Assembly: GCA_032718475.1 (NCBI GenBank) | Contig: JAUCBJ010006431.1 | Span: forward strand, 1 to 36,677 | Source of the DNA: Nemertoderma westbladi | Lineage: Eukaryota; Animalia; Xenacoelomorpha | Direction: 5' to 3' | DNA length: 36,677 nucleotides | Part shown: positions 1 to 36,677 of the stretch, piece after piece | Numbering within the stretch: position 1 is the first letter of the stretch | Layout of the letters: each line of letters begins with the position of its first letter | Notes under the pieces: model-generated | The model's input: only the letters and a program-made list of their open reading frames with translations | Told to the model about the DNA's origin: nothing | Databases searched by the model: none | Translations under genes and position numbers: made by a program

Positions 1-212
1 CCCTCCCCTTCTATTTGGAAATAAAGACCTTTTATAAAAGTCTTTCTAAAAAACATTCTTAAAAATCAAATAATACATGATACATAATTAGTGAAACAAG
101 ATTAATGCCTGACAAGATTGATTAATTTAATAATAACATAATACAATATAAGATTAACAATTAATATAAGAGAATAGAAACTGCACTTGTCCAGTATGTA
201 TACGCAGTTTCG

Positions 213-259
213 TTATAATGACCTGAAGAAGCCCTGTTGGGAGAAAGCTTGTATTATAA
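213..259 (+). ncRNA. Degenerate minimal type I hammerhead ribozyme (Penelope-like element pLTR type)
   Basis: Stem I TTATAAT(G)AC 213-222 pairs with GTATTATAA 251-259 (one bulge). Core CTGAAGA at 223-229, stem II (G)CCC-TGTT-GGG, GAAA at 243-246, then palindromic AAGCTT as a minimal stem III. The stem II closing base is A rather than C. Confidence 0.7.
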
Positions 260-1003
260 TAACTTTTGTCATTCATTTCATTAGTCACCTGAGGTCAACC
301 CATACTACCTTAACTGTTTAATATGATAACTAGGGTGACGAGAGCGCGAGAATTCCTTCAAAACGAAGAAAGGCTTTCAACTTTCAAGTAAGATAGAACG
401 GCTACACTCTTGTGTTGTTTTAACTTAATAGAGATATTAAAATATCCCCTGCCCCTGGCGTTTATATTTGAGCATATTTTAACTGTTTGCCTGATATTCA
501 ATTGATGTGTACCGCCTTCTGGCAAAGCGGCACCCAGTTTAAGCTATCAATCAGTGTCAATCAATCGCGAGTAGTGACCCACGGACGGCGACCTTTAAAC
601 AAATTGGTGCAGAGCCGGAAAGAACGGTCGTTGGCTTGTGGGACCATTTGATTACATAATAGATTTTGGCAGACAGAGCGGTCGCTCTGACAATATTCAT
701 TGCGCACCAACAGTGCCTAAAACATCTATGGGAACAGCCAATTAGTGCGCTTGAATCATTTATCTTTATTCCTGCCTCTATCTTTATTCTTTACTTTGTA
801 TAACACAATTTACAGTGCGGTAAAGAAGGGCTGGTTGACCATTGAAATGCATTGGTAAAGGAATTCGGCGTTCACATTCCTACTAAGGCCCTGTGGGCTA
901 AACAAATTTAAACAGTACTATACATTAATATAGATAGGGCAACAGACAAACTGTCTAAGACACAAATACCAACACATTCCGATAGCCCGCAATTATGGCG
1001 TCT

Positions 1004-1436
1004 CTAAAGAGTTAAAATATACATTAATAAAACCTCTCTGAAACAATAAAAATACCTACAAAAAAATACTGCAGTAATAAATATTAGTTACTGCAGTCAC
1101 ATATAATAATTACTGCAGTAACAAATATTTATTACTGCACTAATAAATATTTATAACTGCAGCAACAAATATTTATTACTGCAGTAATAAATATTTATTA
1201 CTGCAGTAATAAATATTTATTACTGCAGTAATCAATATTAATAAATTAATAAATAATTGAATAACAATTTCTACTGCGGTAACAAATTATTTGTTACTGC
1301 AGAAAAATAAATTTTTTTATTACTGCAGTAATAATTAATTCTTAATTTCAGTGACAAATATTTATTACTGCAGTATTTTTTGGAGGCATATTTATTGTTT
1401 TATAGAGGTTTTTATTACTTATATTTTAGCCTTTAG
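1004..1436. mobile_element. Foldback/MITE-like palindromic element with internal 22-bp repeats
   Basis: Left arm CTAAAGAGTTAAAATATACATTAATAAAACCTCT... is the imperfect reverse complement of the right arm ...AGAGGTTTTTATTACTTATATTTTAGCCTTTAG (about 80 bp each). The interior is a degenerate tandem of TTACTGCAGTAATAAATATTTA. Confidence 0.75.
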
Positions 1437-1630
1437 TAGTCAAAGTCAATATACCCCATACCATTGCCAGTTTCAGGCAGGCTGTATGAAATGACTGACA
1501 GTACTACTTTGAAATCTTTGAGGAAACTTTGTCATTTTCTTGGACCACTTTTAGAAATTTGAGACACTTTTAGTTCTTTGAGAAAATCTCAAAGAACAGA
1601 TGCACTTTGAGACCCCGACTGTATATACTG

Positions 1631-1650
1631 TATATATATATATATATATA
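1631..1650. repeat. (TA)10 microsatellite
   Basis: Read directly. Confidence 0.95.
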
Positions 1651-1760
1651 TTTACTCAAACTCAGCTTTTGTTTACACCTACCTTCTTACTAACCGTCCG
1701 ACTGACTGATCAATAGATCATCCCCCTCAAAAAATAAAGGATATCGCGCACGCACATAAA

Positions 1761-2128
1761 ACACTTAATAAAGATAAATTTAATAAAAAATATCGACCAA
1801 TAAAAAATCGACCGAAGAGTGAAATCCTGGTATTCTTTACATGGGCGAATAACCAGACTTTATGCCGTTATATTTCACTTTGCAGTTACCCCCATGTGAA
1901 GAACACCAGGTTTTCACCAAAAACACAGGTTACAGAAGGGCTGAATATAACCAAAACAATAAACGAATTAGTATATGCACAGGTTATAAGACATAAATAA
2001 GCTCTAAATACACTTAATAAAGATAAATTAAAAAAAAAGTAAAATCTTCATATATAAAATTCCAATAAAAGTCGACCGAAAAGTGAAATCCTGGTATTCT
2101 TCACATGGGCGGTATTCTTCACATGGGC
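1761..2128. mobile_element. Small TIR element (MITE-like) at 1891-2109, with an upstream partial copy and a duplicated end
   Basis: CCCATGTGAAGAACACCAGGTTTTCAC (1891-1917) is inverted relative to GTGAAATCCTGGTATTCTTCACATGGG (2083-2109). The right end also occurs as a direct copy at ~1761-1847, and GGTATTCTTCACATGGGC is tandemly duplicated at 2111-2128. Confidence 0.55.
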
Positions 2129-2564
2129 CGGCACCAAAATTTGGCACCAGCCGCTAAAAACAAGTTTAAAATTTCTAGCTTATTTTATTTGTATTCCTTT
2201 TAGTTCGTTTCAGTTAGTCTTTCAGTTGGTATCGTAGTTTCAGAGGGGGGGGTGTTGTTATGGTACTGCAGTACTGACTATGGATGGACTATAGCTGACT
2301 TACACAGTCCCAGTCCCAGACTTCTGCTTTCTGGGCTGTTGGTCTGTGATCACTCCTGCACTCAGCGGTACCGGTACAGCTGTACAGCGGTACTTATACA
2401 GTTCAGCAGTTATACCAAAGAACCACTCAGCGACTCAGCCACACCGCAATGCTGCAATGTACAGTGTTACTGTTACACCACCCACGCCTAATTCTGTAGG
2501 CCTAATTTAATTTTTACTTTTTATCTTCACATCTTATTGAAACCATACAAACTCCTAAAGCGGA

Positions 2565-3683
2565 ATGATGACGGGGGATTGTCAAGTTCACGAAGTTGTA
2601 GATACAAACTCAACCTCAACTTCTAGCTGTACCGGCAGCAGTGACTCTATATTTATCTGTTGCGAACAGCGACTTATTTCTACTTCGAAGTGTTTAAAGG
2701 AAAGTAGTTCAAAGAATCTGGAACATCCAGATAGTGCAGAGGCCGCAAGGAATGCAAATATATCGGAATATACCGATAGTACCGGTTGTGATCCCAAACA
2801 GTCAAATGTATCGGAGACTGTCCGAGAATTGGTCTCCTTATCAACAATTATTTCCAACGAATCAACCAAACTGAGCCTGTCGTTCTGTAAGGAACCACAC
2901 CCCAGCGACTCAGACTGCGCTGCTCTGGTTGATAAATGCGAGCGGACGGCGCACCGAATGGTGTCGTTGAGTCGGCAGGTGGGCCCGGGCCAGTCGCTCA
3001 AACAGCTGATACGGGAGGCCGTCTGTGAGCTTCTGGACAACCTTGCCAGGTTTATGGGCCTGTTGTCCGGTGGGGGGCCGTTCACTCCCCACCAGCACAC
3101 CGGAATGGTGTGGAAAAGTTGTCGAGCGTTTGCTAAATTACCTACAAGTCACGCAGAGGCGGTTGTGAGACTAGTGGACTCGTCGAGGTGTTTAGTAGCG
3201 GATGCGTTGAAGGAGTTAGAGGATTGTGTGAAAGACGAGATTACGGAGATTGTAGAAGAGGTGGAAGACGAAGCATGGAGTTCCTACGATAAGGATTTAG
3301 TATCTAATAGTGTAGGTTTAATTAAAGTAATCGTGAATGTGTTAAAGAAGACGTCGCAATCAATATCCTCAAAAGGATATGTTGATTCCGACTCTGACCA
3401 ACTGGATATCACTAACAAACTATCAGCGGAGATCAGCAATCTTGTTGACGACTTCGTCATCTCTCTGTATCCTCCGCTGCGTTACGACAACGTGAGCGGC
3501 TCAGCCGAGACTCTCGCTAATGATGTGAGACAACTTCTGGCCCATCTGAGGGGCTGTTACTTTGTCGATACTGCCGATAGTAAATGGTTGGATTTTTTAG
3601 ATAAAGCAGTGGATCACAACTTGGTGAAGGTTAGGCAGGACGCTGGCCGGGTGAAGTCCTACAGACAAACAGATGACGGGTGA
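2565..3683 (+). CDS. CCNDBP1: Cyclin-D1-binding protein 1 (GCIP/HHM/MAID) homolog, single exon, 372 aa
   Basis: Motifs recognised from the family: ISNESTKLSLSF, TGMVWKSC, LVADALKELE followed by an acidic stretch and EAWS, LVDDFVISLYPPL, and WLDFLDKAVDHN. The ORF is uninterrupted. Confidence 0.9.
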   Translation: MMTGDCQVHEVVDTNSTSTSSCTGSSDSIFICCEQRLISTSKCLKESSSKNLEHPDSAEAARNANISEYTDSTGCDPKQSNVSETVRELVSLSTIISNESTKLSLSFCKEPHPSDSDCAALVDKCERTAHRMVSLSRQVGPGQSLKQLIREAVCELLDNLARFMGLLSGGGPFTPHQHTGMVWKSCRAFAKLPTSHAEAVVRLVDSSRCLVADALKELEDCVKDEITEIVEEVEDEAWSSYDKDLVSNSVGLIKVIVNVLKKTSQSISSKGYVDSDSDQLDITNKLSAEISNLVDDFVISLYPPLRYDNVSGSAETLANDVRQLLAHLRGCYFVDTADSKWLDFLDKAVDHNLVKVRQDAGRVKSYRQTDDG

Positions 3684-3738
3684 TAATCTGTCTTTTAATA
3701 TTCTGTCTTGCAGCTCAACGTTTTAATTAATAATCCTA

Positions 3739-3744
3739 AATAAA
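3739..3744 (+). promoter_or_regulatory. Candidate polyadenylation signal for CCNDBP1
   Basis: AATAAA about 55 nt after the stop codon. The context is AT-rich, so a chance match is possible. Confidence 0.35.
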
Positions 3745-4150
3745 ATACAATACAGTGAAATCTCGAATTAACAATATTTTTCATTCATCTACCTGAATTG
3801 AATTGTGATTAATTATTGTTTAGCCGATGGGCTGTTATCAAGATGTGCTGTTATGGACTATTTAGTTTATTGTTTTGGTTAGGGTTGGTTAGTCATCTTT
3901 TTTCCTAAATATGTTATTGAAATAACTGCAAATGGAAATAGCAAATTTTAAGAAATTTTTTCTGTATAATTGCTGAATTGGAAGTTCAAACATTGCCAAA
4001 TTTAGTATTACGAAAGTTGAAATCCTTGAAGCGTTAAATTTAAGTCGCCTATATGCTAGAGTACCGACCGGTATGTTATTTTATAATTTATTATTGGTGT
4101 TTTGGGTGAATGAGTAGTTTCATATTATTATAACTTCCGTTGTCAATGAC

Positions 4151-4210
4151 GTCCAGGTGGGATCGAACTGATGACCTCCTGGTTGGCGCTCTAACCACTC
4201 AGCTCTGCCG
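4151..4210 (-). mobile_element. tRNA-derived SINE head or tRNA pseudogene fragment
   Basis: Minus strand reads CGGCAGAGCTGAGTGGTTAGAGCGCCAACCAGGAGGTCATCAGTTCGATCCCACCTGGAC, with an A-box-like AGCTGAGTGG and a B-box GTTCGATCCC. The anticodon arm is largely missing. Confidence 0.6.
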
Positions 4211-4525
4211 TGCAATGTGAAAAGACCGTAATTAAAAAAAAAGTCATTTCTAGTAAAACGCAAATTACTGCTTGCCTTCAGATTGTTGGTTGAAAATGTC
4301 AGTAAATTACTCATTTTTTATATCCCTACGTCATTGGGGATGGGAAATTTTTCTACGTGATTATTTTTCACTTTCCATTAATATTTTGACATCAGGATTG
4401 TTTTTGGTACTTACTGTGTTTTTGTATTGTACAACCTGTATGTAAATAAATTCGATACAATGCAAAAACAATGTCACAGTGACAATCAATCTATACAATT
4501 CGAAAACACCGCAACTGACAGACTT

Positions 4526-4544
4526 GGGGGGGGGGGGGGGGGGG
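4526..4544 (+). repeat. Poly-G tract (19 nt)
   Basis: Read directly. Confidence 0.9.
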
Positions 4545-5613
4545 CAACCCCCTGCGGTATTTGTAAATAACTCGAAAGTGGTTTCATAAACAAAAAAAAC
4601 TTGGGAACGGGGAAATATTATGAAATCAAAAAAACTGCCCGAAATTTGTCGACGTTTATTCGTTTAGTTATATTCGTGATAAGCGTCCCAGAAAACCCAC
4701 AATATCTTAAAATCAGGTTGATTTGGTAATGATTTTTTATTATAAAATTTGAGCTACTTGTAATTTTTGTGCTGCGCATTGACACATATCCAAAAATGGC
4801 CTATTCAATAAGGTACGATATATTTCAGTGTCATATTCATGATCAGCATCCCAAAAACCCATATGGTCATAAAATTAATTTGATGACTGCTTGTTTTTTT
4901 CGTGCCCCAGGGGGCACATTCAAAATTACCAAAAATGTTCTCTAATGTTATTGATTCCCCGTACTTAGTTCCAATTTAAACCTCATGTGATTTAAAGAGT
5001 GTGGCTGCCGCTACCTTATGTCAAATAAACAATGCAGGACAGGTCCAGGATAGGTGACAGCCGGTGTCTGCCGGCCCCGGGATGCGCCAGCAGTGCAGTA
5101 CCTATTAACCAGTTAACTCTTCTTGACGCTGCTTGGAAAACTAACCAACCGTGATTTATTTTTGAACTGTTTTTCCACCAACCTGGCTATAGAATGTTGT
5201 TGGTTGCTACAGTATATGGCACTAACATAGTATAGACTGATAGAAGCAGCAATGAGAATGCTAAGGGAATAAACATTCGCACAGATATTGAAAACCGTCG
5301 TGCCAGTCTGGCCTTCTTTGTGAATTTATTAACATATAATATACCTTTACTTTCGCTGTTTCGGGGCCAGTATTTAGTTAACCATAGCAGGCCCTATACA
5401 GCCAAGTGCCAACAAGACCAACCTAGTGACAGTTAGTCAAACCACATCTCAGCGAGTGCATCCTGGTGACAGTAATTAATCTAAGTCCAACCGGGCGTCC
5501 ACGTGTCAGTTAGTACAATATAACAAGCGCTGTGGCGCATCCCGGGGCTGAAGGACATCATTTGTCTGAGCCTTTGTAAGGCACCACCTGTCTGGTGAGA
5601 GAGGAGAATCGTG

Positions 5614-6810
5614 ATGGCAGAGAAGCTAGTGAAGAAGAGAAAGTCGGAGAAGAGCGGGAAGGATCTACTAGTGGATTTCACGTTGAGACATCCGGAGAAT
5701 AAGAGGGGCGGATACATGGTCCGAGACGATGAGGGGACTGTAGAGGATGATGAAGGGGTTTGGAGCCACTTGTGGCAGAGGAAGTAGAGGAGAATGAGTT
5801 CGGGGAGATGTCACCGATAGAGAGGATCGGCCGGGCGGACACGGACTGGGTGGACGGGAGAGTGGTGACAGCCAGCGGGGTGAGAGCGTTCTGGGACGCA
5901 CCTGGCAAGCGAGCCTGGAAGCACGGGGAGCCGGCAATAAACTTCCCAGCAAACATGATTCGGCTAGGCGAGCAACCGGGGACGGCACCACAAGTAGTGT
6001 TTGGGGAGAAGAAGGAGATCGACATGGGTAGGGACGATAAGGTGGAAATGTTCACCTATCAGCAGCTCCATAGACCCATGAGGCTACATGGAGCCAAGGA
6101 CGAGTTAGGGCGACAGACAGTGATAGATAGTTGAGACTAATGTGGGAGACTAACCCATCAGCAGAAGAATTGTCTGTATCGCTACCAGAAGGTGGCGACT
6201 TGTCTATATTGCCACAAGTCTACCCATAGGATGGGCGCGTACCCGAGACTGCACCATAGGTGTACAAAGTGTAAGTTTAGGGGGCATTTTGAGCGCCAGT
6301 GCGACTGGGTGGATGATGAGGAGAAGTTCCATATTTACGAGGACTAGGACGACGTAGGAGTCATGACTAGGCAAAGGATGAAGGCCCAGGAGTTCCGGTG
6401 GTGGTTTTTCAACATTAACCTACAGGCCCACCAGGAGATTACCAAGAGGAGACTACCATTCATATATCAGGAGGTAGCGACAGCGGCATCATATGGAGGG
6501 GTTATTAACACCCAAAGATATCTTGACAGATGGTCGCCAGAGAACAGGATGGAATTCAGGAACTTTCTGGTGGAGCATGTGCCATGTGGAATGAAGATCA
6601 TCATATGGGACGCTACCAGAGGGAAGCAGGAGGGACACTCAGTGGGACCGCCAGCGAAACGATACCGTGAAATGATAACGCCCGCGCCCAAGGATCCAAC
6701 TATGGGCTTGGCAAAACGGTATCAGCGCGGATGAGTAGCCTCAAGAACAAACAGGAGGAAAGAAAACGCCTGAGGTAGGACGATTATAGGGGCAACGAGA
6801 TGAGATGGTT
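5614..6810 (+). pseudogene. Decayed gag/ORF1-like protein with three CCHC zinc knuckles (copy 1)
   Basis: ATG at 5614 (MAEKLVKKRK...) and a frameshift near 5760. One frame then joins ORFs 5760-6134 and 6363-6734 through stops at 6132, 6138 and 6345. Knuckles: *D*CGRLTHQQKNC (6132-6173), CLYCHKSTHRMGAY (6201-6242), CTKCKFRGHFERQC (6261-6302). TAG 6345 is TGG in copy 2. Confidence 0.7.
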
Positions 6811-7201
6811 TACAGAGGGTACGGGAAGAGCACTCTAGAACTGGTTATGGGCGATGTTAATGTTTATTAATCAATCGACATTCAAGTTAATGAAATTGTC
6901 ACATAGTCAATGTACCGGTAACACATATATCAAAAGCACCAAAATGTTATTATTTGTAAGTATTTGCCGAGCGCCAGCTAATCCACCAATATAACGTTGG
7001 CCGTTACCAAAATTACGGTTAACAAGGCCAAAATTCACAATTGTATACCGTAGTTGATCTTGATAGTACGAAAATATATGTTACAGATGAAAAACAAATA
7101 CGTACATACGATAATATATACAATTTAAAGCGATAGATATTGGGAGAGGAAGTTATTTACCAACATCAGTTTTTCTATGCATTTCAAGATGGTTATACTC
7201 T

Positions 7202-7510
7202 TTAACTTTCTAGAGTACAACAGAAGCTATGCTTGTTACACCAACTAATAGTCGTTGTTAATACCTCTGCCCTCAGGGCCATTGCTTTGTGGACAAAAAG
7301 TGCCAAATTCATAATTACGGACGAATCCGAGGAGAAGTGAAATAGGCAACATTTTTCAAAACTGGGAGGGGTTGCGCTATGATGCGAATCTAAATATTGG
7401 GTTCTAAGAGCGTTATATTTATGGCACACAAACAAAAAATGATACTCGTCTTCTATTCGGTCGGTGTTGCATACTTGACACACCCGATCGGAGCGAGCAA
7501 CTCTTCGCCT
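7202..7510 (-). mobile_element. 5'-truncated non-LTR retrotransposon (CR1/L2-group LINE) ORF2 C-terminus
   Basis: RVCQVCNTDRIEDEYHFLFVCHKYNALRTQYL matches the C-terminal CxxC..EDEFHF..C..Y..LR motif of CR1/L2-type ORF2. No RT domain is present. Confidence 0.75.
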
Positions 7511-7956
7511 GGAAGGCACCATGAGGAATTAAATGTACAAATAACTCATAAGTGCAATTAATACATATTTTAAGTGCAATTAATACATACGTATGTAATT
7601 AATCCGTGCTAGACCCGAGGAAATATAATGTACCTACTATATAGTCAGATATAACCTTTTCCAATTAGCTACTGGGACTGGGGACTAATTGACTGAAACA
7701 GGAGAACGAGACAATAACGCAACGGAACTCACTTATGTGGTGTACACATGCGTGAGACCCGACACAAGCGTAGAGAGTGAGAATAAAAGGGGTTGAGCAT
7801 CAGATGGGCATGGGGGAGGAGGTGTGAGAGTTTGGAGAGAAAGTGGAGAGTGCGAGATCCAAGTGTGGGGGCGAGCAGTGTAGAAGATGAATCCTATGGG
7901 ACTAGTGAGCGAGGAGATTGGACGATAGATTCAGGGATAAAAATTGTGTGAGATTG

Positions 7957-8511
7957 CTGCACCATAGGTGTACGAAGTGTAAGTTTAGGGGGCATTTCGA
8001 GCGCCAGTGTGACTGGATGGAAGATGATGAGAAGTTCCGTATCTACGGGGACTGGGCCGACATTGGAGTCATGACCAGACAGAGGATAAAGGCCCAGGAG
8101 TTCCGGTGGGGGTTCTTTAACATCAACCAACAGGCCCACCAGGAGATTACCAGGAGGAGACTGCCATTCACCTACCAGGAGGTAGCGACAGCGGCATCAC
8201 ATGGAGGGGTTATTAACACCCAAAGGAACCTCGACAGGTGGTCGCCAGAGAATAGGATGGAGTTCAGGAGGAACATATACCGTGTGCCATGAAGATCATC
8301 ATGTGGGACGCTACCAGAGGAAAGCTGGAGGGACACTCAGTGGGACCGCCAGCCAAACGATACCGCGAGATGATAACGGCCGCACCAAGGGATCCAACTA
8401 CAGGCCACAAGGGTTGGCAAAGCTGTATCGACACGGATGCGTACCCTGTAGAACAAACAGGAGGAAAAGAAGCGCACGAGACAGGGAGGCCTTTAGGACG
8501 ACATGAGATGG
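7957..8511 (+). pseudogene. Second, 5'-truncated copy of the zinc-knuckle gag-like ORF
   Basis: Colinear with ~6249-6808, with knuckle CTKCKFRGHFERQC starting at 7969. A 10-bp deletion near 8270 shifts the frame, splitting it into ORFs 7918-8292 and 8289-8588. It runs directly into the satellite. Confidence 0.75.
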
Positions 8512-10687
8512 AGTCTGTTAACTCAATCTTGAGATTGTGCGACATGAGTCGGAGTCTGTTAACTCATTCTGGAGATTGTGCGTCATGAGTCGGATTGTGT
8601 TAACTCAATTTGGATATTGTATGACTTGAGATGAATTCTGTTAACTTAATCCAGAGAGTGCACGACATGAGATGGAGTCTGTTAACTCAATTCGGAGATT
8701 GTACGACATGAGACGGAGTCTGTTAACTCATTCTGGAGATTGTATGACATGATATGGAGTCTGTTAACTCAATCTGGAGATTGTATGACATGATATGGAG
8801 TCTGTTAACTCAATCTGGAGATTGTATGACATGAGATGGAGTCTGTTAACTCAATCCGGAGATTATGCGACAAGAGACGGAGTCCGTTAACTCAATTCGA
8901 AGATTGTATGACATGAGATGAATTCTGTTAACTCAATCCAGAGATTGTACGACATGAGACGGAGTCTGTTAACTCAATCTTGAGATTGTGCGACATGAGT
9001 TGGAGTCTGTTAACTCAATCTGGAGATTGTATGACATGATATGGAGTCTGTTAACTCAATCTGGAGATTGTATGACATGATATGGAGTCTGTTAACTCAA
9101 TCTGGAGATTGTATGACATGAGATGGAGTATGTTAACTCAATCCGGAGATTGTGCGACATGAGATGAAGTCTGTTAACTCAATCTTGAGATTGTGCGACA
9201 TGAGTCGGAGTCTGTTAACTTATTCTGGAGATTGTGCGACATGAGTCGGAGTCTGTTAACTCAATCCGGATATTGTATGACATGATATGGAGTCGGTTAA
9301 CTCAATTCGGAGATTGTGCGACATGAGATGGTGTCTGTTAACTCAATCTTGAGATTGTGCGACATGAGTCGGAGTCTGTTAACTCAATCTGGAGATTGTA
9401 TGACATGATATGGAGTCTGTTAACTCAATCTGGAGATTGTATGACATGATATGGAGTCTGTTAACTCAATCTGGAGATTGTATGACATGAGATGGAGTAT
9501 GTTAACTCAATCCGGAGATTATGCGAAATGAGACGGAGTCTGTTAACTCAATTCGGAGATTGTATGACATGAGATGAATTCTGTTAACTCAATCCAGAGA
9601 TTGTACGACATGAGATGGAGTCTGTTAACTCAATCTTGAGATTGTGCGACATGAGTCGAAGTCTGTTAACTCATTCTGGAGATTGTGCGACATGAGCCGG
9701 AGTCTGTTAACTCAATCCGGATATTGTATGACATGATATGGAGTCGGTTAACTCAATTCGGAGATTGTGCGACATGAGATGGTGTCTGTTAACTCAATCT
9801 TGAGATTGTGCGACATGAGTCAGAGTCTGTTAACTCATTCTGGAGATTGTGCGACATGAGTCGGAGTCTGTTAACTCAATCCGGATATTGTATGACATGA
9901 GATGAATTCTGTTAACTCATTCCAGAGATTGTACAACATGAGACGGAGTCTGTTAACTTAATCCGGAGATTGTGCGACATGAGATGGAGTCTGTTAACTC
10001 ATTCTGAAGATTGTGCACATGAGTCGGAGTCTGTCAACTCATTCTGGAGATTGTGCGACATGAGTCGGAGTCTGTTAACTCAATCCGGATATTGTATGAC
10101 ATAAGATGAATTCTGTTAACTCAATCCAGAGATTGTACGACATGAGTTGGAGTCTGTTAACTCAATTTGGAGATTGTGCGACATGAGTCGGAGTCTGTTA
10201 ACTCAATCTGGAGATTGTATGACATGATATGGAGTCTGTTAACTCAATCTGGAGATTGTATGGCATGATATGGAGTCTGTTAACTCAATCTGGAGATTGT
10301 ATGAAATGATATAGAGTAGCTGTTAACTCAATCTGGAGATTGTATGGCATGATATGGAGTCTGTTAACTCAATCTGGAGATTGTATGACATAAGATTAAT
10401 TCTGTTAACTCAATCCAGAGATTGTACGACATGAGACGGAGTCTGTTAACTCAATTTGGAGATTGTGCGACATGAGTCGGAGTCTGTTAACTCAATCTGG
10501 AGATTGTGCGACATGAGTCGGAGTCTGTTAACTCAATCTGGAGATTGTATGACATGATATGGAATTGTTAACTCAATCTGGAGATTGTGCGACATGAGTC
10601 GGAGTCTGTTAACTCAATCTGGAGATTGTATGACATGATATGGAGTCTGTTACTCAATCTGGAGATTGTATGACATGATATGGAGTA
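8498..10687. repeat. 41-bp satellite, left block
   Basis: Consensus GGAGTCTGTTAACTCAATCTGGAGATTGT(A/G)(T/C)GACATGA(TAT/GTC/GAT). Period is 41 bp (e.g. 8715 to 8756). The first units are the most diverged. Confidence 0.98.
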
Positions 10688-11242
10688 TTAAATTAAATTA
10701 AGTTTTAAATTAAGTAATTAAGTTCTTTCGATGACCCTAGGGGTCGAGAAATATTTTGGGCTAAATGTCCTGATTCTATATTTTTTATTGGGGGTGTAAG
10801 ACTCCTGTTCTTCCTTTAATTTAATTTAATATATATGTTCTTTCGATGACCCTAGGGGTCGAGAAATATTTTGGGCTAAATGTCCTGATTCTATATTTTT
10901 TATTGGGGGTGTAAGACTCCTGTTCTTCCTTTAATTTAATTTAATATATACATACCAACCCCCTGTTAGTCAGTATGTCGTTAACATCAATTATCATCTT
11001 ATGAAAGTGGAGCAGAATTCCGACATTACTGCAAATCATAAAATCTTATTTAAATTTTATACTGTGTGTGTGCCCTAGCATTCCACCAGTTTCCCATTGG
11101 TAACATATTTACTTACCATAGGCCTATAGGGTTCCTGTGTTCTGTGGTCTGACTTCTGTTTTGGGCTAGGTGGTAACAGAGTTGATGGTGCGATTATTTT
11201 AGGTCATTGGTGCATTATAGATAGGCTTGGCTAATTCCCTGT

Positions 11243-11296
11243 CCAGCTGACGAGGTGTCGAGGATTAGCGCGTACTGGTCCAAGACACCGAAACGC
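11243..11296 (+). ncRNA. Hammerhead ribozyme core, unit 1 (atypical arrangement)
   Basis: CCAG-CTGACGA (11247-53), stem II GGTGTC (11254-59)/GACACC (11284-89), GAAA (11290-93), then CGC. Confidence 0.65.
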
Positions 11297-11909
11297 AACA
11301 CAAATTAATTATTTTTGCCTCAGTCATACCCCTTTCACGGCGACAAAATTGTCATATATTTTCTTATAGAATATAGGCTTAGCTATTGTGCAGTTTATTA
11401 ACGGTATCATTTAGTGTATGGCGGTTAGGGTTAGGGTTGCGACACATACCTGTATGTTTAGCATGTATTTATATTTGTTTGTGTTTGTGTTTGTGTGTTT
11501 GTTGTTCTTTCGATGACCCTAGGGGTCGAGAAATATTTTGGGCTAAATGTCCTGATTCTATATTTTTTATTGGGGGTGTAAGACTCCTGTTCTTCCTTTA
11601 ATTTAATTTAATATATACATACCAACCCCCTGTTAGTCAGTATGTCGTTAACATCAATTATCATCTTATGAAAGTGGAGCAGAATTCCGACATTACTGCA
11701 AATCATAAAATCTTATTTAAATTTTATACTGTGTGTGTGCCCTAGCATTCCACCAGTTTCCCATTGGTAACATATTTACTTACCATAGGCCTATAGGGTT
11801 CCTGTGTTCTGTGGTCTGACTTCTGTTTTGGGCTAGGTGGTAACAGAGTTGATGGTGCGATTATTTTAGGTCATTGGTGCATTATAGATAGGCTTGGCTA
11901 ATTCCCTGT

Positions 11910-11963
11910 CCAGCTGACGAGGTGTCGAGGATTAGCGCGTACTGGTCCAAGACACCGAAACGC
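11910..11963 (+). ncRNA. Hammerhead ribozyme core, unit 2 (identical to unit 1)
   Basis: CTGACGA at 11914-20, GGTGTC...GACACC, GAAA at 11957-60, then CGC. Confidence 0.65.
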
Positions 11964-12344
11964 AACCATATTTTTCACAAATTAATTATTTTTGCCTCAG
12001 TCATACCCCTTTCACGGCGACAAAATTGTCATATATTTTCTTATAGAATATAGGCTTAGCTATTGTGCAGTTTATTAACGGTATCATTTAGTGTATGGCG
12101 GTTAGGGTTAGGGTTGCGACACATACCTGTATGTTTAGCATGTATTTATATTTGTTTGTGTTTGTGTTTGTGTGTTTGTTGTTCTTTCGATGACCCTAGG
12201 GGTCGAGAAATATTTTGGGCTAAATGTCCTGATTCTATATTTTTTATTGGGGGTGTAAGACTCCTGTTCTTCCTTTAATTTAATTTAATATATACATACC
12301 AACCCCCTGTTAGTCAGTATGTCGTTAACATCAATTATCATCTT

Positions 12345-15300
12345 ATGATATGGAGTAGCTGTTAACTCAATCTGGAGATTGTATGGCATGATATGGAGTC
12401 TGTTAACTCAATCTGGAGATTGTATGACATGATATGGAGTAGCTGTTAACTCAATCTGGAGATTGTATGGCATGATATGGAGTCTGTTAACTCAATTCGG
12501 AGATTGTATGACATGAGATGAATTCTGTTAACTCAATCCAGAGATTGTACGACATGAGATAGAGTCTGTTAACTCAATCTTGAGATTGTGCGACATGAGT
12601 CGGAGTCTGTTAACTTATTTTGGAGATTGTGCGACATGAGCCGGAGTCTGTTAACTCAATCCGGATATTGTATGACATGATATGGAGTCGGTTAACTCAA
12701 TTCGGAGATTGTGCGACATGAGATGGTGTCTGTTAACTCAATCTTGAGATTGTGCGACATGAGTCAGAGTCTGTTAACTCATTCTGGAGATTGTGCGACA
12801 TGAGTCGGAGTCTGTTAACTCAATCCGGATATTGTATGACATGAGATGAATTCTGTTAACTCATTCCAGAGATTGTACGACATGAGACGGAGTCTGTTAA
12901 CTTAATCCGGAGATTGTGCGACATGAGATGGAGTCTGTTAACTCATTCTGAAGATTGTGCACATGAGTCGGAGTCTGTCAACTCATTCTGGAGATTGTGC
13001 GACATGAGTCGGAGTCTGTTAACTCAATCCGGATATTGTATGACATAAGATGAATTCTGTTAACTCAATCCAGAGATTGTACGACATGAGACGGAGTCTG
13101 TTAACTCAATTTGGAGATTGTGCGACATGAGTCGGAGTCTGTTAACTCAATCTGGAGATTGTATGACATGATATGGAGTCTGTTAACTCAATCTGGAGAT
13201 TGTATGACATGATATAGAGTAGCTGTTAACTCAATCTGGAGATTGTATGGCATGATATGGAGTCTGTTAACTCAATCTGGAGATTGTATGACATAAGATG
13301 AATTCTGTTAACTCAATCCAGAGATTGTACGACATGAGACGGAGTCTGTTAACTCAATTTGGAGATTGTGCGACATGAGTCGGAGTCTGTTAACTCAATC
13401 TGGAGATTGTGCGACATGAGTCGGAGTCTGTTAACTCAATCTGGAGATTGTATGACATGATATGGAGTCTGTTAACTCAATCTGGAGATTGTGCGACATG
13501 AGTCGGAGTCTGTTAACTCAATCTGGAGATTGTATGACATGATATGGAGTCTGTTAACTCAATCTGGAGATTGTATGACATGATATGGAGTAGCTGTTAA
13601 CTCAATCTGGAGATTGTATGGCATGATATGGAGTCTGTTAACTCAATCTGGAGATTGTATGACATGATATGGAGTAGCTGTTAACTCAATCTGGAGATTG
13701 TATGGCATGATATGGAGTCTGTTAACTCAATCTGGAGATTGTATGACATGATATGGAGTCTGTTAACTCAATTTGGAGATTGTATGACATGATATGGAGT
13801 CTGTTAACTCAATCTGGAGATTGTATGACATGATATGGAGTAGCTGTTAACTCAATCTGGAGATTGTATGGCATGATATGGAGTCTGTTAACTCAATCTG
13901 GAGATTGTATGACATGATATGGAGTAGCTGTTAACTCAATCTGGAGATTGTATGGCATGATATGGAGTCTGTTAACTCAATCTGGAGATTGTATGACATG
14001 ATATGGAGTCTGTTAACTCAATCTGGAGATTGCATGACATGATATGGAGTCTGTTAACTCAATCTGGAGATTGTATGACATGATATGGAGTCTGTTAACT
14101 CAATCTGGAGATTGTATGACATGATATGGAGTCTGTTAACTCAATCTTGAGATTGTGCGACATGAGTCGAAGTCTGTTAACTCATTCTGGAGATTGTGCG
14201 CCATGAGTCGGAGTCTGTTAACTCAATCCGTATATTGTATGACATGAGATGGAGTCTGTTAACTCAATTCGGAGATTGTGCGACATGAAATGAAGTCTGT
14301 TAACTCAATCTTGAGATTGTGCGACATGAGTCGGAGTCTGTTAACTTATTTTGGAGATTGTGCGACATGAGCCGGAGTCTGTTAACTCAATCCGGATATT
14401 GTATGACATGATATGGAGTCGGTTAACTCAATTCGGAGATTGTGCGACATGATATGGTGTCTGTTAACTCAATCTTGAGATTGTGCGACATGAGTCAGAG
14501 TCTGTTAACTCATTCTGGAGATTGTGCGACATGAGTCGGAGTCTGTTAACTCAATCCGGATATTGTATGACATGAGATGAATTCTGTTAACTCATTCCAG
14601 AGATTGTACAACATGAGACGGAGTCTGTTAACTTAATCCGGAGATTGTGCGACATGAGATGGAGTCTGTTAACTCATTCTGAAGATTGTGCACATGAGTC
14701 GGAGTCTGTAAACTCATTCTGGAGATTGTGCGACATGAGTCGGAGTCTGTTAACTCAATCCGGATATTGTATGACATAAGATGAATTCTGTTAACTCAAT
14801 CCAGAGATTGTACGACATGAGTTGGAGTCTGTTAACTCAATTTGGAGATTGTGCGACATGAGTCGGAGTCTGTTAACTCAATCTGGAGATTGTATGACAT
14901 GATATGGAGTCTGTTAACTCAATCTGGAGATTGTATGACATGATATAGAGTATCTGTTAACTCAATCTGGAGATTGTATGGCATGATATGGAGTCTGTTA
15001 ACTCAATCTGGAGATTGTATGACATAAGATGAATTCTGTTAACTCAATCCAGAGATTGTACGACATGAGACGGAGTCTGTTAACTCAATTTGGAGATTGT
15101 GCGACATGAGTCGGAGTCTGTTAACTCAATCTGGAGATTGTGCGACATGAGTCGGAGTCTGTTAACTCAATCTGGAGATTGTATGACATGATATGGAGTC
15201 TGTTAACTCAATCTGGAGATTGTGCGACATGAGTCGGAGTCTGTTAACTCAATCTGGAGATTGTATGACATGATATGGAGTCTGTTAACTCAATCTGGAG

Positions 15301-18300
15301 ATTGTATGACATGATATGGAGTAGCTGTTAACTCAATCTGGAGATTGTATGGCATGATATGGAGTCTGTTAACTCAATCTGGAGATTGTATGACATGATA
15401 TGGAGTAGCTGTTAACTCAATCTGGAGATTGTATGGCATGATATGGAGTCTGTTAACTCAATCTGGAGATTGTATGACATGATATGGAGTCTGTTAACTC
15501 AATCTGGAGATTGTATGACATGATATGGAGTCTGTTAACTCAATCTGGAGATTGTATGACATGATATGGAGTAGCTGTTAACTCAATCTGGAGATTGTAT
15601 GGCATGATATGGAGTCTGTTAACTCAATCTGGAGATTGTATGACATGATATGGAGTAGCTGTTAACTCAATCTGGAGATTGTATGGCATGATATGGAGTC
15701 TGTTAACTCAATCTGGAGATTGTATGACATGATATGGAGTCTGTTAACTCAATCTGGAGATTGCATGACATGATATGGAGTCTGTTAACTCAATCTGGAG
15801 ATTGTATGACATGATATGGAGTCTGTTAACTCAATCTGGAGATTGTATGACATGATATGGAGTCTGTTAACTCAATCTTGAGATTGTGCGACATGAGTCG
15901 AAGTCTGTTAACTCATTCTGGAGATTGTGCGCCATGAGTCGGAGTCTGTTAACTCAATCCGTATATTGTATGACATGAGATGGAGTCTGTTAACTCAATT
16001 CGGAGATTGTGCGACATGAAATGAAGTCTGTTAACTCAATCTTGAGATTGTGCGACATGAGTCGGAGTCTGTTAACTTATTTTGGAGATTGTGCGACATG
16101 AGCCGGAGTCTGTTAACTCAATCCGGATATTGTATGACATGATATGGAGTCGGTTAACTCAATTCGGAGATTGTGCGACATGAGATGGTGTCTGTTAACT
16201 CAATCTTGAGATTGTGCGACATGAGTCAGAGTCTGTTAACTCATTCTGGAGATTGTGCGACATGAGTCGGAGTCTGTTAACTCAATCCGGATATTGTATG
16301 ACATGAGATGAATTCTGTTAACTCATTCCAGAGATTGTACAACATGAGACGGAGTCTGTTAACTTAATCCGGAGATTGTGCGACATGAGATGGAGTCTGT
16401 TAACTCATTCTGAAGATTGTGCACATGAGTCGGAGTCTGTAAACTCATTCTGGAGATTGTGCGACATGAGTCGGAGTCTGTTAACTCAATCCGGATATTG
16501 TATGACATAAGATGAATTCTGTTAACTCAATCCAGAGATTGTACGACATGAGTTGGAGTCTGTTAACTCAATTTGGAGATTGTGCGACATGAGTCGGAGT
16601 CTGTTAACTCAATCTGGAGATTGTATGACATGATATGGAGTCTGTTAACTCAATCTGGAGATTGTATGACATGATATAGAGTATCTGTTAACTCAATCTG
16701 GAGATTGTATGGCATGATATGGAGTCTGTTAACTCAATCTGGAGATTGTATGACATAAGATTAATTCTGTTAACTCAATCCAGAGATTGTACGACATGAG
16801 ACGGAGTCTGTTAACTCAATTTGGAGATTGTGCGACATGAGTCGGAGTCTGTTAACTCACTCTGGAGATTGTGCGACATGAGTCGGAGTCTGTTAACTCA
16901 ATCTGGAGATTGTATGACATGATATGGAATCTGTTAACTCAATCTGGAGATTGTGCGACATGAGTCGGAGTCTGTTAACTCAATCTGGAGATTGTATGAC
17001 ATGATATGGAGTCTGTTAACTCAATCTGGAGATTATATGACATGATATGGAGTAGCTGTTAACTCAATCTGGAGATTGTATGACATGATATGGAGTCTGT
17101 TAACTCAATCTGGAGATTGTATGACATGATATGGAGTCTGTTAACTCAATCTGGAGATTGTATGACATGAGATGGAGTATGTTAACTCAATCCGGAGATT
17201 GTGCGACATGAGATGAAGTCTGTTAACTCAATCTTGAGATTGTGCGACATGAGTCGGAGTCTGTTAACTTATTCTGGAGATTGTGCGACATGAGTCGGAG
17301 TCTGTTAACTCAATCCGGATATTGTATGACATGATATGGAGTCGGTTAACTAAATTCGGAGATTGTGCGACATGAGATGGTGACTGTTAACTCAATCTTG
17401 AGATTGTGCGACATGAGTCGGAGTCTGTTAACTCAATCTGGAGATTGTATGACATGATATGGAGTCTGTTAACTCAATCTGGAGATTGTATGACATGATA
17501 TGGAGTCTGTTAACTCAATCTGGAGATTGTATGACATGAGATGGAGTATGTTAACTCAATCCGGAGATTATGCGAAATGAGACGGAGTCTGTTAACTCAA
17601 TTCGGAGATTGTATGACATGAGATGAATTCTGTTAACTCAATCCAGAGATTGTACGACATGAGATGGAGTCTGTTAACTCAATCTTGAGATTGTGCGACA
17701 TGAGTCGAAGTCTGTTAACTCATTCTGGAGATTGTGCGACATGAGCCGGAGTCTGTTAACTCAATCCGGATATTGTATGACATGATATGGAGTCGGTTAA
17801 CTCAATTCGGAGATTGTGCGACATGAGATGGTGTCTGTTAACTCAATCTTGAGATTGTGCGACATGAGTCAGAGTCTGTTAACTCATTCTGGAGATTGTG
17901 CGACATGAGTCGGAGTCTGTTAACTCAATCCGGATATTGTATGACATGAGATGAATTCTGTTAACTCATTCCAGAGATTGTACAACATGAGACGGAGTCT
18001 GTTAACTTAATCCGGAGATTGTGCGACATGAGATGGAGTCTGTTAACTCATTCTGAAGATTGTGCACATGAGTCGGAGTCTGTCAACTCATTCTGGAGAT
18101 TGTGCGACATGAGTCGGAGTCTGTTAACTCAATCCGGATATTGTATAACATAAGATGAATTCTGTTAACTCAATCCAGACATTGTACGACATGAGTTGGA
18201 GTCTGTTAACTCAATTTGGAGATTGTGCGACATGAGTCGGAGTCTGTTAACTCAATCTGGAGATTGTATGACATGATATGGAGTCTGTTAACTCAATCTA

Positions 18301-21300
18301 GAGATTGTATGACATGATATAGAGTAGCTGTTAACTCAATCTGGAGATTGTATGGCATGATATGGAGTCTGTTAACTCAATCTGGAGATTGTATGACATA
18401 AGATTAATTCTGTTAACTCAATCCAGAGATTGTACGACATGAGACGGAGTCTGTTAACTCAATTTGGAGATTGTGCGACATGAGTCGGAGTCTGTTAACT
18501 CAATCTGGAGATTGTGCGACATGAGTCGGAGTCTGTTAACTCAATCTGGAGATTGTATGACATGATATGGAATTGTTAACTCAATCTGGAGATTGTGCGA
18601 CATGAGTCGGAGTCTGTTAACTCAATCTGGAGATTGTATGACATGATATGGAGTCTGTTAACTCAATCTGGAGATTGTATGACATGATATGGAGTAGCTG
18701 TTAACTCAATCTGGAGATTGTATGGCATGATATGGAGTCTGTTAACTCAATTCGGAGATTGTATGACATGAGATGAATTCTGTTAACTCAATCCAGAGAT
18801 TGTACGACATGAGATAGAGTCTGTTAACTCAATCTTGAGATTGTGCGACATGAGTCGAAGTCTGTTAACTCATTCTGGAGATTGTGCGCCATGAGTCGGA
18901 GTCTGTTAACTCAATCCGTATATTGTATGACATGAGATGGAGTCTGTTAACTCAATTCGGAGATTTTGCGACATGAAATGAAGTCTGTTAACTCAATCTT
19001 GAGATTGTGCGACATGAGTCGGAGTCTGTTAACTTATTTTGGAGATTGTGCGACATGAGCCGGAGTCTGTTAACTCAATCCGGATATTGTATGACATGAT
19101 ATGGAGTCGGTTAACTCAATTCGGAGATTGTGCGACATGAGATGGTGTCTGTTAACTCAATCTTGAGATTGTGCGACATGAGTCAGAGTCTGTTAACTCA
19201 TTCTGGAGATTGTGCGACATGAGTCGGAGTCTGTTAACTCAATCCGGATATTGTATGACATGAGATGAATTCTGTTAACTCATTCCAGAGATTGTACGAC
19301 ATGAGACGGAGTCTGTTAACTTAATCCGGAGATTGTGCGACATGAGATGGAGTCTGTTAACTCATTCTGAAGATTGTGCACATGAGTCGGAGTCTGTCAA
19401 CTCATTCTGGAGATTGTGCGACATGAGTCGGAGTCTGTTAACTCAATCCGGATATTGTATGACATAAGATGAATTCTGTTAACTCAATCCAGAGATTGTA
19501 CGACATGAGACGGAGTCTGTTAACTCAATTTGGAGATTGTGCGACATGAGTCGGAGTCTGTTAACTCAATCTGGAGATTGTATGACATGATATGGAGTCT
19601 GTTAACTCAATCTGGAGATTGTATGACATGATATAGAGTAGCTGTTAACTCAATCTGGAGATTGTATGGCATGATATGGAGTCTGTTAACTCAATCTGGA
19701 GATTGTATGACATAAGATGAATTCTGTTAACTCAATCCAGAGATTGTACGACATGAGACGGAGTCTGTTAACTCAATTTGGAGATTGTGCGACATGAGTC
19801 GGAGTCTGTTAACTCAATCTGGAGATTGTGCGACATGAGTCGGAGTCTGTTAACTCAATCTGGAGATTGTATGACATGATATGGAGTCTGTTAACTCAAT
19901 CTGGAGATTGTATGACATAAGATGAATTCTGTTAACTCAATCCAGAGATTGTACGACATGAGACGGAGTCTGTTAACTCAATTTGGAGATTGTGCGACAT
20001 GAGTCGGAGTCTGTTAACTCACTCTGGAGATTGTGCGACATGAGTCGGAGTCTGTTAACTCAATCTGGAGATTGTATGACATGATATGGAATCTGTTAAC
20101 TCAATCTGGAGATTGTGCGACATGAGTCGGAGTCTGTTAACTCAATCTGGAGATTGTATGACATGATATGGAGTCTGTTAACTCAATCTGGAGATTATAT
20201 GACATGATATGGAGTAGCTGTTAACTCAATCTGGAGATTGTATGACATGATATGGAGTCTGTTAACTCAATCTGGAGATTGTATGACATGATATGGAGTC
20301 TGTTAACTCAATCTGGAGATTGTATGACATGAGATGGAGTATGTTAACTCAATCCGGAGATTGTGCGACATGAGATGAAGTCTGTTAACTCAATCTTGAG
20401 ATTGTGCGACATGAGTCGGAGTCTGTTAACTTATTCTGGAGATTGTGCGACATGAGTCGGAGTCTGTTAACTCAATCCGGATATTGTATGACATGATATG
20501 GAGTCGGTTAACTCAATTCGGAGATTGTGCGACATGAGATGGTGACTGTTAACTCAATCTTGAGATTGTGCGACATGAGTCGGAGTCTGTTAACTCAATC
20601 TGGAGATTGTATGACATGATATGGAGTCTGTTAACTCAATCTGGAGATTGTATGACATGATATGGAGTCTGTTAACTCAATCTGGAGATTGTATGACATG
20701 AGATGGAGTATGTTAACTCAATCCGGAGATTATGCGAAATGAGACGGAGTCTGTTAACTCAATTCGGAGATTGTATGACATGAGATGAATTCTGTTAACT
20801 CAATCCAGAGATTGTACGACATGAGATGGAGTCTGTTAACTCAATCTTGAGATTGTGCGACATGAGTCGAAGTCTGTTAACTCATTCTGGAGATTGTGCG
20901 ACATGAGCCGGAGTCTGTTAACTCAATCCGGATATTGTATGACATGATATGGAGTCGGTTAACTCAATTCGGAGATTGTGCGACATGAGATGGTGTCTGT
21001 TAACTCAATCTTGAGATTGTGCGACATGAGTCAGAGTCTGTTAACTCATTCTGGAGATTGTGCGACATGAGTCGGAGTCTGTTAACTCAATCCGGATATT
21101 GTATGACATGAGATGAATTCTGTTAACTCATTCCAGAGATTGTACAACATGAGACGGAGTCTGTTAACTTAATCCGGAGATTGTGCGACATGAGATGGAG
21201 TCTGTTAACTCATTCTGAAGATTGTGCACATGAGTCGGAGTCTGTCAACTCATTCTGGAGATTGTGCGACATGAGTCGGAGTCTGTTAACTCAATCCGGA

Positions 21301-24300
21301 TATTGTATAACATAAGATGAATTCTGTTAACTCAATCCAGAGATTGTACGACATGAGTTGGAGTCTGTTAACTCAATTTGGAGATTGTGCGACATGAGTC
21401 GGAGTCTGTTAACTCAATCTGGAGATTGTATGGCATGATATGGAGTCTGTTAACTCAATCTGGAGATTGTATGACATGATATGGAGTCTGTTAACTCAAT
21501 CTGGAGATTGTATGGCATGATATGGAGTCTGTTAACTCAATCTGGAGATTGTATGACATGATATAGAGTAGCTGTTAACTCAATCTGGAGATTGTATGGC
21601 ATGATATGGAGTCTGTTAACTCAATCTGGAGATTGTATGACATAAGATTAATTCTGTTAACTCAATCCAGAGATTGTACGACATGAGACGGAGTCTGTTA
21701 ACTCAATTTGGAGATTGTGCGACATGAGTCGGAGTCTGTTAACTCAATCTGGAGATTCTGCGACATGAGTCGGAGTCTGTTAACTCAATCTGGAGATTGT
21801 ATGACATGATATGGAATTGTTAACTCAATCTGGAGATTGTTCGACATGAGTCGGAGTCTGTTAACTCAATCTGGAGATTGTATGACATGATATGGAGTCT
21901 GTTAACTCAATCTGGAGATTGTATGACATGATATGGAGTAGCTGTTAACTCAATCTGGAGATTGTATGGCATGATATGGAGTCTGTTAACTCAATTCGGA
22001 GATTGTATGACATGAGATGAATTCTGTTAACTCAATCCAGAGATTGTACGACATGAGATAGAGTCTGTTAACTCAATCTTGAGATTGTGCGACATGAGTC
22101 GAAGTCTGTTAACTCATTCTGGAGATTGTGCGCCATGAGTCGGAGTCTGTTAACTCAATCCGTATATTGTATGACATGAGATGGAGTCTGTTAACTCAAT
22201 TCGGAGATTTTGCGACATGAAATGAAGTCTGTTAACTCAATCTTGAGATTGTGCGACATGAGTCGGAGTCTGTTAACTTATTTTGGAGATTGTGCGACAT
22301 GAGCCGGAGTCTGTTAACTCAATCCGGATATTGTATGACATGATATGGAGTCGGTTAACTCAATTCGGAGATTGTGCGACATGAGATGGTGTCTGTTAAC
22401 TCAATCTTGAGATTGTGCGACATGAGTCAGAGTCTGTTAACTCATTCTGGAGATTGTGCGACATGAGTCGGAGTCTGTTAACTCAATCCGGATATTGTAT
22501 GACATGAGATGAATTCTGTTAACTCATTCCAGAGATTGTACGACATGAGACGGAGTCTGTTAACTTAATCCGGAGATTGTGCGACATGAGATGGAGTCTG
22601 TTAACTCATTCTGAAGATTGTGCACATGAGTCGGAGTCTGTCAACTCATTCTGGAGATTGTGCGACATGAGTCGGAGTCTGTTAACTCAATCCGGATATT
22701 GTATGACATAAGATGAATTCTGTTAACTCAATCCAGAGATTGTACGACATGAGACGGAGTCTGTTAACTCAATCTGGAGATTGTATGGCATGATATGGAG
22801 TCTGTTAACTCAATCTGGAGATTGTATGACATGATATGGAGTCTGTTAACTCAATCTGGAGATTGTATGGCATGATATGGAGTCTGTTAACTCAATCTGG
22901 AGATTGTATGACATGATATAGAGTAGCTGTTAACTCAATCTGGAGATTGTATGGCATGATATGGAGTCTGTTAACTCAATCTGGAGATTGTATGACATAA
23001 GATTAATTCTGTTAACTCAATCCAGAGATTGTACGACATGAGACGGAGTCTGTTAACTCAATTTGGAGATTGTGCGACATGAGTCGGAGTCTGTTAACTC
23101 AATCTGGAGATTCTGCGACATGAGTCGGAGTCTGTTAACTCAATCTGGAGATTGTATGACATGATATGGAATTGTTAACTCAATCTGGAGATTGTGCGAC
23201 ATGAGTCGGAGTCTGTTAACTCAATCTGGAGATTGTATGACATGATATGGAGTCTGTTAACTCAATCTGGAGATTGTATGACATGATATGGAGTAGCTGT
23301 TAACTCAATCTGGAGATTGTATGGCATGATATGGAGTCTGTTAACTCAATTCGGAGATTGTATGACATGAGATGAATTCTGTTAACTCAATCCAGAGATT
23401 GTACGACATGAGATAGAGTCTGTTAACTCAATCTTGAGATTGTGCGACATGAGTCGAAGTCTGTTAACTCATTCTGGAGATTGTGCGCCATGAGTCGGAG
23501 TCTGTTAACTCAATCCGTATATTGTATGACATGAGATGGAGTCTGTTAACTCAATTCGGAGATTTTGCGACATGAAATGAAGTCTGTTAACTCAATCTTG
23601 AGATTGTGCGACATGAGTCGGAGTCTGTTAACTTATTTTGGAGATTGTGCGACATGAGCCGGAGTCTGTTAACTCAATCCGGATATTGTATGACATGATA
23701 TGGAGTCGGTTAACTCAATTCGGAGATTGTGCGACATGAGATGGTGTCTGTTAACTCAATCTTGAGATTGTGCGACATGAGTCAGAGTCTGTTAACTCAT
23801 TCTGGAGATTGTGCGACATGAGTCGGAGTCTGTTAACTCAATCCGGATATTGTATGACATGAGATGAATTCTGTTAACTCATTCCAGAGATTGTACGACA
23901 TGAGACGGAGTCTGTTAACTTAATCCGGAGATTGTGCGACATGAGATGGAGTCTGTTAACTCATTCTGAAGATTGTGCACATGAGTCGGAGTCTGTCAAC
24001 TCATTCTGGAGATTGTGCGACATGAGTCGGAGTCTGTTAACTCAATCCGGATATTGTATGACATAAGATGAATTCTGTTAACTCAATCCAGAGATTGTAC
24101 GACATGAGACGGAGTCTGTTAACTCAATTTGGAGATTGTGCGACATGAGTCGGAGTCTGTTAACTCAATCTGGAGATTGTATGACATGATATGGAGTCTG
24201 TTAACTCAATCTGGAGATTGTATGACATGATATAGAGTAGCTGTTAACTCAATCTGGAGATTGTATGGCATGATATGGAGTCTGTTAACTCAATCTGGAG

Positions 24301-27300
24301 ATTGTATGACATAAGATGAATTCTGTTAACTCAATCCAGAAATTGTACGACATGAGACGGAGTCTGTTAACTCAATTTGGAGATTGTGCGACATGAGTCG
24401 GAGTCTGTTAACTCAATCTGGAGATTGTGCGACATGAGTCGGAGTCTGTTAACTCAATCTGGAGATTGTATGACATGATATGGAGTCTGTTAACTCAATC
24501 TGGAGATTGTGCGACATGAGTCGGAGTCTGTTAACTCAATCTGGAGATTGTATGACATGATATGGAGTCTGTTAACTCAATCTGGAGATTGTATGACATG
24601 ATATGGAGTAGCTGTTAACTCAATCTGGAGATTGTATGGCATGATATGGAGTCTGTTAACTCAATCTGGAGATTGTGCGACATGAGTCGGAGTCTGTTAA
24701 CTCAATCTGGAGATTGTGCGACATGAGTCGGAGTCTGTTAACTCAATCTGGAGATTGTATGACATGATATGGAGTCTGTTAACTCAATCTGGAGATTGTG
24801 CGACATGAGTCGGAGTCTGTTAACTCAATCTGGAGATTGTATGGCATGATATGGAGTCTGTTAAATCAATCTGGAGATTGTATGACATCATATGGAGTAG
24901 CTGTTAACTCAATCTGGAGATTGTATGGCATGATATGGAGTCTGTTAACTCAATCTGGAGATTGTATGACATGATATGGAGTCTGTTAACTCAATCTGGA
25001 GATTGTATGACATGATATGGAGTCTGTTAACTCAATCTGGAGATTGTATGACATGATATGGAGTAGCTGTTAACTCAATCTGGAGATTGTATGGCATGAT
25101 ATGGAGTCTGTTAACTCAATCTGGAGATTGTATGACATGATATGGAGTAGCTGTTAACTCAATCTGGAGATTGTATGGCATGATATGGAGTCTGTTAACT
25201 CAATCTGGAGATTGTATGACATGATATGGAGTCTGTTAACTCAATCTGGAGATTGCATGACATGATATGGAGTCTGTTAACTCAATCTGGAGATTGTATG
25301 ACATGATATGGAGTCTGTTAACTCAATCTGGAGATTGTATGACATGATATGGAGTCTGTTAACTCAATCTTGAGATTGTGCGACATGAGTCGAAGTCTGT
25401 TAACTCATTCTGGAGATTGTGCGCCATGAGTCGGAGTCTGTTAACTCAATCCGTATATTGTATGACATGAGATGGAGTCTGTTAACTCAATTCGGAGATT
25501 GTGCGACATGAAATGAAGTCTGTTAACTCAATCTTGAGATTGTGCGACATGAGTCGGAGTCTGTTAACTTATTTTGGAGATTGTGCGACATGAGCCGGAG
25601 TCTGTTAACTCAATCCGGATATTGTATGACATGATATGGAGTCGGTTAACTCAATTCGGAGATTGTGCGACATGAGATGGTGTCTGTTAACTCAATCTTG
25701 AGATTGTGCGACATGAGTCAGAGTCTGTTAACTCATTCTGGAGATTGTGCGACATGAGTCGGAGTCTGTTAACTCAATCCGGATATTGTATGACATGAGA
25801 TGAATTCTGTTAACTCATTCCAGAGATTGTACAACATGAGACGGAGTCTGTTAACTTAATCCGGAGATTGTGCGACATGAGATGGAGTCTGTTAACTCAT
25901 TCTGAAGATTGTGCACATGAGTCGGAGTCTGTAAACTCATTCTGGAGATTGTGCGACATGAGTCGGAGTCTGTTAACTCAATCCGGATATTGTATGACAT
26001 AAGATGAATTCTGTTAACTCAATCCAGAGATTGTACGACATGAGTTGGAGTCTGTTAACTCAATTTGGAGATTGTGCGACATGAGTCGGTGTCTGTTAAC
26101 TCAATCTGGAGATTGTATGACATGATATGGAGTCTGTTAACTCAATCTGGAGATTGTATGACATGATATAGAGTAGCTGTTAACTCAATCTGGAGATTGT
26201 ATGACATAAGATTAATTCTGTTAACTCAATCCAGAGATTGTACGACATGAGACGGAGTCTGTTAACTCAATTTGGAGATTGTGCGACATGAGTCGGAGTC
26301 TGTTAACTCACTCTGGAGATTGTGCGACATGAGTCGGAGTCTGTTAACTCAATCTGGAGATTGTATGACATGATATGGAATCTGTTAACTCAATCTGGAG
26401 ATTGTGCGACATGAGTCGGAGTCTGTTAACTCAATCTGGAGATTGTATGACATGATATGGAGTCTGTTAACTCAATCTGGAGATTGTATGACATGATATG
26501 GAGTAGCTGTTAACTCAATCTGGAGATTGTATGGCATGATATGGAGTCTGTTAACTCAATCTGGAGATTGTGCGACATGAGTCGGAGTCTGTTAACTCAA
26601 TCTGGAGATTGTGCGACATGAGTCGGAGTCTGTTAACTCAATCTGGAGATTGTATGACATGATATGGAGTCTGTTAACTCAATCTGGAGATTGTGCGACA
26701 TGAGTCGGAGTCTGTTAACTCAATCTGGAGATTGTATGGCATGATATGGAGTCTGTTAAATCAATCTGGAGATTGTATGACATGATATGGAGTAGCTGTT
26801 AACTCAATCTGGAGATTGTATGGCATGATATGGAGTCTGTTAACTCAATCTGGAGATTGTATGACATGATATGGAGTCTGTTAACTCAATCTGGAGATTG
26901 TATGACATGATATGGAGTCTGTTAACTCAATCTGGAGATTGTATGACATGATATGGAGTAGCTGTTAACTCAATCTGGAGATTGTATGGCATGATATGGA
27001 GTCTGTTAACTCAATCTGGAGATTGTATGACATGATATGGTGTAGCTGTTAACTCAATCTGGAGATTGTATGGCATGATATGGAGTCTGTTAACTCAATC
27101 TGGAGATTGTATGACATGATATGGAGTCTGTTAACTCAATCTGGAGATTGCATGACATGATATGGAGTCTGTTAACTCAATCTGGAGATTGTATGACATG
27201 ATATGGAGTCTGTTAACTCAATCTGGAGATTGTATGACATGATATGGAGTCTGTTAACTCAATCTTGAGATTGTGCGACATGAGTCGAAGTCTGTTAACT

Positions 27301-30300
27301 CATTCTGGAGATTGTGCGCCATGAGTCGGAGTCTGTTAACTCAATCCGTATATTGTATGACATGAGATGGAGTCTGTTAACTCAATTCGGAGATTGTGCG
27401 ACATGAAATGAAGTCTGTTAACTCAATCTTGAGATTGTGCGACATGAGTCGGAGTCTGTTAACTTATTTTGGAGATTGTGCGACATGAGCCGGAGTCTGT
27501 TAACTCAATCCGGATATTGTATGACATGATATGGAGTCGGTTAACTCAATTCGGAGATTGTGCGACATGAGATGGTGTCTGTTAACTCAATCTTGAGATT
27601 GTGCGACATGAGTCAGAGTCTGTTAACTCATTCTGGAGATTGTGCGACATGAGTCGGAGTCTGTTAACTCAATCCGGATATTGTATGACATGAGATGAAT
27701 TCTGTTAACTCATTCCAGAGATTGTACGACATGAGACGGAGTCTGTTAACTTAATCCGGAGATTGTGCGACATGAGATGGAGTCTGTTAACTCATTCTGA
27801 AGATTGTGCACATGAGTCGGAGTCTGTCAACTCATTCTGGAGATTGTGCGACATGAGTCGGAGTCTGTTAACTCAATCCGGATATTGTATGACATAAGAT
27901 GAATTCTGTTAACTCAATCCAGAGATTGTACGACATGAGACGGAGTCTGTTAACTCAATTTGGAGATTGTGCGACATGAGTCGGAGTCTGTTAACTCAAT
28001 CTGGAGATTGTATGACATGATATGGAGTCTGTTAACTCAATCTGGAGATTGTATGACATGATATAGAGTAGCTGTTAACTCAATCTGGAGATTGTATGGC
28101 ATGATATGGAGTCTGTTAACTCAATCTGGAGATTGTATGACATAAGATGAATTCTGTTAACTCAATCCAGAAATTGTACGACATGAGACGGAGTCTGTTA
28201 ACTCAATTTGGAGATTGTGCGACATGAGTCGGAGTCTGTTAACTCAATCTGGAGATTGTGCGACATGAGTCGGAGTCTGTTAACTCAATCTGGAGATTGT
28301 ATGACATGATATGGAGTCTGTTAACTCAATCTGGAGATTGTGCGACATGAGTCGGAGTCTGTTAACTCAATCTGGAGATTGTATGACATGATATGGAGTC
28401 TGTTAACTCAATCTGGAGATTGTATGACATGATATGGAGTAGCTGTTAACTCAATCTGGAGATTGTATGGCATGATATGGAGTCTGTTAACTCAATCTGG
28501 AGATTGTGCGACATGAGTCGGAGTCTGTTAACTCAATCTGGAGATTGTGCGACATGAGTCGGAGTCTGTTAACTCAATCTGGAGATTGTATGACATGATA
28601 TGGAGTCTGTTAACTCAATCTGGAGATTGTGCGACATGAGTCGGAGTCTGTTAACTCAATCTGGAGATTGTATGGCATGATATGGAGTCTGTTAAATCAA
28701 TCTGGAGATTGTATGACATGATATGGAGTAGCTGTTAACTCAATCTGGAGATTGTATGGCATGATATGGAGTCTGTTAACTCAATCTGGAGATTGTATGA
28801 CATGATATGGAGTCTGTTAACTCAATCTGGAGATTGTATGACATGATATGGAGTCTGTTAACTCAATCTGGAGATTGTATGACATGATATGGAGTAGCTG
28901 TTAACTCAATCTGGAGATTGTATGGCATGATATGGAGTCTGTTAACTCAATCTGGAGATTGTATGACATGATATGGAGTAGCTGTTAACTCAATCTGGAG
29001 ATTGTATGGCATGATATGGAGTCTGTTAACTCAATCTGGAGATTGTATGACATGATATGGAGTAGCTGTTAACTCAATCTGGAGATTGTATGGCATGATA
29101 TGGAGTCTGTTAACTCAATCTGGAGATTGTATGACATGATATGGAGTCTGTTAACTCAATCTGGAGATTGTATGACATGATATGGAGTCTGTTAACTCAA
29201 TCTTGAGATTGTGCGACATGAGTCGAAGTCTGTTAACTCATTCTGGAGATTGTGCGCCATGAGTCGGAGTCTGTTAACTCAATCCGTATATTGTATGACA
29301 TGAGATGGAGTCTGTTAACTCAATTCGGAGATTGTGCGACATGAAATGAAGTCTGTTAACTCAATCTTGAGATTGTGCGACATGAGTCGGAGTCTGTTAA
29401 CTTATTTTGGAGATTGTGCGACATGAGCCGGAGTCTGTTAACTCAATCCGGATATTGTATGACATGATATGGAGTCGGTTAACTCAATTCGGAGATTGTG
29501 CGACATGAGATGGTGTCTGTTAACTCAATCTTGAGATTGTGCGACATGAGTCAGAGTCTGTTAACTCATTCTGGAGATTGTGCGACATGAGTCGGAGTCT
29601 GTTAACTCAATCCGGATATTGTATGACATGAGATGAATTCTGTTAACTCATTCCAGAGATTGTACGACATGAGACGGAGTCTATTAACTTAATCCGGAGA
29701 TTGTGCGACATGAGATGGAGTCTGTTAACTCATTCTGAAGATTGTGCACATGAGTCGGAGTCTGTAAACTCATTCTGGAGATTGTGCGACATGAGTCGGA
29801 GTCTGTTAACTCAATCCGGATATTGTATGACATAAGATGAATTCTGTTAACTCAATCCAGAGATTGTACGACATGAGTTGGAGTCTGTTAACTCAATTTG
29901 GAGATTGTGCGACATGAGTCGGTGTCTGTTAACTCAATCTGGAGATTGTATGACATGATATGGAGTCTGTTAACTCAATCTGGAGATTGTATGACATGAT
30001 ATAGAGTAGCTGTTAACTCAATCTGGAGATTGTATGACATAAGATTAATTCTGTTAACTCAATCCAGAGATTGTACGACATGAGACGGAGTCTGTTAACT
30101 CAATTTAGAGATTGTGCGACATGAGTCGGAGTCTGTTAACTCACTCTGGAGATTGTGCGACATGAGTCGGAGTCTGTTAACTCAATCTGGAGATTGTATG
30201 ACATGATATGGAATCTGTTAACTCAATCTGGAGATTGTGCGACATGAGTCGGAGTCTGTTAACTCAATCTGGAGATTGTATGACATGATATGGAGTCTGT

Positions 30301-33300
30301 TAACTCAATCTGGAGATTATATGACATGATATGGAGTAGCTGTTAACTCAATCTGGAGATTGTATGGCATGATATGGAGTGTGTTAACTCAATCTGGAGA
30401 TTGTATGACATGATATGGAGTAGCTGTTAACTCAATCTGGAGATTGTATGGCATGATATGGAGTCTGTTAACTCAATTCGGAGATTGTATGACATGAGAT
30501 GAATTCTGTTAACTCAATCCAGAGATTGTACGACATGAGATAGAGTCTGTTAACTCAATCTTGAGAATGTGCGACATGAGTCGAAGTCTGTTAACTCATT
30601 CTGGAGATTGTGCGCCATGAGTCGGAGTCTGTTAACTCAATCCGTATATTGTATGACATGAGATGGAGTATGTTAACTCAATTCGGAGATTGTGCGACAT
30701 GAAATGAAGTCTGTTAACTCAATCTTGAGATTGTGCGACATGAGTCGGAGTCTGTTAACTTATTTTGGAGATTGTGCGACATGAGCCGGAGTCTGTTAAC
30801 TCAATCCGGATATTGTATGACATGATATGGAGTCGGTTAACTCAATTCGGAGATTGTGCGACATGAGATGGTGTCTGTTAACTCAATCTTGAGATTGTGC
30901 GACATGAGTCAGAGTCTGTTAACTCATTCTGGAGATTGTGCGACATGAGTCGGAGTCTGTTAACTCAATCCGGATATTGTATGACATGAGATGAATTCTG
31001 TTAACTCATTCCAGAGATTGTACGACATGAGACGGAGTTTGTTAACTTAATCCGGAGATTGTGCGACATGAGATGGAGTCTGTTAACTCATTCTGAAGAT
31101 TGTGCACATGAGTCGGAGTCTGTCAACTCATTCTGGAGATTGTGCGACATGAGTCGGAGTCTGTTAACTCAATCCGGATATTGTATGACATAAGATGAAT
31201 TCTGTTAACTCAATCCAGAGATTGTACGACATGAGACGGAGTCTGTTAACTCAATTTGGAGATTGTGCGACATGAGTCGGAGTCTGTTAACTCAATCTGG
31301 AGATTGTGCGACATGAGTCGGAGTCTGTTAACTCAATCATCTCCATATCATGATATGGAGTCTGTTAACTCAATCTGGAGATTGTATGACATGATATGGA
31401 GTAGCTGTTAACTCAATCTGGAGATTGTATGGCATGATATGGAGTCTGTTAACTCAATCTGGAGATTGTATGACATGATATGGAGTCTGTTAACTCAATC
31501 TGGAGATTGTATGACATGATATGGAGTAGCTGTTAACTCAATCTGGAGATTGTATGGCATGATATGGAGTCTGTTAACTCAATCTGGAGATTGTATGACA
31601 TGATATGGAGTAGCTGTTAACTCAATCTGGAGATTGTATGGCATGATATGGAGTCTGTTAACTCAATCTGGAGATTGTATGACATGATATGGAGTCTGTT
31701 AACTCAATCTGGAGATTGCATGACATGATATGGAGTCTGTTAACTCAATCTGGAGATTGTATGACATGATATGGAGTCTGTTAACTCAATCTGGAGATTG
31801 TATGACATGATATGGAGTCTGTTAACTCAATTCGGAGATTGTATGACATGAGATGAATTCTGTTAACTCAATCCAGAGATTGTACGACATGAGATAGAGT
31901 CTGTTAACTCAATCTTGAGAATGTGCGACATGAGTCGAAGTTTTGTTAACTCATTCTGGAGATTGTGCGCCATGAGTCGGAGTCTGTTAACTCAATCCGT
32001 ATATTGTATGACATGAGATGGAGTATGTTAACTCAATTCGGAGATTGTGCGACATGAAATGAAGTCTGTTAACTCAATCTTGAGATTGTGCGACATGAGT
32101 CGGAGTCTGTTAACTTATTTTGGAGATTGTGCGACATGAGCCGGAGTCTGTTAACTCAATCCGGATATTGTATGACATGATATGGAGTCGGTTAACTCAA
32201 TTCGGAGATTGTGCGACATGAGATGGTGTCTGTTAACTCAATCTTGAGATTGTGCGACATGAGTCAGAGTCTGTTAACTCATTCTGGAGATTGTGCGACA
32301 TGAGTCGGAGTCTGTTAACTCAATCCGGATATTGTATGACATGAGATGAATTCTGTTAACTCATTCCAGAGATTGTACGACATGAGACGGAGTCTGTTAA
32401 CTTAATCCGGAGATTGTGCGACATGAGATGGAGTCTGTTAACTCATTCTGAAGATTGTGCACATGAGTCGGAGTCTGTCAACTCATTCTGGAGATTGTGC
32501 GACATGAGTCGGAGTCTGTTAACTCAATCCGGATATTGTATGACATAAGATGAATTCTGTTAACTCAATCCAGAGATTGTACGACATGAGACGGAGTCTG
32601 TTAACTCAATTTGGAGATTGTGCGACATGAGTCGGAGTCTGTTAACTCAATCTGGAGATTGTATGACATGATATGGAGTCTGTTAACTCAATCTGGAGAT
32701 TGTATGACATGATATAGAGTAGCTGTTAACTCAATCTGGAGATTGTATGACATAAGATTAGATTCTGTTAACTCAATCCAGAGATTGTACGACATGAGAC
32801 GGAGTCTGTTAACTCAATTTGGAGATTGTGCGACATGAGTCGGAGTCTGTTAACTCAATCTGGAGATTGTGCGACATGAGTCGGAGTCTGTTAACTCAAT
32901 CTGGAGATTGTATGACATGATATGGAGTCTGTTAACTCAATCTGGAGATTGTGCGACATGAGTCGGAGTCTGTTAACTCAATCTGGAGATTGTATGACAT
33001 GATATGGAGTCTGTTAACTCAATCTGGAGATTGTATGACATGATATGGAGTAGCTGTTAACTCAATCTGGAGATTGTATGGCATGATATGGAGTCTGTTA
33101 ACTCAATCTGGAGATTGTATGACATGATATGGAGTAGCTGTTAACTCAATCTGGAGATTGTATGGCATGATATGGAGTCTGTTAACTCAATTCGGAGATT
33201 GTATGACATGAGATGAATTCTGTTAACTCAATCCAGAGATTGTACGACATGAGATAGAGTCTGTTAACTCAATCTTGAGATTGTGCGACATGAGTCGAAG

Positions 33301-36300
33301 TCTGTTAACTCATTCTGGAGATTGTGCGCCATGAGTCGGAGTCTGTTAACTCAATCCGTATATTGTATGACATGAGATGGAGTCTGTTAACTCAATTCGG
33401 AGATTGTGCGACATGAAATGAAGTCTGTTAACTCAATCTTGAGATTGTGCGACATGAGTCGGAGTCTGTTAACTTATTTTGGAGATTGTGCGACATGAGC
33501 CGGAGTCTGTTAACTCAATCCGGATATTGTATGACATGATATGGAGTCGGTTAACTCAATTCGGAGATTGTGCGACATGAGATGGTGTCTGTTAACTCAA
33601 TCTTGAGATTGTGCGACATGAGTCAGAGTCTGTTAACTCATTCTGGAGATTGTGCGACATGAGTCGGAGTCTGTTAACTCAATCCGGATATTGTATGACA
33701 TGAGATGAATTCTGTTAACTCATTCCAGAGATTGTACGACATGAGACGGAGTCTGTTAACTTAATCCGGAGATTGTGCGACATGAGATGGAGTCTGTTAA
33801 CTCATTCTGAAGATTGTGCACATGAGTCGGAGTCTGTCAACTCATTCTGGAGATTGTGCGACATGAGTCGGAGTCTGTTAACTCAATCCGGATATTGTAT
33901 GACATAAGATGAATTCTGTTAACTCAATCCAGAGATTGTACGACATGAGACGGAGTCTGTTAACTCAATTTGGAGATTGTGCGACATGAGTCGGAGTCTG
34001 TTAACTCAATCTGGAGATTGTATGACATGATATGGAGTCTGTTAACTCAATCTGGAGATTGTATGACATGATATAGAGTAGCTGTTAACTCAATCTGGAG
34101 ATTGTATGGCATGATATGGAGTCTGTTAACTCAATCTGGAGATTGTATGACATAAGATGAATTCTGTTAACTCAATCCAGAAATTGTACGACATGAGACG
34201 GAGTCTGTTAACTCAATTTGGAGATTGTGCGACATGAGTCGGAGTCTGTTAACTCAATCTGGAGATTGTGCGACATGAGTCGGAGTCTGTTAACTCAATC
34301 TGGAGATTGTATGACATGATATGGAGTCTGTTAACTCAATCTGGAGATTGTGCGACATGAGTCGGAGTCTGTTAACTCAATCTGGAGATTGTATGACATG
34401 ATATGGAGTCTGTTAACTCAATCTGGAGATTGTATGACATGATATGGAGTAGCTGTTAACTCAATCTGGAGATTGTATGGCATGATATGGAGTCTGTTAA
34501 CTCAATCTGGAGATTGTGCGACATGAGTCGGAGTCTGTTAACTCAATCTGGAGATTGTGCGACATGAGTCGGAGTCTGTTAACTCAATCTGGAGATTGTA
34601 TGACATGATATGGAGTCTGTTAACTCAATCTGGAGATTGTGCGACATGAGTCGGAGTCTGTTAACTCAATCTGGAGATTGTATGGCATGATATGGAGTCT
34701 GTTAAATCAATCTGGAGATTGTATGACATGATATGGAGTAGCTGTTAACTCAATCTGGAGATTGTATGGCATGATATGGAGTCTGTTAACTCAATCTGGA
34801 GATTGTATGACATGATATGGAGTCTGTTAACTCAATCTGGAGATTGTATGACATGATATGGAGTCTGTTAACTCAATCTGGAGATTGTATGACATGATAT
34901 GGAGTAGCTGTTAACTCAATCTGGAGATTGTATGGCATGATATGGAGTCTGTTAACTCAATCTGGAGATTGTATGACATGATATGGAGTAGCTGTTAACT
35001 CAATCTGGAGATTGTATGGCATGATATGGAGTCTGTTAACTCAATCTGGAGATTGTATGACATGATATGGAGTCTGTTAACTCAATCTGGAGATTGCATG
35101 ACATGATATGGAGTCTGTTAACTCAATCTGGAGATTGTATGACATGATATGGAGTCTGTTAACTCAATCTGGAGATTGTATGACATGATATGGAGTCTGT
35201 TAACTCAATCTTGAGATTGTGCGACATGAGTCGAAGTCTGTTAACTCATTCTGGAGATTGTGCGCCATGAGTCGGAGTCTGTTAACTCAATCCGTATATT
35301 GTATGACATGAGATGGAGTCTGTTAACTCAATTCGGAGATTGTGCGACATGAAATGAAGTCTGTTAACTCAATCTTGAGATTGTGCGACATGAGTCGGAG
35401 TCTGTTAACTTATTTTGGAGATTGTGCGACATGAGCCGGAGTCTGTTAACTCAATCCGGATATTGTATGACATGATATGGAGTCGGTTAACTCAATTCGG
35501 AGATTGTGCGACATGAGATGGTGTCTGTTAACTCAATCTTGAGATTGTGCGACATGAGTCAGAGTCTGTTAACTCATTCTGGAGATTGTGCGACATGAGT
35601 CGGAGTCTGTTAACTCAATCCGGATATTGTATGACATGAGATGAATTCTGTTAACTCATTCCAGAGATTGTACAACATGAGACGGAGTCTGTTAACTTAA
35701 TCCGGAGATTGTGCGACATGAGATGGAGTCTGTTAACTCATTCTGAAGATTGTGCACATGAGTCGGAGTCTGTAAACTCATTCTGGAGATTGTGCGACAT
35801 GAGTCGGAGTCTGTTAACTCAATCCGGATATTGTATGACATAAGATGAATTCTGTTAACTCAATCCAGAGATTGTACGACATGAGTTGGAGTCTGTTAAC
35901 TCAATTTGGAGATTGTGCGACATGAGTCGGTGTCTGTTAACTCAATCTGGAGATTGTATGACATGATATGGAGTCTGTTAACTCAATCTGGAGATTGTAT
36001 GACATGATATAGAGTAGCTGTTAACTCAATCTGGAGATTGTATGACATAAGATTAATTCTGTTAACTCAATCCAGAGATTGTACGACATGAGACGGAGTC
36101 TGTTAACTCAATTTGGAGATTGTGCGACATGAGTCGGAGTCTGTTAACTCACTCTGGAGATTGTGCGACATGAGTCGGAGTCTGTTAACTCAATCTGGAG
36201 ATTGTATGACATGATATGGAATCTGTTAACTCAATCTGGAGATTGTGCGACATGAGTCGGAGTCTGTTAACTCAATCTGGAGATTGTATGACATGATATG

Positions 36301-36677
36301 GAGTCTGTTAACTCAATCTGGAGATTGTATGACATGATATGGAGTAGCTGTTAACTCAATCTGGAGATTGTATGGCATGATATGGAGTCTGTTAACTCAA
36401 TCTGGAGATTGTATGACATGATATGGAGTAGCTGTTAACTCAATCTGGAGATTGTATGGCATGATATGGAGTCTGTTAACTCAATTCGGAGATTGTATGA
36501 CATGAGATGAATTCTGTTAACTCAATCCAGAGATTGTACGACATGAGATAGAGTCTGTTAACTCAATCTTGAGATTGTGCGACATGAGTCGAAGTCTGTT
36601 AACTCATTCTGGAGATTGTGCGCCATGAGTCGGAGTCTGTTAACTCAATCCGTATATTGTATGACATGAGATGGAGT
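12345..36677. repeat. 41-bp satellite, main block with higher-order repeats; continues past the window end
   Basis: Head-to-tail 41-bp monomers with 40-bp (TGTGCACATG; GGAATTGTT) and 43-bp (GGAGTAGCTG) variants that recur in ordered patterns. Confidence 0.99.

Follow-up and report, generated by a model that had tools for sequence, protein, structure and literature searches.

Introduction

The window (the whole stretch of 36,677 nt of Nemertoderma westbladi DNA that was analyzed) contains at positions 11243-11296 of the + strand the enzyme strands of a hammerhead ribozyme, and the cleavage strand that fits them lies between the two strands of their own stem II. The locus raises the question whether a hammerhead of this order can cut RNA and, if so, whether it would cut its own molecule or a neighboring one, or has ceased to cut altogether.

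Organization of the hammerhead

Block C (11243-11253, + strand) comprises the 5' strand of stem I, CCAG (11243-11246), and the core sequence CUGACGA (11247-11253); it is followed by the 5' strand of stem II, GGUGUC (11254-11259, +), which forms 6 bp with 11284-11289. The strands of stem II are separated by an insert of 24 nt (11260-11283), within which block S (11270-11278, +) supplies the stem III strand GCGU, A11274 and the stem I strand CUGG. Block G (11284-11296, +) comprises the 3' strand of stem II, GACACC (11284-11289), and GAAACGC (11290-11296), i.e., GAAA and the 3' strand of stem III. A first-pass annotation of this DNA had described an enzyme strand CCAG-CUGACGA-GGUGUC-(24 nt)-GACACC-GAAACGC with a substrate GCGU-A-CUGG inside its insert, and both are present as it gave them. 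The blocks run from 5' to 3' in the order C, S, G, each uninterrupted. The set of conserved core nucleotides is complete (CUGANGA, GAAA and UH, with a G-C pair closing stem II and an A-U pair closing stem III), and 4, 6 and 4 Watson-Crick pairs are possible in stems I, II and III, respectively. An identical second hammerhead is located 667 nt downstream (11897-11963, +). Cleavage is predicted 3' of A11274, and of A11941 in the second copy, which agrees with the position proposed earlier.

Both strands of the window were searched for all six block orders, with a minimum stem length of 4 bp and a span of 120 nt. Two matches were obtained, both in the order CSG, at the copies with A11274 and A11941. 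The orders of types I, II and III (CGS, GSC and SCG) yielded no match in the window with stems of at least 4 bp, and no minus-strand hammerhead was found in this search. The placement outside types I, II and III that had been made in the first-pass annotation is confirmed by this result; the same order had already been published as type CSG (PMC10085705), so that the topology is not new. An Rfam scan of the window gave 10 matches at E-values up to 1, none of them at the ribozyme region. Regarding alternative cleavage strands for the enzyme strands, 10 sites were found within 10600-12400 (at least 3 bp, G-U pairs allowed), and both stems reach 4 bp only at the 2 internal sites. The best of the rest, at 11140, 11159 and their copies, were rejected, one stem having just 3 bp.

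A further helix of 8 bp, which is absent from the earlier account, is predicted between 11230-11237 and 11262-11269 (both +). This fourth helix, which corresponds to helix 'I' of Eckert et al. 2023 (PMC10085705), would connect stems I and II at their distal ends, and 11262-11268 of its 3' strand double as the 5' arm of a competing hairpin. By sequence and structure the ribozyme is a member of type CSG, with cleavage as a prediction; what the DNA shows directly is the individual parts and how they pair, their tandem arrangement and the recurrence of this order in further copies.

Repeat element and insertion site

The two hammerheads reside in a tandem repeat, one complete hammerhead in each full unit. 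Unit 1 (10837-11503, +; 667 nt) is non-coding, and unit 2 (11504-12180, +; 677 nt) is identical to it except for a 10-nt indel directly downstream of the ribozyme. The G+C content of the unit is 38%. The full units are preceded by an AT-rich junction piece (10688-10721; 34 nt) and a partial copy of the unit start (10722-10836, +; 115 nt), and are followed by a partial copy of 168 nt (12181-12348, +), the last 4 nt of which are common to the satellite. The 16 nt from 10686 equal the reverse complement of 10931-10946, a low-complexity match that counts as weak evidence. The element is inserted in a 41-bp satellite array (8498-36677). A possible target-site duplication of 13 nt (10675-10687, +, with its partner at 12345-12357) is likewise weak; the 13-mer occurs 40 times in the window, the target being satellite. 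In unit coordinates the insertion ends at positions 1 and ~168, and the predicted cut lies at 438/439; the two left ends of the insertion coincide at position 1. The unit contains no ORF and, with the pattern used, no Pol III B box, and neither a reverse transcriptase partner nor a partner element was identified.

A hairpin with tandem G-A pairs beside a bulge (10841-10866, +) is found at the start of each unit and sits at the boundary common to the two left insertion ends; in appearance it resembles a terminal recognition stem or a k-turn. A short TTAGGG-like tract (11422-11440 and 12099-12117, +), which varies in length among copies in other sequencing runs, precedes the GT-rich tail with which the unit closes.

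Elsewhere in the window, an intronless ORF of 372 aa (2565-3683, +) carries the GCIP_N and GCIP_C domains and represents a homologue of cyclin-D1-binding protein 1 (GCIP/CCNDBP1). All 3 of its matches at E-values up to 1e-10 were molluscan (30-33% identity), and its nearest Atlas clusters are dominated by arthropods and chordates. Judged by this gene, the host is a eukaryote and apparently an animal. Two copies, 84% identical, of a broken coding block with the zinc-knuckle-like motif CxxCxxxxHxxxxC are located at 6249-6769 and 7957-8475 (+); no Pfam match was obtained for the three ORFs scanned from these blocks, which are probably pieces of a decayed retroelement gag. An AT-rich palindromic 22-bp tandem repeat with terminal inverted arms (1067-1375) is possibly a small foldback or MITE-like element.

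Chance estimates and variation among copies

The simplest account of the locus would be a dead type I hammerhead that has lost its 3' cleavage strand and matches its own insert by chance, an alternative already named in the first-pass annotation. The chance of finding block S was estimated from 200,000 random 24-nt inserts per background. A fitting cleavage strand with Watson-Crick pairs only was found in 52/200,000 shuffles of the insert, in 16/200,000 inserts at the composition of the unit and in 35/200,000 at even composition; with G-U pairs allowed, the corresponding numbers were 145/200,000, 187/200,000 and 137/200,000. Regarding the fourth helix, its length was equalled or exceeded in 722/20,000 shuffles and 42/1,828 background windows and its energy in 862/20,000 shuffles, i.e., a chance of about 4 in 100. 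A dead type I hammerhead would require the product of the two, 16-187/200,000 (block S) times approximately 0.04 (fourth helix). Animal repeats commonly contain dead hammerhead copies, and the 10-nt indel directly after GAAACGC would suit the loss of a strand. A normal cleavage strand at that place in other copies, which had been named as the sign of such a loss, was not among the insertions listed in 4 of 4 runs, and a diverged copy described below retains block S. Taken with the chance estimates, these observations make the dead type I hammerhead very improbable, and it can be regarded as largely refuted.

Contigs of public sequencing runs were aligned to the element for 5 of 11 runs, of which X1, possibly the source of the window, and X3 represent one sample; substitutions were listed when they had a share of at least 2% and lay away from contig ends. 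The same block order without any difference was recovered from runs of other studies, namely in X4 (11889-11948 and 11919-11978) and in X5 (11867-12074), so the arrangement is not an assembly artifact. X5 may be an RNA run and is given no weight as a sign of expression. One diverged copy, contig record 28 of X4 (depth 123.4), carries C11898G, and its partner G11935 is C in the 33-nt loose end of the same record, which amounts to a compensatory change from C-G to G-C in the fourth helix. The length of this loose end equals the unaligned part of the record, and the pair is treated as phased. Block S, the 3' strand of stem II and GAA are intact in the loose end, and both linkers are altered; differences within ~30 nt of the aligned end are outside the list, and the rest of the fourth helix is assumed in this copy.

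Seven substitutions are listed in 11880-11960, and five of them fall in the unconstrained positions (29 of the 81). The other two are the change in the fourth-helix pair and A11954G, which leaves a U-G pair in stem II. As signs of covariation there are a phased pair in the fourth helix, from a single contig, and a single change in stem II that is compatible with pairing; none was seen in stems I and III. Core position 7, which is a free position, changes from C to U in one loose end of X2. The first base of stem II is changed from G to C in one diverged copy, with its partner outside the visible part, and some other loose ends look degenerate. Upstream loose ends from two kinds of copy carry C11905T, by which the fourth helix would be extended; it was not counted as covariation, the partner strand not being visible. 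Contig ends did not cluster at the cut among the rows listed, outside of which lie 79 further loose ends.

One difference-free contig of X2 has a depth of 8265, compared with 8-14 in four contigs of that run whose flanks are long, from which we infer hundreds to thousands of copies of the element, depth not being a copy count. Loose ends in X2 and X4 carry different sequence upstream of 10941/12285 (unit position ~105), and judged from its sequence the repeat unit seems to be modular.

Predicted folding

The folding program considers nested structures only and leaves pseudoknots unscored, so that the active fold is neither shown nor excluded by it. For 11100-11400, the nested ensemble at equilibrium gives the competing hairpin a probability of 0.99 and stem II one of about 1.0; stems I and III and the fourth helix each have 0.00. 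The hairpin pairs 11262-11268 with 11275-11281 (7 bp), extends stem II and buries the cleavage strand; a hairpin of this kind had been pointed out before, and it is real in being the minimum-energy nested fold. Stacking energies, summed with loop costs excluded, amount to -38.8 kcal/mol in the active set of four helices and to -33.1 kcal/mol in the competing set of three. When the 3' end of the transcript lies at 11269-11280, the probability of the fourth helix is 0.73-1.0 from all 4 start points; at transcript end 11281 it falls to 0.09-0.11 for the two longest starts. Because the fourth helix dominates at 3' ends 11269-11280 and declines from 11281 onward, kinetic control of the active fold is suggested. 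In the cut monomer, the pairs that join the two ends have a probability of 0.84-0.88. The monomer as a whole, at -162.9 against -161.3 +/- 8.0 for 30 shuffles, folds no better than shuffled sequence.

These results bear on a second alternative, that the element descends from a working CSG ribozyme which is now trapped in the hairpin or no longer transcribed, and that it has spread at the DNA level or as uncut or opposite-strand RNA. The dominance of the inactive hairpin in the nested ensemble and the shuffle-like structure of the monomer would be expected of such a descendant, and the diverged X4 copy, as judged by eye, retains a 6-bp version of the competing hairpin. The insertion ends lie off the cut, and the two left ends share unit position 1. 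An active ribozyme is nevertheless compatible with ends that lie elsewhere than at the cut, since hammerhead cleavage was not required for insertion of one Penelope-like element in vitro (PMC11167929); the same report equally lends support to spread without cutting. Against the loss of activity stand the core, block S and the fourth helix, which are kept or compensated in the listed variants, and the dominance of the fourth helix before the hairpin can close. On balance a trapped or silent descendant appears unlikely, if well short of negligible.

Model and significance

The reading that we prefer, with a probability of about 0.6, is that each tandem unit carries a CSG hammerhead that likely folds into a pseudoknotted ribozyme as it is transcribed and would cut its own RNA in cis after A11274 or A11941. 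The + strand would be transcribed through the units; the helix between 11230-11237 and 11262-11269 would form first and hold the strand that otherwise traps the cleavage site; and stems I, II and III would then close an ordinary hammerhead core, with the cut at GUA. Two cuts would free a monomer of 667 nt with its ends paired by the 7-bp hairpin and stem II, and the ends so paired could be offered to an RtcB-type ligase, after which the circle would be kept switched off. Finally, RNA would be copied back into the genome in trans, most plausibly by a Penelope-like reverse transcriptase. The formation of the fourth helix and the cut are the better supported steps; monomer release, circularization and reverse copying are modeled on animal retrozymes. 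The short stems I and III and the dominance of the inactive hairpin among nested folds weigh against the preferred reading. The unremarkable fold of the monomer and the position of the insertion ends speak against such a cycle; with ends off the cut and coincident left ends, the mobilized RNA may be of either strand and of more than one form.

Alternatively, the CSG design may be real and the enzyme strands of one unit may cut the neighboring unit or another molecule, as in dimers of amphibian retrozymes; cleavage of the neighbor was the arrangement favored in the first-pass annotation. Stems I and III of just 4 bp and the tandem units are compatible with this, amphibian retrozymes with a weak helix III are reported to cleave better as dimers, and in the accessible parts of PMC10085705 we noticed no concentration test that excludes trans cleavage. 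The cleavage strand of the neighbor, however, would be buried in the same hairpin, 667 nt away, and both the connector lengths and the fourth helix agree with a CSG fold within a single molecule, for which cleavage was seen in transcripts of 77-78 nt (PMC10085705). Cleavage in cis is the better explanation, and trans cleavage seems distinctly improbable.

The best reading of the repeat as a whole is a non-autonomous retrozyme or Penelope-like element with a cis-acting CSG hammerhead. The CSG topology itself is already in print. In the literature searched, most subscription papers being outside the search, no report placed type CSG in a retrozyme or in the genome of an animal; the term 'type-CSG' occurs in 1 paper of that literature, and PMC13725137 and PMC11472068, in the parts accessible, only cite the 2023 work. 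It is possible, though we advance it tentatively and with some doubt, that this is the first CSG hammerhead tied to a cellular host and that it represents animal retrozymes with a non-circularly permuted ribozyme and a built-in switch. In such a switch, the strand 11262-11269 would scaffold the active knot during transcription, later splint the ends of the monomer and lock the circle off. If true, there would be a class of animal retrozymes that is invisible to type I searches. The finding also suggests that whole families escape retrozyme surveys that rely on type I descriptors. The element family should offer enough natural variation for a covariation test of the fold.

Relation to described ribozymes and retroelements

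Related arrangements were sought in other sequence collections. The enzyme-strand pattern gave 6 matches in metagenome contigs, none of the 6 being related or in CSG order as judged by eye, and the full CSG pattern gave none in viral contigs and none in prokaryote genomes. Two of the metagenome matches (L003, 229-264, and L006, 1041-1076) appear by eye to be ordinary nested hammerheads, unrelated to the Nemertoderma element. The type-SGC hammerhead HRIMA-1 (PMC10085705) shares with this element a non-circular permutation and a helix that bridges stems I and II; it differs in block order and was described from metatranscriptomes only.

Penelope-like elements have been described with partial tandems, inverted pieces and tails of 30-40 nt (Craig et al. 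2021, PMC8557442). The Nemertoderma repeat shares the partial-tandem layout, a short inverted piece and an extra piece of 30-40 nt at one end, and differs in that its unit has no ORF. Five element-specific motifs were absent from the supplement text of PMC8557442, and a sixth motif of 9 nt gave 2 matches there whose contexts looked unrelated.

Tandem hammerhead repeats with release of monomers are known from animal retrozymes (PMC7229834; bioRxiv 10.64898/2026.07.22.740005), and in vitro the monomers of animal retrozymes are circularized by an RtcB-type ligase (Cervera and de la Pena 2020, PMC7229834). With metazoan non-LTR retrozymes the repeat has in common non-coding head-to-tail units with one hammerhead each, a G+C content of 38%, a high copy number and a unit length within the reported range of 51-972 bp. 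For the long target-site duplication of such elements there is a 13-nt candidate here, in a satellite where that 13-mer is frequent. Its unit is longer than the 150-450 bp given in PMC7229834, and the monomer is not unusually structured, whereas described retrozyme circles are highly paired (PMC7229834). All described animal retrozymes use a type I hammerhead, and type I models have served both to define and to search for them (Li et al. 2026, bioRxiv 10.64898/2026.07.22.740005); the Nemertoderma element is of type CSG. By its layout, as far as sequence can tell, the repeat is retrozyme-like and stands outside the type I criterion of that definition.

The closest comparison is with type CSG itself, a non-circular permutation described from two similar sequences found only in soil metagenome DNA (Eckert et al. 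2023, PMC10085705). Both of these, CSG-1 and CSG-2, cleave at the predicted site co-transcriptionally in vitro, at 0.004 and 0.026 per min, respectively, and in their fold the sequence upstream of stem I pairs with the segment after the 5' strand of stem II to give a fourth helix of 8 bp; the authors rate the evidence for a biological role as weaker than for type SGC (PMC10085705). In a comparison by eye against the published alignment, the Nemertoderma element resembles CSG-1 and CSG-2 in the order C-S-G, in the intact core and in an 8-bp fourth helix in the same position. The distance from the last A of the core to the cleavage nucleotide is 20 nt in CSG-1 and in the Nemertoderma copy alike, the connector is 10 nt in both, and stems II and III together have 10 bp in both; the linker before the 3' strand of stem II is 5 nt here as in CSG-1 and CSG-2. 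The interval between the cut and the G of GAAA is 15 nt in the Nemertoderma copy and 16 nt in CSG-1, and the overall lengths are 67 and 66 nt, respectively. Differences were found in stems I and III (4 + 4 bp versus 6 + 5 bp in CSG-1 and CSG-2), in the cleavage triplet (GUA versus GUC) and at core position 7, which is C in the Nemertoderma copy, unlike in CSG-1 and CSG-2. Two RNAMotif CSG descriptors published in PMC10085705 call for a longer stem III and for U at position 7, and would miss the Nemertoderma copy on account of its C and its short stem III. The Nemertoderma copy also has a strong competing hairpin, to which CSG-1 and CSG-2 may have a counterpart, and it belongs to a high-copy repeat of what is apparently an animal genome, whereas CSG-1 and CSG-2 come from soil DNA with no host assigned. 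Outside the core, no sequence likeness between them was seen by eye, and a matching geometry in unrelated sequence is what structural constraint would give. Found in many copies of an animal repeat, that geometry would give type CSG a host, a likely function and support from an independent source.
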